Program-made: the position numbers and the translations under genes
Assembly (NCBI GenBank): GCA_963813535.1
Contig: CAWEZH010000001.1
Location: 145,093-209,092, forward strand
DNA from: an uncultured Chloroflexia bacterium
Lineage (GTDB): Bacteria; Chloroflexota; Limnocylindria; Limnocylindrales; CSP1-4
DNA: 64,000 nucleotides
Direction: 5' to 3'
Shown here: piece after piece, positions 1 to 64,000 of the stretch
How the letters are laid out: the number at the start of each line of letters is the position of its first letter
Position numbering within the stretch: position 1 is the first letter of the stretch
The notes under the pieces: model-generated
What the model was told of the DNA's origin: nothing
What the model saw: the letters and a program-made list of their open reading frames with translations, nothing else
Databases searched by the model: none

Positions 1-651
1 TTCTGTGGGCAGGAGGCTGACCTCGAACTGGCCGGGGCCGTACTCCTTGGCAAACTGGTGGACCGCCACGTCGGCGGCGTCGAGGTCGCTGAGGACGCGC
101 TCGGCAAGCGGCCATCGGGCATCGAGCTCGTCGACTGTGAACATGCGACTCGCGTCCTGGAGAACGCCGGCCGGATCGGTCCCGGCGACGAGGACGAACT
201 CGGCCTCGAATGCGGCACGGACGGCAACGCCGAGGCCACCCAGACGCTCGACCTGACTCGCCAGGGCGGCCCGCGGATCACCACCCCACGGCGCCCCGGT
301 GTCATCGCTGAGGTGGGCGAACGCCTGCGCCACGCCCGGGCGGTGTGGCACGGCGATGATGGTCCCGGGGTCCGGTATCGCCCGGAAATCGCCCGAGTCC
401 GCCCCGAAGATCGGATGCGGCACCTGCTCGTCGGTGATCGCCAGGTCCCAGTTCGCCATCGCGAACGTGACGCCCTCAGCGGCGACCTCCTCGAACCGAG
501 TTCGTGGGACGGCCTTCGCACGCCCGAGCCCGGCGTAGTCGTGGTAGACGACCCACAACGCGTCGGCGCCGAGTTCCGTCAGCCGGGCGAGCGTGGACGC
601 GGCATCACGCTGCGGGTCGATCGAATGCATGAACCCCGTTGCCGTCTGCAT
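1..651 (-). CDS. Glutamine synthetase-like (gamma-glutamyl-amine ligase family) protein, 3' end outside window
   Basis: Manual translation of the minus strand from ATG 651 (or 630): ...YHDYAGLGRAKAVP...DFRAIPDPGT...DPRAAL...AFEAEFVL...HQFAKEYGPGQFEV, which are GS catalytic-domain motifs. Not in the ORF track because it runs off the edge. Confidence 0.85.
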   Translation of the reverse strand, partial: MQTATGFMHSIDPQRDAASTLARLTELGADALWVVYHDYAGLGRAKAVPRTRFEEVAAEGVTFAMANWDLAITDEQVPHPIFGADSGDFRAIPDPGTIIAVPHRPGVAQAFAHLSDDTGAPWGGDPRAALASQVERLGGLGVAVRAAFEAEFVLVAGTDPAGVLQDASRMFTVDELDARWPLAERVLSDLDAADVAVHQFAKEYGPGQFEVSLLPTE

Positions 652-717
652 TTCGTGGCGGCATAGTAGCGGGCGCTCGGATGGGGGGACGGAAGGGGGT
701 TGGGAGAGGAGGACTCA

Positions 718-2184
718 GTGGCGTCCACCACAGGTGAAGGCGGCCTCGAACGCAACGCGATCGGGCTGACCGAGGTCCTATTCCAGTCGATCACCCACAT
801 GGCGCCGGCGGTCGCCACCGCCCTGTCGATCGGCGCGGCAACGTCGTTCGCCGGCGGCATCACGCCGCTGGCGGTGGTGCTCGCGCTGGTGGCCGCCTTG
901 TTCACGGCGTTCTCGATGGGCGAGCTCGCTCGCCATCTGCCGTCGGCCGGAGGGATGTACACGTACATTGCGCGCGGCCTCGGCTCGTTCGCCGGGTGGC
1001 TCATGGCATGGGCCTTCCTGCTCGCCGAACCCATCGTGCCCGCGGCCCTGTACGCATCGTTCGGGCTGTTCGGTGCCGCGTTCATCACGACCCTGACGGG
1101 ATACAGCAACGACCTGCTGTGGCTGCCGCTGGCCGTCCTGTGCGGACTCGTCGTCTGGTTCCTGGTCTATCGCGGGATCTCGATCTCGACGCGGGTCGGC
1201 GTCGCGCTCGGCTTGATCGAGATCGGCATCTTCCTGCTCGTGTCCGTCCTGCTGGTCATCAATGCAGGCTCGCGCAACACGCTCTCCGTCTTCGTCCCCG
1301 GCGAGGCGGGGCTCCTACCGGCATTGCAGGGCATGGTCTTCTGCCTGCTCGCCTTCGTCGGCTTCGAGGCGGCCGCTCCGCTCGCCGAGGAGACGCGAGA
1401 TCCGAAACGGACGATCCGCCAGGCGGTGATCTGGTCGGCGATCCTGATCGGCCTGTTCTACGTGTTCTGCTACTACGCCGCGACGGTCTTCTTTGGGCCG
1501 GCCGAGATGTCCGGCTTCCTGACCTTCAACGACGGTGACCCATGGGGCGGCATGGCCGAGCAGGTCCTGCCCGGCATCGGGTCACTGCTGGTGACCTTCG
1601 CCATCCTCAACAGCTCGCTGGCCAACGCCAACGCCGGCGCCAACGCCTCGACCCGCGCGATCTTCTCGTTGGGCCGTAGCCGGATCCTGCCCGAGGCGTT
1701 CGCCAAGGTCCATCCGACGTATCGCACGCCCGTCAACGCGGTCCATTTCCAGGGCATCTTTGCGATCGTGCTCGCGGTCGCTCTCGGGCTCCTGTTCGCC
1801 GGGACCGATTTCGGCGGCCCGCTGACGACCTACATCTTCATCGGCTACGCGCTCGGACTGCTCTTCGCCGGCATGTACATCGCAGTGAACATCGCGGCGA
1901 TCGGCTATTACCTCGGGGAGGGCCGTGCCGAGTTCAACGTCTTCAAGCACGTCGTGCTACCGATCATCGGGGTGATCCTGTTGATCCCGGCGTTCCTGGG
2001 CGTACTCGGTGGCCTGACGATCCCCATCCTCGATATCGAGCTGCCGCCGCTTGCGTCGCCGTTCAGCTTGGTCCCGCCACTCGTCGGGGTGTGGATGCTG
2101 GCCGGCATCGTCTTGTACTTCGTGCTTCGGTCACGGAGTGCCGAGACGATCGATCGCGTCGGCGACGTGATGCAGGAGTCCTAG
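718..2184 (+). CDS. APC family amino acid/amine permease
   Basis: About 12 TM segments, PSAGGMYTY and FVGFEAAAPLAEET motifs; GGAGGA SD before GTG 718. Confidence 0.9.
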   Translation: MASTTGEGGLERNAIGLTEVLFQSITHMAPAVATALSIGAATSFAGGITPLAVVLALVAALFTAFSMGELARHLPSAGGMYTYIARGLGSFAGWLMAWAFLLAEPIVPAALYASFGLFGAAFITTLTGYSNDLLWLPLAVLCGLVVWFLVYRGISISTRVGVALGLIEIGIFLLVSVLLVINAGSRNTLSVFVPGEAGLLPALQGMVFCLLAFVGFEAAAPLAEETRDPKRTIRQAVIWSAILIGLFYVFCYYAATVFFGPAEMSGFLTFNDGDPWGGMAEQVLPGIGSLLVTFAILNSSLANANAGANASTRAIFSLGRSRILPEAFAKVHPTYRTPVNAVHFQGIFAIVLAVALGLLFAGTDFGGPLTTYIFIGYALGLLFAGMYIAVNIAAIGYYLGEGRAEFNVFKHVVLPIIGVILLIPAFLGVLGGLTIPILDIELPPLASPFSLVPPLVGVWMLAGIVLYFVLRSRSAETIDRVGDVMQES

Positions 2185-2196
2185 CGCCCCACGTGA

Positions 2197-2223
2197 CGGC
2201 GGCCACCCATTCGGTGGCCGCCG
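2197..2223. terminator. Hairpin between convergent genes (probable bidirectional terminator)
   Basis: CGGCGGCCACC-CATTC-GGTGGCCGCCG perfect 11-bp stem; no U-tract. Confidence 0.55.
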
Positions 2224-2227
2224 CGCC

Positions 2228-3157
2228 CTATTCGAAGATCGCCAGCGGGCAATGGGCGGTGACGACCACGTTCGGCATGTCCACGATCTCGCTGATCCGC
2301 AGGTCGATCGCGACGCTCGTCAACAGGTAGGCGTCGATGGCGGCGAGGCCGTGCTCACGGCCGAGCCAGTCGATCATCCGGCGCACGGCGTCACGCGCCG
2401 CCTCGTTGAGGTCCGGGCCGACGCCGTCCGTCGCGTAGCGGCGCCCGACGGGCGTCGTGACATCCGGGGTGATGAACTCCGGGCCGCTGAGGTGTAGGTC
2501 CTTACGAACGGTCAGGCGGACCATGGCACGCATCGGCGTCTCGATGGCCGTCCCGCACACCTCACCGTCGCCCTGCGCGGCGTGGCCGTCGCCCATCGAC
2601 AGCCGGGCGCCCTCGTGGAAGACGGGCAGGAACAGCGTCGCACCGGCCGTGAGGTGGCGCGTATCCATGTTGCCGCCGTGGAGGTCGGGTGGGATGGTCG
2701 AGCGCGGTCCGGTCTCGGGGGCCACGCCGACCTCGCCACAGAACGGGACGATCGGCACGTGGACGCCGGGGAGGAACTCGGCGCGCTCGCCGGCGCGCGG
2801 GATCCTGGTGATGCGCAGGTACGGGTCGGCGAACTGGTCGGCAAGAAGACCGAAACCCGGGATGCTCGCCGTCCAGCCCCAGTCGGCTGGCTCGAACTCG
2901 AGCAGATCGATCTGGAGCGTGTCGCCGGGTTCGGCGCCGACGACCGCGATCGGGCCGTTGACCTGGTCGACCCGATCGAAGTCGAGTCGGCCGAGATCCT
3001 CGATCGTCGAGTCGGCCGTCAGCTGGCCACCGGATGCGTCGAGCAGGTCGAACTCGACGACGGCGCCACTGTCGACGGTCTCGATGGCCGGGATCGCCGG
3101 GTCCCAGGCGAGATGGAAACGGTCGCGGGAGATGTGGACCGCCGGGGTCGTGGCCAT
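2228..3157 (-). CDS. Acetamidase/formamidase family protein
   Basis: GPIAVVGAEPGD, HGGNMD and GDGHAAQGDGEVCGTAIE motifs; GGAGG SD before ATG 3157. Confidence 0.9.
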   Translation of the reverse strand: MATTPAVHISRDRFHLAWDPAIPAIETVDSGAVVEFDLLDASGGQLTADSTIEDLGRLDFDRVDQVNGPIAVVGAEPGDTLQIDLLEFEPADWGWTASIPGFGLLADQFADPYLRITRIPRAGERAEFLPGVHVPIVPFCGEVGVAPETGPRSTIPPDLHGGNMDTRHLTAGATLFLPVFHEGARLSMGDGHAAQGDGEVCGTAIETPMRAMVRLTVRKDLHLSGPEFITPDVTTPVGRRYATDGVGPDLNEAARDAVRRMIDWLGREHGLAAIDAYLLTSVAIDLRISEIVDMPNVVVTAHCPLAIFE

Positions 3158-3203
3158 GGGATCGTCCTCCTCGACCCGATCGTAGCGCGTCTCCGGGTGC
3201 TGC

Positions 3204-4022
3204 TTAGCCTCCGGCGCCCAGCGCCGCAACCTGTGCGGAGGCGCCCTCGAGGATCGGCTCGCCGTGGCCGACCAGCAGCGTCTCGAAGGTCAGCTTGCCC
3301 AGCTTCACGATCGACTCCCTGGCCTGCGCCTCGTCCTCGGTGAACTGCGGACTCGGGCCGGAAAGCGCGCCACTCGCTGTCCCGAGCGCGTCACCGGCGA
3401 CGAGGATCCCGCCGACCTCGTCGAGGACCGCGATGTGTCCGGGGGTGTGCCCGGGCGTCGCCACCATGCGCAGGCCGAACACCATCTCCCCGTCGGCCAC
3501 CGCGGTGATCGGTCGAGGTGCCGAGATGGCCGGGATATCGGCCTCGCCTGCGTATGCCGTCGCCTCGGGGGCTGCAGTCAGCACCGCGTCGACGCTGCCG
3601 GCGTGATCGCCGTGTCGATGGGTGAGGATCACGTGCCCGACCGCCGGCCAATCGAGGCCGGCTGCGCTCAGCGCGTCGTGGATCGTGCCCTCGCTGCCGG
3701 CGACGCCCGTATCGACGATGGCTGCCTCACCGGCCCGCACGAGCACATACGCCGACACGAACCCGAGGTTCGCTCGCTGCCAAGTCACGCCGCCGGACGC
3801 CGACGTGGGCGGCGGGCTCGACGATCCGTCGGAACTTCCGGCCGCTGTCGCGTCTGGGCTCGCAGACGACCCGCCCGAGGTGGACGGCTCGGCGGGTTGC
3901 GACGGGACGGCCGAGCTCAGCGCGGGCCCACAGCCGGCCACGCCGAGTACGGCGATGGCGATCGTGCCGCGACCGGCGTGGACGAGGAATGTGCGGCGGG
4001 TGAGGTCGACGGTCGGATACAT
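3204..4022 (-). CDS. Tat-exported MBL-fold metallo-hydrolase (probable lipoprotein)
   Basis: TRRTFL twin-arginine signal with VAGC; [17 protein letters not shown] and GHG metal motifs. Confidence 0.85.
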
Positions 4023-4203
4023 CGCAACCGATGGTACGTCGTCATCCGCGGGACGGTTCCGAGTGGTTCGAAGATGGGCCGGTGGCCAGGATCGAGTTTC
4101 CGTGTCGCGGTAGCCATGCCGGTCGGGCGGCGACGCGCCCGTCAAATGGCACCCGAACCTTGCACCCCGCCTCCACGCCTCGTACGATGCGACGACCCTG
4201 CGC

Positions 4204-4284
4204 TGCCACGTACGGGGTCCGTCCACGTCCCGCCTCGAGCGGGACATCGCTTCGGCGACTGGGATGCATGGACCCGCGATGGCA
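4204..4284 (+). ncRNA. Candidate structured 5' UTR of the sugar ABC ATPase
   Basis: Outer stem TGCCA/TGGCA, CGGGGTCC/GGACCCG, inner hairpins GTCCCGC/GCGGGAC and TCGC-TTCG-GCGA; TACGAT -10 upstream and SD downstream. Confidence 0.45.
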
Positions 4285-4306
4285 CCAGGTTCGGAGGGCT
4301 TCGGCC

Positions 4307-5403
<1,097 letters not shown>

Positions 5404-5407
<4 letters not shown>

Positions 5408-6024
5408 CCGACGATCGACCCACGAGCGACAGCACGGCCCCGGAGGATCCCTCCGGGGCCGATCTTCGTGAGCGCGTGGTCGATCGACGCATCCTTCATC
5501 GCGGGTCGTTCATCGAATTCCGCGTCGATACGATCGAGCGCGCCGATGGATCGCGCGCGACCCGGGATTTCGCCGGTCATCCGGGTGCCGTCGCGATCGT
5601 CGCGCTCGACGGCGATGGCCGCGTGGCGCTCGTCCGGCAGTGGCGGCTTGCCGCCGACGACGCGCTGCTCGAGATCCCGGCCGGCGGGCTGGACATCGCC
5701 GACGACGGCACGAAGGAGGAGCCCGACCTGGCGGCCGCGCGGGAGCTTGAGGAGGAGACCGGTCTGCGGGCCGGGTCGTGGCGGAAGCTGGGTCAGTTCT
5801 ACTCGGCGCCGGGCTTCACCGACGAGCTGATGAACCTGTATCTCGCCACACAGCTCACCCCGGCCGGCGACGACGGGCGCCTCGGTCCGGACGAGGATGA
5901 GCGGTTGATCCTGGAATGGCGACCGTGGCAGGCAGCGGTCGCCGCGGCCGAAGCGGGCGAGATCCGCGATGCCAAGTCGATCGTCGGGCTGTTCTGGCTC
6001 GCGCGTGTGATGGACGAGGGGTAG
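5404..6024 (+). CDS. NUDIX hydrolase (ADP-ribose pyrophosphatase-like)
   Basis: EIPAG...[11 protein letters not shown] Nudix box, [15 protein letters not shown]. Start is either CTG 5404 (CTGA overlap) or GTG 5476. Confidence 0.9.
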
Positions 6025-6104
6025 CCCAGGCACGATCGCGCGCGATGACCTCCTGCTATCGTCCCTCAGCGAAGGGGCCGGTGAGCGCGTGGGAGGACGG
6101 TCGA

Positions 6105-7673
6105 GTGCGCCGACGATCCAGACCCACCGCTCTGCTCGGGGCGATCATCGTCGCGGCCAGCTGCGCACAAGCGAGCCCGAGCGCGAGCCCGAACGTCGAG
6201 GCATCGCCGACCGCCGACACATCCCCATCGGCGTCACGTGTCGCCACACCTTCGGCTCCGGCAGCCTTCTGGGTCGACGCCACGGAGGCCACGATCGGCA
6301 CGCTTGCCGAATGGTCGAACAAGGTCGAGGTCGCCGACATCGATGCGGACGGGGATGTCGACATCCTCATCGCCAACGGTGGGGACTACGAGACTCCTGG
6401 GACGCCGGTACCGTCACGCGTCCTTGTGAACGACGGCAACGGCCGATTCGAGGACCGGTCGACCGATGTCCTCGGTCCCGAACCCGGCTTGGTTCGGGTC
6501 ATCAAGGTGCGCGATCTCGACGGTGATGGCCTGGTGGACATCGTGCTCGGCGCGACATATCAGACCCAGACGCGTCTCCTACTCGGCCGCGGCCGGCTCG
6601 AGTTCGAGGATGTGACGGCTACCCACCTGCCCGACGCGGTCGCCAGCGTCGGTGACCTCGAGATCGGTGATCTCGACGCCGATGGCGACCTCGACATCGT
6701 CCTGGCCGACTGGGGCAAGGGCAACCCGATGCAGGGTGCGAAAGCACCGCCGATCGTCTGGCTGGCAGGGAAGAGCGGACGTTTCGCGCAGGCGCCGGCC
6801 GATGCCGTTCCCGGCCGAGCGTTGGGGTTCTCGTGGGACATCGAGCTCCTCGATGTCGACAACGACCTCGACCTGGACATCCTCGAGTCCTGCAAGGTCT
6901 GCGACGGTGGTCTGCTGCTCCACAACGACGGTCGCGGGCGATTCAGCGATGGTTCGGCGAACCTGCCGCAAGCCCCGAACAACTACGACTTCGAGTCGAT
7001 GGACCTCGATGGCGACGGCTTCCTCGATGTGGTCACGATCAACGACGGTCCCGATTTCAAGGAACGCTTCCTCCGTGGCGACGGGCAGGGCGGGTTCGTC
7101 GATGCGACAGCCGATCTGTGGCCGGCCGACTCGAACATCACCGGCGACGACAACGTCATCGTGTATCTCGATGCCGAGTCCGATGGTGACGCCGACTTCG
7201 TCATCGGGGCGCTCGACGTGCCGGACCGTCTGATCCTGAACGATGGGACCGGGCACCTGACACTCGTCCGCGGGATGTTCGAGGGGCCGGCCACCAGCGG
7301 CACGCTGGGCATGGCGATGGCCGACCTCGACGGCGACGATCGCATCGACGTCGTCCAGGCGCAGGGCGAGGCGGCGTTCCCGGAGACGGTCCACCTCGGC
7401 GCCGCCATCCCGCCCGACACCGCCCCGCCGACGTTCCCACTCTTGCGACGGGTCGGCGATGTGCTCGTCGCCCGCGTCACCGACCACACGAGCCCACCAA
7501 CGGTCGATCTCGTCGAGGTCGTCGCCGAGGGTGCGTCGGGGACGGTGCCGATGCGCTGGTACGGAGAGTCGCTCTGGCGAGCGGACGTGGGCGACCAGGG
7601 TGGCATCACCGTGTGCGCGACCGATCGAGCCGGCAACCGAGCGTGTTCCGAGGAGATCGTGTCAGGCGGCTGA
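6105..7673 (+). CDS. FG-GAP/VCBS repeat (beta-propeller) lipoprotein
   Basis: About seven DxDxDGDxD Ca-binding repeats; signal peptide ending VAASC; GGGAGG SD. Confidence 0.85.
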   Translation: MRRRSRPTALLGAIIVAASCAQASPSASPNVEASPTADTSPSASRVATPSAPAAFWVDATEATIGTLAEWSNKVEVADIDADGDVDILIANGGDYETPGTPVPSRVLVNDGNGRFEDRSTDVLGPEPGLVRVIKVRDLDGDGLVDIVLGATYQTQTRLLLGRGRLEFEDVTATHLPDAVASVGDLEIGDLDADGDLDIVLADWGKGNPMQGAKAPPIVWLAGKSGRFAQAPADAVPGRALGFSWDIELLDVDNDLDLDILESCKVCDGGLLLHNDGRGRFSDGSANLPQAPNNYDFESMDLDGDGFLDVVTINDGPDFKERFLRGDGQGGFVDATADLWPADSNITGDDNVIVYLDAESDGDADFVIGALDVPDRLILNDGTGHLTLVRGMFEGPATSGTLGMAMADLDGDDRIDVVQAQGEAAFPETVHLGAAIPPDTAPPTFPLLRRVGDVLVARVTDHTSPPTVDLVEVVAEGASGTVPMRWYGESLWRADVGDQGGITVCATDRAGNRACSEEIVSGG

Positions 7674-7682
7674 ATTTGGTCG

Positions 7683-8075
7683 TCAGCCGGTCGGGCCGAG
7701 GCGCTCGAGCGCGTCCCGATAGAGGCTCGAATCCGGGCTCAGCGCCACCGCGATCCGAAGGTGCGTACCGGCCTCGTCCCGCCGCCCGAGCCGCTTCAGG
7801 CTCTGGCCAAGGGCGAAGTGCGCGTACGGCGCGGACGGGTCCAAGTCGAGGATCCGCTCGAACGTCGCCCTCGCGGGCTCGTGCTGGCCGGAGTTGTAGT
7901 ACGCCCGTCCGAGCGCCTCGAGGATCGACGCCTTACCCGGCTCCAGTCGGTCGGCGCGCTCGAGCACGATGGCCGCTTGCGCATGGTGCCGGGAGGCGAG
8001 CAGCGCATGACCGCGCTGGAGCAGGTCGTATGCCGATTCGTGATCGGCAGCCTCATCGGGCAGGCGGTCGTCCAC
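7683..8075 (-). CDS. Tetratricopeptide repeat protein
   Basis: Three TPR-like helical repeats (ALGRAYY, AHFALGQSL). Confidence 0.85.
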   Translation of the reverse strand: MDDRLPDEAADHESAYDLLQRGHALLASRHHAQAAIVLERADRLEPGKASILEALGRAYYNSGQHEPARATFERILDLDPSAPYAHFALGQSLKRLGRRDEAGTHLRIAVALSPDSSLYRDALERLGPTG

Positions 8076-8164
8076 GCCGTCATCCTCGCACGAAGGCGCT
8101 GCGAGGGTCGTCGGTCGGCTCGATCGGACGTTTCGGTCGGGCGACAGACGCCCCGCCCCGACAG

Positions 8165-9214
8165 TCAGCTCGGTACGGCGTCCGCGAGGGCCTGGCGGTA
8201 CTGGGCCAGGTCGACCGGCTGGAGCCTCGGCGAATGGGTGATGCCGGGGATCCGGCCACGCTTGGCGATCGGCCGGCCGTCGATCTCCTTGATGTCACCG
8301 GTGAAGTCGATCGGCGACGCGCCGCTGATATGCGATCCCACCGCGTACGAGTCGACCGGCGAGCCGGCCTCCTTGAAGTAGCGCACCCGGTCGGGGCTCA
8401 GGCCGCCCGACACGACGATCCTGACGTGCTGATACCCCTCCTGGTCGAGGCGCGCGCGGATCTCCGTGACGAGATCGGCCGTGACCCGGCCTCGCTCGGA
8501 CGGCGTGTCCAGCCGGATGCCATAGAGCCGATCGCCCAGCGCGTGCGCGACACGGAGCGCCTCTTCGGCCTCGTCCTTGAACGTGTCGACCAGCACGATC
8601 CGTGACACCTCCGGCCCGAGGTGGCGATCGAACGCCAAGGCGGCCTCGACCGTGTCACCGAAGATCAGGACGAGCGAATGGGGCATGGTCCCGGTCGGAG
8701 CGAGGCCCGCCAGCCGTGCACCCGCCGGCGTCGAGGCACCCACGCAGCCACCGACGATCGCCGCGTAATCGAGCACGTCGGTGATGTCAGGGTGGACGTG
8801 GCGGGCGCCGAAGCTGATGACCGGTTCGGGAGCCGCGACATCGACGATCTCGCGGGCCGCCGTCGCCCAGCCGGTCGATTGGGCGAGCATGCCCAGCAGC
8901 GCCGTCTCGTACAGGCCGAACCGACGGTAGCGCGCACGGATCCGGAGCACGACCTCGCGCGGTGCGATGCGGTCGCCGTCCGACAGCGCCTCGACCTGCG
9001 TCTCGTCCGGGTCGCACTCGGCGAGGACGTGGCCGAGCAGGTTCTTCGCCTCGTCGATCCCGCACAGGACGGCCTCACGGCGCGTGAAGACCTCCATCGT
9101 CACGAGTGGGTCGAGGCCCTCGGCCTCGAGGATGCTTTCGGCCCTCGCGAAGTAGACGTCGGCGGAATCGCCGGACAGGATCTCGGTCGACGGCCGTGGC
9201 CGCTGGATACCCAT
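8165..9214 (-). CDS. pncB: Nicotinate phosphoribosyltransferase (short, archaeal-like type)
   Basis: DVYF, SFGARHVHP, GTMPHSL, LVDTF, IRLDTP and VSGGL motifs. Confidence 0.85.
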   Translation of the reverse strand: MGIQRPRPSTEILSGDSADVYFARAESILEAEGLDPLVTMEVFTRREAVLCGIDEAKNLLGHVLAECDPDETQVEALSDGDRIAPREVVLRIRARYRRFGLYETALLGMLAQSTGWATAAREIVDVAAPEPVISFGARHVHPDITDVLDYAAIVGGCVGASTPAGARLAGLAPTGTMPHSLVLIFGDTVEAALAFDRHLGPEVSRIVLVDTFKDEAEEALRVAHALGDRLYGIRLDTPSERGRVTADLVTEIRARLDQEGYQHVRIVVSGGLSPDRVRYFKEAGSPVDSYAVGSHISGASPIDFTGDIKEIDGRPIAKRGRIPGITHSPRLQPVDLAQYRQALADAVPS

Positions 9215-9315
9215 TCAGTCCAGCTCTGCTCCTGGTGGGGTCTCGATGCGTGTCGACGGCACCTCGGGTCGCGCGCCCGACGGCTCCGATGTGGCCGGGA
9301 GTGTAGTCGATGCGG

Positions 9316-11352
9316 TCACTCGGACACCTGATCCCGAAGAGGTCTCGCCTGCATCCTGACGCGCCTCCGTCGCCGTCGCTGCAGGGTGACCATGAGGAGC
9401 GCAAGGATGAACAGCACCGCGACGACGATCGTGGCGATGCTGAATGCGCGCGCCTGACCGACCGGCTCGGCGTTCGACCACGTTGCGGCGGCCTCGTCGG
9501 ATGCCTGTGCAGATGCAGCGAGGTCACCTCGGATGAACGCGTCTCGCGCGGCCACGAGGTCGGCCTCCGGCGTTTCGCCCATCAGGCCCAGCGTCATCAA
9601 GGGCGTCGACTCGACCGGGCGGCGCGCGGTCGCAGCCACGTATTGCTCGATCACCTGGAGCTCGGCGCCGGCCTCGGCGATGGCGTCATCGAACCCATCG
9701 TCGTCCTCGAATGACTGACGCAACGCAGCTGGCGCGATCAGGCCGGCATCGGCCGCCGCGGTCACGACGCGGCCACGCAGCTCGAGCACCGATTCCGCGC
9801 CGTCCATGAGCGTCTTGGCCTCGTCGAAGCGCCAGGCCCGCATGGCGTCGCGGATCGACAGGGGCGCGTGCCAGTCGCGGACCTTGGTCACGAACCTGTC
9901 GTACCGAGCGCGGGCAGCCAGCCGCGCGTCGAGCAGCGGGATGTCCTCCGGCCGGGCCACCCATGCTCGCCATAGGTCGTCGTACGTCTTGTCGGTGCGG
10001 GCCTCGAGCAGGTCCAGCAGGCCGCGCCAGTCGACCGGTCCGCCGACGATCTCCTCGCCGCCGCCGGATGGCTGGTACGCGCTGATCCGATCGGCGGCAT
10101 CACCCCAGACCTCGCGGAGCCCGCGCTCGCCGGCGCGTTTCCCGATCTCCCGGGCCAGCACCAGGACGGCGGCGTACGCGTAATCCTCCTGGGGCACCTC
10201 GACCGTCCCGACCGCCCCCCAGGCGTTGAGCGGGATGCGCGACTTCTTGAGCTCGTCGGTGAGGCGATCCGAGGTGACCTTGAGCTTGCCGTCGGCGGCG
10301 GCGAGTTCGGCATAGTAGGAGGCGAAGGCCTCGTTCGACCAGCGATCCGCGAGCAACGCGCCGTTGAACCACGCATGGGCGGCTTCGTGCAGTACGACGA
10401 AGTCGTCGGCGTAGTAGGCGATAGCGACCTCGGCGGCCGACGGGTCGAAGATCCCGGCATAGCCGCCGGTCGAGCGGCTGACGGCCTCGGTTACCACGAG
10501 TGGCTGGTCGTAGTCCGGCCATGGCAGGCCGATGCGCGCCCCGAGCGCGGGCAGCGAGAGACCGAGCAATCGGCGGATCCGCTGGGCCCACGCGGAGTCG
10601 TCGGCCCAGGCGCGGACGGTGACCTTGATGTCGCGCCCGAGGACATTGGCGGCCACGGTGGAATCGCGGTACGCACCGGGCCGATCCGCGACGAGGTAGG
10701 CGAAGAAGTCGAGCGGCTTCGACAGTGCGCCCGTCCGGAAGATCGTCCGCCCGTCGCCGGCCGTCGTCGGCGACGGGATGCGTCCGGCCTCGACCGCGAC
10801 CTGGTAGCCCTGCGGGAAGACCACCGTGACCGAGCTGCCCGAGGTCTCGTCGCTTCCGAAGGCCCAGACGGGGAACGACACCAGCGTGTCGCCGATGCGC
10901 AGGTCGCGCGTCGGTGTACCACCCGGATCCTTGAGATCGAACGCCAGCTGGTAGCGCGCCGACTTGCCACTGCCCAGGTCCTGGGCAAGGTTCAGTCGCA
11001 GCAGCGTGAACGACGCGGTCCGCCGTGTGACCCCGACGCTCGGCAGACCGTTGCCTTCCCAACTGAGCCGGTAGCCGCTCGAGCCCGGCAGGACCGCAAG
11101 GAACGCATGGTCGAAGAAGTAGCGCTTCGTGGTGGTGTCGCGGAGGCGATTGGTGAGGGTCAGGTCGAGCGTCACGCGGACCCTCGACTTCGACGGCTGG
11201 ACGTCGTACCGCGCGGCGGCCACGATGGTGAGGTCCGGCGTCGCCGCTCGGACGGTGGCCGGCCCCGGGCCCGGCGTGCCGATGCCGAACGCCCCGCTCG
11301 CCAGTGCGATGACGAGCGCGAGCCCGATGCGCGCCGCGGGCGACGATCTCAC
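9316..11352 (-). CDS. Secreted, C-terminally anchored gluzincin/M1-like metallopeptidase-domain protein
   Basis: Signal peptide, GGYAG, HEAAH...NEAFASY zinc motif, C-terminal TM plus poly-Arg; GTGA overlap with the upstream gene's stop. Confidence 0.7.
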   Translation of the reverse strand: MRSSPAARIGLALVIALASGAFGIGTPGPGPATVRAATPDLTIVAAARYDVQPSKSRVRVTLDLTLTNRLRDTTTKRYFFDHAFLAVLPGSSGYRLSWEGNGLPSVGVTRRTASFTLLRLNLAQDLGSGKSARYQLAFDLKDPGGTPTRDLRIGDTLVSFPVWAFGSDETSGSSVTVVFPQGYQVAVEAGRIPSPTTAGDGRTIFRTGALSKPLDFFAYLVADRPGAYRDSTVAANVLGRDIKVTVRAWADDSAWAQRIRRLLGLSLPALGARIGLPWPDYDQPLVVTEAVSRSTGGYAGIFDPSAAEVAIAYYADDFVVLHEAAHAWFNGALLADRWSNEAFASYYAELAAADGKLKVTSDRLTDELKKSRIPLNAWGAVGTVEVPQEDYAYAAVLVLAREIGKRAGERGLREVWGDAADRISAYQPSGGGEEIVGGPVDWRGLLDLLEARTDKTYDDLWRAWVARPEDIPLLDARLAARARYDRFVTKVRDWHAPLSIRDAMRAWRFDEAKTLMDGAESVLELRGRVVTAAADAGLIAPAALRQSFEDDDGFDDAIAEAGAELQVIEQYVAATARRPVESTPLMTLGLMGETPEADLVAARDAFIRGDLAASAQASDEAAATWSNAEPVGQARAFSIATIVVAVLFILALLMVTLQRRRRRRVRMQARPLRDQVSE

Positions 11353-11972
11353 GAGCTCGACCCGTCGTCGGTCGTGGCGGTCACATCGGTGGTCTCCGCC
11401 GCACCAGCAGCGCCCTCCGTCATCACCGACGTCTCGAGCAATTCCTCGAGGCGCTCGTCGTAGCGCGCGAGGAAGGCGCCGTTGCGTCCCGTCCGGCCCG
11501 ACTGATCGGGGATCCGCCCGCCGATCCACAACCAACCCGCGGATTCCTCGAACAAGCGGTCGGCGATGCCGACGATCCGTGCGAGCGCGAGACCCAGGCC
11601 ATCGGCCGTCGGCGGAACGGGTGCATCGGCGATCGGCAGCTCGACGGCCAGCAATGGCCGCTCGTCCTCGCTCAACGAGAACTTGGCGAACGGGAATTCA
11701 TCGTTCCAGCGGAGCAGCTTGCGGTACGACTTCCGGAACATGTCACCGATCGGCGGCGCGAACTGGGCCCAGCAGATCAAGGCCAGGGCGGGGTCGAGGA
11801 TGACCGTCACCCGGAGGTCGAAGCGGCGGCGACCGTCGAGCACGAGATCCCAGCTGGCGATCCCATCGCGCTCGGCCCGGTCGACGGGCTCCAGGCCCAG
11901 GTCGGTGAGCCAGCGCTCGACGTCGGCCGGCGAAGCAGCGCCCAAGGGCGCGCCGAGGTCGGCGGAAGGCAT
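11349..11972 (-). CDS. YbjN-like (type III chaperone fold) protein
   Basis: YRKLLRWNDEFPFAKFSL pattern typical of the YbjN family; leaderless TAGACT promoter. Confidence 0.65.
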   Translation of the reverse strand: MPSADLGAPLGAASPADVERWLTDLGLEPVDRAERDGIASWDLVLDGRRRFDLRVTVILDPALALICWAQFAPPIGDMFRKSYRKLLRWNDEFPFAKFSLSEDERPLLAVELPIADAPVPPTADGLGLALARIVGIADRLFEESAGWLWIGGRIPDQSGRTGRNGAFLARYDERLEELLETSVMTEGAAGAAETTDVTATTDDGSSS

Positions 11973-12034
11973 GGCCCGCGGAGTCTAGCCGAATTCGCTG
12001 CGGCGGTCGACCTCGGCGTCGATCCGGCAGACGG

Positions 12035-13375
12035 TCAGCGGCGGCCGCGGGCCGCCCTGCTCGCCACGGGCTCGACGTGGTCGACTCGCCCGTGGCCGTG
12101 CGAGCGACGGGATCCGGCGCGCGTCTCGATCGACTCGCCGCTCTTGATGACCTTCTTCGAGAAGTCGCCGATCCGCACGTCCGCGGCCACACGGACGTTG
12201 CGCCCGACGCGCGTGCCGCGCGGGACGACCGCACGCTTGCCGACGACGGTGATGCCGGCGTTGAGACGGGTCGGCTCCTGCTTGTTCGGTCGATCGTCGA
12301 ACGGTCCCGAACCCACGATCGCGCCCTGCCCGACCACGACCTCCTTGTCGAGGATCGCCCGGTCGACGACCGATCCGGACTTGATGTGCGAGTCGAACAT
12401 CACGATCGAGTCCCGCACGACGGCGCCGACGTCGACCTTCACACCGGGCGACAGGACCGAGTTCACGACCGTCCCGTTGATGATGCATCCGTGGCTGATG
12501 AGGCTCCGATGGACCTGGGCCGTCGGCCCGACCTTGGCCGGCGCTCGCTCCTCGGAGCGGGTGTGGATCACCCACTCGGGGTCATACAGGTCGAGCTCCG
12601 CGTCGTCCTGGAGGAGCGCCATGTTGGCCTCCCAGTACGACTGGATCGTCCCGACGTCCTGCCAGTAGCCGTTGTAGCGATAGCCGTACACGCGGGCCTC
12701 GGCCTCGAGCATGTCGGGGATGACGTGTCGCCCGAAATCGACCCGGTCTTCGGACAGCCAGCGGCGGAGCGTCTTCTTGGAGAAGACGTAGACACCCATC
12801 GACGCGAGGTCGCTCTTGGGCTGCTTCGGCTTTTCCTGCCACTCGATGACGCGGTCGTTCTCATCCATCGCGAGGATGCCCATCCGGGACGCCTCGGCGA
12901 GCGGCACGCGGCGGACCGCGATCGTCACGTCCGCCCGGCGCCGTCGGTGGGCGGCGATGAACGGCTGGTAATCCATCTTGTAGATGTGGTCACCTGCGAG
13001 GACGACCACGGTGTCGGATGGATCGTGCTCGATGACATTCATGTTGCGCAGCACGGCGTCGGCCGTGCCTCGGTACCACTCGGCGACCCTGCCTCGGGCG
13101 ACGTACGGCTGGAGCAGCTTCACGCCACCCCGGTTGCGGTCGAGGTCCCACGGCCGACCGAGGCCGATGTGATCGTTGAGGGAGCGCGGGTTGTACTGCG
13201 TCAGGACGACCACATCGTGGATGTCCGAGTTGACGCAGTTCGACAGCGTGAAGTCAATGATCCGGTACTTGCCGCCGAACGGGACCGCAGGCTTGGCGCG
13301 CTCCTGGGAGAGGATCGACAGCCGCTCGCCCTCGCCGCCCGCGAGGATGATCGCCATCGTGCGCTTCACGGCCAC
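12035..13375 (-). CDS. glgC: Glucose-1-phosphate adenylyltransferase
   Basis: [42 protein letters not shown] and YWQDVGT motifs. Confidence 0.95.
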
Positions 13376-13441
13376 GGTGCGCCTCCCGAGTCGGTGGGGA
13401 TCCTGGGGCTCGATGCTAGCACGGGTACCCGCTCGGACGAC

Positions 13442-14812
13442 CTACAGGAACAGCCTCGGATTCGCGAAGTCATCGTTCAACTCGACCATCCAATGGAGGT
13501 GCGCGCCCGTCGCGTGGCCGGTCGAACCCTGGGTGCCGATGACCTGACCCTTCTTCACGGACTGGCCGGCCTTGAACGGGCAGCCTGGGACCATGTGGGC
13601 ATACCAGGTCTTGAGGTTCCCGGCGTGGGCGATGACGACGATCCAGGCCGGGTCCGGGCCATCCGCCCAGTTCCAGTCGCACTTGACGACGATGCCGGCC
13701 GCGGAAGCGCGGACCTTGGCGCCGGATGGGCCCACGAGGTCGATGCCGTTGTGGAAATGCGCGCAACCGTGTCCGGGAGCGTAGTACTCGAACGAGCTGC
13801 AGCCGTAGTCGCCGCTGACGGTGAAGTCGGCCATCGGCCAGCGCATCGTGCCGTTGAACCTGCTCGGGATCCGTCCGCTGCGGACCTGGGCGGCCACGAG
13901 CGCGTTGATCTTGACGGCGAGCGCCCGTTGATCGGCGGCGGCCTTGCGGATGATCGCGGCCGCGTTGGCCTTGTTGCGGACGAGTGATGCGTAGCGCGCC
14001 TTCTGCTGGGCGAGCGCTCGCGCGACCTGCCGCTCCAGCCGGCGCAGCTCCTGCCTGGTCTCCTTGAGACCACGCAGCGCCTTGTCGAGGTCGCGCTTCT
14101 GGGCGGCCGTCTGCTGGCGCAGGACGTTGGTCCGGGCACGTGTGTCGGCGACGGTCTGGTGGATCGCGGCGAGCGTCTCCTTGGCCCTGGCGATGCCCTC
14201 GGCAAGGGCCTTGTCCTGTTCCCCCACGTCGATGTAGTAGCTCATCTCGGCGAGCAGGTCCGTGAAGGAGCCGCCGGACAGGAAGGTCTCGAGCGGCGAC
14301 GTCCTGTTGGTGTCGTAGGCGCTGCGGACCCGATCGGCCAGTTGCGCGCGACGAGCCGCCAGCTCGAGGCGCTTCGCCTCCTCCTGTGCGACGACCCGTT
14401 GCAACTCGGCGTCCATCGTCTTCAGCTGGGCGACCAGGTCCTGGTAGACCGCCTTGACCTTGTTGATGCGGGTCTGCATCCGGACGATCTTCTTGCGGAC
14501 CGATTCGAGGTCCGCGCCGACCTTCCGAAGCTGGTTCCTGGTGTCGGAGATCTCGGCCGACAGGCCCTTCTGGAGGTCGTTGATCGCAGCGAGCTGGGCC
14601 TTCTGCTCGGCGACCTCCTTCTTGAGCGCCGCCTGCTTGGCCTTCGCGTCCGACAGCTCGTCGGCCCGCACTGGTGTGCTCGCGGCGGGGGCGCCCAGGA
14701 GGCCCGCCACGAGCGGGAACAGCAGCAGCAATGTCGGGAGATGGCGACGGATGCGCCGCGGCCGTGGCCGGACCTGGTTCGACCAACCGGTCGGTCCGGG
14801 GCGTGCGTCCAT
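13442..14812 (-). CDS. Coiled-coil plus M23 metallopeptidase (peptidoglycan hydrolase, EnvC/CwlO-like architecture)
   Basis: Signal peptide, long coiled coil, HNGID, YAHM and GAHLH zinc motifs. Confidence 0.9.
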
Positions 14813-15015
14813 GCGATCCGTTCCGGTGCGGCGGCGAATCACGAGGGCGACGTCATCGTGCGAGTAGGCTCCGTAGGCGATGCCGTGGTGGCGGGGCACA
14901 GCACCGAACGACGGTCACACCCGCCGGTGGGTCGCCGTCCCTGGGACTGGCACAGCCGCAGGACGACGCCGGATCCGGCTCCCCGGGATGATACCCGTCG
15001 AGTCCAGCGACTGTC
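14813..15015 (-). ncRNA. Candidate structured 5' leader of the M23 hydrolase
   Basis: About 200 nt after a TAGACT -10 (15022-15027), with several nested and alternative stems (see findings). Confidence 0.4.
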
Positions 15016-15154
15016 CTCGAAAGTCTAGCCGCCAGGGCCCGTACGACCGGATGGGCCGATGGTCCCCATCGGGTACTAGACCGCATGGTGGCGCCACACG
15101 ATGCTCTGCCGGCGCGTCGTCCTCCTGCGAGCCGGGACGTGCGCCGTGTAATGA

Positions 15155-16985
15155 ATGGACCCGGCCCGCGTCATCTTCGGCATGTCGAACACCCGTCACT
15201 CGTTCGGCCGCCTGTCGCTCGCGCTTCTGGTCGTGGTCGGTGCCCTCTCCTGGACGACTGGTCCCATACACGCCCGAGCGAGCCATGCGACGCCGCGCTC
15301 GGGTGAACCCGGCGTCGACTGCAACCCGCACGGCTCACCGCCACGGGAGCAGGCCGAGGAGATCCGGTCCGGCAAGCTCACGCTCCGACCGTTCCGCTCC
15401 ATCCGGTTCCCGCGGAACCCGACGTGGAAGGAAGATCCCTTCCACGACGTGAACTGGGTGTTCCGCTATCAGTCGCTCCGGTTCATCCTGCCGCTGGTCC
15501 GCACGTGGCACCGCACAGGCGACTCCTGGTACATCCGGCGGGCCGTCTTCCTGGTTCGCGACTGGATCGCCGACAACCCTCGGTCCGCGCCGGCATCCCC
15601 GGCCGCCTGGGGCGATCTGCAGACGGCCTGGCGTGCCATGGTCCTCGCGTGCATCGTCCAGGCCCTGCCCGGCGCCACCTGGGCCCGCAACGCCCTGGCC
15701 AGCCATGCCCGCCTGCTGGCGACCCCCTCGTTCTACCGCTGGCACGGCAATCACGCCCTTGGGCAGGACCGTGCGCTGATGATCGCCGGCTGCACGCTCC
15801 GCCGTCCCGGGTGGGTACGCCTGGCGACGAGGCGGCTCACTGCGCTCGTCGTCGACAGCGTCGACGATCAAGGGGTCACGAACGAGCAGGCCGTCTTCTA
15901 TCAGTACTACAACTACAGCGGGTATCGCGCGGCCGCCGACCGACTGAGACGCTGCGGCTACGCGGTGCCCGCAGCGATGCGTCGGATCGACCGGATGCCG
16001 ACGATTCCTGGCACACGCCACCCTGCCCGACGGCACGTACGTGATGCTGGGCGACACGGTCAGGCGGTCGGCGGCATCGATCGCCGGGACGCCCGCCGAG
16101 TTCGCGGCGACGTTCGGACGCCGCGGGCCGCGGCCGACGGCAGTCTTCGCCCGCTATCGGGCAGGGTTCGTGTTCGGCAGGACCGGATGGGGGGAGCGCC
16201 GCGCCTTCCGCGACGAGGCCGCGTACAGCCTTCGTTTCGGGCCGGGCCGGCGCTCGCACGGTCATGCCGAGCACGGATCCGTCACGTTGTACGCCTATGG
16301 GAAGCGGCTGGTCGACGACAGCGGCACGTTCACGCTGAATCAGAACCCGTGGCGCTGGTTCGCACTGGGTCGAACGGCCCACAACGTCGTGACCGTGGAC
16401 GGTGTCGCGTACGACCCGTCCATCACGGCGCCACTGACGATGACGCGATCGGGTGCGGCGCGCGATGACCTGACCGTCGTCGACCGGGGCAATGCCGGCG
16501 TCGTCCACCGGCGACGCGTGCTCTTCTCGAGGCGACTCGGCTACCTCGTGGTCGAGGATCGGGTGTCCGCCAGCACCTCACGCACCTTCCGTCAGCTGTG
16601 GCACCTCGATTCCGGCACGGCGCCCGTCGTCAGCGCCCGGACGGTCAGGACGACCCGCGCGGCTGGCAATGTCCGCATCGTCCAGCTAGCGGTCGACGCG
16701 AAGCAGCGGATCATCGAGGGTCGCTCCGCGCCGGTCCAGGGCTGGATCTCCGACAACCTCAGTCGGCGACGACCCGCCCCGGTCGTGGAGGCGGTCGCCC
16801 GAGGACGATCGGTCCGCTACCTGACGCTCGTCGTGCCGACTCGCCGCCCGAACGATCGGGTCTTCGTCTCGAACGTCCGGTTGACGCCGGGCGGGTGGAG
16901 CTTCGACATCGACGTCGCCGGCGTCCGCGAGCACGTCCAGGCGACGTCGTACAACTCGGTCATCAGCTCGATCCGCGAACGGTAG
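15155..16985 (+). CDS. Heparinase II/III family secreted protein, frameshift near 16004
   Basis: N-half has GNHALGQD and GVTNEQAVFYQ; C-half has LGDT, HGHAEHGS, DSG and AHNVVTVDG. Removing one base near 16004 gives ...MPxFLAHATLPDGTYVMLGDT. Confidence 0.8.
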
Positions 16986-17001
16986 CGGGGGGAGCGCCCG
17001 A

Positions 17002-17649
17002 CTAACCCCGGATCAGCACCGCCCACAGCGCGCCGAGGATGAGGAACGGGCCGAACGGCACGAAGCTCCGCCGCGAGATCCGTCTCGCCAACAGCAGTAC
17101 CAGCAGGACCGCCCCGGCCAGGATCAGCCCGAACAGCGTGGCGCTGAGCGAGCGATCGCCACCGATCATCAACCCCATCCCCGCCAGGAACTTCACGTCG
17201 CCCATCCCGAACGCGCCGGCCCCGAAGGGCAGGGACGGCAGGTACAGCAGCGCGGGGATCAGCACGGCGGCCGCGATGGCCAGCAGGAGCGCTCCACCGA
17301 CCAGCGGGTTCAGCCCGGTGAGGGCGTACAGCAGCGCGAGCGGGATCACGGGCAGCGTCAGTTCGTCGGGCAGTATCCGCTGATCGAGGTCCGTGGCCAG
17401 CCCGACGACCAGCGTCGCGAACCATGCCCCGAACGCGAGGAGCGCCAGCGTGTCGCCGGCGAATCGCATCGGCAGCAAGCCGAGGGCGACAGCTCCGACC
17501 GCCCCGCACAGGACCGTCCGCCAGTCGACCGGACGACCTGGCGGATGCTCCTCGTCGTGTTCGGGCCAGCGCGTCGAGAAACGGTCGGCGGCGACGCCGA
17601 GCGCGCCGCCCGCGAAGGCGAGGACGAGGCCGAGCAGGTCGATCGTCAG
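17002..17649 (-). CDS. Prepilin peptidase (A24) lacking the N-terminal Zn/methyltransferase cysteines
   Basis: ATDLDQRILPD, GMGDVKF and VPFGPFL motifs; probable CTG start overlapping the pepA stop. Confidence 0.85.
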   Translation of the reverse strand: MTIDLLGLVLAFAGGALGVAADRFSTRWPEHDEEHPPGRPVDWRTVLCGAVGAVALGLLPMRFAGDTLALLAFGAWFATLVVGLATDLDQRILPDELTLPVIPLALLYALTGLNPLVGGALLLAIAAAVLIPALLYLPSLPFGAGAFGMGDVKFLAGMGLMIGGDRSLSATLFGLILAGAVLLVLLLARRISRRSFVPFGPFLILGALWAVLIRG

Positions 17650-19157
17650 GCGGCCCCGGCGAGGGCCAGCTCGACGAGCGTGGCATGGGCGACCCCGGTC
17701 GCGCCACGCGCCCCGAACGGCAGCGCCTTGCGGTAATACGCCGTCCCGGCGATGTCGAGATGGACCCACGGCACCGTCGCGAACTCGCGCAGGAACAGGC
17801 CACTCTTCACGAGCGAGCCATCTGCGCCGCTCGAGTTCTGGAAGTCGGCGTACCAGCTCTCCATGTCGGGGACGTAGTCCTCGATCAGTGGCAGTTGCCA
17901 GTAGCGCTCTCCGGCGCGACCCGCCGCCGCCACGACGTCGTCGTACCACGCCTGCGGCTGCCCGAAGGCGCCCGTCACGAGATGCCCGAGCGCGCGCGCG
18001 ACCGCCCCGGTCAGCGTCGCGACATCGACCAGGTGGGTCGCGCCGAGACGCTCCGCATAGGTCATGGCGTCACCGAGGATCAGGCGGCCCTCGGCGTCGG
18101 TGTTGGTGATGTCGACCTTCTTGCCGTTGAGCGCCGTGACGATGTCACCGGGCCGGGTAGAGTGCGGGCCGGGCATGTTCTCGACGGCGGGAGCGACCGC
18201 CAGGAGCGGGGTCCCCGGGGCGAGGCGAGCGACGGTCTCGATCGCGGCGATGACCGTGCAGGCACCGGTCTTGTCCATCTTCATCTCTTCCATCCGGTCG
18301 GATGGCTTGATGCTGATGCCGCCGGAGTCGAAGCAGACGCCCTTGCCGATGATGGCCAGATGCCGGTCGAGCGAGTCGCGCTCCCCTTCCCCACCCGAGC
18401 GCATCACGATCATGCGTGGCGGGTTGTCCGAGCCGCGACCCACCGCCATGAACATGCCCATCCCGAGCTCGGTCGCGCGCCGCTCGTCGATCACGTCGAT
18501 CCACAGACCGTGCCGTTCGGCGATGGTGCGCGCCTCCTCGGCGAGGACGTCGGGGTACATCTCGTTGGCGGCTCGGTTGGACAGCGTCCGGGCGGTGTTG
18601 GCGCCCTCGCCCATGATCACGCCACGCTCCGCACCCGCCGTGACCGCGGACGAGTCACCCCCGGGCACGATGAGGATCAGCTCATCGATCTCGGGCGGTC
18701 GCGACTCGATCTCGGGGCGATACAGCGCTTTCGGGTCGTACGAGCCCTCGACGGCGCCCCGGGCGACCATCTCGGCAGCAGTCGCCGCATCGCCGTCGAA
18801 CCCATCGGCGTCGACGATCGGCGACAACCAGACGGCCATCGATCGGACGGCGCGACCGGCGAGCCGCCTCTCGGCCGTCGCAGCGAGACGGGCCGCCACC
18901 TCGCGGTCGAGCTTATCGGGCTCGCCGGCGCTGACCGTGACGAGCCACTTCGCGGGCAGGTCGCCGCCTCTGGTCATCGCGCTCGTATAGCGCTTCGCTC
19001 GGAGCTCCTTGACCTCCGCCAGCGCGCGCAATCCCCCGCCGGACCGTCGATCGAGCTCATCGATGGGGCCGTCGAACGCGGGCTCGCCGACGATCGGGAT
19101 GACCAGGACGTCGGCCGCGACATCCCACGGCTGGTCGGTGACGACACGAAGCTGCAC
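17646..19157 (-). CDS. pepA: Leucyl aminopeptidase (M17)
   Basis: GKGVCFDSGGISIK, MKMDK, NTDAEGRL and WVHLDIAG motifs. Confidence 0.95.
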   Translation of the reverse strand: MQLRVVTDQPWDVAADVLVIPIVGEPAFDGPIDELDRRSGGGLRALAEVKELRAKRYTSAMTRGGDLPAKWLVTVSAGEPDKLDREVAARLAATAERRLAGRAVRSMAVWLSPIVDADGFDGDAATAAEMVARGAVEGSYDPKALYRPEIESRPPEIDELILIVPGGDSSAVTAGAERGVIMGEGANTARTLSNRAANEMYPDVLAEEARTIAERHGLWIDVIDERRATELGMGMFMAVGRGSDNPPRMIVMRSGGEGERDSLDRHLAIIGKGVCFDSGGISIKPSDRMEEMKMDKTGACTVIAAIETVARLAPGTPLLAVAPAVENMPGPHSTRPGDIVTALNGKKVDITNTDAEGRLILGDAMTYAERLGATHLVDVATLTGAVARALGHLVTGAFGQPQAWYDDVVAAAGRAGERYWQLPLIEDYVPDMESWYADFQNSSGADGSLVKSGLFLREFATVPWVHLDIAGTAYYRKALPFGARGATGVAHATLVELALAGAA

Positions 19158-19297
19158 GGTGGTGTGGATCCTCCCGGGATTGCAGGCCGCTGGCGGTGCC
19201 CCTGTCGCGGCGGTCGCAGTGGTGTGGCGGCAGTGTACCCGTCAGTCAGGACCCGGGGCGGCATCTCCGCGATGCTGGTGCCGCGGCGCCCCGGCAG

Positions 19298-20260
19298 TCA
19301 GGGCGCGGGCTGGTCCGCGGGTCGTGCGAGGCCCTCCTCGAGGTCGGTATGGGCCTGCTCGATCTCGATCGCAGCGGCGTTGATGCCGCCCTGCCCGATG
19401 TCCGACATGATCAGGACGAGCGACCTCGTGTCGGGCGGCAACCGGTCCTTGGCGCGCTGCTCGGCCTGCATGAGCTTGCGGACCTCGTCGGGGCCATCGC
19501 CGTTCCGCACCGCCCGATAGAGAGCGCGCAGCGCGACGTCGTAGTCACCGCTCCGGTCCAGCCACTGATCGAGCGTGGTGACGTCCACCGTGGCGGCCAG
19601 CCGGTCGCGCATCGTCTTCGCGTCGGCGATCGCGGCATCCGCATCATCGAGGTGTTCGAGCGCTCCCGCGTACCGGCCTCGACGACCGTCGGCCGCGGCA
19701 TCCACCACGGCCTTGTCGTGCGCGGCGAGCAGCCTCGACAGGCGATTCGCGCTGAGGGCGCTGACGGTCAGCTGGGTCCAGGCGCTTTCGATCCCGTCGG
19801 TCGCGTCGAGGGCACCCAGGTACGCGGCGTGCCGTTCACGCGTCGCCGGTGACAGCTCATAGCCCTGCGCATGACTCCCGATGACCGGAACCTCGGCGAG
19901 GGCGTCGCGGATGCCCTGCACCCGCGCCTTGATGTCCCCGATGAGGGCGGTGCCATGGGCGGTCGCCGTGTCGATCGCCTCGGTCGAGTTGCTCGACAGG
20001 GACGCGAGGATGACCCGCGAATGTTGGCCGAGCATCTCGACGGCGACGGACAACTCGCCGATCTGGGTCTCGATCGCGTCCAGTGACGCATCGACCTGTG
20101 CGTCGCCGTACCCCGTCCGGCCGGTCCGGTCGCTCCCGTCGGCGGCCGGCGTGTCCATCCCGGCGACGATCCCGGCGGCACCGAGCGCGATGAGCAGGGC
20201 GGCCAGCAGCCAGACGAGCGTCACGACGGCCTGCCGCGCGAGGTCGGCGATGTTGGTCAG
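19298..20260 (-). CDS. Hypothetical membrane-anchored alpha-helical protein
   Basis: N-terminal TM followed by a helical domain; GGAGG SD spaced before CTG 20260. Confidence 0.7.
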   Translation of the reverse strand: MTNIADLARQAVVTLVWLLAALLIALGAAGIVAGMDTPAADGSDRTGRTGYGDAQVDASLDAIETQIGELSVAVEMLGQHSRVILASLSSNSTEAIDTATAHGTALIGDIKARVQGIRDALAEVPVIGSHAQGYELSPATRERHAAYLGALDATDGIESAWTQLTVSALSANRLSRLLAAHDKAVVDAAADGRRGRYAGALEHLDDADAAIADAKTMRDRLAATVDVTTLDQWLDRSGDYDVALRALYRAVRNGDGPDEVRKLMQAEQRAKDRLPPDTRSLVLIMSDIGQGGINAAAIEIEQAHTDLEEGLARPADQPAP

Positions 20261-20336
20261 CGGGGTCCTCCGGGTCGGCAGCGGGAGGGGACGGATCGGT
20301 TCGACGGTCGAGGCCGCGGAATCGTAGCATCGGCTG

Positions 20337-21452
20337 GTGACCGTCCCCGATGCGCATCGGACCGATGGGCGTGCTCCCAAGGATGCCGGACCTGCCGCCA
20401 TCGAGCGCACGGCCGTGCGGCGGCTGCTCGAGGCGATGCCCAAGGCAGAGCTGCACCTCCATCTCGACGGCTCGGTCCGCATCGACACGGCGATCGACCT
20501 GGCGCGGTCCCGCGGCGTCGATGCCCCACGGGACTGGGTCGGGATGTCGGACGCGCTGATCGGCGAGATGCCGGGCACGTCGCAGGCCGAGCTGCTCAAG
20601 CGATTCGACCTGCCGATCGCGCTGATGCAGGACGCCGAAGCGCTCGAACGGATCGCCTACGAACTCGTCGAGGCGAAGGCCGCCGACAACGTGCGCTACA
20701 TCGAGGTCCGCTGGGGACCGCTGCTCCACGTCGCCAAGGGCCTGTCACTGGCCGATGGGATCGCCGCGGTCTGTCGCGGAGCGAACGCCGCCGCCCAGCG
20801 GACCGGCGTGACCGTGCGACTGATCTCGACCGCGCTGCGCTCGCACGACCCCGAACGGAACGTGGAGCTGGCGGAGACTGCCGCCCGGTTCATCGATCAG
20901 GGTCTGACCGCCTGGGACCTGGCGGGCCAGGAGGCGGCCTACCCGGACCCGGTGATCCACGCCCGCTCGTTCGAGGCGGCCCGGGCCAACGGGCTGCGCA
21001 TGACGATCCACGCCGGCGAGTGGGGTGGTGCGCCGCAGGTGCGACGCGCGATGGTCGTCGACCCCGAGCGCATCGCGCACGGGCTCAGCGCCATCGAGGA
21101 TGCGGCTCTGTGCGCCGAGCTCCGGGCGCGGGGCATCACACTCGATCTCGCGCCACACTCGAACTGGCAGGCGGGCAGCGTCCCGTCGGTCGCCGAGCAC
21201 CCGCTCGGGCCGCTCTACCGGATGGGCGTGCCGGTCACGCTCAACACCGACGATCTGACCGTCTCGGACCTGACGCTGTCGGAGGAGTACATCGCGGCGC
21301 ACGAGGAGATCGGGTTGAGCCTGCCCGACCTGTGGGCGATCGATCGCCACGCGCTCGACGTCGCATTCGCCGACGAGGCGACCCTCGCCCCGCTCCGTAC
21401 CGAGTTCGGCGCCTGGGCGGCGCGCATCCCCGAATTGACCGGGACGCCCTAG
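20337..21452 (+). CDS. add: Adenosine deaminase
   Basis: PKAELHLHLDGS, TIHAGE, ERIAHG and LNTDD motifs. Confidence 0.92.
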   Translation: MTVPDAHRTDGRAPKDAGPAAIERTAVRRLLEAMPKAELHLHLDGSVRIDTAIDLARSRGVDAPRDWVGMSDALIGEMPGTSQAELLKRFDLPIALMQDAEALERIAYELVEAKAADNVRYIEVRWGPLLHVAKGLSLADGIAAVCRGANAAAQRTGVTVRLISTALRSHDPERNVELAETAARFIDQGLTAWDLAGQEAAYPDPVIHARSFEAARANGLRMTIHAGEWGGAPQVRRAMVVDPERIAHGLSAIEDAALCAELRARGITLDLAPHSNWQAGSVPSVAEHPLGPLYRMGVPVTLNTDDLTVSDLTLSEEYIAAHEEIGLSLPDLWAIDRHALDVAFADEATLAPLRTEFGAWAARIPELTGTP

Positions 21453-22303
21453 ACCTTCGACGTCTCGAGGTGCTCCAGCGCGGCGGCGAGCTCCGCGGCA
21501 TCCGCGGCGACCGCATCGGGCTGGGCGTCGGGCGGGAGAGCGTCGACCTCCGCGCGCGAGGTGATCCCGGTCAGCATGAGGACGCTGCGCGCGCCGACCG
21601 CCTTCGCGCCGGCCAGGTCGGTGCCGATCCCGTCGCCGATCATCACCGCCTCCGTCGCCGATCGCCCGACAGCTTCAGCGGCCATCTCGAGCAGGTGCGG
21701 CTCCGGTTTGCCGATCGACAGGGGTGTCACGCCCGTGGTCGCTTCGAGGGCCGCGGCGATCGCCCCGGCACCCGGCCGGAGACCACGCTCCGTGGGATAG
21801 ACGGGGTCACGATTCGTGGCGATGAACCGGGAGCCGGCACGGATGCAGTCCGCGGCCGCTGCGAGGCGGAGGTAGGTCAATACCGGGTCGAGACCGCTCA
21901 CGACGGCGTCCGGTGCACCTGCGGCGGCCCAGCCATCGATGCCCTCCTGGTGCATCCGGGTCGCGGCGTGGGCTGCGGTGACGACCTCCAGCCCGACATC
22001 GCGTAGCTCCCGCTCCAGCCCGCTCGCTCCGAGGGCAAGCACGCGCCGGATGCCGGGCTCGTGCCGCTGGATGTGGAGGGCGGTCGCGCGCGAGGACGAC
22101 ACGATGCGATCGGGCGATACCGGACAGCCCATCGTCGACAGGCGCGTGACGTAGTCGGCTCGGTAGTGCATCGAGTTGTTGGTCACGTAGACGACGTCGT
22201 CGCCGCGGGCTGCCCGATCGGCCAGGACCGCAGCGACACCAGGGACGGGCTCCGCGCCGCGGTAGACGACACCGTCGAGATCGACCAGAAGGAGCAGGCT
22301 CAC
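21449..22303 (-). CDS. HAD-IIA (NagD-like) phosphatase
   Basis: DLDGVVY, VTNNS, ATNRD, IGKP and MIGDGIGTD motifs. Confidence 0.9.
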   Translation of the reverse strand: MSLLLLVDLDGVVYRGAEPVPGVAAVLADRAARGDDVVYVTNNSMHYRADYVTRLSTMGCPVSPDRIVSSSRATALHIQRHEPGIRRVLALGASGLERELRDVGLEVVTAAHAATRMHQEGIDGWAAAGAPDAVVSGLDPVLTYLRLAAAADCIRAGSRFIATNRDPVYPTERGLRPGAGAIAAALEATTGVTPLSIGKPEPHLLEMAAEAVGRSATEAVMIGDGIGTDLAGAKAVGARSVLMLTGITSRAEVDALPPDAQPDAVAADAAELAAALEHLETSKV

Positions 22304-22351
22304 ACGATCGATCGTAGCCGCGGGTCCGATGCCGCGTACAATTCCGGGACC

Positions 22352-22925
22352 GTGCCGACGTCCCACGACCCACTCGCCGCCACCGACCGTCTCATCGTCG
22401 ACGGGTCGAACCTGCTGCCGGCACTCGCCCGCCAGGGGGGTGCCGTGCCGCAGGCCGCCCTCATCGGCCGTCTGCGCGCCGCGATCCCGCCCTCGGTCGG
22501 CGTGGAGTTGGTGTTCGACGGCGCTCCCGAGCCGGGCATGCGCGGGGAGCGGGTCGCCTCGGGGCTGATCGTCCGGCACGCCGGCCGACGCACGGCCGAC
22601 GAGCTCATCCTCAACCTGATCGACCAGACCGGGCGCCGCGGCCGGGAGCAGTGCCGTGGCGCGGCTGCTCGTGGTGACCGACGACCGCGCGCTCCGGGCA
22701 CGGATCCAGCGGTCGGGCGCCCGGACTGCGGGCACCACGTGGTTGCTGGGCCGGCTCGACCGCCCGAAGCTCTCGTCGCCATCCGTCGGGAACCGCCGGC
22801 CGCCCCCGAACCCGACCGCCGCGAACGATGCCGAACGGGAGCCGTGGAAGCCCGGACGGGGCGCGACCGTCAAGCGGGGCAACCCAAATCGCCGCCGTCC
22901 ATCGTCGGGTAGCATGCGGTCGTGA
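22352..22925 (+). CDS. NYN/PIN-like (YacP/Rae1-like) domain protein, frameshift near 22631
   Basis: IVDGSNL, LVFDG and TADELIL in one frame; VVTDDRAL in the next frame. The shift falls at a GGG run. Confidence 0.75.
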
Positions 22926-23404
22926 ACGTCGTCGACGCGCTCAACGGGCTGTGGAACACGATCCTCGACATCACCGAGATATTCGTGATCCCGGACTGGA
23001 ACGCCGTCATCGGCCTGATGCCGCTGTTGATCTTCCTCGGTGTCGTCGGTCCGCTCGTCACGTTCCTGATGCTTGGCATCATCGCCTACCAGGTCACCAA
23101 ACCGCGGGCGCATCTCAAGCTCGCCGAAGGCCCCCAGGTCGCCCGGCTCGGCTCGGACGGCCAGCCGATCTTCCCGCCGGGCCTGCCGTTCTGCCGCGAC
23201 CACGTGCTGATCTACCCGACGGGCACGATCCGCTGCGAACGCGGCGGCGAGGACCTGCGGGTCATCTGCCCGATGTGCGGACTGGGCCGACCGGCCGCGA
23301 TCGACACCTGTGCCAATTGCGGGCTCGTGCTGCAGGTGAAGAACCACCCGGTCCCGGTCGTTCGCTCGACCGGGCCGAAGCCGGGTGGCGCCGCCGCGGC
23401 CTGA
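22922..23404 (+). CDS. Membrane protein with C-terminal zinc-ribbon motifs
   Basis: One TM, then CRDH, CERG, CPMC and CANC. Confidence 0.75.
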   Translation: MNVVDALNGLWNTILDITEIFVIPDWNAVIGLMPLLIFLGVVGPLVTFLMLGIIAYQVTKPRAHLKLAEGPQVARLGSDGQPIFPPGLPFCRDHVLIYPTGTIRCERGGEDLRVICPMCGLGRPAAIDTCANCGLVLQVKNHPVPVVRSTGPKPGGAAAA

Positions 23405-23453
23405 CCGGTCGGCGCAACCCTCGACCCTTCCCGAGCGTCAGAGGCGATAACGA

Positions 23454-24395
23454 ATGGCCGAACTCTCGTCGATCCTCTTCCCCATCGGTGTCGTCCTCGT
23501 GGCGCTCGCCTTCGCGGCGCACGTCGGTCATGCCGTGATGCTCGCCAACGGCAGGCGGGTCGCCCTGCCGGCGATGGCGTCGGCGGCCCGACCCGCGTAC
23601 GCCGGTGTCGCCACGGGATCGTTCGTGACATCGACGACGGCTGCGGTGAGCGGTGGTCCGACCGTCGCCGCCTCACCGAGTCCGCTGTCGCGGGCGGCCA
23701 CGTGGCTGACGCTGCTGGCCATCGGCGCGTTGGGCGCATCGCTGCTCCTTCGCGGCATCGTGGTCGGGCGAGGCCCGTGGGGCAACATGTTCGAGTTCAC
23801 CGTCGCCTTCGCGACATCGATGGTGGCCGGGTACGCCTTCCTGGCCCGCCGGTACCCGATCCGCTCCATCGGCTTCCTGCCGCTCGGCGTGGCCCTGGCG
23901 CTGCTGCTATACGCGTCGTCGCTGCCGCGCGAGATCTCGCAGCTCGTGCCGGCCCTGCAGAACCCGCCGCTGCTGACGATCCACGTCGGGATGGCGGTCC
24001 TGTCGTATGGGATCTTCGCGACGTCGTTCGGTGCCGGGGTCGCCTACCTCATCCAGGGCCAGGATGACCGGTTCGCGTGGCTGCCGTCGCATAAGGTGCT
24101 CGACGAGGTCGCGTATCGGGCCGTCATCATCGGGTTCCCGATCTTCGCGACGATGATCATCCTCGGCTCGTGGTGGGCGTCGATCGCCTGGTCCCGCTAC
24201 TGGGGCTGGGACCCCAAGGAGACCGCGGCCCTCGTCACGTGGCTGATCTACGCCGTGTACCTGCACGCCCGCAACCAGCGCTCGTGGGCCGGTCGACCGG
24301 CCGCACTGCTGCTGGTGGTCGGCTTCGGGATGGTCCTCATCACGTACTCCGGATCGCTCTGGTTCACCGGACTGCACGCGTATTCCGGGCTCTAG
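23454..24395 (+). CDS. ccsA: Cytochrome c biogenesis system II protein CcsA/ResC
   Basis: PWGNMFE, LVPALQN, IHV, WSRYWGWDPKET (WWD domain), YLHAR and GLHAY motifs. Confidence 0.93.
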   Translation: MAELSSILFPIGVVLVALAFAAHVGHAVMLANGRRVALPAMASAARPAYAGVATGSFVTSTTAAVSGGPTVAASPSPLSRAATWLTLLAIGALGASLLLRGIVVGRGPWGNMFEFTVAFATSMVAGYAFLARRYPIRSIGFLPLGVALALLLYASSLPREISQLVPALQNPPLLTIHVGMAVLSYGIFATSFGAGVAYLIQGQDDRFAWLPSHKVLDEVAYRAVIIGFPIFATMIILGSWWASIAWSRYWGWDPKETAALVTWLIYAVYLHARNQRSWAGRPAALLLVVGFGMVLITYSGSLWFTGLHAYSGL

Positions 24396-24402
24396 ACCCG
24401 GC

Positions 24403-25343
24403 ATGACGATGGCCGCCACGGGTGGCGCGATCATCGACACCCACGGGCTGGCCAAGCGCTACGGCCGCACCGACGCACTGATCGACCTGACCCTGCGCGT
24501 CGAGCCGGGCGAGATCTTCGGGTTCCTCGGGCCCAACGGCGCGGGCAAGACCACGGCCGTGAAACTGCTGCTCGGGCTGGCCCGCGCGACCGGTGGCAGC
24601 GGGACCGTGCTCGGGGCGCCGCTCGGCGACAGGGCGGCACGTCGCGATGTCGGCTACCTGCCGGAACTGTTCCGGTACCAGCCCTGGCTCAGGGCGCGAG
24701 AGGTGCTCGAACTGCACGCCCGGCTTCGCTCGGTCGACGGTGGCGCGTCGACCTCTTCGGCCGACATCGATGCGGTCCTTGGCGTGGTCGACCTGGCCGA
24801 CCGGGCCACAGACGCGGTGGGTGCCTTCTCGAAGGGCATGCAGCAGCGGCTGGGGCTGGCCGTCGCGCTGCTTGGTGCACCCCGCCTGGTCGTCCTCGAC
24901 GAGCCGACGTCCGCCCTCGACCCGGTGGGCCGCGCCGACGTCCGGGCCATCGTCCGACGCGCCGCTGAGGCCGGCTCCACCATCTTCCTGAACAGCCACC
25001 TGCTGACCGAGGTCGAGCGGGTGTGCGATCGCGTCGCGATCATCGACCACGGCCGAGTCCTGGCCAGCGGGCGCATCGACGAGCTGCTCGGCGAGCCGCA
25101 GGTCCGGATCCGGGTCATCGGACCTGTCCTCGGAGGGGATGCGGCGCGCTCGCGGGGTTCGGGCCCGTCGAAGCGGGCGACGACGGCTGGCTGTCGATCA
25201 CCGGCGTGGAGCCCGACCGCGTACCGGATGTGGTCGCCACGATCGTCGCCGCGGGCGGGCGGATCCACGCGGTCGAGTCGGGTCGGGCGACGCTCGAGGA
25301 CCTGTTCATGCGCCTGGTCGGTGGCGGCGAGGTGCCGTCGTGA
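24403..25343 (+). CDS. ABC-2 type exporter ATP-binding protein, frameshift near 25120-25150
   Basis: GPNGAGKTT, FSKGMQQR and DEPT motifs; the C-terminal ...TLEDLFMRLVG lies in another frame and ends in a GTGA overlap. Confidence 0.85.
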
Positions 25344-26200
25344 GGGCGATCTGGATCATCGCCCGGGTCACCATCGCCGAAGCGTCGCGCCGTCGGATCC
25401 TGCTGGTCCTGCTGGCGCTGACGCTGGTCAGCGTCGCGCTCACGACCTGGGGTGTCGAACGACTGGTGTCGCTCGCGCGCGAAAACGACGCCGACCCCAT
25501 CGAGATCCAGATCGGCGTCTCGCAGGTGCTGATCCTCGTCGCGTTCATGTTCAGCTTCGTCCTGGCGATGACCGCGGCGTTCCTCGGCGCACCGGCGATC
25601 GCCGCGGACCTCGAGTCGGGAGTCGCCCACGCGATCCTCGCGCGGCCCATCCGTCGCGCGGATCTCGTCGTCGGGCGCTGGGTCGGGCTGGTCGCGGTCG
25701 TCGCCGCATACGCCGCGCTGTCGGGGCTGCTCGAGATGGGCGCTGTGCGCCTCGTGTCCGGCTACCTGCCGCCGGCGCCGCTGCTGGCGGTCGGGTTCCT
25801 CGCGGCGCAGGCGGTCGTCCTGCTGACGTTCGCGCTGGCCATGAGCACACGCCTCCCGGCGATCGCCAGCGGCGCGGTCTGCGTGGTGGTATTCGGGCTG
25901 GCGTGGATGGCCGGGGTGTTCGCAGGCGTCGGCCGGTTCTTCGATGCTGGGCCGCTCGTCACCGTGGCCGAGGCATCGCGCTGGCTCATCCCCTCGGACG
26001 GGCTGTGGCGCGGCACGATCCATGCGCTCGAGCCGCCCATCGTCGTCGCCGGGGCGATCGGCGTCGGCGGCCCGGCTGCCGAATCGAACCCGTTCTTCGC
26101 CTCGACCCCGCCACCGACCGAGTTCCTGCTGTGGTCCGCGGCGTGGATCGTGCTGGTCCTCGCGGCGGCGACGGTCTCGCTGTCCCGACGCGACCTGTAG
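25340..26200 (+). CDS. ABC-2 type exporter permease
   Basis: Multi-TM; DLESG...ILARPIRR motif; ends SRRDL. Confidence 0.88.
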   Translation: MRAIWIIARVTIAEASRRRILLVLLALTLVSVALTTWGVERLVSLARENDADPIEIQIGVSQVLILVAFMFSFVLAMTAAFLGAPAIAADLESGVAHAILARPIRRADLVVGRWVGLVAVVAAYAALSGLLEMGAVRLVSGYLPPAPLLAVGFLAAQAVVLLTFALAMSTRLPAIASGAVCVVVFGLAWMAGVFAGVGRFFDAGPLVTVAEASRWLIPSDGLWRGTIHALEPPIVVAGAIGVGGPAAESNPFFASTPPPTEFLLWSAAWIVLVLAAATVSLSRRDL

Positions 26201-26361
26201 CGCGTCCCTGCTGAAACGCCGGTCGGTGTCACCCACGCTTGGGGTGTGGACAGGTGTCCGATTCACCTCGACCGGTCGGACAATCGGTGCGCTGAGGGCC
26301 ACGTTTGGAAGCACGGAGCACTCACCGTGTTTGGCCGCGCCCTCAGCGGGAAGGCGTGCCG

Positions 26362-27363
26362 ATGGCCTACAACCTCAGGAACCGCAGCTTCCTGACGCTG
26401 CTCGACTTCTCGCCTCGCGAGATCCGCTTCCTGCTGAAATTGTCGGCCGACCTGAAGGCGGCGAAGTACGCGGGGTACGAGCGGCAGCGCCTCAGCGGCA
26501 AGAACATCGCGATCATCTTCGAGAAGTCGTCGACCCGGACGAGGGTCGCCTTCGAGGTCGCGGCGTACGACCAGGGCGCGCACGTCACGTACCTCGGCCC
26601 GAGTGGCACGCAGATCGGCCACAAGGAGTCGATGAAGGACACCGCCCGGGTGCTCGGCCGGATCTTCGACGGGATCGAGTACCGCGGCTTCGCCCAGGAG
26701 ACGGTCAAGGACCTCGCCGATTTTGCCGGCGTGCCGGTGTGGAACGGGCTGACCGACGAGTTCCATCCGACACAGATCCTGGCCGACTTCCTGACCATGT
26801 CCGAGCACTCGGACAAGCCCTTCTCCCAGATCGCGTTCTGCTACCTCGGCGACGCGCGCAACAACATGGGCGATTCGCTCATGATCGGCGGCGCCAAGCT
26901 CGGGATGGACGTCCGACTCTGCGCGCCGAAGCACCTGTGGCCGGACCCGGACCTCGTCAAGACGTGTCGTGAGGTGGCGACCCATACGGGCGCCCGTCTC
27001 ACACTGACCGAGGACACCGCCGAGGGCGTGAAGGGGGCGGACTTCCTGTACACGGACGTGTGGGTGTCGATGGGCGAGCCGGATTCGGCATGGGAGGAGC
27101 GCATCAAGCTGCTCAAGCCGTACCAGGTGAACGCCGAGCTGATCGAGAAGACCGGCAACCCGGCCGTCAAGTTCATGCATTGCCTGCCGGCGTTCCACGA
27201 TCGCGAGACCGAGGTCGGCGAGGAGATGTACCAGAAGTTCGGCATGGACGGCATGGAAGTCACGGACGACGTCTTCGAGTCCGAACGGGCGGTGGTGTGG
27301 GACCAGGCCGAGAACCGCATGCACACCATCAAGGCCGTCATGGTCGCCACGATCGGCGCCTGA
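26362..27363 (+). CDS. argF: Ornithine carbamoyltransferase (catabolic context)
   Basis: STRTR, HPTQ, DVWVSMG and HCLP motifs. Confidence 0.95.
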
Positions 27364-27372
27364 GGAGGCCCG

Positions 27373-28309
27373 GTGCGGATCGTCGTCGCGCTCGGCGGAA
27401 ATGCCCTGCTCAGGCGGGGTGAACCGATGACGGCCGGCCACCAGCGCGCCAACGTGCGAGTCGCCGCGCAGGCGCTGGCCCAGGTCGCGCAAGAGCACGA
27501 GCTGGTCGTCTCTCACGGCAACGGCCCGCAGGTCGGGCTGCTCGCATTGCAGGGGGCTGCCTACAAGGACGTCGAGGCCTACCCCCTCGATGTCCTTGGG
27601 GCCGAGACCCAGGGCATGATCGGCTACCTGGTCGAGCAGGAGCTCGGCAATCTCCTGCCCTTCGAGCGGCCTCTCGCCACGCTCCTGACGATGGTCGAAG
27701 TCGACCCGGACGACCCGGCATTCCATGATCCGACGAAGTTCGTCGGCCCGATCTACGACGAGGCGACGGCGCGCACGCTCGCCGCCGACAAGGGCTGGGT
27801 CGTGAAGCCGGACGGTGAGCACTGGCGGCGGGTCGTCCCGTCGCCGCGACCCCAGCGCATCTTCGAGATCCGCCCGATGCGCTGGCTGCTCGACCAGGGT
27901 GCCGTGGTGATCTGCGCCGGCGGTGGCGGCATCCCCACGATGTACGCGCCTGACGACGACCGTCGCCTGGTCGGCGTGGAGGCCGTCATCGACAAGGACC
28001 TCGCCAGCAGCCTCTTGGCACGCGACCTCGACGCCGACCTGTACGTGATGGCCACCGATGTCGACGGCGTCTACGTCGACTGGGGGAAGCCGACGCAGTC
28101 GCGACTCGAGCATGTGACGCCCGGACGAACTCGATGCGATCGAATTCCCCGCCGGGTCGATGGGTCCCAAGGTCGGCGCCGCGACCGAATTCGTCCGGGC
28201 CACGGGACGGCGCGCGGCGATCGGGTCACTCGAACAGATCGAGGGACTCGTAGCGGGGACGGCAGGAACGAACGTCGCGTTGGCGAAGGTAGGAGCGACC
28301 CATGGCTGA
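27373..28309 (+). CDS. arcC: Carbamate kinase, frameshift near 28121
   Basis: [22 protein letters not shown] and VIDKD; removing one C near 28121 restores [10 protein letters not shown] and a stop at 28309. Confidence 0.92.
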
Positions 28310-29564
28310 GCTCGGCGTCCACTCCGAAGTCGGCAAGCTCCGACGCGTCATCGTCCATCGCCCCGACCTCAGCCTGAAGCGCCTCACGCCGGGCAACCAC
28401 GATGAGCTGCTCTTCGACGACGTGTTGTGGGTGGAGCGTGCCCAGTGGGAGCACGACCAGTTCGTCGCCCGGATGCGCGAACGCGGTGTCGAAGTCCTCT
28501 ACGTCCAGGACCTGCTGACCGAGGCGCTTGCGGCGAGCGACAACGGACGGCATCGCCTCATCGAGCTCGTCGCGTCCGAGGCCGTCGTCGGTCCCAGCCT
28601 CGTCGACGAGGTGCGGGCGTGCCTGGCGGGCCTCGCCCCCGATGACCTGGCACGACATCTCATCGGTGGTCTCACGGTGGCCGAGTCGGGGCTCGACCTG
28701 GGACGGCTGTCCAAGTCGTCGCTGATCGGCGCCGCGATCGACGACGACTCGACCTTCGTGCTGCCGCCGTTGCCGAACTCGCTGTTCACCCGTGATTCAT
28801 CCTGCTGGATCTACGGCGGCGTCTCGATCAATCCGATGTACTGGCCTGCGCGTCGGCGCGAGGCCTACAACATGGGCGCGATCTACCGCGCCCATCCGAT
28901 GTTCAAGGATGCCGAGTTCGACTTCTGGTACCCGGCGATGGGCGATGACGACCGCTTCCGCCTCGAGGACTTCGGGCGAGCGTCGCTTGAGGGCGGTGAC
29001 GTCGAGATCATCGGCAATGGCACCGTGGCGATCGGCATGTCCGAGCGCACGACGGGACGGATGATCGAGCAGATCGCCAAGGCGTTGTTCGCCAGCGAGG
29101 CGGCCGAACGCGTCATCGCCGCGGTCATGACCAAGGACCGCGCCCACATGCACCTCGACACCGTGTTCACGCTTCTCGACCGCGACAAGGCCACCGCCTT
29201 TCCGAAGGTCGTCGAGGGCATCCGAGCGATCAGCCTGCGCCCCGGGTCCAAGCCCGGCACGCTCGACGTCCGCCCCGACAAGGACTTCGTGTCGGCGGTC
29301 GCCGACGCTCTCGGTGTCCCCAAGCTGCACGTCGTCGAGACGGGTGGGGACGCCTATCAGCAGGCCCGCGAGCAGTGGGACGACGGCAACAACGTCGTGG
29401 CGCTCGAGCCCGGTGTGGTCGTGGCATACGAACGGAACACCTTCACGATCTCGAAGATGCGGGAAGCCGGGGTCGAGGTCATCACCATCGAGGGCTTCGA
29501 GCTCGGCAAGGGTCGCGGCGGAGGGCACTGCATGACCTGCCCCGTCATCCGCGATCCGCTCTAG
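28302..29564 (+). CDS. arcA: Arginine deiminase
   Basis: SEVGKLR, LLFDD, FTRD, LEGGD, MHLDTV and [15 protein letters not shown] motifs. Confidence 0.96.
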
Positions 29565-29573
29565 GTATCGGGC

Positions 29574-29711
29574 ATGGACGGTTCGACCCGCCTGATCGTG
29601 GGGGTCCTCGTCGCCGTGCTCGTCGTCGCGTTGATCGCCTTCGCCCGGGGCGAACCGCGCCACGGTGAACCCACCGCGGCGCCGAGCGCGGCCCTCGACG
29701 TGAGGATCTGA
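29574..29711 (+). CDS. Small (45 aa) single-TM protein
   Basis: MDGSTRLIVGVLVAVLVVALIAFARGEPRHGEPTAAPSAALDVRI fills the gap between arcA and the next gene. Confidence 0.6.
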   Translation: MDGSTRLIVGVLVAVLVVALIAFARGEPRHGEPTAAPSAALDVRI

Positions 29712-29712
29712 G

Positions 29713-31233
29713 GTGGACGACGCCCGGACACCCCGCCCGCCGACGCTGCTCGACGCGATCATCCCCGTCATCGCCCTCGTCTTCCTCATCGGACTGACGA
29801 TCGCGCTGTTCGGCACGGACGCGACCGGTGGGCCCCTACAGGTCGCGCTCCTGACGAGCGCGGTGATCGCCGGACTCATCGCGTTCAAGAATGGCTACAC
29901 CGCCGCCCATGTCCGGGAGGCCGCCGTGGGCGGCGTGTCGTCCGGCATGAGCGCGCTGTTCATCCTGCTCGCGGTCGGGTCGCTGATCGGGACGTGGAAT
30001 CTCGCCGGTACGATCCCGACGGTCGTGTACTACGGCGTGGGCCTCTTGAGCGCCACGTTCTTCTATCCGGCGACCGCGCTGGTCTGCGGGCTCGTCGGAC
30101 TGGCCATCGGCAGCTCATGGACGACGGCGGCGACGCTCGGCGTCGCATTCGTCGCACTGGCCCCATTGGTCGGCGCAGAGCCGGCGATCGCCGCCGGCGC
30201 GGTCATCTCGGGGGCCTACTTCGGCGACAAGATGACACCCGTATCGGAGACGACCGTCCTCGTTCCCACGATGGTCGGCAACGTGACGCCGCAGCAGCAC
30301 ATCTCGGCGATGGTGTGGACGTCCGGGCCCGCCGTGGCGATCGCGCTCGTCATCTTCACGATCATCGGGCTGATGACGCCCGCCTCGGGGCCGGGATTCG
30401 ACCCGTCGGCGGCCCAGGCCACGCTTGCCGCCGAGTTCTCGATCTCGCCGATCAACCTCCTCCCGCTCGTCCTGCTGGTGATCTTCTCGGTCCGCAAGGT
30501 GCCCCCATTCCTGGCGATCTTCAGTTGCGCGTTGTTCGCCGGCGTCATGGCGCTGTTCACCCAGCCCGACGTCGTGACAGCGTTCGTGGATCGGCCTGAG
30601 CTCGGCCCGCTGGCCACAGGCATCCACGCGATCTACGCCGCGATGGCGACCGGGTTCGTCTCGAATTCCGGCAACGAGACGATCGACGCCCTCTTCTCGC
30701 GCGGCGGGATGGCCTCGATGCTCTTCACGATCTGGCTCGTGCTCGCCGCCCTGACCTATGCCGCCATCATGGAAGAGGCGGGCTTCCTCGGTCGACTGAT
30801 CCGGCCGGTCATCCAGGCCGCGAAGTCGACCGGGCGGCTCATCGCGTCGGTCATCGCCACGTGCATCGGTCTCAACATCATCGCGGGCGACCAGTACGTG
30901 GCCATCGTGATGCCAAGCCGGGTCTACCGAGCAGAATTCGGTCGCCGCGGGATCGCGCCACGGATGCTGTCGCGGGCCGTCGAGGACTCGGGCACGGTCA
31001 CCTCACCGCTCGTGCCGTGGAACAGCTGCGGCGCGTACATGGCGGGCGTGCTGGGCGTATCGACCATCGCCTACCTGCCGTTTTGCTTCTTCAACCTGCT
31101 GAGCCCCCTCATCTCCCTCATCTACGGCTTCACCGGTTTCAAGATCGAACACATCGAACCGACGGGTGAGGCGCCCGAGTCGGGCCCGCCCGGTCCGACC
31201 AGTCTTCAGCCGGCCGAAGGAGCGACGCCGTGA
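29713..31233 (+). CDS. NhaC-family antiporter (possible arginine/ornithine antiporter)
   Basis: GTIPT, GSSWTT, SGAYFGDK, SRAVEDSGTVTSPLVPWN motifs. Confidence 0.88.
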   Translation: MDDARTPRPPTLLDAIIPVIALVFLIGLTIALFGTDATGGPLQVALLTSAVIAGLIAFKNGYTAAHVREAAVGGVSSGMSALFILLAVGSLIGTWNLAGTIPTVVYYGVGLLSATFFYPATALVCGLVGLAIGSSWTTAATLGVAFVALAPLVGAEPAIAAGAVISGAYFGDKMTPVSETTVLVPTMVGNVTPQQHISAMVWTSGPAVAIALVIFTIIGLMTPASGPGFDPSAAQATLAAEFSISPINLLPLVLLVIFSVRKVPPFLAIFSCALFAGVMALFTQPDVVTAFVDRPELGPLATGIHAIYAAMATGFVSNSGNETIDALFSRGGMASMLFTIWLVLAALTYAAIMEEAGFLGRLIRPVIQAAKSTGRLIASVIATCIGLNIIAGDQYVAIVMPSRVYRAEFGRRGIAPRMLSRAVEDSGTVTSPLVPWNSCGAYMAGVLGVSTIAYLPFCFFNLLSPLISLIYGFTGFKIEHIEPTGEAPESGPPGPTSLQPAEGATP

Positions 31234-32726
31234 CCGCGGCGACCGCCGGGGAACCCCAGCGCCGCGGATTCGCGCTGCCCTCGGCGTATACGATCCTCTT
31301 CATCCTCATCGTGCTCGTGGCGATCCTCACGTGGATCATCCCGGCCGGCGCGTACGACGTCGACGAGAACGGGCAACCGATCCCGGGCACGTATCACCAG
31401 GTCGAGCAGAACCCGCAGCGGGTCATCGTCGACTCGCTCCTCGCGCCCATCAACGGGCTGTACGGCATCGAGAGCGCCGAGGACGGCAGCGTCAGCGTCT
31501 GGAACTCGGGCGAACTGTTCGGCGCGATCGACGTGGCGCTCTTCATCCTCGTGATCGGCGGGTTCCTCGGGGTGACGATGAAGACCGGGGCGATCCAGGG
31601 CGGCATCGCCCGGATCGTCGATCGTCTGCAAGGCCGAGAGAGCTGGCTGATCCCGATCCTGATGACCGTCTTCGCGATCGGCGGGACGACCTTCGGGATG
31701 GCCGAGGAGAGTCTCGCCTTCTACGCGCTGATCATCACGGTCATGATCGCCGCGGGATACGACGCCCTCGTGGGGGCAGCCATCATCCTGCTCGGCTGCG
31801 GCATCGGCGTCCTCGGGTCGACCATCAATCCGTTCGCGACGGGTATCGCCTCCGAGTTCGCCGGAGTATCCCTGGACGCGGGGCTCATCGGCCGCCTGGT
31901 CATCCTCGTCGCCGGGACAGCCATCGGCATCGTATTCGTGATGCGTTATGCCGCGCGGGTGAAGGCCGACCCGTCCGCCTCATTGGTCCACGAGATGCGC
32001 GCGGAGAACGAGGCGCGGTTCAAGGCCTCCACCGGTGACGATGGGGCCGCCAGCACGATGACCGGGGCCCAGAAAGGGGTCCTGATCCTGTTCATCGCCG
32101 CGTTTGCGGTGATGATCTTCGGCGTCATCCCGTGGGAGGACCTCGGCATCGGATTGCCGACGTTGTGGTGGTGGTTCCCCGAGATGACCGCCTCGTTCCT
32201 CCTGTTCTCGATCCTCATCGCGGTCGTCGCCCGGATGTCGGAGGGCGACTTCACGTCGACGTTCATCGACGGCGCACGGGACCTGCTGGGCGTCGCGCTG
32301 ATCATCGGCATCGCCCGCGGGATCACGGTGATCATGAACAACGGTCTGATCACCGATACGGTCCTCAATTCGGCGGAGCAGGCGGTCGCCGATCTCGGTG
32401 GCGTGGCCTTCGTCAACCTGATGTACCTGCTCTTCATCCCCCTCTCGTTCCTGATCCCGTCCTCGTCCGGTCTGGCGACCGTGGCGATGCCGATCATGGC
32501 CCCGTTGGCGGGTTTCGCGAACGTGCCCGCGCAGCTGGTCGTGACGGCCTATCAGAGCGCGAACGGGCTGGTCAATCTCGTCACGCCGACCTCGGCTGTC
32601 GTGATGGGTGGCCTGGCCATCGCACGTGTCGGATACGGGACATGGCTCAAGTTCGTCTGGCCGGTGCTCATCGTGCTGGCCGTCCTGACGATGGCGGTGC
32701 TCAGCGTCGCCATGCTCATCCAGTGA
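31230..32726 (+). CDS. YfcC/DcuC-like basic amino acid antiporter (ArcD-type)
   Basis: PSAYTIL, TWIIPAGAY, GMAEE, NPFATGIA and PSSSGLA motifs. Confidence 0.88.
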   Translation: MTAATAGEPQRRGFALPSAYTILFILIVLVAILTWIIPAGAYDVDENGQPIPGTYHQVEQNPQRVIVDSLLAPINGLYGIESAEDGSVSVWNSGELFGAIDVALFILVIGGFLGVTMKTGAIQGGIARIVDRLQGRESWLIPILMTVFAIGGTTFGMAEESLAFYALIITVMIAAGYDALVGAAIILLGCGIGVLGSTINPFATGIASEFAGVSLDAGLIGRLVILVAGTAIGIVFVMRYAARVKADPSASLVHEMRAENEARFKASTGDDGAASTMTGAQKGVLILFIAAFAVMIFGVIPWEDLGIGLPTLWWWFPEMTASFLLFSILIAVVARMSEGDFTSTFIDGARDLLGVALIIGIARGITVIMNNGLITDTVLNSAEQAVADLGGVAFVNLMYLLFIPLSFLIPSSSGLATVAMPIMAPLAGFANVPAQLVVTAYQSANGLVNLVTPTSAVVMGGLAIARVGYGTWLKFVWPVLIVLAVLTMAVLSVAMLIQ

Positions 32727-32775
32727 ACGCTGCAACGACGGGCCCAGGGCTCGGACGCACGGAGGGACACGTTCG

Positions 32776-35529
32776 ATGACCGATCAAACGACCGCTGGGC
32801 CAAGCACTGAGATCGCCTGGCATGCGCTCGACCCAGCAGCCGCGCTCGAGCGGCAGGGCGTCACCGCCGATCAGGGATTGACCAGCGCCGAAGTCGAGAC
32901 GCGCCGCGCCAAGTTCGGACCCAACAAGTTCGCCGAGCCGCCCACGGAACCGCGCTGGCAGGCGTTCCTGCGCCAGTACCGCGATCCCATGCAGATCGTG
33001 TTGCTGGCGGCCGGCGTCCTGAGCCTGTTCCTGCCCGGTCAGATCGCGACCGGGGTGGTCCTCATCGGGCTGACGCTGCTCAACGCCGCGATGGGTCTCA
33101 GCCAGGAGGGCAAGGCGTCTGCGAGCGTCGCTGCTCTCCAGAAGATGATGGTGGTCAACGCGAAGGTCCGCCGGGACGCGGCGCTCGCGACCCTGCCGAT
33201 GGAGCAGCTCGTGCCCGGCGACATCGTCAACATCGAGGCGGGCGACCTCGTCCCCGCCGACGGGCGATTGCTCACGGCGGCGACGCTCGAGATCGACGAA
33301 TCGGCCTTGACCGGCGAGAGCGTCCCCGTGCCCAAGCAGGTCGACGCAGTCGCCGCGGACTCAGCGCTTGGCGACCGGATCGACCTCGCCTTCATGAATA
33401 CCCAGGTCACGCGAGGAGCCGGCACGCTGCTCGTGACCAACACCGGCATGGCGACCGAGGTCGGGCATATCAGCGGCATGCTCCAGGTCACCGAGGACGA
33501 GATCACGCCGCTCACCCGCCAGCTCAACCGGCTGACCAATCAGATCCTCGTCATCGCGGGAGTCGCCCTGCTCATCTCGATCGGACTGGGCCTGTGGCGG
33601 AACACCCCGATCGACGAACTGTTCCTGACCGCCATCGCGTTCTCCGTCTCGGCCATCCCGACCGGTCTGCCGGCGGTCGTCACGGCCATCCTGTCGATGG
33701 GCACGACCCAGCTCGCCTCCGCCGGCGCCATCGTCAAGCGACTTCGCTCGGTCGAGACGCTGGGTTCGACGTCCGCCATCAACTCGGACAAGACGGGCAC
33801 GTTGACCCTCAACCAGATGACCGCCGTCCAGATGGCGGTCGTCGGTCATCGCTATGCGATCTCGGGCGAGGGCTACGCGACCGAGGGCACGATCGCCCAT
33901 GTCGGTGGCGAGCCCGACGTGTCGGTCGACCACTTCTACCTGCCGATGGCCCTGTGCGCCGATGCCGAGGTCAAGGACGGCACCCTGGTCGGCGACCCGA
34001 CCGAGGGGGCGCTCGTCGTCCTCGCGGCGAAGGGTGGCGTCGATCCTACGCTCACCCGAGAGCGATACCCGCGGGTCGCGACGCTGCCGTTCGATGCCGC
34101 GTACAAGTTCATGGCCACGTTCCACCGGATGACGGATGCGTCCGGCAAGGACGTCATCCGCTGCTACGTCAAGGGGGCGCCGGACCAGCTCCTCGCCCGC
34201 GCCCGTGCGGCGATGGGCCCGGACGGTCAGACCTACCCTGTCGACCGAGTCCGCGAGCCCTATCTCGCGGAGAACGAACGACTCGGAGCCCTGGGCCTGC
34301 GCGTCTTGGCCACCGCCCAGCGCGACTTCGACCCTGCCACGTTCGACCCGAAGGCCGACCTGCTGCCGCTCGTCTCGGATCTCGACCTGCTCGCGGTGGT
34401 CGGCATCGTCGACCCGCCGCGCGCCGAGGCCCGTGACGCGATCACCAAGGCCAAGTCCGCCGGGATCCAGGTCCGGATGATCACCGGCGACCACGCGATC
34501 ACCGCCGAGGCCATCGCACGCCAGCTGGGCATCGAAGGTCAGGCGATGACGGGAGCCGAATTCGCCGCCATGTCGGACGACGAGGCTGATCGCCGGATCG
34601 ACGATATCGGGGTCATCGCCCGGGTCGCACCCGAAGACAAGGTCCACCTGGTCGAGATCCTGCGTCGAAAGGGCCACATCGTGGCCATGACCGGCGACGG
34701 CGTGAATGACGCGCCCGCTCTCAAGAAGGCCGACATCGGCGTGGCCATGGGCATCACCGGCACCGAGGTCTCCAAGGAGGCCGCCGTGATGATCCTGACG
34801 GATGACAACTTCGCCACGATCGTGCATGCGGTCGAACAGGGTCGCGCGTTGTACGACAACCTCATGCGCTACATCCGATTCCAGATGGCCAGCCTGTTCG
34901 CCTTCATCGGGACGTTCCTCGGAGCGAGCATCTTCAACATCCTCGGCGGGGTGCCGTTCCTGCCACTCCAGACCCTCTGGATCAACTTCACGGTAACGGT
35001 CTTCCAGGCCGTCGGTCTCGGCTACAGCAAGCCCAGGGCCGGCCTCATGGCAGACCAGCCCCGACCGAAGGACCAGCCGATCCTCCCGCGCCCACTCGCC
35101 CTGTGGCTGCTGTTCGTCGGTCTCGTGTTCGCCGCCGCCACGCTCGCGCTCATCGTCTGGGCTACCGACGCGTACGACGAGTCCGTCGCCCACACGATGG
35201 CCCTCGTGACGTTCTCGCTGTTCCACCTGTTCTTCTCGCTCGAGACAGCGGACGAGAACCGCACGATCTTCAGCAGCGAGCTCCTGGAGAACACAGCGCT
35301 TCTGAAGGCCTCTGCGGCATCGCTGCTCTCGGTCTTCCTCGCGACCACCTTCGGCCCGTTGCAGCGGCTGCTCGATACCGTCGAGATCACCGTCGAGCAA
35401 TGGGCCATCTGCATCCTGGTCGCGGCGTCGATCATCGTGGTGGCCGAGATCCGCAAGTTCCTGCGGCGCCAGCGCGTCGTCGATGCGGGCCCGGTCACGC
35501 AACCCGAACTCGCCAGCCAGCCGTCGTGA
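32776..35529 (+). CDS. P-type ATPase (P2-like scaffold, non-canonical ion site)
   Basis: TGES, DKTGT, KGAP, DPPR, MITGD and TGDGVNDAPAL motifs; TM4 reads IPTGL instead of IPEGL. Confidence 0.93.
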   Translation: MTDQTTAGPSTEIAWHALDPAAALERQGVTADQGLTSAEVETRRAKFGPNKFAEPPTEPRWQAFLRQYRDPMQIVLLAAGVLSLFLPGQIATGVVLIGLTLLNAAMGLSQEGKASASVAALQKMMVVNAKVRRDAALATLPMEQLVPGDIVNIEAGDLVPADGRLLTAATLEIDESALTGESVPVPKQVDAVAADSALGDRIDLAFMNTQVTRGAGTLLVTNTGMATEVGHISGMLQVTEDEITPLTRQLNRLTNQILVIAGVALLISIGLGLWRNTPIDELFLTAIAFSVSAIPTGLPAVVTAILSMGTTQLASAGAIVKRLRSVETLGSTSAINSDKTGTLTLNQMTAVQMAVVGHRYAISGEGYATEGTIAHVGGEPDVSVDHFYLPMALCADAEVKDGTLVGDPTEGALVVLAAKGGVDPTLTRERYPRVATLPFDAAYKFMATFHRMTDASGKDVIRCYVKGAPDQLLARARAAMGPDGQTYPVDRVREPYLAENERLGALGLRVLATAQRDFDPATFDPKADLLPLVSDLDLLAVVGIVDPPRAEARDAITKAKSAGIQVRMITGDHAITAEAIARQLGIEGQAMTGAEFAAMSDDEADRRIDDIGVIARVAPEDKVHLVEILRRKGHIVAMTGDGVNDAPALKKADIGVAMGITGTEVSKEAAVMILTDDNFATIVHAVEQGRALYDNLMRYIRFQMASLFAFIGTFLGASIFNILGGVPFLPLQTLWINFTVTVFQAVGLGYSKPRAGLMADQPRPKDQPILPRPLALWLLFVGLVFAAATLALIVWATDAYDESVAHTMALVTFSLFHLFFSLETADENRTIFSSELLENTALLKASAASLLSVFLATTFGPLQRLLDTVEITVEQWAICILVAASIIVVAEIRKFLRRQRVVDAGPVTQPELASQPS

Positions 35530-35572
35530 TGCGCTGACGCATGCGTGACGACCGCGAGCAGCTGACGGCCGC

Positions 35573-37081
35573 GTGAGCGCGATCATCCCGCGCTGGGAAT
35601 GGCGCACCTTCGGCCAGCGGTTCGGCCCTGCCGAAGCCGCCTTCGCGGCCATGACGTCGACGGGCGTCCAGGAGAGCGACGAGCAGTACCTAATCTCGGA
35701 GGACGGCGACACCGTCAAGGTCCGCGGCGGTCTCATGGACGTCAAGCGCCTTCGCGAGGTCGACGCGCATGGCCTCCAGCGATGGGAACCCGTGCTCAAA
35801 GCGGAGTTCCCGATCTCGATGAGCGATGTCGCGACCGTGTTCGAGGCGCTCAACGTCACGCCACCTGCGCTCGAACGGGACAGCTACACGCTCGACCAGT
35901 TCCTCGAGGAGGTCATCGGCACTGCCGGTCCGGTGCGTCCGGTGAACGTGCACAAGCGCCGTGTCCGGTACGCCGTCAACGGATGCACCTCTGAAGTGAC
36001 GGACGTGGTGATCGACGGGCGAGACGTCCGGACGATCGCCATCGAGTCCCCGGACGCCGCGGCGGTGGTGGAGGCGGTCCGCCAAGTCGGTCTCGAGGGC
36101 TTCGTCAACACGAGCTATCCGAAGGGGCTGGCCGCTGTCCTCGACGGGCGACCGCCCCGCTACGCCGTTATCGACGTCGGGACCAACTCGGTCAAGTTCC
36201 ACGTCGCGGAGCGCGACGGGTCGAAGGCCTGGCACCGAGTCGTCGACCGGGCTGTCGTGACGCGTCTCGGCGAGGGTCTGGTCGACGGTGGCGACATCGG
36301 CGACGAGCCGCGGGATCGCACCGCTACAGCCATCGCCGGGATGGTCGACGAGGCGATGGATCTCGACGTCGTCGCCATCGCGGCAGTGGGCACCGCCGGA
36401 CTCCGCGCCGCCGGAAACAGCTTGAAGGTCATCGATGCCTTTCGTACGCGTGCCGGCGTCACCGTGACGACGATCACAGGCGAGGAGGAGGGCCGCCTGG
36501 CGTACTTGGCGGCGATCCAGCGGAACGGGCACCCGGAGGGTTCGGTGGCGGTCCTCGATACCGGCGGCGGCAGCTCGCAGTTCACGTTCGGATCCGATAC
36601 GCGCGTCGACGAGCGGTTCAGCCTGCCGGTCGGCGCGGTGCGCTACACGGAGAGGTTCGGGCTCGCCGGCGCCGTCAAGGCCGACGTCCTCTCAGAGGCG
36701 CGTGCCGCGATCGATGCCGACCTCGCCCGCATCGATGGCCGGCCGGCGCCGGACCGTCTCATCGCGATGGGTGGCGTCGTGACGAATCTCGCCGCGATCA
36801 AGCTCGGGCTCGCGACGTACGACCCGGACATCGTCAACAAGAGCGTCCTCGACCGCGCGGGCATCGATGAGCAGATCGAGCTCTTCCGTGGCCAGGATGC
36901 CGACTCGAGACGGACGATCGTCGGCATGCAGCCAGCTCGTGCCGACGTGATCTTGGCCGGGGCCTGCATCGTCCGGGCGGTCATGGACAAGCTGGGACAG
37001 GACGCGTTGACGGTGTGCGACCGGGGCCTGCGCCACGGCCTGCTCGACGAACGGTTCGGAGCCGCCTCGGGCGTCGAATAG
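35573..37081 (+). CDS. CYTH-like domain fused to Ppx/GppA phosphatase
   Basis: N-term WEWR...KRR...E-rich TTM-like strands; C-term IDVGTNSVK, DTGGGSSQ, RADVI and GLRHG. Confidence 0.82.
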   Translation: MSAIIPRWEWRTFGQRFGPAEAAFAAMTSTGVQESDEQYLISEDGDTVKVRGGLMDVKRLREVDAHGLQRWEPVLKAEFPISMSDVATVFEALNVTPPALERDSYTLDQFLEEVIGTAGPVRPVNVHKRRVRYAVNGCTSEVTDVVIDGRDVRTIAIESPDAAAVVEAVRQVGLEGFVNTSYPKGLAAVLDGRPPRYAVIDVGTNSVKFHVAERDGSKAWHRVVDRAVVTRLGEGLVDGGDIGDEPRDRTATAIAGMVDEAMDLDVVAIAAVGTAGLRAAGNSLKVIDAFRTRAGVTVTTITGEEEGRLAYLAAIQRNGHPEGSVAVLDTGGGSSQFTFGSDTRVDERFSLPVGAVRYTERFGLAGAVKADVLSEARAAIDADLARIDGRPAPDRLIAMGGVVTNLAAIKLGLATYDPDIVNKSVLDRAGIDEQIELFRGQDADSRRTIVGMQPARADVILAGACIVRAVMDKLGQDALTVCDRGLRHGLLDERFGAASGVE

Positions 37082-37122
37082 GCGCGGCTTCGCCGCGCAG
37101 GTCCCTCGCCGGCCCCGTCACG

Positions 37123-38721
37123 TCAGTCGAACGCCAGGCCCTCGAGCGACGCCTTCGGCTTGATGTCACCGACGCGGACCATCCGGAGCGACACCAGCAG
37201 CCCGAGCAGCGCCGACACCAGCGGCACCAGCAAGGCGATCTGGAGGGACAGGGGTCGCGCCTCGGTGTTGATCCGGATGATCTCCGCCTCGATCTCCGGT
37301 GGTTGCGACACGATCAGCTCGTCGAGCTGCGTGTTGCTCATGACCTGTGCGCTCTCGTCGAGGACCGCCGCGACCTGCGCTTTCTCGTCGGGCGGTAAGA
37401 CCGTGCTCGCGTTGGCCATGCTGGTAAACACGAAGGCCAGGCTCCCGAGCATCAGCCCGCCCGCCAGGGCCAGGCCGAACGACAGGCCGAACGACCCGCC
37501 TGCCGAGTTCACCCCGGCTGCCTCGCTGATGCGCTCCTCGGAGATCGGCGCCAGCGTGTAGTTGTTGAGCTGTGAGACCAGTAGGCCGAACCCACATCCG
37601 GCGACGACGAGCGGGATCGCGAGCCACAGGCCGGAGTCTGCCCGCGGGACGACCGGGATCAGCGCGAGCATGGCGATGCTGACCAGGATGAATCCGCCGC
37701 GGATGATCGAGCTGGGCGGCCGGTCGCCTGCCCGCTTCCCGGCGAGGATGGCGACGACGAACATGCTCAGGGACAGCGGCGCGAGCGAAAGGCCGGCCTG
37801 GAGCGCGTTGTACTCGAGGACCATCTGAAGGAAGATCGGCAACGCGATCATCGACCCGCCGAGGGCGATCTGCTGGAGCGTTTGTCCGGAGATGCCCAGC
37901 CGGAAGTTCGGCGAACTGAACAGGTCCGGGTCGATCAGCGTGACCTTCCCTTCACGCTTGCGTCGTCGTAGCCAATAGGCGAGCAGCGCGAGCGACACGG
38001 CACCGACCGCGAGCAGGATCGCGACGCTCTCGGCGCCCTCCTGCCAGGCGAGGATGCCCAGCACGATGCCGCCCATGCCGAAGACCGACAGGACCGCTCC
38101 GCCGTAGTCGACACCGCGGGATCCGGTGTACGGCACGTCCTTGATCTTCCCCATGCCGAGCAGGACGACGCCGATGACCACCAGCTCGAGGAGGAAACCG
38201 ACGCGCCATGAGAGGAAGGTCGTGATGAATCCGCCGAGGAGCGGGCCGACGGCGGCAGCGATCGCAGCGGCCGCACCGACCAGCGCGTAGACCCGCTTCT
38301 GGGCAGCGCCCTCGAAGTTGCCGTGGATCAGCGACTGCATCGAGGGCAGCAGCAGCGAGGCACCGAGGCCGCCGAAGATCGCCCAGAAGATGATGACCGC
38401 ACGGAGCTCCTGGGCGAGGACCATCGCAAGTGCGCCGATGGCATAGCCGAGCAGGCCCAGGGTGAATGCCAGTTTGCGCCCGATCAGATCGCCGACCTTG
38501 CTGCTGATCAGGATGAACGCCGCGGAGACGAGTGCTTCGAGGGCGATCGCGGATTGGACGCCACTCACCGTCGTGCCGAGGTCCTGGACCACCGCGGAGA
38601 TCGACACGTTCATGAGCGACGTGTCGACGACCAGCACGAACATGGCCGCGGCGAGTCGAAGGGCGAGCCGCATGTCGAGGGTCCCCTCCTCGGGGACGCT
38701 GGCGGTCGCTTCTGCAGTCAC
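37123..38721 (-). CDS. MFS transporter (14-TMS DHA2-like)
   Basis: DTSLMNV, KVGDLIGRK and GPLLGG motifs; GAGGGAG SD before GTG 38721. Confidence 0.9.
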   Translation of the reverse strand: MTAEATASVPEEGTLDMRLALRLAAAMFVLVVDTSLMNVSISAVVQDLGTTVSGVQSAIALEALVSAAFILISSKVGDLIGRKLAFTLGLLGYAIGALAMVLAQELRAVIIFWAIFGGLGASLLLPSMQSLIHGNFEGAAQKRVYALVGAAAAIAAAVGPLLGGFITTFLSWRVGFLLELVVIGVVLLGMGKIKDVPYTGSRGVDYGGAVLSVFGMGGIVLGILAWQEGAESVAILLAVGAVSLALLAYWLRRRKREGKVTLIDPDLFSSPNFRLGISGQTLQQIALGGSMIALPIFLQMVLEYNALQAGLSLAPLSLSMFVVAILAGKRAGDRPPSSIIRGGFILVSIAMLALIPVVPRADSGLWLAIPLVVAGCGFGLLVSQLNNYTLAPISEERISEAAGVNSAGGSFGLSFGLALAGGLMLGSLAFVFTSMANASTVLPPDEKAQVAAVLDESAQVMSNTQLDELIVSQPPEIEAEIIRINTEARPLSLQIALLVPLVSALLGLLVSLRMVRVGDIKPKASLEGLAFD

Positions 38722-38876
38722 CGGGTCGGACTCCCTCGCAACGCTTGGAAAGGCAGAGCCTTCGGACGGTAGTTCTCGGGCAGCATAGGCCGTGGCGTCC
38801 ACGAGCCCGATAGTGTGTGCCGGTGCTCCGAGGGCAAGCCGGCGTCAGCCCCGGATTGGGCGGGCTGTCGCGCGCC

Positions 38877-40139
38877 CTAGGCGTGGTTCGCGGTCTCGCG
38901 CAGCAGTCGGGCGAAGAGGGCGCTGGCGATCGACATCATCGTGACGGCAAGGGCGATCCCGCCCAGAGAGCCGAGGTCAACGCCGGCAGCGTCGGCCGGC
39001 GACGCTGCCTCCGCGGCGCCATCCGCCGACGACGGCGCACGGTCCGTACCAGCGGCGGGTCGTCCGGTCGCGGTCCCGGCTCCGGAAGCGGCACCAGCAC
39101 CGGCAGCCGATGGCCCGGCCGCCACCACCTCGATCGTGCCGGTCATGTCGGGGTGCACCTGGCACAGATACGCGAACGTGCCCGGTGCGGCGAACGTGTA
39201 CTCGAAGGTCCCGCCCGTCTCGAGCGTGCCGCTGTCGAACGAGCCGTCCTTTGCAGTCGCGGTGTGAGGAGCGACGCCGGTGTTGGTCCACGTCACGGTC
39301 GTGCCGGTCGTGACCTGGACGTCGGCCGGCTCGAAGGCGAGGTCGATGATGTCAACGGCTGTGCTGCCGCTCGCCGGGACGGGAGTCGGCGCGGGGGTCG
39401 GCGGTGCGGGGTCGGGCGCCACGTTCGGATCGGGCTGACGTGCCTGACCAACCACCTCGATCGTGCCGCGCATCTCGGGGTGGAACATGCACAGGAAGGG
39501 GAAGCTGCCGGCATCCGCGAACGTCTTCTTGTAGGTAGCGCCCGTGCCGAGGACGCCACTATCGATGCCGCCGGTGCCGGCTGACGTCGCGGTGTGCTCG
39601 TCGCCGTCGAGGTTCTCGAACGTGACGGTGCCACCGACCGCGATCGTGGTCGTGCCGGGGTCGAAGGCTTCGTCGGCGATCGTCACGGTCGCGGTTGCCT
39701 TTGCGGCTCCGCCCGCGGTCGCGCTTCCGTTGGCGCCGCCGGACCCGCCGCTCGAACCGCCGGTGACGCGGATCCGGCCGAAGTAGCGAGCGTCGTCGTC
39801 CTCGCGCTCATCGATGTAGGTGAACGTCCCCACGGTCGACATCCGGACCTGGAAGGACTCACCCTCCTCGAGGTTGCCCGTGTCGAACCCGTCACCGCTT
39901 CGCGACCGCATCCGGTGGCGCTCGTCGTCGCGGTTGACGAAGCGAACGATCCCGCCCTTCGGCACGCTGACATCCCGATCACTCAGACCGTTGCGAAGCG
40001 TGATCGTGACGTCGGGCCTACCCGGCGCGGAATCGTCCGCCCGGACAGGGGCGACCGCCACGACCAGCATCTGGACGGCGACGGCGGACAGGGCAACGAG
40101 GGGCGCGAACGATCGACTTGGCATACCTCTTCGAGTCAT
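38877..40139 (-). CDS. Secreted, C-terminally anchored triple cupredoxin-domain protein
   Basis: Signal peptide; HTAT...CMFHPEM and HTAT...CQVHPDM type-1 Cu motifs; first domain degenerate; C-terminal TM. Confidence 0.85.
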   Translation of the reverse strand: MTRRGMPSRSFAPLVALSAVAVQMLVVAVAPVRADDSAPGRPDVTITLRNGLSDRDVSVPKGGIVRFVNRDDERHRMRSRSGDGFDTGNLEEGESFQVRMSTVGTFTYIDEREDDDARYFGRIRVTGGSSGGSGGANGSATAGGAAKATATVTIADEAFDPGTTTIAVGGTVTFENLDGDEHTATSAGTGGIDSGVLGTGATYKKTFADAGSFPFLCMFHPEMRGTIEVVGQARQPDPNVAPDPAPPTPAPTPVPASGSTAVDIIDLAFEPADVQVTTGTTVTWTNTGVAPHTATAKDGSFDSGTLETGGTFEYTFAAPGTFAYLCQVHPDMTGTIEVVAAGPSAAGAGAASGAGTATGRPAAGTDRAPSSADGAAEAASPADAAGVDLGSLGGIALAVTMMSIASALFARLLRETANHA

Positions 40140-40207
40140 GCCGCTCCGAAAAGGTTTCAGGCTCGAGATAACGCTCCGGTGAGTGGGCGGAGGCAGACTC
40201 GACCGTT

Positions 40208-40870
40208 ATGAGTACGCGCGAGCGTCCGATCGACCGCGGTCGGCGGATCGCATCGGCTGACCGGCACAGGATCGGGCAAGAGCTTCGGGTTTCGCGACTT
40301 GTCGCCGGGCGGTCGATGGCTTCGGTCGCCGTCTCGAGCGGTATGTCATCGTCGCAGGTGGGGCGGATCGAGCGAGGCACCCTCCCCGGCGTGAGCGTCG
40401 ACCAGCTGGCGAGAGTCGGGGCCGCCGTCGGACTCGATGTCCGTGTTCGGTCCTATCCGGGTCCGGATCCGCTCCTTGATGCAGGGCAGATCGCGGTTCT
40501 CGGTCGCCTTCGTTTGCGACTTCACCCAGATCTGGGCTTTCGAGCCGAGGTCCCACTCCCGATCACGGGTGATCAACGAGCTTGGGACGCGATGATCTAT
40601 GCCCTCCGTGGCATCGCACCGCTGCTTCCTGTCGAAGCCGAGTCGCGTCTGATCGATAGCCAGGCCCAGATTCGCCGGATCATGCTCAAGCTCCGCGATA
40701 GTGGCCTGGAGCACGTGCTGGTCGTTATCGCCGATACGCGGCGGAACCGGGACGCGGTCGCCGCGGCCGCCTCGACGATCCTGGCCGACTTCCCTGTTCC
40801 GCAGCGCCGCGCGATGGCAGCGCTCGCCGCTGGCGAGCATCCTGGCGGCTCGGCGCTGATCGTTCTCTAG
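40208..40870 (+). CDS. XRE-type HTH fused to a PD-(D/E)xK/DUF559-like nuclease-fold domain
   Basis: LRVSRLVAGRSMASVA...VGRIERG HTH, then RAEVPL...AWD...VEAES restriction-endonuclease-like motif. Confidence 0.7.
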   Translation: MSTRERPIDRGRRIASADRHRIGQELRVSRLVAGRSMASVAVSSGMSSSQVGRIERGTLPGVSVDQLARVGAAVGLDVRVRSYPGPDPLLDAGQIAVLGRLRLRLHPDLGFRAEVPLPITGDQRAWDAMIYALRGIAPLLPVEAESRLIDSQAQIRRIMLKLRDSGLEHVLVVIADTRRNRDAVAAAASTILADFPVPQRRAMAALAAGEHPGGSALIVL

Positions 40871-40882
40871 GTGCCTGGATCG

Positions 40883-41116
40883 TCGGTCATCGGGTGACCG
40901 AATGGGAGGACGAGCCGAGACCAGGGGCTTGCTCAGAGGACTCGCGGGCCGTCTCCGTCACGGGGTGACTGAACGGGCGGACGAGCAGTCGTTTTCGGGC
41001 AGATTCGGGACCGGCCGGGCCAATTCGTTCGTCGGTTCGGTCACGGGGTGACCGTCTTGGCACGTCGAGCCCAAGATCGGGCCGTTCATCCGTCGGTTCG
41101 GTCACGGGGTGACCGA
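40883..41116. repeat. Four ~34-bp palindromic repeat units (two forward, two inverted), REP/BIME-like
   Basis: Core GTCAC-GGG-GTGAC at 40957, 41040 and 41101, variant at 40886. Exact 25-mer CGTCGGTTCGGTCACGGGGTGACCG at 41030 and 41091. Units 1 and 2 are 27/34 identical. Confidence 0.9.
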
Positions 41117-41134
41117 GGTGGCAGTGGCGGGGAG

Positions 41135-43132
41135 CTAGTGGTGCCGCGTCGCCCAGGGTGGCGTCACGGCCGTGGGCATCCCCGGAGCGTGGGACGGCCG
41201 GTTCCGGTCCCGCGGCGAGCCCGGGAGCGGCGGGTTCCAACCTCCGACCTGCGCCTCGAGACTCGCCGCGGCGCCCAGACCCGCGGCCCCCGCTCCCTCC
41301 GATGCCGCCGGGGCATCGGAGGCGGCCTCCTGCTGGGCGGCGGGCGGCGGGACCCAGCCCTCGCCGATCTGCCGCTCGGGCGGCGCGAAGTCGCGGAACG
41401 GGATGATCTGCCGCTCGAACTTCTCGAGAAGCTCGGGATGCGCACGCTCGACCTCGCGGAACACCTCTTCGAGTTCGTCACCGATCAGCTCGTCGCGTTC
41501 GATCAAAGCCTTCGCAAGATGGTGGATCGCCGGTTCCTTCTCGCGCAGCAGGCGCTCGGTCTCGGCGTACAGCTCGTCGAGCATCTCGTGTGCGGCGACG
41601 ACGAACGGCGCCGGCGGCAGCTGACCCGGGATGACCGGGGCGATGATCTTCGTCGGTCCCATCGCGAACCGGGACACGTACATGACCGCGGCGTTGGTCG
41701 CCGCCTGCAGGTCGCTCGACGGCCCGGTCGACAGCGTGTCGAGGAACCGATCTTCTACCACGTGACCGGCCAGCGAGACCATGATCTGCGTCTCGATCCA
41801 GCGGGCGTACATCGACGTCCGCTCCTCGAGCGGCTTCTGCTGGACGTAGCCCAGCGCGTGGCCTCGCCGGATGATCGTCGCCTTGGAGATGCGATACGAG
41901 GGCCGGAGGTAGCGGGCCGCCACGGCGTGCCCGGACTCGTGGTACGCCGTCTCGCGGCGGTCGGTCAGGTTCCACGCACGGATCGGCTGCTTCAACCCGA
42001 GCGCCCGCTCGTCGGCGGCGTTCAACCAGTCCTTGTAGGTCAGGAACTCGCGGCCATCCTGGTGAGCGTGGATGAGGGCCTCGTTGATGATCGTCTTGAT
42101 CATGATCGGGGTCCAGCCCATCGAGTCGGTCAGCAAGAGGTCCATCGGGAGGTCCGGGTCGTGCTGCTTCTTCGAGAGGTAGTGCTCGATGATGTCGCGC
42201 CGACCCTCCAGGTCCGGCTCGTGGACGACGATCATCCGATCGAGTCGACCGGGCCGGATCAGGGCCGGATCGAGGACCTCGGGTCGGTTGGTGGCGCCGA
42301 TGACGAACACGAGTGGCTTGTCGTTGACCGGGCCGCGGATGAGGCCGAACCAGCGGAGGATCTTGTATCGCCAGCGGTCCTCGACCAGGCCGGCGAGCGA
42401 GTCCATCTGGTTGAGCAGGGTATTCAGGCCCTGGCCCCCGCCCATCATCATGCCGCCCATCATCATGCCGCCGCTGCTCTGGCCACCCCGGTTCATGCCG
42501 ATCGAGTCGATCTCGTCCATGAACACGATGCAGGCGCCTCGTTGACCGGGTGCGGCGTACTTCCGACCGAGCCCGCGGGCGTCGCGGAAGAGCTTCATGA
42601 TCATCATCTCGGTCATGCCCCAGAACATGCCGCGGATCGAGCTCGCATCGATGTAGATGAACGGCAGCTGGGCCTCGGCGGCGATGACCGCGGCGAGGAA
42701 CGTCTTGCCGGTTCCGGGGGAGCCCGAGAGCAGCATGCCGCGCGGCATCTCGCCGCCCCGCCGCTCGAACTCCCTCACGCCCTTCAGGATCCCGACGGTC
42801 ATCTTGGCGTGCTCGAGCAGGTCCGGCTGACCGCGATAGTCAGCGAACGACATCCCGATCTGCTGATCGTCCGGCGTGACCGTGTACTTGCGCGGTCGTG
42901 ACAGGAACCAGAACAGGAACCCGAACTGGACGATGAGGTAGAAGGCAGCAAAGGACAGCTGGAGGGCGAACGCCGGGACGGAGGCGATGATGCCGGCCAC
43001 GGACTGGAGGAACGCGACCGTGCCGCTCGAGGCGATGAGCGCCGTGACGATCGCCAGGACGATCAGCAGTCGGAAGAGGTTCCTGTTCCAGACGAAGCTG
43101 AGGTTGTTGAAGAACCCGCGAACTGCTGTCAT
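41135..43132 (-). CDS. FtsH-like AAA+ zinc metalloprotease (M41), divergent paralog
   Basis: Two N-terminal TMs, GSPGTGKT, VFMDEID, ATNRPEVLDPALIRPGRLDR, HESGH and GPSSD motifs. Confidence 0.92.
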   Translation of the reverse strand: MTAVRGFFNNLSFVWNRNLFRLLIVLAIVTALIASSGTVAFLQSVAGIIASVPAFALQLSFAAFYLIVQFGFLFWFLSRPRKYTVTPDDQQIGMSFADYRGQPDLLEHAKMTVGILKGVREFERRGGEMPRGMLLSGSPGTGKTFLAAVIAAEAQLPFIYIDASSIRGMFWGMTEMMIMKLFRDARGLGRKYAAPGQRGACIVFMDEIDSIGMNRGGQSSGGMMMGGMMMGGGQGLNTLLNQMDSLAGLVEDRWRYKILRWFGLIRGPVNDKPLVFVIGATNRPEVLDPALIRPGRLDRMIVVHEPDLEGRRDIIEHYLSKKQHDPDLPMDLLLTDSMGWTPIMIKTIINEALIHAHQDGREFLTYKDWLNAADERALGLKQPIRAWNLTDRRETAYHESGHAVAARYLRPSYRISKATIIRRGHALGYVQQKPLEERTSMYARWIETQIMVSLAGHVVEDRFLDTLSTGPSSDLQAATNAAVMYVSRFAMGPTKIIAPVIPGQLPPAPFVVAAHEMLDELYAETERLLREKEPAIHHLAKALIERDELIGDELEEVFREVERAHPELLEKFERQIIPFRDFAPPERQIGEGWVPPPAAQQEAASDAPAASEGAGAAGLGAAASLEAQVGGWNPPLPGSPRDRNRPSHAPGMPTAVTPPWATRHH

Positions 43133-43887
43133 CGGAAACCCTCGATCTTTCCGCCATCCACCAGGATGACCAGGTTGATCGCGAACGAGATGCCGTCATC
43201 CCGCTCGTAGTGCATCAGGATCTCGGTGGCCGATCGGGGACCGTCGACCGTGGTGCCGAGGATCTCGACCCGATCGACCCGCTGGATCCCGTATTTCGTC
43301 AACTCTCGCGTGAGGTCGAGGTGTGGATCGCGGTCGAGCGACGAGCGCACGGCGTCCGCATCGTTGATCGCCAGAGCCGAGATGAACTCCTGGGCGGCAG
43401 CTGGCGGATTCCCGAGCTCGGTGCCGGGCTCGCCGACCGCCGTCGGAGCCGCCTGCGTCCTCAGGAAGATGACGTTGCCCAGCGCGATGCCACCGACGAG
43501 CAGCCCGAGCCCGATGAGGACCGTGGCCACCGTCTTCAGGACGCCGCCGACGACGCGGCGCCGCGAGCCGGTCTCGGTCTTGGGTTCCTCGTCAGACGCT
43601 GCATCGATCGTCGCGACCGCCTCGGCTGTCGTGGGCGCATCCTCGGCAACGATCGCGGCCTCGGCTGCGACGGTGGCCTCAGGTGAGACGGTGGCCTCAG
43701 GTGACTCGGCGCTCGAGGTGGCGTCGGCGCTCGCAGTGGCGGCCATCTCGCCACTCTGTGCGGCCGCGGCCTCGGCGCTCGCGGCGGGCTCGGCCGTCTG
43801 ACCCTCACCGGGCGGTGGTTCGCCGGCGCTCGGCTGGGGCTGGGTCGTGGCGTCGTCCTCGGGACGGCGCACCGGTTCGTCACTCAT
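43129..43887 (-). CDS. Hypothetical single-TM protein (acidic disordered N-term, small alpha/beta C-domain)
   Basis: ATGA overlaps at both ends; one TM; 18-bp tandem duplication at 43669-43704 (SPEATV x2). Confidence 0.75.
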   Translation of the reverse strand: MSDEPVRRPEDDATTQPQPSAGEPPPGEGQTAEPAASAEAAAAQSGEMAATASADATSSAESPEATVSPEATVAAEAAIVAEDAPTTAEAVATIDAASDEEPKTETGSRRRVVGGVLKTVATVLIGLGLLVGGIALGNVIFLRTQAAPTAVGEPGTELGNPPAAAQEFISALAINDADAVRSSLDRDPHLDLTRELTKYGIQRVDRVEILGTTVDGPRSATEILMHYERDDGISFAINLVILVDGGKIEGFR

Positions 43888-44324
43888 GGCGTCTGGATCG
43901 AGGGCGGCGGTTCGATCAACTCGACCCTGCCCGCCTGCGTCGCGACCCGCCAGGCGAGCTGGTCGTCGGCTCCCGCGTTGTCCACCACGTGCGATGCGTA
44001 CGCGTGCAGCGACAGTCCGTTGCCGATGACCCACGAGCCGAGGTGGACAGGTGGATCGACCTTCAGGTACTCCGCCTTGACGCGGGCGGCCTTCGCCTTC
44101 ACGGCCGCCGGGATACCGAGGAGGTCGAGCGTCGCCTGATCGTCCGCGACGTACGCGGTGATGAACTGGCGAGCGACCGCGGATTCGGCGGTCCGCGCCT
44201 GGGTCTCAGGCTTCGGGGACATGTCCGCGATGACGGACGGCACGAGGAAGCCGAGCAGCAACCCGATGGCCAGCGTGGCGCCGGCGCGAGTCACGCGTCG
44301 TCTCCAGACCCGTCCTCGACGCAT
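43884..44324 (-). CDS. Hypothetical protein with N-terminal TM/signal
   Basis: GGAGGG SD; TACACT -10 at 44360-44365; AVARQFITAYVADD helix resembles AAQEFISALAIND in the neighbour. Confidence 0.75.
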   Translation of the reverse strand: MRRGRVWRRRVTRAGATLAIGLLLGFLVPSVIADMSPKPETQARTAESAVARQFITAYVADDQATLDLLGIPAAVKAKAARVKAEYLKVDPPVHLGSWVIGNGLSLHAYASHVVDNAGADDQLAWRVATQAGRVELIEPPPSIQTP

Positions 44325-44481
44325 CGATCCCTCCGTTGCAAGCGAACGTCGTGCCGCGCAGTGTAAGACCGTTTTCCTGTAGGTGGCGCCGGCGACGTGT
44401 CCCGTGTCAACGCTGGATTCGTCGCACTCCGCGGTTCGGATGCAGACGCGCGTGGGGAAATGTCGGTTCCAGACGGTCGGG

Positions 44482-45519
44482 CTAGCGCGTGCGGGTGACC
44501 TTGTTCAGGTTCCGCGGCCGTTCGGGATCCAGGCCGCGTGCTCGGGCCAGATGGAGGGCGTGGAGCTGCCCGATCACGATCGACACGATCGGGCCAAGCC
44601 ATTCCGGTGTCCCGCCAGGCAGGCCGAACGGCCAGCGCGCCAGCGCCAGGGCGTCGGGCTGGTCCGATACCACCGCGATCTCGGCATCGAGGTCCGCCCG
44701 CAGCCGTTCGAGCAGCGCGATCACGGGCGCCGCGGTCGGGCCCGGTCGGACGGTGGCCAGCACCGGCACGCCCGCTTCGAGGAGGGCGAGCGGTCCGTGT
44801 TCGAAGTCGGCCGCGGAATACGGGTCCGCGAACACGCGCGCCAGCTCTTTGAGCTTGAGCGCCCATTCCCGGGCCGTGGCGTATTCGTATCCGCGCGCGA
44901 GGACGAGCAATCGGTCCGCCGATGGTTGTTCGCGCGCCATCGACTCGACCGCGCCTTCGTGCCCGAGTGCATCCGCGATCGCGTCGGGGATCGCGACCAG
45001 CGCCGCGGTGTCGGCCGGTTCGCCCGATAACGCCGCCGACAGCGCGGCGATCGCCAGCAGTTCGGTCGTGTAGGTCTTTGTCGCCGCGACCGCGAGTTCA
45101 GGTCCTGCGCCGAGGTCGATCGTCGTCTCCGCGGCGAGCGCCAGCGGCGACGCCGGGTCGTTGGTGATCGCCAGCGTGGGTGCGCCCTGCGCCCGGCCGG
45201 CATCGATGACGGCGACGACGTCCGGTGACGCGCCCGACTGGCTGATCCCGATGACGAGCGAGCGGTCGAGCCGCGGCTGGGCGCCGTACAGCGAGATGAC
45301 CGACGGCGTCCCGAGCCCGACCGACAGCGCATGCCGGACGCCCAGCACGTACTGCGCGTAGATCGCGGCATGATCGCTCGTCCCGCGCGCGGCGATGACG
45401 ACGTGATCGACCTCGTGCGCGCGCATCGACTCGACCAGCGGGCCGACGGCTTCCGGCGCGCGACGAAGGAACCGCGCCGCGACCTCGGGCTGTTCGAGGA
45501 TCTCGTCCCGCAGCGTCAT
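44482..45519 (-). CDS. Double SIS-domain protein (glucosamine-6-phosphate deaminase/isomerase-like)
   Basis: EILEQP, ARGTS, ISQSG, VAATKTY, EWALKLKE, FEHGP and PRNLNKVTRT motifs. Confidence 0.9.
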   Translation of the reverse strand: MTLRDEILEQPEVAARFLRRAPEAVGPLVESMRAHEVDHVVIAARGTSDHAAIYAQYVLGVRHALSVGLGTPSVISLYGAQPRLDRSLVIGISQSGASPDVVAVIDAGRAQGAPTLAITNDPASPLALAAETTIDLGAGPELAVAATKTYTTELLAIAALSAALSGEPADTAALVAIPDAIADALGHEGAVESMAREQPSADRLLVLARGYEYATAREWALKLKELARVFADPYSAADFEHGPLALLEAGVPVLATVRPGPTAAPVIALLERLRADLDAEIAVVSDQPDALALARWPFGLPGGTPEWLGPIVSIVIGQLHALHLARARGLDPERPRNLNKVTRTR

Positions 45520-47123
45520 CCGGTGGCGTCGGGGGGTCGGACCGGGAGGCGACCGACGGCCTCGGCCTCGCCCGCCAGCGCGGCCACGAGGGCGTCGAGC
45601 GAGCCCGGCAGGATCGAGTACGTCGCGAGCGCCGTCGACTCCTCCGGGTAGGCGGCGACGTCCCACGGTCCGCGCATGGCGACCGCGATCGTCGGCGTGC
45701 CGGTCGCGACGACCGACTCGACGAGATCGATCTGGGAGCGCAGCCGATGGCCGTCGATGGTGCCGATCACGACGACGTCCGCGGCGTCGGCGCGGGCGCG
45801 GATCGCGGCGATCGACGCTGCGTCAGGTTCGGGTTCGACGACCACCTCGTCCACCTGGCCATGGTAGCGACGGAGGGCGGCCGCGAGCGTCGGCTCGACG
45901 GTCGAGGAGGTGTCGGCCGGCGTGAGGTCGGTGGGTCGGGGCATGACCGCCAGGGCGCGACGGATCGAGTCCCAGCGGAGGGGCAGCAAACCGCCCGGAT
46001 CCCGAACGAGCGTGATCGACCGGGCCGCCAGTTCCGCGGCGAGCACTCGATGCGCGGCGCTGCCGACGACATCGATGCCGGGCGCGACTCCGGCCGCGCT
46101 GAGCCACGCCCGGAGCGAGCCAAGACGACGTTCCGCGGCGGCCATCTCGTCTCCGTCGAACACGCCGCGCGAGGCCGCGTCCGTGAGCGCACGCTCGATC
46201 CGCGCCGTCGCCTCGGGATCCGCGGCCGTGAGCAGGAGATCGACGCCGGCCTGGATCGCGGCGACCACATCGGGCACGCCGTCGGCGCCACGCCCCACGC
46301 CGGCCATGTCCAGCGCATCGGTGATCGACACGCCATCGAATCCGAGATCGCCGCGCAGCAGGTCGGTCATCACGGCCCGCGACAGCGTGGACGGCAGGTC
46401 GTCGCGGCCGCTCACCGCGGGCAGCGCGATATGCGCGGACATCGCGACGCGGGCCCCGGCCGCCACCGCGGCGCGGAACGGGACGAGCTCACGTGCATCG
46501 AGGCTCGCGCGCGAGGAACCCACCGTCGCGATGCCATGGTGCGGGTCGTCGGCCGCCTCGCCGGCCCCCGGAAAGTGCTTGATGGCCGCGGCCACGCCGG
46601 CCGACTGGAGGCCGCGGACCATCGCCGCCCCGTGCCGCGCGACCAACGCCGAACCGTCGCCGAACGCGCGGATCCCCAGCGCCGGATTGGCCGGGTTCGA
46701 GGCGATGTCGAGCACCGGCGCGTAGATCACGTTGACCCCCATCGCCCGCGCCTCGGTGCCGATCGCCCGGCCGACGCGCTCCGTGAGCGACACATCATCG
46801 ACCGCGCCGAGGGCCATGTTGCCGGCGAATGGCGTCGACCCATCGCCCAGGGCGATGAACTGCCCACCTTCCTGGTCGGCCGCGATGAGGAGCGGCGCGG
46901 GCCCGTCGGCGGCGCCACTGCCGGCCGCAGCGCCACGCCCCGTCCGCTGCACCGCGTCGGTCAGCTCCCGAACCTGACCGGGCGTCCGGATATTGCCGTG
47001 GCGGAACAGCGTCACCCCCGCCGACGGCGCCTCGGACAGCCGTCGCGCCATCGCGTCCGGCAACGTCACCCCATCGAACGCGAGCATCACCCGCGCCAGG
47101 ATCGCGTCGGCGCCCGCGGTCAC
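45516..47123 (-). CDS. nagZ: GH3 beta-N-acetylhexosaminidase
   Basis: AADQEGG, APVLD, KHFPGAG..DPH and TDALDM motifs. Confidence 0.85.
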   Translation of the reverse strand: MTAGADAILARVMLAFDGVTLPDAMARRLSEAPSAGVTLFRHGNIRTPGQVRELTDAVQRTGRGAAAGSGAADGPAPLLIAADQEGGQFIALGDGSTPFAGNMALGAVDDVSLTERVGRAIGTEARAMGVNVIYAPVLDIASNPANPALGIRAFGDGSALVARHGAAMVRGLQSAGVAAAIKHFPGAGEAADDPHHGIATVGSSRASLDARELVPFRAAVAAGARVAMSAHIALPAVSGRDDLPSTLSRAVMTDLLRGDLGFDGVSITDALDMAGVGRGADGVPDVVAAIQAGVDLLLTAADPEATARIERALTDAASRGVFDGDEMAAAERRLGSLRAWLSAAGVAPGIDVVGSAAHRVLAAELAARSITLVRDPGGLLPLRWDSIRRALAVMPRPTDLTPADTSSTVEPTLAAALRRYHGQVDEVVVEPEPDAASIAAIRARADAADVVVIGTIDGHRLRSQIDLVESVVATGTPTIAVAMRGPWDVAAYPEESTALATYSILPGSLDALVAALAGEAEAVGRLPVRPPDATG

Positions 47124-47124
47124 C

Positions 47125-48012
47125 TCAGCCCTTGACCGCGCCCGACAGTCCGCGGACGAAGTACCGCTGCACGAGGATGAAGAACAGCAGGATCGGCACG
47201 ACCGTCATCGTCACACCGGCCGCGATCGACCGGAAGTCGGACGAGAAGAACCCTTGCAGCGCCGCCAGCCCGACCGGCAACGTCATCCCATCGGGTGTGT
47301 GCAGCATCAGCGACGGCCACAGGAAATCGTTCCACGACGTGACGAACGTGAAGATCGCCACGGCCGCCAGCGACGGCCGGATGATCGGTAGCAGGATCGA
47401 CCACCAGATCCGCCACTCCCCCGCCCCGTCGACCCGGGCGGCGTCGACCAGCTCGTCGGGCACGCCGCGGAACGCCTGCCGCAGCAGGAAGATATTGAAC
47501 GCGCTCACGATGTTCGGGAGGATCAGCGCCGGCAGCGTGTCGTAGTAGTGGAAGACGTTGACCGCCAGGATGAAGCTCGGGATATAGGTGAGCTGCGCCG
47601 GCACGATCAGCGTCGCGAGCAGCAGGTAGAAGATGAAATCGCGGCCCGCGAAGCGCATCTTTGCCAGGGGATAGGCCGCCAGCGCCGCCACCAGCACGTT
47701 CAGCAGCCCGGTCGCGACGGCCACCGTCGTCGAGTTCAGGAAGAACGATGCGATGGGCAGGCTCTCCCAGACCTTGACGTAGCTCGCGAGCGTCGGATCG
47801 TTCGGGAAGAACTGCGGCGGCACCGACGTGATGGCGTCCGACGGTCCCTTGATCGACGTCAGCAGCATCCACGCGAACGGGAAGACCGTGATCACGGCCA
47901 TCGCCGTCAGCACGACATACCAGACCCCGTCGCGCAGCCACCGACCGTGTCGAGTCGCCTTCCGGCGAGACCGCTCCGCGACCCGGATGTCGGTCATCGT
48001 CGTGGCGCTCAT
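47125..48012 (-). CDS. Carbohydrate ABC transporter permease
   Basis: EAA loop ELVDAARVDGA; WNDFLWP. Confidence 0.93.
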   Translation of the reverse strand: MSATTMTDIRVAERSRRKATRHGRWLRDGVWYVVLTAMAVITVFPFAWMLLTSIKGPSDAITSVPPQFFPNDPTLASYVKVWESLPIASFFLNSTTVAVATGLLNVLVAALAAYPLAKMRFAGRDFIFYLLLATLIVPAQLTYIPSFILAVNVFHYYDTLPALILPNIVSAFNIFLLRQAFRGVPDELVDAARVDGAGEWRIWWSILLPIIRPSLAAVAIFTFVTSWNDFLWPSLMLHTPDGMTLPVGLAALQGFFSSDFRSIAAGVTMTVVPILLFFILVQRYFVRGLSGAVKG

Positions 48013-48890
48013 CGCACGGCACTCGCATCGCCGCGCTCCAGCAGCCGCACGTTGACCACCGAGAACCCGAGCGTGATGACCAGCAGCACGATGGCGATGG
48101 CCGACGCATAGCCCGCGTTCTGGCGTTCGAACGCCTGCTCCCACAGGTAGAAGACCATCGTCACGCCGCTGTCGAGGATGCCGCCCGTCCGATTGGTCAG
48201 GACGTAGATCTCGTCGAACACCTTCAGCGCGGCCAGGCTCGAGATCACCCCGACGAAGACGATCTGCGGGCGGAGCGCCGGGATGCTGACGTAGCGATGC
48301 TTCTGGAGGTTGCTGCAGCCGTCGATCCGGGCAGCGTCGTAGAGCTCCTCGGGCACGTTCTGGAGCCCGGCCAGGAAGATGACCGAGTAGTAGCCGATGC
48401 CAGCCCAGATCGTGAGCATCATCGCGAGCGGCAGGACGAGGGACGGGGTCGCGAGCCACTGGATCGGCTCGTCGATGAGACCCCACGACTGGAGCACGGA
48501 GTTGACGAACCCGCTCCGGTCGAACAACCAGCGCCACGACAGCCCGATGGCGATCGATCCACTGACCGCCGGCACGAAGTACAACGCCCGGTAGATGTGG
48601 ATCCCGCGTAGCTTGCGGTTGACGACGATCGCCAGCCCGATCGACAGCACGATCAGGATCGGCGTGACCAGCAGATAGATGAATGAGTGCAGCAGCGCGA
48701 GCTTGAACGTGTCGTCGTCGAGCAGCGCCACGAAGTTGTCGAGGCCGACGAAGACCGGCGGCCGGACGATGTCGTAGTCGGTGAGGCTGTACCAGAAGAC
48801 GGCCACGATCGGGTAGAAGACGAAGACGCCCAGCAGCGCTAGCGCTGGGAGAAGGAACAGGTACGGCGTCGCGCGGCGCTTCCTGGTCAT
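48009..48890 (-). CDS. Carbohydrate ABC transporter permease
   Basis: FVGLDNF, ELYDAARIDG and GYASAIA motifs. Confidence 0.93.
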   Translation of the reverse strand: MTRKRRATPYLFLLPALALLGVFVFYPIVAVFWYSLTDYDIVRPPVFVGLDNFVALLDDDTFKLALLHSFIYLLVTPILIVLSIGLAIVVNRKLRGIHIYRALYFVPAVSGSIAIGLSWRWLFDRSGFVNSVLQSWGLIDEPIQWLATPSLVLPLAMMLTIWAGIGYYSVIFLAGLQNVPEELYDAARIDGCSNLQKHRYVSIPALRPQIVFVGVISSLAALKVFDEIYVLTNRTGGILDSGVTMVFYLWEQAFERQNAGYASAIAIVLLVITLGFSVVNVRLLERGDASAVR

Positions 48891-48948
48891 CGGTCAGTCA
48901 GATCCCTGCGGGCCTCACGAACGGCCTCGTGATGAGGCCGGACAAGAT

Positions 48949-48985
48949 GTCGGCCCGCCTCCTGGGGGAACGGAGGCGGGCCGAC
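48949..48985. terminator. 14-bp stem hairpin after the solute-binding protein gene (mRNA stabiliser or partial terminator)
   Basis: GTCGGCCCGCCTCC / GGAGGCGGGCCGAC; a second hairpin lies near 48910-48940. Confidence 0.6.
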
Positions 48986-49000
48986 TTGGTGGAGCTGCTC

Positions 49001-50398
49001 CTAGTCGAGCAGCTTGTTGGCCTCGGCGACCGCATCGGTCAGGGCCTGCTGGGCGGGGACTCCGCCGAAGAGGGCCTGCTCGACGGCCGTCAGGACCACG
49101 GCGTTGACATCGGCCTTGTTGGGGATGGTCGGGACGATGTCAGCGTACTTGGCGATGGTCTCGCCAGCGGTTCCTCGGGCGCTGTCCTCGATCAACGGGG
49201 ACTCGGCGCTGAAGTAGGGGTCCTCGAACGCCTTCGGTGACGACGGGTAGACCGCCGACATCTGCGAGAGCGCGACCATCGTGCGCGGGTTCGTGAAGAA
49301 CTGCGCCAGCGCGATCGATGCGTTCGGGAACTTGGTGTCGGCCTTGACGGACATGCCCATCAGGCCCTTGCCGAGGACACCCGACTTGCCGACCGGGGCC
49401 GGCACGACGGCGAGATCCTCGTAGAGGGACGCGTTGTTGGCCTTGACTTCGCGGATCAGGTTCGGGCCGGTCTGGTAGAACGGCGCCTGCCCGGCCGAGA
49501 AGATGAGCAGGCCGACGCGGTCGTCCTTGGTGGTCAGCGCGGTGTTATCGACCGTGCCGGCCGCGACCATGTCGACGTACATCTGCAGCCACTCGACTGC
49601 CTCAGGCGAGTCGAACGTGAAGCTCGTGCCGTCGTCCGACAGGACCTTGACGTTGCCCTCGTAGACCATCTGGGCAAGGAGGTCGTTGACGGTCATCCGC
49701 AGGTCGCAGACGACATTCGCCTTCTCCTTGAGCGTCTGGCACAGGGCCGGCAGCTCCTGGACGGTCTTCGGGAACGCTGCGGGATCGAGACCGGCGGCCT
49801 CGAAATGGCGCGTGTTGATCAGCTCGACGCTGACGCCCTGGTAGTACGGGAACTGGAAGTTCTTGCCATCGACGTTCTGCGCCTTCCACAGGCCCTCGAA
49901 GTAGATGTCCTTGACTTCCTGCGGGACGCGGCTGTCGAGCTCGAGCAGCAGGTCGCGCGTGGCGTAGTCGGAGACCCAGCCCTCACCGACCGAGAGGTTG
50001 ATGACGTCTGGGGCGTTGCCAGCCGCGAACGAGTTGTTGAGGTCTTCCTGGAAGGTCGCCTGATGATCCTCCCAGTTGACCTTGACGCCCGGGTACGTCT
50101 CTTCGAAGCGGGCGATCGTGGCCTTGATGTAGTCGTCGAAGGTCGGCGACAGCCAGAAGGTCCAGAGACCGACTTCAGCGTTCGCTTCGACGTTCGAGAT
50201 GACCGCCTCAGCCGGGTCGGCCGCAAGCGGTGCCGGCGAGGCGGACTCGGCCGGGGCGCTCGCGGATGCGCTGGCGTCGGTGGTCGGTGCCGCGGACGCG
50301 GCCGAGGGTGCAGCTGACGGAGTCGTACCGGCGCATGCCGAGATGACGAGCATCGCTCCGAGCAGTAACCCCAGATGCCGCTTGATCTTCGTGTCCAT
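49001..50398 (-). CDS. Sugar ABC transporter substrate-binding lipoprotein
   Basis: Lipobox ISAC, Ser/Ala/Pro linker, FEETYPGVKV and AGNAPDV motifs. Confidence 0.92.
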   Translation of the reverse strand: MDTKIKRHLGLLLGAMLVISACAGTTPSAAPSAASAAPTTDASASASAPAESASPAPLAADPAEAVISNVEANAEVGLWTFWLSPTFDDYIKATIARFEETYPGVKVNWEDHQATFQEDLNNSFAAGNAPDVINLSVGEGWVSDYATRDLLLELDSRVPQEVKDIYFEGLWKAQNVDGKNFQFPYYQGVSVELINTRHFEAAGLDPAAFPKTVQELPALCQTLKEKANVVCDLRMTVNDLLAQMVYEGNVKVLSDDGTSFTFDSPEAVEWLQMYVDMVAAGTVDNTALTTKDDRVGLLIFSAGQAPFYQTGPNLIREVKANNASLYEDLAVVPAPVGKSGVLGKGLMGMSVKADTKFPNASIALAQFFTNPRTMVALSQMSAVYPSSPKAFEDPYFSAESPLIEDSARGTAGETIAKYADIVPTIPNKADVNAVVLTAVEQALFGGVPAQQALTDAVAEANKLLD

Positions 50399-50468
50399 CG
50401 CTCCTCCTTGGTGGTTCTTCCGTTAGGTGGTGTGTCGGTTCCTTGGTCGTTGGATCGGCTGGCTGGCG

Positions 50469-51473
50469 TCAGGCGTGGCTCACCACCTCCGATCCCTGAT
50501 GGGTGGTCCTCGCCACGGCGACGGCGCCCCACGCGCCGGCTTCGGATCCCGGTGGCAGGACATCGACGATGTCGGGAGGCAGCAGCTCCGAGGCGAGGTC
50601 CGATGCAGCCCGAAGCCGCTCGAGCTCCCGGCGCAGCGGGACCTCGAACGGGGAGCCGGCATGCGACACGCCGCCACCGACCACGACGCGTTGGACGTCG
50701 TAGGTCATGACGAGCGTGTGGATCGCCCAGGCGAGTCGTCGCCCGACGTCGTCGACGAGTTCGATGGCGGCCGGATCGCCGGCCTCGGCCGCGTCGTACA
50801 CCTCCTTGGCGGAGGGTTGGGCGGCGCGTCGGGCGATCGACGGGCCTGAGGCGAACGCCTCGAGACAGCCGTACTGCCCGCAGACGCAGCGGGGACCGTC
50901 GCCATCGATGATGGCGTGACCGATCTCGCCGGCCAGCCCGCGGGCACCGCGGTGGAGTCGACCGTCGAGCACGACGCCGGCCGCGATGCCGGTGCCGACC
51001 GCGAGGTAGGCGATGTCGCTGGCGTCCGGGACGACGCCGCGGTCGTGCAGGCCGATGGCGGCGGCCCGGACATCGTTCTCGATGACGACGGGGACGCCGA
51101 TCTCGAGCTCGAGCGCGTCGCGCAGGGCGAAGTCGGTCCAGCCGAGATTGACGGCAAGGGTCACGTGGCCGCGGTGCGGATCCACGCGGCCGGGGACGCC
51201 CACGCCGACCGCCTGGAGATCGCGTCGCTGGAGGCCGGCGGCGCCGAGGGCATCGTCGAGACAGGCGGCGATTGACGGGACGGCGCCGCCCTGGTCACCC
51301 ACGGAGGAGGCGTGGGTAGCGCGACCGAGGACGGCGCCATCGGCGTCGACGATGAGCGTGGCGATCTTGGTCCCACCGATATCGATACCGGCGACGGGAC
51401 CGCGTTGTCGTTTGGTGACGGTCTGGGATTCGCGACCCGTGCCGTTGCGCCGGAGGACGTCGAGGACGCTCAT
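50469..51473 (-). CDS. ROK family sugar kinase
   Basis: GIDIGGTK, IENDVR, GTG and GEIGH...CVCG..GCLE motifs. Confidence 0.9.
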   Translation of the reverse strand: MSVLDVLRRNGTGRESQTVTKRQRGPVAGIDIGGTKIATLIVDADGAVLGRATHASSVGDQGGAVPSIAACLDDALGAAGLQRRDLQAVGVGVPGRVDPHRGHVTLAVNLGWTDFALRDALELEIGVPVVIENDVRAAAIGLHDRGVVPDASDIAYLAVGTGIAAGVVLDGRLHRGARGLAGEIGHAIIDGDGPRCVCGQYGCLEAFASGPSIARRAAQPSAKEVYDAAEAGDPAAIELVDDVGRRLAWAIHTLVMTYDVQRVVVGGGVSHAGSPFEVPLRRELERLRAASDLASELLPPDIVDVLPPGSEAGAWGAVAVARTTHQGSEVVSHA

Positions 51474-52624
51474 CGATGCACCGTCAGTCCGAGCTCGCGG
51501 GTCAGCAGCAGTGCGCACGCCCCGAGGAGCGTGACGTCCTCGCCGATGCCCCCGTCCTCGATCGTCGTCTCGCGGCCGGTCGCGGCGAGGCTGCGCTGGG
51601 TGGCTTCGTCCCGGACCGCTTGCAGCCAGGGCTCGCCGAGCTCTGTGACGGTCCCGACGACGGTTATCTGGCGGACGTCGAGCGCACCGACGAGTTGGGC
51701 GATCGCGCCGCCGAGAGCCCGGCCGGCCGTCCTGACCACGCCCAGTGCCTGGTCGTCGCCGGCGGCGGCCCTCTCGGCCAGGTCGTCCAGGCTCTTCGCG
51801 CCGGACCGGCGGATGATGGCGGGCGCGCTCGCGACGGTCTCGAGACAGCCGTAGCGACCGCAGTGACAGGCATCGCCATCGGGGTCGACCACGACGTGAC
51901 CGATCTCGCCGGCCGCCTCGCCGTCACCGCCGAACAGCTGATCGCGGAGGACCAACCCGGCACCGATGCCGCGACCGACCTTGACCACGATGAGGTTCGC
52001 CGGCCGCACGTCGCCCTTGAAGAGATACGTCGCGAAGGCGGCAGCGCGGCTGTCGTTGGCGACGACGGTCGGCAGACGGTGGCGCTCCTGGAGGAGGCGC
52101 GCGAGCGGGAGGTCCTGCCAGTCGAGGCTGACGGCCCAGCGGATCGTGCCGTCCTGGTCGACGATGCCCGGCGTGCCGACGCCGATGCCGAGGACCGTGG
52201 TGGTCGCCGCCGCGCGGACTTCGTCGATGAGCTCGTGGACGACGTCGACGGCCTGGTCGCCATCGCGTCCGTCGAGGTCGCGGGTGGTTCGTGCCGCCAG
52301 CTCGCCGCGGAGGTTGGCAAGCGCCGCGGTGAAGGTCCGCTCGCCGAGGTCGAGGGTGATGATCGACCGGCTATTGGCGTTGAGGGCGACGAGGGTCGGC
52401 TGCTTGCCGCCGGTGCTCGGGCCGCGCCCGACGTCGATCGCCAGACCGTCGCGCTCGAGGTCGCTGACCAGCTCGCCGACGCTGGTGCGGGTCAGGCCCG
52501 TGAGGCGCGCGATGTCGGCGCGAGAGATCGGCCCGAGGTCGTACAGCGCCCGCAGCACGAGCGCGGCGTTGTGTGCTCGCGTCTGCGCGTGGGTGGCCTT
52601 CGTCGGGAACTCGGTGCGCGCCAC
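51470..52624 (-). CDS. ROK family transcriptional repressor (NagC/XylR-like)
   Basis: N-terminal wHTH ISRADIARLTGLTRTSV, STGGKQP linker, ROK domain with CHCG..GCLE. Confidence 0.92.
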   Translation of the reverse strand: MARTEFPTKATHAQTRAHNAALVLRALYDLGPISRADIARLTGLTRTSVGELVSDLERDGLAIDVGRGPSTGGKQPTLVALNANSRSIITLDLGERTFTAALANLRGELAARTTRDLDGRDGDQAVDVVHELIDEVRAAATTTVLGIGVGTPGIVDQDGTIRWAVSLDWQDLPLARLLQERHRLPTVVANDSRAAAFATYLFKGDVRPANLIVVKVGRGIGAGLVLRDQLFGGDGEAAGEIGHVVVDPDGDACHCGRYGCLETVASAPAIIRRSGAKSLDDLAERAAAGDDQALGVVRTAGRALGGAIAQLVGALDVRQITVVGTVTELGEPWLQAVRDEATQRSLAATGRETTIEDGGIGEDVTLLGACALLLTRELGLTVHR

Positions 52625-52675
52625 TGGTGCGGTGGCCCCTCCGCCTCGCTCACCGTCCGCCGCGACCCTCGCACG

Positions 52676-52745
52676 ACTTCGTCCGGTGAGTTGACAAAGG
52701 GCATCCTATGCGCCGGTCGCACTTTGTCAATACCCCGGACAAAGT
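52676..52745 (-). promoter_or_regulatory. sigma70 promoter with two ROK-type operators
   Basis: Minus-strand TTGACA (52725-52730), 16 nt, TAGGAT (52703-52708). Palindromes ACTTTGTC-N9-GACAAAGT (52721-52745) and ACTTCGTC-N9-GACAAAGG (52676-52700). Confidence 0.8.
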
Positions 52746-52760
52746 TCGCCAGGTGCGCGG

Positions 52761-53489
52761 TCAGACGACGGCGAGGAGCTCCTCGAACGACCGCGCATTC
52801 GCCACTGCACACGCCCTGTGGTCGTTGTTGAAGTAGACGTACCCGTCGCGCGGTCGGCCGGGCAATGTCTCCACCCGCTCGAACCACGACCGCAGCGCCC
52901 GGTCGCCGTAGCAGGGTCGTGGAGTGGCACTCCCCCGGTGCATGCGGAGGTAGAACCAGCCGCTCGTCGACCAGAGCGGTGTGACGGGTCCACGGCGATC
53001 GGCCAGGACGAACGCCGCATCGTGCGCTCGGAGCACCTCGCACAGCTCCGGCACGAACCAGCTCTTGTGGCGTGGCTCGACCGCCACCCGGACGCGATCG
53101 CCGAATGCCTCGAGCGTCCGGTCGAGGCGCTCCAGGTCGATCTCGAGACTCGGTGGTAGCTGGAGCAGGATCGGCCCTAGCCGATCACCCAGGATCGACG
53201 CCCGCTCCATCAGGTACTCGACCGACCCCTGCGGATCGGCAAGCCGTTTGATGTGGGTCAGGTACCGACTCGCCTTCACCGCGAACACGAACCCGTCCGG
53301 CACGGCGTCGCGCCAGCCGCGGAACGCGCTGGCCGCCGGCATCCGGTAGAAGGTGACGTTGAGCTCGACCGTGGCGAAATGCTCGGCGTAGTACGCCAGC
53401 CGATCGCCCGGCTTGATGAACCGCGGGTAGAACGTACCGCGCCAGTCCTTGTAGTCGAAGCCGGACGTCCCGACGAGGATGGCCATCAC
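52761..53489 (-). CDS. DUF72 family protein
   Basis: VGTSGF, VELNVTFYRMP, AVKASRYLTH, LLQLPP and YFNND motifs. Confidence 0.92.
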   Translation of the reverse strand: MMAILVGTSGFDYKDWRGTFYPRFIKPGDRLAYYAEHFATVELNVTFYRMPAASAFRGWRDAVPDGFVFAVKASRYLTHIKRLADPQGSVEYLMERASILGDRLGPILLQLPPSLEIDLERLDRTLEAFGDRVRVAVEPRHKSWFVPELCEVLRAHDAAFVLADRRGPVTPLWSTSGWFYLRMHRGSATPRPCYGDRALRSWFERVETLPGRPRDGYVYFNNDHRACAVANARSFEELLAVV

Positions 53490-53755
53490 CGCAGGGTCAG
53501 CGCTCCGCCGATACGCGCGCGACCTCGATCAGCTCCCTTGCGTTGCGGGTGCCTGCGGGGCGTTGCTGGGCAACGGCTCGCAGATGAGCCACGCGCTCCC
53601 GATGCGCATCACCTGCACGGCACCCAGGTTCTGATCCAGGTCGAGGGCCACGGGACCGCCAGGGCGTTCACGAGCGGGACCACCGCCACTCGACGCACGG
53701 TGTGATGCTTATCGGCCCGCCGGGCGACCTCCGGCGCGCCGTACACTCGACCTCC

Positions 53756-54685
53756 ATGCGTCCTCGTCAGATCGGCTTGACGCTCCTGACCATGGTCCTC
53801 GCGGCTTGCGGCGGTACCACCGCGTCGACCGCCCCTTCGAGCGCGCCGTCGCTGAGCGCCAGCGCGTCCGCGGAACTCGTGGCCGACGTCGACGTCGGCG
53901 GTCGGACCATGCATCTCGTGTGCGTCGGCCCGAGCGACACGGGCGAGCCGACGGTCTTGCTCGAGTCAGGCGGCGGCATGGACTACAGCGCGTGGGGCGA
54001 GATCCTGCCCGTGTTGGGGTCGACCCATCGGCTGTGCGCCTATGACCGCGCCGGCTTAGGGGCGAGCGACCCGCCCGCCGAGGCGTCGCGCCTCGCTGCG
54101 GACCAGGTCGCGGACCTTCGCGCGATGCTCGATACGGCAGGCGTCAGCGGGCCGTTCGTGATCGGATCGTGGTCGTACGGCGCGACCGTGGCGACCCTCT
54201 TCACCAAGGCCTACCCCGACGACGTCGTCGGCCTGCTGTTCGTCGACCCGCAGAGTCCCGGCGTCGTCGCGAGGTGGCGGGAAGCGCTGCCGGCAAAGGC
54301 CGCCGACGAGCCCGCCAGCGTCACGAGCCTCCGGAATGAGTTCGATACCTTCTACGACGACCCATCGATGAACCCCGAGCACGTCCATCTCCTGCCCAGC
54401 CTCGCGGCGGCGGCTGCAGCGCTTGAGGCGCCCGGGGAGCTGTTCGGGGACCGGCCGGTCGTCGTGTTGAGCGCCGGCTCGACGCCGGCGACCCAGCAGG
54501 GATTGCCAGCCGACCTCGCGACGACGCTCGATGACCTTTGGGTCGCTACTCAGCAGGAGCTCGCGGACGAGTCGACCGCGGGCACGCGTGAGACGGTAGC
54601 TGGCGCCGGACACGCGATCCAGCACGAAAAGCCGCAGGCCGTGATCGACGCGCTCGAAAAGGTCGTCGCCGCAGCGAAGGGCTAG
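53756..54685 (+). CDS. Alpha/beta hydrolase lipoprotein
   Basis: Lipobox LAAC, YDRAGLGAS, SWSYG nucleophile elbow, GAGHAIQHEKP. Confidence 0.88.
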   Translation: MRPRQIGLTLLTMVLAACGGTTASTAPSSAPSLSASASAELVADVDVGGRTMHLVCVGPSDTGEPTVLLESGGGMDYSAWGEILPVLGSTHRLCAYDRAGLGASDPPAEASRLAADQVADLRAMLDTAGVSGPFVIGSWSYGATVATLFTKAYPDDVVGLLFVDPQSPGVVARWREALPAKAADEPASVTSLRNEFDTFYDDPSMNPEHVHLLPSLAAAAAALEAPGELFGDRPVVVLSAGSTPATQQGLPADLATTLDDLWVATQQELADESTAGTRETVAGAGHAIQHEKPQAVIDALEKVVAAAKG

Positions 54686-54794
54686 TCGCTGCAGCGCACC
54701 GACGGATCGCCGACGGACGTGGGCAGCCGGTTGCCCACGACTACACTCGACGGGCCATGCGACCTCGTTCCTTGACGGGCGGACCCATCGCGGG

Positions 54795-55628
54795 GTGCGC
54801 GTGAGCCCACCGGACCAGATCCCGAGCACCGATCTCCCGCCGGAGTCCGAGCTGTGGCGTCGCCTGCTGCTCGGCACCGATCCCAGCGTCGTCAGACTCC
54901 GTCGGCGGCATCGACGCATCCCCAGCCCGCCGCGCTGCAAGATGTGCGCGGCGCCATTCGGGCCGCCAGGCGGCTGGGTGCTCCGGTATTTCGGCCACGC
55001 GCGTTGGGCAAAGAATCCGAAGTACTGCGAGGGGTGCTTCCGGACGCTGCAGGCCAACCACGGCGGCGCCGAGGTGGACTGCTCCCTGCTCTTCGCCGAC
55101 GTCCGAGGTTCGACTGCCCTCGCCGAGCGCATGCGCCCGACCGAGTTCCGAGCGCTGATGGGTCGCTTCTACGACGAGGCCTTCGCTGCGCTGATCGACT
55201 TCAACGCGATCGTCGACAAGTTCGTCGGCGACGAGGTGATCGGCATCTTCATCCCGGCCTATTCCGGCGAGGAGCACGCTCGCCACGCGGTGGACGCCGC
55301 GCGCCGGTTGCTCGACGTGACCGGACACGGCCGCACGGGCGGGCCGTGGATCCCCATCGGGATCGGCGTCCACAGCGGTGTCGCGTTCGTCGGATCCGTC
55401 GGCCAAGGACCCGACACCGAGCTGACCGCGATGGGCGACGCCGTCAACGTCGCGGCACGACTCGCCGCAGCGGCAGGCCCCGGTGAGATCCTGGTCACGG
55501 CGGGAGCGGCGACCGTCGCGGGGGGCATCGTCGGCCGTGAACATCGGTCACTCCAGCTGAAGGGGAAGTCCGGCCTCACCGATGTCGTGGTCGTGACGGC
55601 CAACCGACCCGAGGGCACCCGCAACTAG
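54795..55628 (+). CDS. Class III adenylate cyclase with N-terminal CxxC...CxxC zinc finger
   Basis: CKMC and CEGC; LFADVRGST, DKFVGDE and TAMGDAVNVAARL. Confidence 0.88.
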   Translation: MRVSPPDQIPSTDLPPESELWRRLLLGTDPSVVRLRRRHRRIPSPPRCKMCAAPFGPPGGWVLRYFGHARWAKNPKYCEGCFRTLQANHGGAEVDCSLLFADVRGSTALAERMRPTEFRALMGRFYDEAFAALIDFNAIVDKFVGDEVIGIFIPAYSGEEHARHAVDAARRLLDVTGHGRTGGPWIPIGIGVHSGVAFVGSVGQGPDTELTAMGDAVNVAARLAAAAGPGEILVTAGAATVAGGIVGREHRSLQLKGKSGLTDVVVVTANRPEGTRN

Positions 55629-55659
55629 CGGAAACAGCACGCCCGTTCTGTTCACGGCC

Positions 55660-55764
55660 CGTGGAAACGCTGGTGACAACCCGCCAGCTGGCCGTGGACA
55701 GCCAGGCCACGGTCGTGGAAATCCTCGCCTCGAGCGTGGACCAGCACGGATCGTGCGTGGAAAC
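55660..55764. repeat. Phased array of CGTGGA(A/C)AN 9-mers (DnaA-box-like)
   Basis: Copies at 55672, 55693, 55714, 55735 and 55756 (21-bp period) plus an off-phase copy at 55660. Confidence 0.7.
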
Positions 55765-55771
55765 CGCCAAA

Positions 55772-55820
55772 ACACCACATGTTGCGCTCGGTCATCCCAG
55801 CCAACCACAACATCTTGTGT
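55772..55820 (+). promoter_or_regulatory. Tandem NrdR boxes
   Basis: ACACCACATGTTGCGC (55772) and CCACAACATCTTGTGT (55805) resemble acaCwAtATaTwGtg, 33 bp apart, upstream of an RNR gene. Confidence 0.85.
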
Positions 55821-55827
55821 CAAAGGC

Positions 55828-55856
55828 TTGACGCTCCGCCGCTCGAAGCGTATCGT
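55828..55856 (+). promoter_or_regulatory. sigma70 promoter of nrdJ
   Basis: TTGACG-N17-TATCGT. Confidence 0.7.
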
Positions 55857-56004
55857 AGATCGGGTCGAAACATCGCCCGAGACGCCCAGATCGACGCTCC
55901 CACCAGCCCCCCTTCACGGCGGGTAGCGTGCCCAGGACAGCTCGACGAACGACACGACGGACTGGTTGCGGTAGCTACCGCGGGATGAGGTGAGGAGACA
56001 ACAG

Positions 56005-59000
56005 ATGGCCCGAGCGACTGGCACTCCCGTCATGGACCGCGTCGAGAAGGCAACCAAGGCGCCGCGTCGCCACGCCGGTCCCTACGGGGCGAGCTTCGAC
56101 GGGACGGATCCCGCCGGCAAGCCGGCCAAGGGCCTGACCTTCGAGCGTCGCTGGACGACGCCGGGCATCCACCCGTACGACGAGATCACCTGGGAGTACC
56201 GGACCGCCGGCATCAGCTCCGAGACCGGCAAGAGCGTCTTCGAGCAGAAGGACGTCGAGGTCCCCACGTTCTGGTCGCAGCTCGCCACCAACGTCGTGGT
56301 CAGCAAGTACTTCCGCGGCCACCTCAACACCCCGGAGCGCGAGACCAGCGTCCGACAGCTCATCGACCGGGTGGTCAATACGATCGCGGCCTGGGCCGAG
56401 ACCCAGCGCTACTTCGCGACCGACGCGGACCTCGCGACCTTCAAGGCCGAGCTCACGCACCTGCTCGTCCACCAGAAGATGGCGTTCAACTCGCCGGTCT
56501 GGTTCAACGTCGGCATCGAAGAGAAGCCGCAGTGCTCGGCCTGCTTCATCAACTCGGTCCAGGACTCGATGTCGTCGATCATGGATCTCGCCAAGACCGA
56601 GGCCATGCTCTTCAAGTTCGGCTCGGGCGCGGGCTCCAACCTGAGCACCATCCGGAGCTCCAAGGAGAAGATGTCGGGCGGCGGCACGGCGTCCGGCCCA
56701 GTCAGTTTCATGAAGGGCTACGACGCCTTCGCCGGCGTCGTGAAGTCGGGCGGCAAGACCCGCCGCGCGGCCAAGATGGTCATCCTCGATGCCGGCCACC
56801 CGGACATCCTCGAGTTCGTCGACTCGAAGCTGAACGAGGAGAAGAAGGCCTGGGCCCTCATCGAGCAGGGCTACGACCCCAGCTTTACGGGTGAGGCCTA
56901 CGGCTCGGTCTTCTTCCAGAACGCCAACCACAGCGTCCGCGTCACGGACGAGTTCATGAAGGCTGTCGAGAACGACCAGGAGTGGACCACCCACAACGTG
57001 GTCGATGGCGTCCCGGCCGACACCTACCAGGCCCGCGACATCTTCCGGCGCATGGCCGAGGCGGCGCACGTCTGCGGCGACCCGGGCATCCAGTACGACA
57101 CGACGATCAACGACTGGCACACCTCGGCCAACACGGATCGCATCCACGCGAGCAACCCGTGCTCCGAGTACATGTTCCTCAACGACACAGCGTGCAACCT
57201 GGCCAGCCTCAACCTGATGAAGTTCGTCGATGCGGACGGCGAGTTCGATCCCGAGGCCTACCGCTTCGCGGCCAAGGTGACGCTGACGGCGCAGGAGATC
57301 CTGGTCGACAACGCCAGCTACCCGACGCTGAAGATCGAGGAGAACAGCCACAAGTTCCGACCGCTCGGACTCGGCTACGCCAACCTCGGCGCGCTGCTGA
57401 TGAGCCGCGGCCTGGCCTACGACTCGGACGAGGGGCGCAACTTCGCCGCGGCCCTCACCGCGATCATGCACGGCGAGGCGTACAAGCAGTCGGCGATCAT
57501 CGCCCGCGACCACGGCGGCCCGTTCGTCGAGTACAAGACCAACGAACAGCCGTTCCTGCGGGTCATCGGCAAGCATCGCGATGCGGCCTATCGGATCCCG
57601 GTCGAGGGCGTGCCCGCCGACCTGATCCGCCACGCCCACCAGGTCTATGACGAGGCACTCGAGCTGGGCAAGAAGCACGGCTATCGCAACGCCCAGGTCA
57701 CCGTCCTCGCCCCGACCGGGACCATCGCATTCATGATGGATTGCGATACCACCGGGGTCGAGCCGGACATCGCGCTCATCAAGTACAAGAAGCTGGTCGG
57801 CGAGGGCTTCCTCAAGATCGTCAACCAGACGGTGCCGGCCGCGCTCAAGAAGCTCGGCTACACGGCGACCCAGGTCGAGGAGATCCTCGAGTACGTCAAC
57901 GAGCGCGAGACGATCGAAGGCGCGCCGCACCTCAAGATCGAGCACCTGCCGGTCTTCGACTGCGCCTTCAAGCCGGCCAACGGCGTGCGGTCCATCCACT
58001 ACATGGGCCACGTCCGGATGATGGGTGCGATCCAGCCGTTCATCTCGGGCGCGATCAGCAAGACCGTGAACATGCCCGAGGCCGCGACGGCCCAGGAGAT
58101 CGAGCAGGTCTACCTCGAGGGCTGGAAGCAGGGCCTCAAGGCGATCGCGATCTACCGCGACAACTCGAAGCGCAGCCAGCCGCTGTCGACCGGCAAGAAG
58201 GCTCCAGGCGAGGTCATCGACACCGAGGCCGTGACGCAGCTCAAGAAGGAGCTGGCGAAGGCGCAGAAGGAGGCCGCCCTCCCCCATCGCCGGCGCCTGC
58301 CGGCCGAGCGGTCGGCGGTCACCCACCGGTTCGACATCGCCGGCCACGAGGGCTACATCACGGTCGGCCTCTACCCGGACGGGCAGCCGGGCGAGATCTT
58401 CCTGAAGATGGCCAAGGAGGGGTCCACGGTCTCGGGGTTGATGGACTCCTTCGCAACGACCGTCTCCGTCGCGTTGCAGTACGGCGTTCCGCTGCGCGAC
58501 CTGGTCAACAAGTTCGCGCACGTCCGGTTCGAGCCGTCGGGCTTCACCGGCAACCAGGAGATCCCGATCGCCAAGTCGATCGTGGACTACATCTTCCGGT
58601 GGCTGGGCTCGCGGTTCCTGCCGACCGACGAGAAGGCGACGCTGGGCCTGATCGACCGGTCGGCACTGGCCGAGACGACGGACGCACCGACCACTCCGCT
58701 TTCGTTCGGGACAACTGACTCGGCACCGGTCGATCCGGCGCCGAACCTGGGGGCACAGCCCGTGGCCTCCGAGGCGGTGGCTCCTCCAACCGCCTCGGAG
58801 GTCCAATCCACCCAGTCGGGGAGTGCGCCGGAGAGTGCCTCGGCGTCAGCGGCGCAGGGGCCCGCGGCCGAGGCAGCTCCCCGGGAAGAGCTGGCGGTGG
58901 TCGCCACGAACGGTCACGCCAACGGCCACGCGGCGAACGGCAACGGCAAGACCGAGAGCAACGGTGGCGGTGGCAATGGCGGGGGCGCCTTCACGATGAG

Positions 59001-59133
59001 TCTTGGAGCGACGAAGGTCAGCTTCCAGACCCAGGCGGACGCCCCGTCGTGCGCCGAATGCGGCTCGATCATGGTCCGCAATGGCAGCTGCTACAAGTGC
59101 CTCAACTGCGGGAGCACCTCCGGCTGCAGCTGA
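56005..59133 (+). CDS. nrdJ: Class II (adenosylcobalamin-dependent) ribonucleotide reductase with TSCPD domain and C-terminal Zn ribbon
   Basis: NSPVWFN, CSACFI, GGKTRRAAKM, NPCSE, CNLAS, APTGT, ISKTVN and YRD motifs; CAEC/CLNC at the C-terminus. Confidence 0.96.
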   Translation: MARATGTPVMDRVEKATKAPRRHAGPYGASFDGTDPAGKPAKGLTFERRWTTPGIHPYDEITWEYRTAGISSETGKSVFEQKDVEVPTFWSQLATNVVVSKYFRGHLNTPERETSVRQLIDRVVNTIAAWAETQRYFATDADLATFKAELTHLLVHQKMAFNSPVWFNVGIEEKPQCSACFINSVQDSMSSIMDLAKTEAMLFKFGSGAGSNLSTIRSSKEKMSGGGTASGPVSFMKGYDAFAGVVKSGGKTRRAAKMVILDAGHPDILEFVDSKLNEEKKAWALIEQGYDPSFTGEAYGSVFFQNANHSVRVTDEFMKAVENDQEWTTHNVVDGVPADTYQARDIFRRMAEAAHVCGDPGIQYDTTINDWHTSANTDRIHASNPCSEYMFLNDTACNLASLNLMKFVDADGEFDPEAYRFAAKVTLTAQEILVDNASYPTLKIEENSHKFRPLGLGYANLGALLMSRGLAYDSDEGRNFAAALTAIMHGEAYKQSAIIARDHGGPFVEYKTNEQPFLRVIGKHRDAAYRIPVEGVPADLIRHAHQVYDEALELGKKHGYRNAQVTVLAPTGTIAFMMDCDTTGVEPDIALIKYKKLVGEGFLKIVNQTVPAALKKLGYTATQVEEILEYVNERETIEGAPHLKIEHLPVFDCAFKPANGVRSIHYMGHVRMMGAIQPFISGAISKTVNMPEAATAQEIEQVYLEGWKQGLKAIAIYRDNSKRSQPLSTGKKAPGEVIDTEAVTQLKKELAKAQKEAALPHRRRLPAERSAVTHRFDIAGHEGYITVGLYPDGQPGEIFLKMAKEGSTVSGLMDSFATTVSVALQYGVPLRDLVNKFAHVRFEPSGFTGNQEIPIAKSIVDYIFRWLGSRFLPTDEKATLGLIDRSALAETTDAPTTPLSFGTTDSAPVDPAPNLGAQPVASEAVAPPTASEVQSTQSGSAPESASASAAQGPAAEAAPREELAVVATNGHANGHAANGNGKTESNGGGGNGGGAFTMSLGATKVSFQTQADAPSCAECGSIMVRNGSCYKCLNCGSTSGCS

Positions 59134-59139
59134 AGGACG

Positions 59140-59398
59140 GGCCAGGGTAGAGGTCACTCGGGAGGTACCCGCGTCGATCTCCGTCGTGGCGGGTGCTCCG
59201 TCGAGTTGGTAGTGCACGATGCCGCCGAACGCGCCGCTCGCGCTGGGCGTGGCGGACGCGGTCGCCACTGGTGCCGATGTTGAGGCCGTGCCCTGCGTGG
59301 GTGCCGCGCTCGGAGCGGCTGGCGCCTGAGTGCTCGCTGCGCCACCGCAGCCAACGAATGAGGACTGCGATGACGAGGCCACCGAGGAACTTTCGCAT
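59140..59398 (-). pseudogene. Truncated/frameshifted lipoprotein gene remnant
   Basis: AGGAGG SD; MRKFLGGLVIAVL then a frameshift to FVGCGGAASTQAPAAPS...; the frame runs antisense into the nrdJ end without its own nearby stop. Confidence 0.5.
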
Positions 59399-59531
59399 GG
59401 TCATCCCTCCTACTTACTGACCATGTGGAAGGAATGGCGTCAGAAAGTTCCATCCTTGTCATTACCGAACGGCTCAGTCGACGCTGCTCGCCAGCGACGC
59501 CCTGCCTCCCCCGCCGACTTAGCATGGGCGG

Positions 59532-62072
59532 ATGACCCAGGCGCCGATCGTGCGACCGGTCGCGGGCATCCGAGCATCGGATCTCGGAACTGTGGGCGGA
59601 AAGGCCGCCAACCTGGGCGAGCTGGTCGCGAAGGGCTTCCCCGTGCCCGACGGCTTCGTCCTGACGACCGACGCCTACCAAGCAGCCGCCACCGCGGCAG
59701 GCGTGGTTGCCAGCCGGCCCAGAGAAGCCGCCGAACGGCTTCGCACCATCGACGTCCCGCCGGCGGTGGCCAACGCCGCACTCGAGGCCTACCGAGGCCT
59801 CGGCAGCGGACCCGTCGCGGTCCGGTCATCGGCCACCGCTGAGGATCTGCCGGGGGCATCGTTCGCCGGCCAACAGGACACATACCTCGGCGTCGAGGGC
59901 GACGATCAGGTCCTCGATGCGATCCGCCGATGTTGGGCGTCCCTGTGGAACGAGCGCGCCGTTGCCTATCGCCGTGACCACGGGTTCGACAACGACGGCG
60001 TGGGCCTGGCCGTGGTCGTCCAGCGCATGGTCGACGCGAGGGCGGCCGGGGTCCTGTTCACCGCCGACCCGATCACCGGTCGAAGGGGTCGAGCGGTCGT
60101 CGACGCGGCCGCAGGGCTGGGCGACGCCGTCGTGTCGGGCTCGGTCGATCCCGACCACTACGCGGTCGACCCCGATTCGGGTGCGGTCGACGAGCACGTC
60201 GTTCGGGGAGGCGCACCCATCCTCAGCGATGCCCAGGTGCTTGAGCTCGCCGCGATCGGACGTCAGATCGAAGACGCACTCGGAGCCCCGCAGGACATCG
60301 AGTTCGCGTTCGACACCGCCGGTCATTTGTGGATCCTCCAGGCCCGCCCGATCACGACGCTGTTCCCGCTGCCCGAGCGTTCGCCGGGCGACAAAGGCCT
60401 GCGTGTCTACTTCTCGGCGAGCGTTGCGCAGGGCTATTTCGAGCCGATCACTCCCCTAGGCACCGAGCCATTCCTCGTCATCGGCCAGACGCTCGCAGGC
60501 GCCTTCGCGCGCGCTCGTGGCCACACGGAACCGTCCACGTCACCAGTCCTCGTGTCGGGCGGGCGCATCTGGGCCGACCTGACGCCCGTTCTCCGGGACC
60601 GGATCGGCCGAGACGTGCTGGTGCGGCTGACGAGCGTCGGCGAGGCACGCAGCTCGGTGATCTTCGGCCGTCTGGTTGAGGACCAGCGGTTCACGTCACG
60701 TGGCTCGCGGTTAGGCACGCTGCGGACCGTCGTGCCGCTGTTTGCTCGCTCGAGGATCCCGCTCCACGCCCTGCGCCTGCTCCAGTCGCCCGATCGAGCG
60801 CGCAACCGGTTCATCCGCGAGATCGACCAGGTGACCAGGGTCGATCTGCCTGCCGACGCGACGGCGACCGACCGGCTGGACGCGGTCGAGGACCTGCTCG
60901 CGCGAGCGCCATCGTTCGTATTCCCTCGGATGCTCGGCCTGGTCGTGGCCGGGATGGTGTCGTACCTGGCATCTGGACGGCTGCTCCGCGGCCGGGCGAC
61001 CGAGGACGAGCTCCAGACGCTGACACGCGGACTGCCGCATAACCCGACGACGGAGATGGACCTCGCGCTGTGGGACCTGACGACTCGGGTGCGGGCCGAT
61101 CCGCCGTCGCGCGACGCGATCCGCAACGGTCAACCGCCCGACCTCGCCCAGGCCTACGGCGACGGCGCCCTGCCCTCAACGCTGCAGAGCGAGCTGGGCA
61201 AGTTCATCGGTCGATACGGTTTCCGGGCGGTCGGCGAGATCGACCTCGGGGTGCCGCGCTGGTCGGAGGACCCGTCGTACCTCCTGGGCGTGATCGCGAA
61301 CTACTTCCGCCTCGAGGACGACGCCATCGCCCCGGACGAGCAGTTCCGCCGCGGCGCCGGCGAGGCCGAGGCCATTGTCGCAACGATGCTCGGGCGGGTG
61401 CATGGGCCGCGTTGGCGGCTGCTGCGGTTCTTCCTCGGCCGCGTGCGTGCCCTGATGGGCTCGCGGGAGATGCCCAAGTTCATTCTCATCCGAACCCTGT
61501 TCACGCCGATCCGGGATCTGCTTCGTCCTGTCGGCGAGGAGCTGGCTGAAACTGGCAAGGTGACCGCTTGGGACGATGTCTACTTCCTGACCCTCGCCGA
61601 GATCCGGGAAGCAGTCGCCGGCACCGACGTGCGCGAGGACGTTGCCGCACGCCGTGCGATGCACTTCCGGGAACAGGCCAGGCGGTACATCCCTCGTGTC
61701 CTGCTGTCCGACGGGACCGACGCGGAAGCCGCCCTGATCTCGGTGCCCGAAGGCGCGCTGCGGGGTTCACCGGCGAGCCCGGGCACGGTCACCGCCCGTG
61801 CGCGTGTGATTCTCTCGCCCCACGGTGCGCGGCTCGAGCCCGGTGAGATCCTCGTCGCGCCCTCGACGGATCCCGGCTGGACGCCGCTGTTCCTCACCGC
61901 TGGCGGTCTGGTCATGGAGATGGGCGGGATGATGTCGCACGGCGCCGTCGTCGCCCGCGAGTACGGGATCCCGGCCATTGTCGGCGTGCCCGGAGCGACC
62001 GACCAGATCAGGACGGGCGCCACGATCACCGTCGACGGCTCCGCCGGCGTCGTGTCGATCGACGGCGGATAG
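59532..62072 (+). CDS. PEP-synthase-like small-molecule phosphotransferase (rifampin phosphotransferase Rph architecture)
   Basis: GGKAANL, AVRSSATAED, SFAGQQDT and LQARPIT (ATP-grasp); large central domain; C-terminal TDPGWTPLF...SHGAVVAREYGIP phospho-His domain. Confidence 0.85.
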   Translation: MTQAPIVRPVAGIRASDLGTVGGKAANLGELVAKGFPVPDGFVLTTDAYQAAATAAGVVASRPREAAERLRTIDVPPAVANAALEAYRGLGSGPVAVRSSATAEDLPGASFAGQQDTYLGVEGDDQVLDAIRRCWASLWNERAVAYRRDHGFDNDGVGLAVVVQRMVDARAAGVLFTADPITGRRGRAVVDAAAGLGDAVVSGSVDPDHYAVDPDSGAVDEHVVRGGAPILSDAQVLELAAIGRQIEDALGAPQDIEFAFDTAGHLWILQARPITTLFPLPERSPGDKGLRVYFSASVAQGYFEPITPLGTEPFLVIGQTLAGAFARARGHTEPSTSPVLVSGGRIWADLTPVLRDRIGRDVLVRLTSVGEARSSVIFGRLVEDQRFTSRGSRLGTLRTVVPLFARSRIPLHALRLLQSPDRARNRFIREIDQVTRVDLPADATATDRLDAVEDLLARAPSFVFPRMLGLVVAGMVSYLASGRLLRGRATEDELQTLTRGLPHNPTTEMDLALWDLTTRVRADPPSRDAIRNGQPPDLAQAYGDGALPSTLQSELGKFIGRYGFRAVGEIDLGVPRWSEDPSYLLGVIANYFRLEDDAIAPDEQFRRGAGEAEAIVATMLGRVHGPRWRLLRFFLGRVRALMGSREMPKFILIRTLFTPIRDLLRPVGEELAETGKVTAWDDVYFLTLAEIREAVAGTDVREDVAARRAMHFREQARRYIPRVLLSDGTDAEAALISVPEGALRGSPASPGTVTARARVILSPHGARLEPGEILVAPSTDPGWTPLFLTAGGLVMEMGGMMSHGAVVAREYGIPAIVGVPGATDQIRTGATITVDGSAGVVSIDGG

Positions 62073-62097
62073 AACCCGTCGAAGCCGCATAACAGCG

Positions 62098-62124
62098 TTT
62101 CACGCGACCGGGATCCATCTCGTC
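62098..62124 (+). promoter_or_regulatory. ECF41-type promoter
   Basis: TTTCACG-N16-CGTC, resembling the ECF41 consensus TGTCACA-N16-CGTC, directly upstream of the oxidoreductase and ECF41 genes. Confidence 0.7.
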
Positions 62125-62155
62125 TTGGGTGTAGAGACGAGAAAGGAGGCCCACC

Positions 62156-63142
62156 ATGCGGGTCTTTGTTGCAGGCGCCGGCGGCGCCGTCGGAAAGCGG
62201 CTCGTGCCGATGCTGGTCGCTCGCGGTCACCAGGTGACCGGAACGGCCTCTCGACCCGAGTCGGCGGAGGCGATCCAACGACTCGGCGCGGAGCCGGTCG
62301 TCGTCGACGGGCTCGACGCCATCGGGATCGGCCAAGCCGTGGCCCGAGCCGAACCGGACGCGATCATCCACGAGATGACGGCTTTGTCGGGCTCACCCGA
62401 CTTCCGTCACTTCGACCGTTGGTTCGCGCTGACCAACCGGCTCCGGACCGAGGGAACGGACAACCTCCTCGCCGCCGCGAAGGCGAGCGGCGTCAAGCGT
62501 TTCATCGCCCAGAGCTTCACCGGCTGGAGCAACAGCCGCGAGGGTTCGTGGATCAAGACGGAGGACGACCCGCTGGATCCGCACCCGGTAAAGGAGCAGA
62601 CCGAGACGCTCGCGGCGATCAAGTATCTCGAGCGAGCGGTGCTCGAGGCGCCCCTGGAAGGGATCGTGGTCCGCTACGGCGGCCTCTACGGTCCGGGCTC
62701 GTCGGAGACGCTCGTCGAGATCCTGAACCGGAGGATGTTCCCGGTGATCGGCGATGGCGCCGGCGTGATCTCGTCGACCCACATCGACGATGCGGCCGGT
62801 GGGACGCTCGCAGCGCTCGAGCGAGGCCGTCGCGGTATCTACAACATCGTCGACGACGAGCCCGCGCCCTCTCGCGAGTTCATCCCGGCGATCGCCGAAG
62901 CGGTCGGCGCGAAGCCGCCGCTCCACATCCCCGCTTGGCTGGCCCGGCTGTTCGCGGGTGAGGTCGCGGTGACGATGATGACCGAGGGTCGAGGGTCGTC
63001 GAACGCCAAGGCGAAGCGCGAGCTCGGGTGGCAGCCGATCTGGCCAAGCTGGCGCGACGGCTTCCGGCACGGGCTCGATGCGCCGGTGCCGCTGCCGCCG
63101 CGCGCGCCCGACATCGACCATGAGGCATTCTCAGCAGCGTGA
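62156..63142 (+). CDS. NAD(P)-dependent epimerase/dehydratase (atypical SDR)
   Basis: VFVAGAGGAVG Rossmann motif, RYGGLYGPG, YNIVDDEP, SNAKAKRELGW. Confidence 0.9.
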   Translation: MRVFVAGAGGAVGKRLVPMLVARGHQVTGTASRPESAEAIQRLGAEPVVVDGLDAIGIGQAVARAEPDAIIHEMTALSGSPDFRHFDRWFALTNRLRTEGTDNLLAAAKASGVKRFIAQSFTGWSNSREGSWIKTEDDPLDPHPVKEQTETLAAIKYLERAVLEAPLEGIVVRYGGLYGPGSSETLVEILNRRMFPVIGDGAGVISSTHIDDAAGGTLAALERGRRGIYNIVDDEPAPSREFIPAIAEAVGAKPPLHIPAWLARLFAGEVAVTMMTEGRGSSNAKAKRELGWQPIWPSWRDGFRHGLDAPVPLPPRAPDIDHEAFSAA

Positions 63143-64000
63143 TACGCGACGTTGGACCGGGTGTCGCCGAAGCGTACGTCGATCTTCGGCCGCTGCTGTT
63201 CTCGATCGCCTACCGGATGCTCGGGAGCGTCAGCGAGGCCGAGGACGTCGTGCAGGAGGCGTTCGTCCGCTATCAGCGGGCTCTCGGTGACGACGCCGCG
63301 ATCGAGTCGCCAAAGGCGTACCTCTCGGCGATCGTCACGCGCCTCGCGATCGACCACCTGCGCTCGGCTCGGGCCCGGCGCGAGACGTACGTCGGCGAGT
63401 GGCTGCCGGAGCCGCTCGTGACCGACGAGGGCGCTGGCGACCCGGCCGTGCACGCCGAGCAGGCAGACACGCTGTCGATGTCGTTCCTCGTCCTGCTCGA
63501 GCGGCTGACGCCGGTCGAGCGGGCGGTCTTCCTGCTCCACGACGTGTTCGGCTACGACTTCGAGGAGGTCGGCAAGATCGTCCGCCGCACGCCCGCGACC
63601 TGCCGCCAGAACGCGGTCCGGGCGCGCCGCTTCATCGCCGAGAACCGGCCTCGCTTCGACACCGATGAGGCCGAGCGCGACGAGCTCGTAAGCCGGTTCT
63701 TCGCCGCGGCGGAGCGGGGCGATCTCAATGGCCTGATCGAGCTGCTCGCGGAAGACGTGATCGTGCATGGCGACGGTGGCGGCAAGGTCCCGCAGTGGTA
63801 CGAGCCGATCGTCGGCGCCGACAAAGTCGCCCGGCTGTTCGCACGGATGGGCCGCCAGACCGAGACGCTGGGCGCGACGTTCGAGCCGCACCGGATCAAC
63901 GGGCAGCCCGGCGTCATCTTCCGCGGCCCGCACGGCGGCGTCTTCTCGGTCATGTCGATCGAGGTCGTCGACGGCCGAGTCGCGACGATCCGTTCGGTGG
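63139..64000 (+). CDS. ECF41 (SigJ-like) RNA polymerase sigma factor with SnoaL-like C-terminal extension, partial
   Basis: Manual translation from GTG 63139: LFSIAYRMLGSVSEAEDVVQE...YVGEWLPEP...LLERLTPVERAVFLLHDVF...DGGGKV. Runs off the window. Confidence 0.9.
   Translation, partial: MIRDVGPGVAEAYVDLRPLLFSIAYRMLGSVSEAEDVVQEAFVRYQRALGDDAAIESPKAYLSAIVTRLAIDHLRSARARRETYVGEWLPEPLVTDEGAGDPAVHAEQADTLSMSFLVLLERLTPVERAVFLLHDVFGYDFEEVGKIVRRTPATCRQNAVRARRFIAENRPRFDTDEAERDELVSRFFAAAERGDLNGLIELLAEDVIVHGDGGGKVPQWYEPIVGADKVARLFARMGRQTETLGATFEPHRINGQPGVIFRGPHGGVFSVMSIEVVDGRVATIRSV

Follow-up and report, generated by a model that had tools for sequence, protein, structure and literature searches.

The locus described here raises the question of whether a gene for a predicted HTH-nuclease and the symmetric array of palindromes that directly follows it belong together as a functional pair, or are simply neighbors. 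We addressed this question in a window of 64,000 nucleotides (the whole stretch of DNA that was analyzed) from an uncultured Chloroflexia bacterium, whose genome is designated G000, and in the genomes of its relatives. The features of the locus are as follows.

38877 to 40139, minus strand: cupredoxin gene with a three-domain product, the left neighbor
40150 to 40160, no strand assigned: AAAGGTTTCAG motif upstream of the cupredoxin gene, at the left edge of the gene-plus-array block
40161 to 40207, plus strand: region 5' of the HTH-nuclease gene, containing GGTGAG at 40178-40183 and CAGACT at 40194-40199
40208 to 40870, plus strand: HTH-nuclease gene, an open reading frame for a 220-residue product with an XRE HTH and a predicted PD-(D/E)xK-fold domain
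40346 to 40372, plus strand: recognition-helix codons for residues 47-55 (SSSQVGRIE), where positions 3 and 4 of SxSQ co-vary with the palindrome arms
40883 to 40913, plus strand: palindromic unit 1, TCGGTCAT CGG GTGACCGA and tail
40954 to 40984, plus strand: palindromic unit 2, degenerate, TCCGTCAC GGG GTGACTGA and tail
41025 to 41055, minus strand: palindromic unit 3, inverted, with an exact 25-mer common to unit 4
41055 to 41076, no strand assigned: spacer hairpin TCTTGG...CCAAGA separating units 3 and 4, with no counterpart seen elsewhere among the arrays of the genome
41086 to 41116, minus strand: palindromic unit 4, inverted, with the exact 25-mer common to unit 3
41135 to 43132, minus strand: FtsH-like AAA/M41 gene, the right neighbor
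40161 to 41134, no strand assigned: whole block of gene plus array, found in its entirety or not at all between its cupredoxin and FtsH-like neighbors

Since the cupredoxin and FtsH-like genes are both on the minus strand, the HTH-nuclease gene opposes the strand of both of its neighbors. The array begins 12 bp past the HTH-nuclease stop codon and is composed of four units of about 31 nt, two of which are forward and two of which are inverted. These open reading frame and unit coordinates bear out a preliminary description of this DNA, which had reported an HTH-nuclease gene running opposite to both neighbors and followed by a symmetric four-unit array. The core spacings that it gave (71, 83 and 61) were recovered from core starts at 40885, 40956, 41039 and 41100, and the exact 25-mer shared by units 3 and 4 was found again, as was the TCTTGG/CCAAGA spacer hairpin. 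In regards to the unit consensus that it proposed, the tail, GAAC(G/C)G(G/A)CGGACGA, describes the individual copies only approximately.

Each unit is laid out as an arm, an ACSGGGY center and a second arm (arm'), with the arms spaced ~13 bp center to center; the half-sites of HTH dimers are typically spaced more closely than this, which is a point against the pairing of protein and units proposed below. When the window was searched for GGTCACNNNGTGACC with no more than one mismatch there were 4 matches versus 0.32 expected, a number reached by none of 100 shuffles. Three of the 4 matches are in the array and the fourth, at 62225, is unrelated; note that unit 2 has two mismatches to GGTCACNNNGTGACC and so falls outside this count. 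Upstream of the gene, GGTRAG and CAGACT-like words are seen by eye 10-30 nt before the start codon in most homolog loci, and these words may have a promoter or leader role.

Predicted fold, dimerization and distribution of the protein

The sole Pfam match of the protein is HTH_31 (PF13560) on residues 22-81 (E 1.7e-06), which, as in XRE regulators, lies above the curated threshold (28.7 bits versus a cut-off of 27). Overall the XRE HTH spans about residues 17-85 and the predicted PD-(D/E)xK-fold domain residues 88-220. The C-terminal two thirds of the protein matched no named family in NCBIfam, PDB sequences, PADLOC or the ESM Atlas. The AlphaFold2 model, for which 62 homologs served as input, has a mean pLDDT of 95.3 and predicts an alpha-beta-beta-beta-alpha-beta core made up of a helix at residues 88-104, strands at 110-116, 125-131 and 139-145, a helix at 151-165 and a strand at 171-174. 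Foldseek listed mainly HTH proteins for the whole model, and the nuclease-fold matches come solely from a wide search with VIA, which is independent of Foldseek, using residues ~90-220. This search aligned the domain with AF1548 (1y88; Z 9.0, rmsd 2.8, 101 residues aligned), an XisH-like protein (2okf; Z 8.9, rmsd 2.9, 103 aligned), NucS (2vld; Z 8.3, rmsd 2.9, 96 aligned), Card1 (6wxw; Z 8.0, rmsd 3.1, 111 aligned) and Can2 (Z 7.4, rmsd 3.4, 112 aligned), Z values that are moderate overall and that, at 8-9, are only moderately above the level that the tool calls common. The C-domain thus models as a PD-(D/E)xK nuclease fold, with the AlphaFold2 model and the VIA matches agreeing with the earlier assignment. 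It shares with AF1548, XisH, NucS and Card1/Can2 the predicted fold, the order of its elements and acidic residues on strands 2 and 3, and it differs from these nucleases in having no sequence-level family match, a Glu at the Lys position and a fused N-terminal HTH.

The RAEV, AWD and VEAE motifs that had been read as the nuclease signature are present in the translation. None of the 62 homologs departs from E114, D127, D150 or Q152, and at least 90% of them retain E143 and E145. The presence of invariant acidic residues in a nuclease-fold core argues for a metal site. When these positions are compared with the D...(D/E)-x-K motif, D127 and E143 are conserved and the Lys position is occupied by E145. 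A distant paralog keeps a canonical D...E-L-K, and its Lys aligns with Glu145 of the focal protein, which is how the reported Glu at the usual Lys position can be seen directly. This replacement of the canonical Lys makes catalysis uncertain; D/E/E variants of the motif occur in active enzymes such as BamHI.

The protein is also predicted to form a homodimer through residues 7-87, with a score of 0.81 versus 0.00 for the best of 3 controls. Among proteins solved as one-chain pairs, 20 of 30 score this high, as compared to 1 of 23 among those solved as single chains, and the score may reflect likeness, given that XRE dimers are common among solved structures. Separate runs share at least 90% of their contacts, with a partner pLDDT of at least 83. 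XRE dimers bind palindromes, and the N-domain can be aligned with that of the R-M controller protein C.AhdI (1y7y) both by sequence (E 0.0013) and by VIA (Z 10.0, rmsd 1.7, 64 residues aligned). The focal protein has in common with XRE repressors and C proteins such as C.AhdI and ClgR (3f51) an alignable N-domain, a predicted dimer and palindromic targets. That repressors and R-M controller proteins are the nearest solved structures to the N-domain, and that a dimer is predicted, favors a reading in which the protein is an ordinary XRE regulator that uses its nuclease fold for sensing or oligomerization only, with the palindromes being operators and the seven arrays of this genome, described below, being a regulon, roadblocks or insulators. 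We regard this as unlikely. The invariant acidic core residues argue for a metal site, and XRE regulators and C proteins differ from the focal protein both in lacking its fused nuclease-fold domain and in the location of its sites, which are in dispersed arrays and downstream of the gene. There are no units in the region upstream of the focal gene (40140-40207), although some paralog clades do have upstream units, and there is no restriction or methylase gene adjacent to the focal gene as there is for R-M C proteins.

A HMMER search with the protein returned 1317 cluster representatives at E <=0.001 and 159 at 1e-30, almost all of which are about 217-220 residues long; the named matches are Chloroflexota and Candidatus Limnocylindrales MAGs. 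The family is present in 38 of 401 sampled Chloroflexota genomes, which include 22 of the 23 genomes of the window's own family and 15 of 16 in a second family of the same class, and it is present in none of the other Chloroflexota genomes in this sample, other classes included. The expectation that relatives would also be found outside of this one class, for example in Actinomycetota, was not borne out by the genomes searched. Copies per genome range from 1 to 7 or more, with G000 having four at 100, 45, 40 and 34% identity. The close subclade (E <=1e-62) is narrower still, occurring in 7 of the 31 sampled genomes of the window's genus and in none of the other genera sampled. Within the genus the close relatives of the focal protein occupy at least four other genomic contexts; a locus query with the single protein returned few close relatives.

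Occurrence, dispersal and turnover of the arrays

With the homolog loci oriented alike and compared by eye, palindromic arrays adjoin many family members, mostly just downstream of the gene and, in one clade, upstream. In G519 there are units on both sides of the gene, as compared to one side only at the focal locus. For a quantitative measure we used the fraction of a 300-nt flank that lies in 12-mers recurring, direct or inverted, at no more than one mismatch, with 272 intergenic regions of G000 as background. By this measure 23 of 87 downstream flanks are above the 95th percentile and 15 of 87 above the 99th, the upstream numbers being 8 and 4 of 86 and the coding controls above threshold 0 of 89; these figures represent enrichment and not probability, since the loci are related by descent and a single genome, with rough gene calls, supplied the background, and the term 'intergenic' is itself approximate because the crude ORF caller covers about 74% of the genome. 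The earlier suggestion that homologs carry flanking palindrome arrays holds for 27 of the 89 loci (either flank) by a strict measure and for more by eye, and the other 62 (about 70%) are without a strongly repetitive flank.

The paralogs of G000 also have palindromes of their own. The paralog at C2:247160 has TGGAACAT-N4-ATGTTCCA upstream, a repeat with 21 units at 7 loci in this genome. Five copies of TTGCCG-N5-CGGCAA are located downstream of the paralog at C2:838694, and outside of this flank the family is essentially absent. The third paralog, at C2:1056185, has GGTGCAC-N3-GTGCACC beside it, with further copies at C2:266912/267059. A genome-wide screen of G000 revealed two clear palindrome-array families, the focal one and TGGAACAT-N4-ATGTTCCA, and each has a copy by a paralog. 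Other detection methods were less informative: a perfect-stem hairpin screen was too noisy, a 300-nt self-repeat scan did not place the focal array among its top windows, a strict palindrome-array detector was insensitive and noisy at two units, and de novo k-mer repeat inventories were swamped by coding-bias words.

The focal unit is dispersed well beyond its gene. At no more than two mismatches there are 31 matches per strand in G000 versus 1 for the reversed control, and a genome-wide count of the dispersed copies, which had been proposed for this repeat, gives 26 units in 7 intergenic arrays in both orientations. Two of these seven are 72-bp tandem arrays, in which the inter-unit sequence is itself repeated. 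A CRISPR array, suggested by this 72-bp spacing, was considered and rejected on the grounds that the 'spacers' are identical copies and that units occur in both orientations. According to crude ORF calls, 3 arrays are between convergent gene ends, 2 are between divergent starts and 2 are in other settings, and none of the six arrays other than the focal one is near a paralog. The unit pattern has 20/21 matches (forward/reverse) in G000, and for 80 further genomes in the family the count is 0-5 each. At least 8 matches on a strand are found among 61 genus genomes only in G000, G017, G024, G500, G519, G527 and G015, with the G015 count (3/8) being a cross-match of its GATC variant.

These settings bear on the regulator reading in both directions. 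Having 2 of 7 arrays between divergent gene starts, and one paralog clade with units upstream, is what operators could look like; at the focal locus and most others, however, the array is downstream of a stop codon between convergent gene ends, and the 72-bp tandem duplications and species-specific amplification also count against operators.

The orientation of the arrays is equally relevant to a reading in which the array acts as RNA, carried at the 3' end of the mRNA of the gene or produced as an independent transcript, and serves by way of hairpins or a nested duplex as a stabilizer, an attenuator or a small-RNA precursor. In its favor, the plus strand of 40871-41134 is predicted to fold with unit 1 paired to unit 4 and unit 2 to unit 3 (MFE -130.6 kcal/mol, z -2.6, with 2 of 200 shuffles as good), and about 9 arrays have inner-arm variants (CAT, CGT) that remain G.T-compatible on the G-loop strand, versus 1 array with an A.C mismatch. 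Inverted repeats, however, fold in this manner by construction, and the minus strand reaches a z of only -1.74. The array has no Rfam match at E up to 1, a promoter and terminator scan revealed nothing in it, terminator-like sites included, and the arrays of the genome are in every orientation to their flanking genes, divergent starts included. An RNA function would also leave the co-variation with a DNA-binding helix, described below, unexplained, and we consider it highly improbable. From the earlier suggestion of a nested 1/4, 2/3 duplex the predicted fold is retained, and a structured-ncRNA role is improbable, with a z of -2.6 and no Rfam match. Small shares of public sequencing runs gave no RNA contigs on the array. 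Metatranscriptome contigs of 151 nt that are 95-98% alike to parts of the gene are not attributable to the focal gene copy.

Comparison of related genomes indicates that both the block and the arrays come and go. The block is present at the cupredoxin/FtsH site in G000, G527, G508 and G520 and absent from it in G369, G523 and G020, in which the FtsH-like gene directly adjoins the cupredoxin gene. An empty ftsH-cupredoxin site, which the preliminary description had suggested looking for, therefore exists in three relatives, all of which keep AAAGGTTTCAG with the FtsH-like stop codon 0-40 bp away. Identity of the FtsH-like protein is 73-78% in the block-less genomes versus 85-88% in the occupied ones, with the gene being broken in G520, and a single gain or a single loss would be enough to produce the block pattern. 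At the ftsH site of G024 and G532 there is instead a distant paralog with canonical E-L-K, accompanied by its own long inverted repeats.

Turnover is also evident between G000 and G024, whose flanks are 87-94% identical at the nucleotide level. The two genomes share 4 array sites with different unit numbers (1 vs 4 units at site D), and 2 further sites are occupied only in G024, one of them by a 3-unit array placed exactly between abutting convergent stop codons, where no target-site duplication was seen. That unit numbers vary and that arrays appear or vanish between species this similar is a further point against the palindromes being ordinary operators. G024 has well-preserved units at 6-7 sites, and in this genome no intact gene of the focal subclade was found, a second gene copy being without an in-frame N-terminus. 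Similarly, G500 has 9/8 unit matches and only a distant paralog was found in its assembly, which is 85% complete. These two cases either speak against a strict dependence of the repeats on the gene or reflect recent loss or incomplete assemblies.

Arrays that persist in G024 and G500 where no intact cognate gene was found, a dispersed family with 6 of 7 arrays far from the gene, and the many homolog loci that lack arrays could all be accounted for if the palindromes were generic repeats unlinked to the gene, spread by other machinery or by replication slippage and gathering in tolerant intergenic regions, with any correlations being due to shared descent. We consider this quite improbable. The flanks of family members are enriched 5- to 17-fold over the intergenic background, and each of the two clear palindrome-array families in G000 includes a copy adjacent to a paralog. 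Other machinery of the RAYT type was not found either: Y1_Tnp (PF01797) has no match in G000, which is 92.9% complete, in a search where control profiles matched in 6 of 14 genomes. Additional evidence against unlinked repeats comes from the orthologs that occupy the same site.

Co-variation of the recognition helix with the palindrome arms

The four orthologs at the cupredoxin/FtsH site are 67-72% identical to each other, and each has an array between its own stop codon and that of the FtsH-like gene. The arms, unit numbers and recognition helices of the four are as follows.

G000: arms TCGGTC, 4 units, helix SSSQVG
G508: arms GGATC, 3 units, helix SGAQVA
G520: arms TCGAAC, 3 units, helix SGAHVG
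G527: arms GTGCC, 8 units, helix SKSHAG

Loci elsewhere fit the same pattern. The helices SPSQAS, SASQAG and SESQVG pair with CGGTC arms (G519, G522, L093/L102), the helix SPAQAG pairs with CGATC arms (G015), and SGAHVG pairs with TCGAAC arms in L092/L101 as well. Among these close relatives, Ser or Ala at helix position 3 goes with G or A at arm position -3, and helix position 4 likewise pairs Gln with T, and His with A or C, at arm position -2. The arm change is carried by every unit, and by both arms, of an array. When mapped onto a tree, Ser and Gln with GGTC arms are ancestral, Ser changed to Ala once or twice and Gln to His twice, with an arm change each time. This amounts to 3-4 joint changes of helix and arm and 0 uncoupled ones among the rows compared, a correlation that derives in part from descent, since gene and array are inherited together and the independent events are few. 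The proposed co-variation of the array with the HTH recognition helix is thus seen among close relatives, where it involves two residues and two arm positions. A separate clade with SYSQ/N helices has mixed GTGCAC/GGTCAC half-sites and is outside of this helix/arm pattern.

The variant that matches the helix is also the one that is amplified in several of these genomes. In G015 the GATC variant occurs at about 9 places. GTGCCAC..GCGGCAC has 11/16 matches in G527 (4-5 loci) as compared to no more than 3 in four other genomes, which is the control level. In G520 the units hardly occur outside of the flank of their own gene, which, as for the TTGCCG family of G000, counts against a repeat that spreads with its protein. 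Pattern counts for TCGAAC and GGATC are uninformative owing to a high background in all five genomes.

Co-variation of this type would fit any role in which the protein binds the palindromes, that of a regulator included. It is less readily reconciled with unlinked repeats, given that four orthologs at the same site have four arm types, each matching the helix type, and that amplification within a genome involves the variant that matches its protein. Of the concern that this is a generic dispersed repeat unlinked to the gene, the dispersed part is correct, and linkage nevertheless holds through the tracking of helix and arm and the matching amplification.

Relationship to REP elements and their RAYT genes

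Few non-coding elements are as common in bacteria as REP-type repeats. REP/BIME clusters flank HUH RAYT transposases, REPIN copy numbers reach hundreds per genome, and RAYT tyrosine transposases are to our knowledge the sole enzyme family so far tied to REP repeats. REP/BIME elements with RAYT genes are short palindromes in intergenic clusters of alternating orientation, and in REPIN-RAYT systems a low-copy gene is flanked by its own, genome-specific repeats (PMC3116915, PMC3337134, 10.1101/2022.05.22.493013). One end of the REP repeat is described as bearing a conserved tetranucleotide, GTAG or CGTC (PMC3733652).

The system analyzed here shares several of these properties. Its short palindromic units are in intergenic clusters of alternating orientation, a low-copy gene adjoins its own repeats (with four units directly downstream at the focal locus), and the repeat variants are specific to the genome with the matching gene. 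Inheritance at conserved sites is largely vertical in both systems, with array turnover between related species. The best overall explanation, which we hold at slightly better than even chances, is that the protein and the palindrome family are a cognate pair, similar to REP repeats and RAYT but built on an unrelated HTH-nuclease. The RAYT-analogous HTH-nuclease/repeat system put forward in the preliminary description is therefore supported, with neither the occurrence of arrays beside homologs, nor the linkage of repeat to gene, nor the fold of the C-domain having spoken against it.

For such a cognate pair we envision that a dimeric protein would use its XRE helix-turn-helix to read the outer arms of neighboring palindromic units, and the pattern of co-variation suggests that the protein does bind the units. 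The units would constitute a REP/BIME-like family that came to occupy further intergenic sites in its genome. The nuclease domain may nick or cut at or near the units, and such cutting could seed, expand or homogenize arrays, for example by break-induced copying, in which case the module would be self-propagating. Stated in full, this would be an undescribed partnership in which an HTH-guided PD-(D/E)xK nuclease propagates or homogenizes its own palindromes by cutting, with orthogonal pairs coexisting and with specificity shifting through a two-residue, two-base code, a more tentative proposal to which we give somewhat less than an even chance. A literature search, with most subscription journals and supplements outside of its reach, revealed no description of an HTH plus PD-(D/E)xK repeat partner.

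If this is true, a second, unrelated type of enzyme has its own palindromes, which would indicate that such partnerships arose more than once, and a large uncultured lineage from soil and freshwater would join the REP-type picture. The ortholog series, with differing helices and matching arms, represents a directly testable DNA-recognition code, and this code may aid in understanding, and perhaps re-targeting, the specificity of HTH-nucleases.

There are also several differences from REPIN-RAYT systems. The focal protein combines an HTH with a PD-(D/E)xK fold, as opposed to the HUH Y1 transposase of RAYT. There is no conserved tag of the GTAG/CGTC type described in PMC3733652, with CGTC being present in the tails of units 3 and 4 and not in arrays E or G. 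The number of units is in the tens (26) and not in the hundreds, a low count that speaks against a REP-like partnership, and several paralog/repeat pairs are present per genome. Finally, recognition of the repeat is here apparently carried out by a helix that reads duplex DNA.

Repeat units beside the homologs

In one clade, the paralog of the 220-aa XRE HTH protein and a second gene are convergently oriented, and the 3' end of the second gene resembles the C-terminus of sigma-70 (L015, L016, L018, L025, L028, L031, L063 and L100). Between the two genes there are three to six TTGCRY-N3-RYGCAA units, which are conserved across species. A second set of loci, which represents one context within the genus (L010, L012, L103 and L127), has units in which the half-sites GTGCAC and GGTCAC are combined in every way, and the adjoining proteins have SYSQ/N helices. 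This mixture of half-sites beside SYSQ/N helices is not accounted for by a simple homodimer code.

Recurrent in family members across clades are also GGTRAG and CAGACT-like words located 10-30 nt 5' of the start codon, which may constitute a common promoter whose transcript would be leaderless or have a short leader.

Window 40178-40199: GGTRAG/CAGACT-like words, with an equivalent place in most homolog loci

Possible array expansion and strand-dependent pairing

Two arrays in the window's own genome (G000) are composed of near-perfect 72-bp tandem repeats, which suggests that both have undergone recent local expansion.

C2:1542869-1543127: 4 copies
C3:44385-44715: 5 copies

L024 (C3:880959), in related genome G024, is orthologous to the C2:838694 paralog; its open frame continues into downstream tandem repeats to give a repetitive Arg/Gly-rich tail, which is probably array read-through and not genuine coding sequence.

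The F1 palindromic units of the focal array's family were compared at their inner arms in G000, G024, G017, G003, G519 and L093/L102. Specifically, the variants CAT and CGT allow G.T pairing with GTG only on the strand that has the GGG loop, with such compatible variants present in about 9 arrays versus an A.C mismatch in 1 array. The imbalance is a hint that one single strand is the target of selection or mutation.

FtsH-like neighbour and distant paralogs

Window 41135-43132, - strand: FtsH-like protein gene, with Gly/Met-rich insert GGQSSGGMMMGGMMMGGGQG within the AAA domain

This protein matches the M41 peptidase profile just partially (residues 390-493). In two relatives the place of the 220-aa gene, 3' of the FtsH-like gene, is taken by a paralog of a distant type (about 28-34% identity) that retains a canonical D...E-L-K motif.

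L073 (G024) and L075 (G532): distant paralog with D...E-L-K, downstream of FtsH-like gene
G000 C2:1056185-1056796 (L008): distant paralog with D...E-L-K

At L073 and L075 the paralog is adjoined by inverted repeats of ~36 nt, in which GCCGCCTTATGGCGGC-like palindromes are present.
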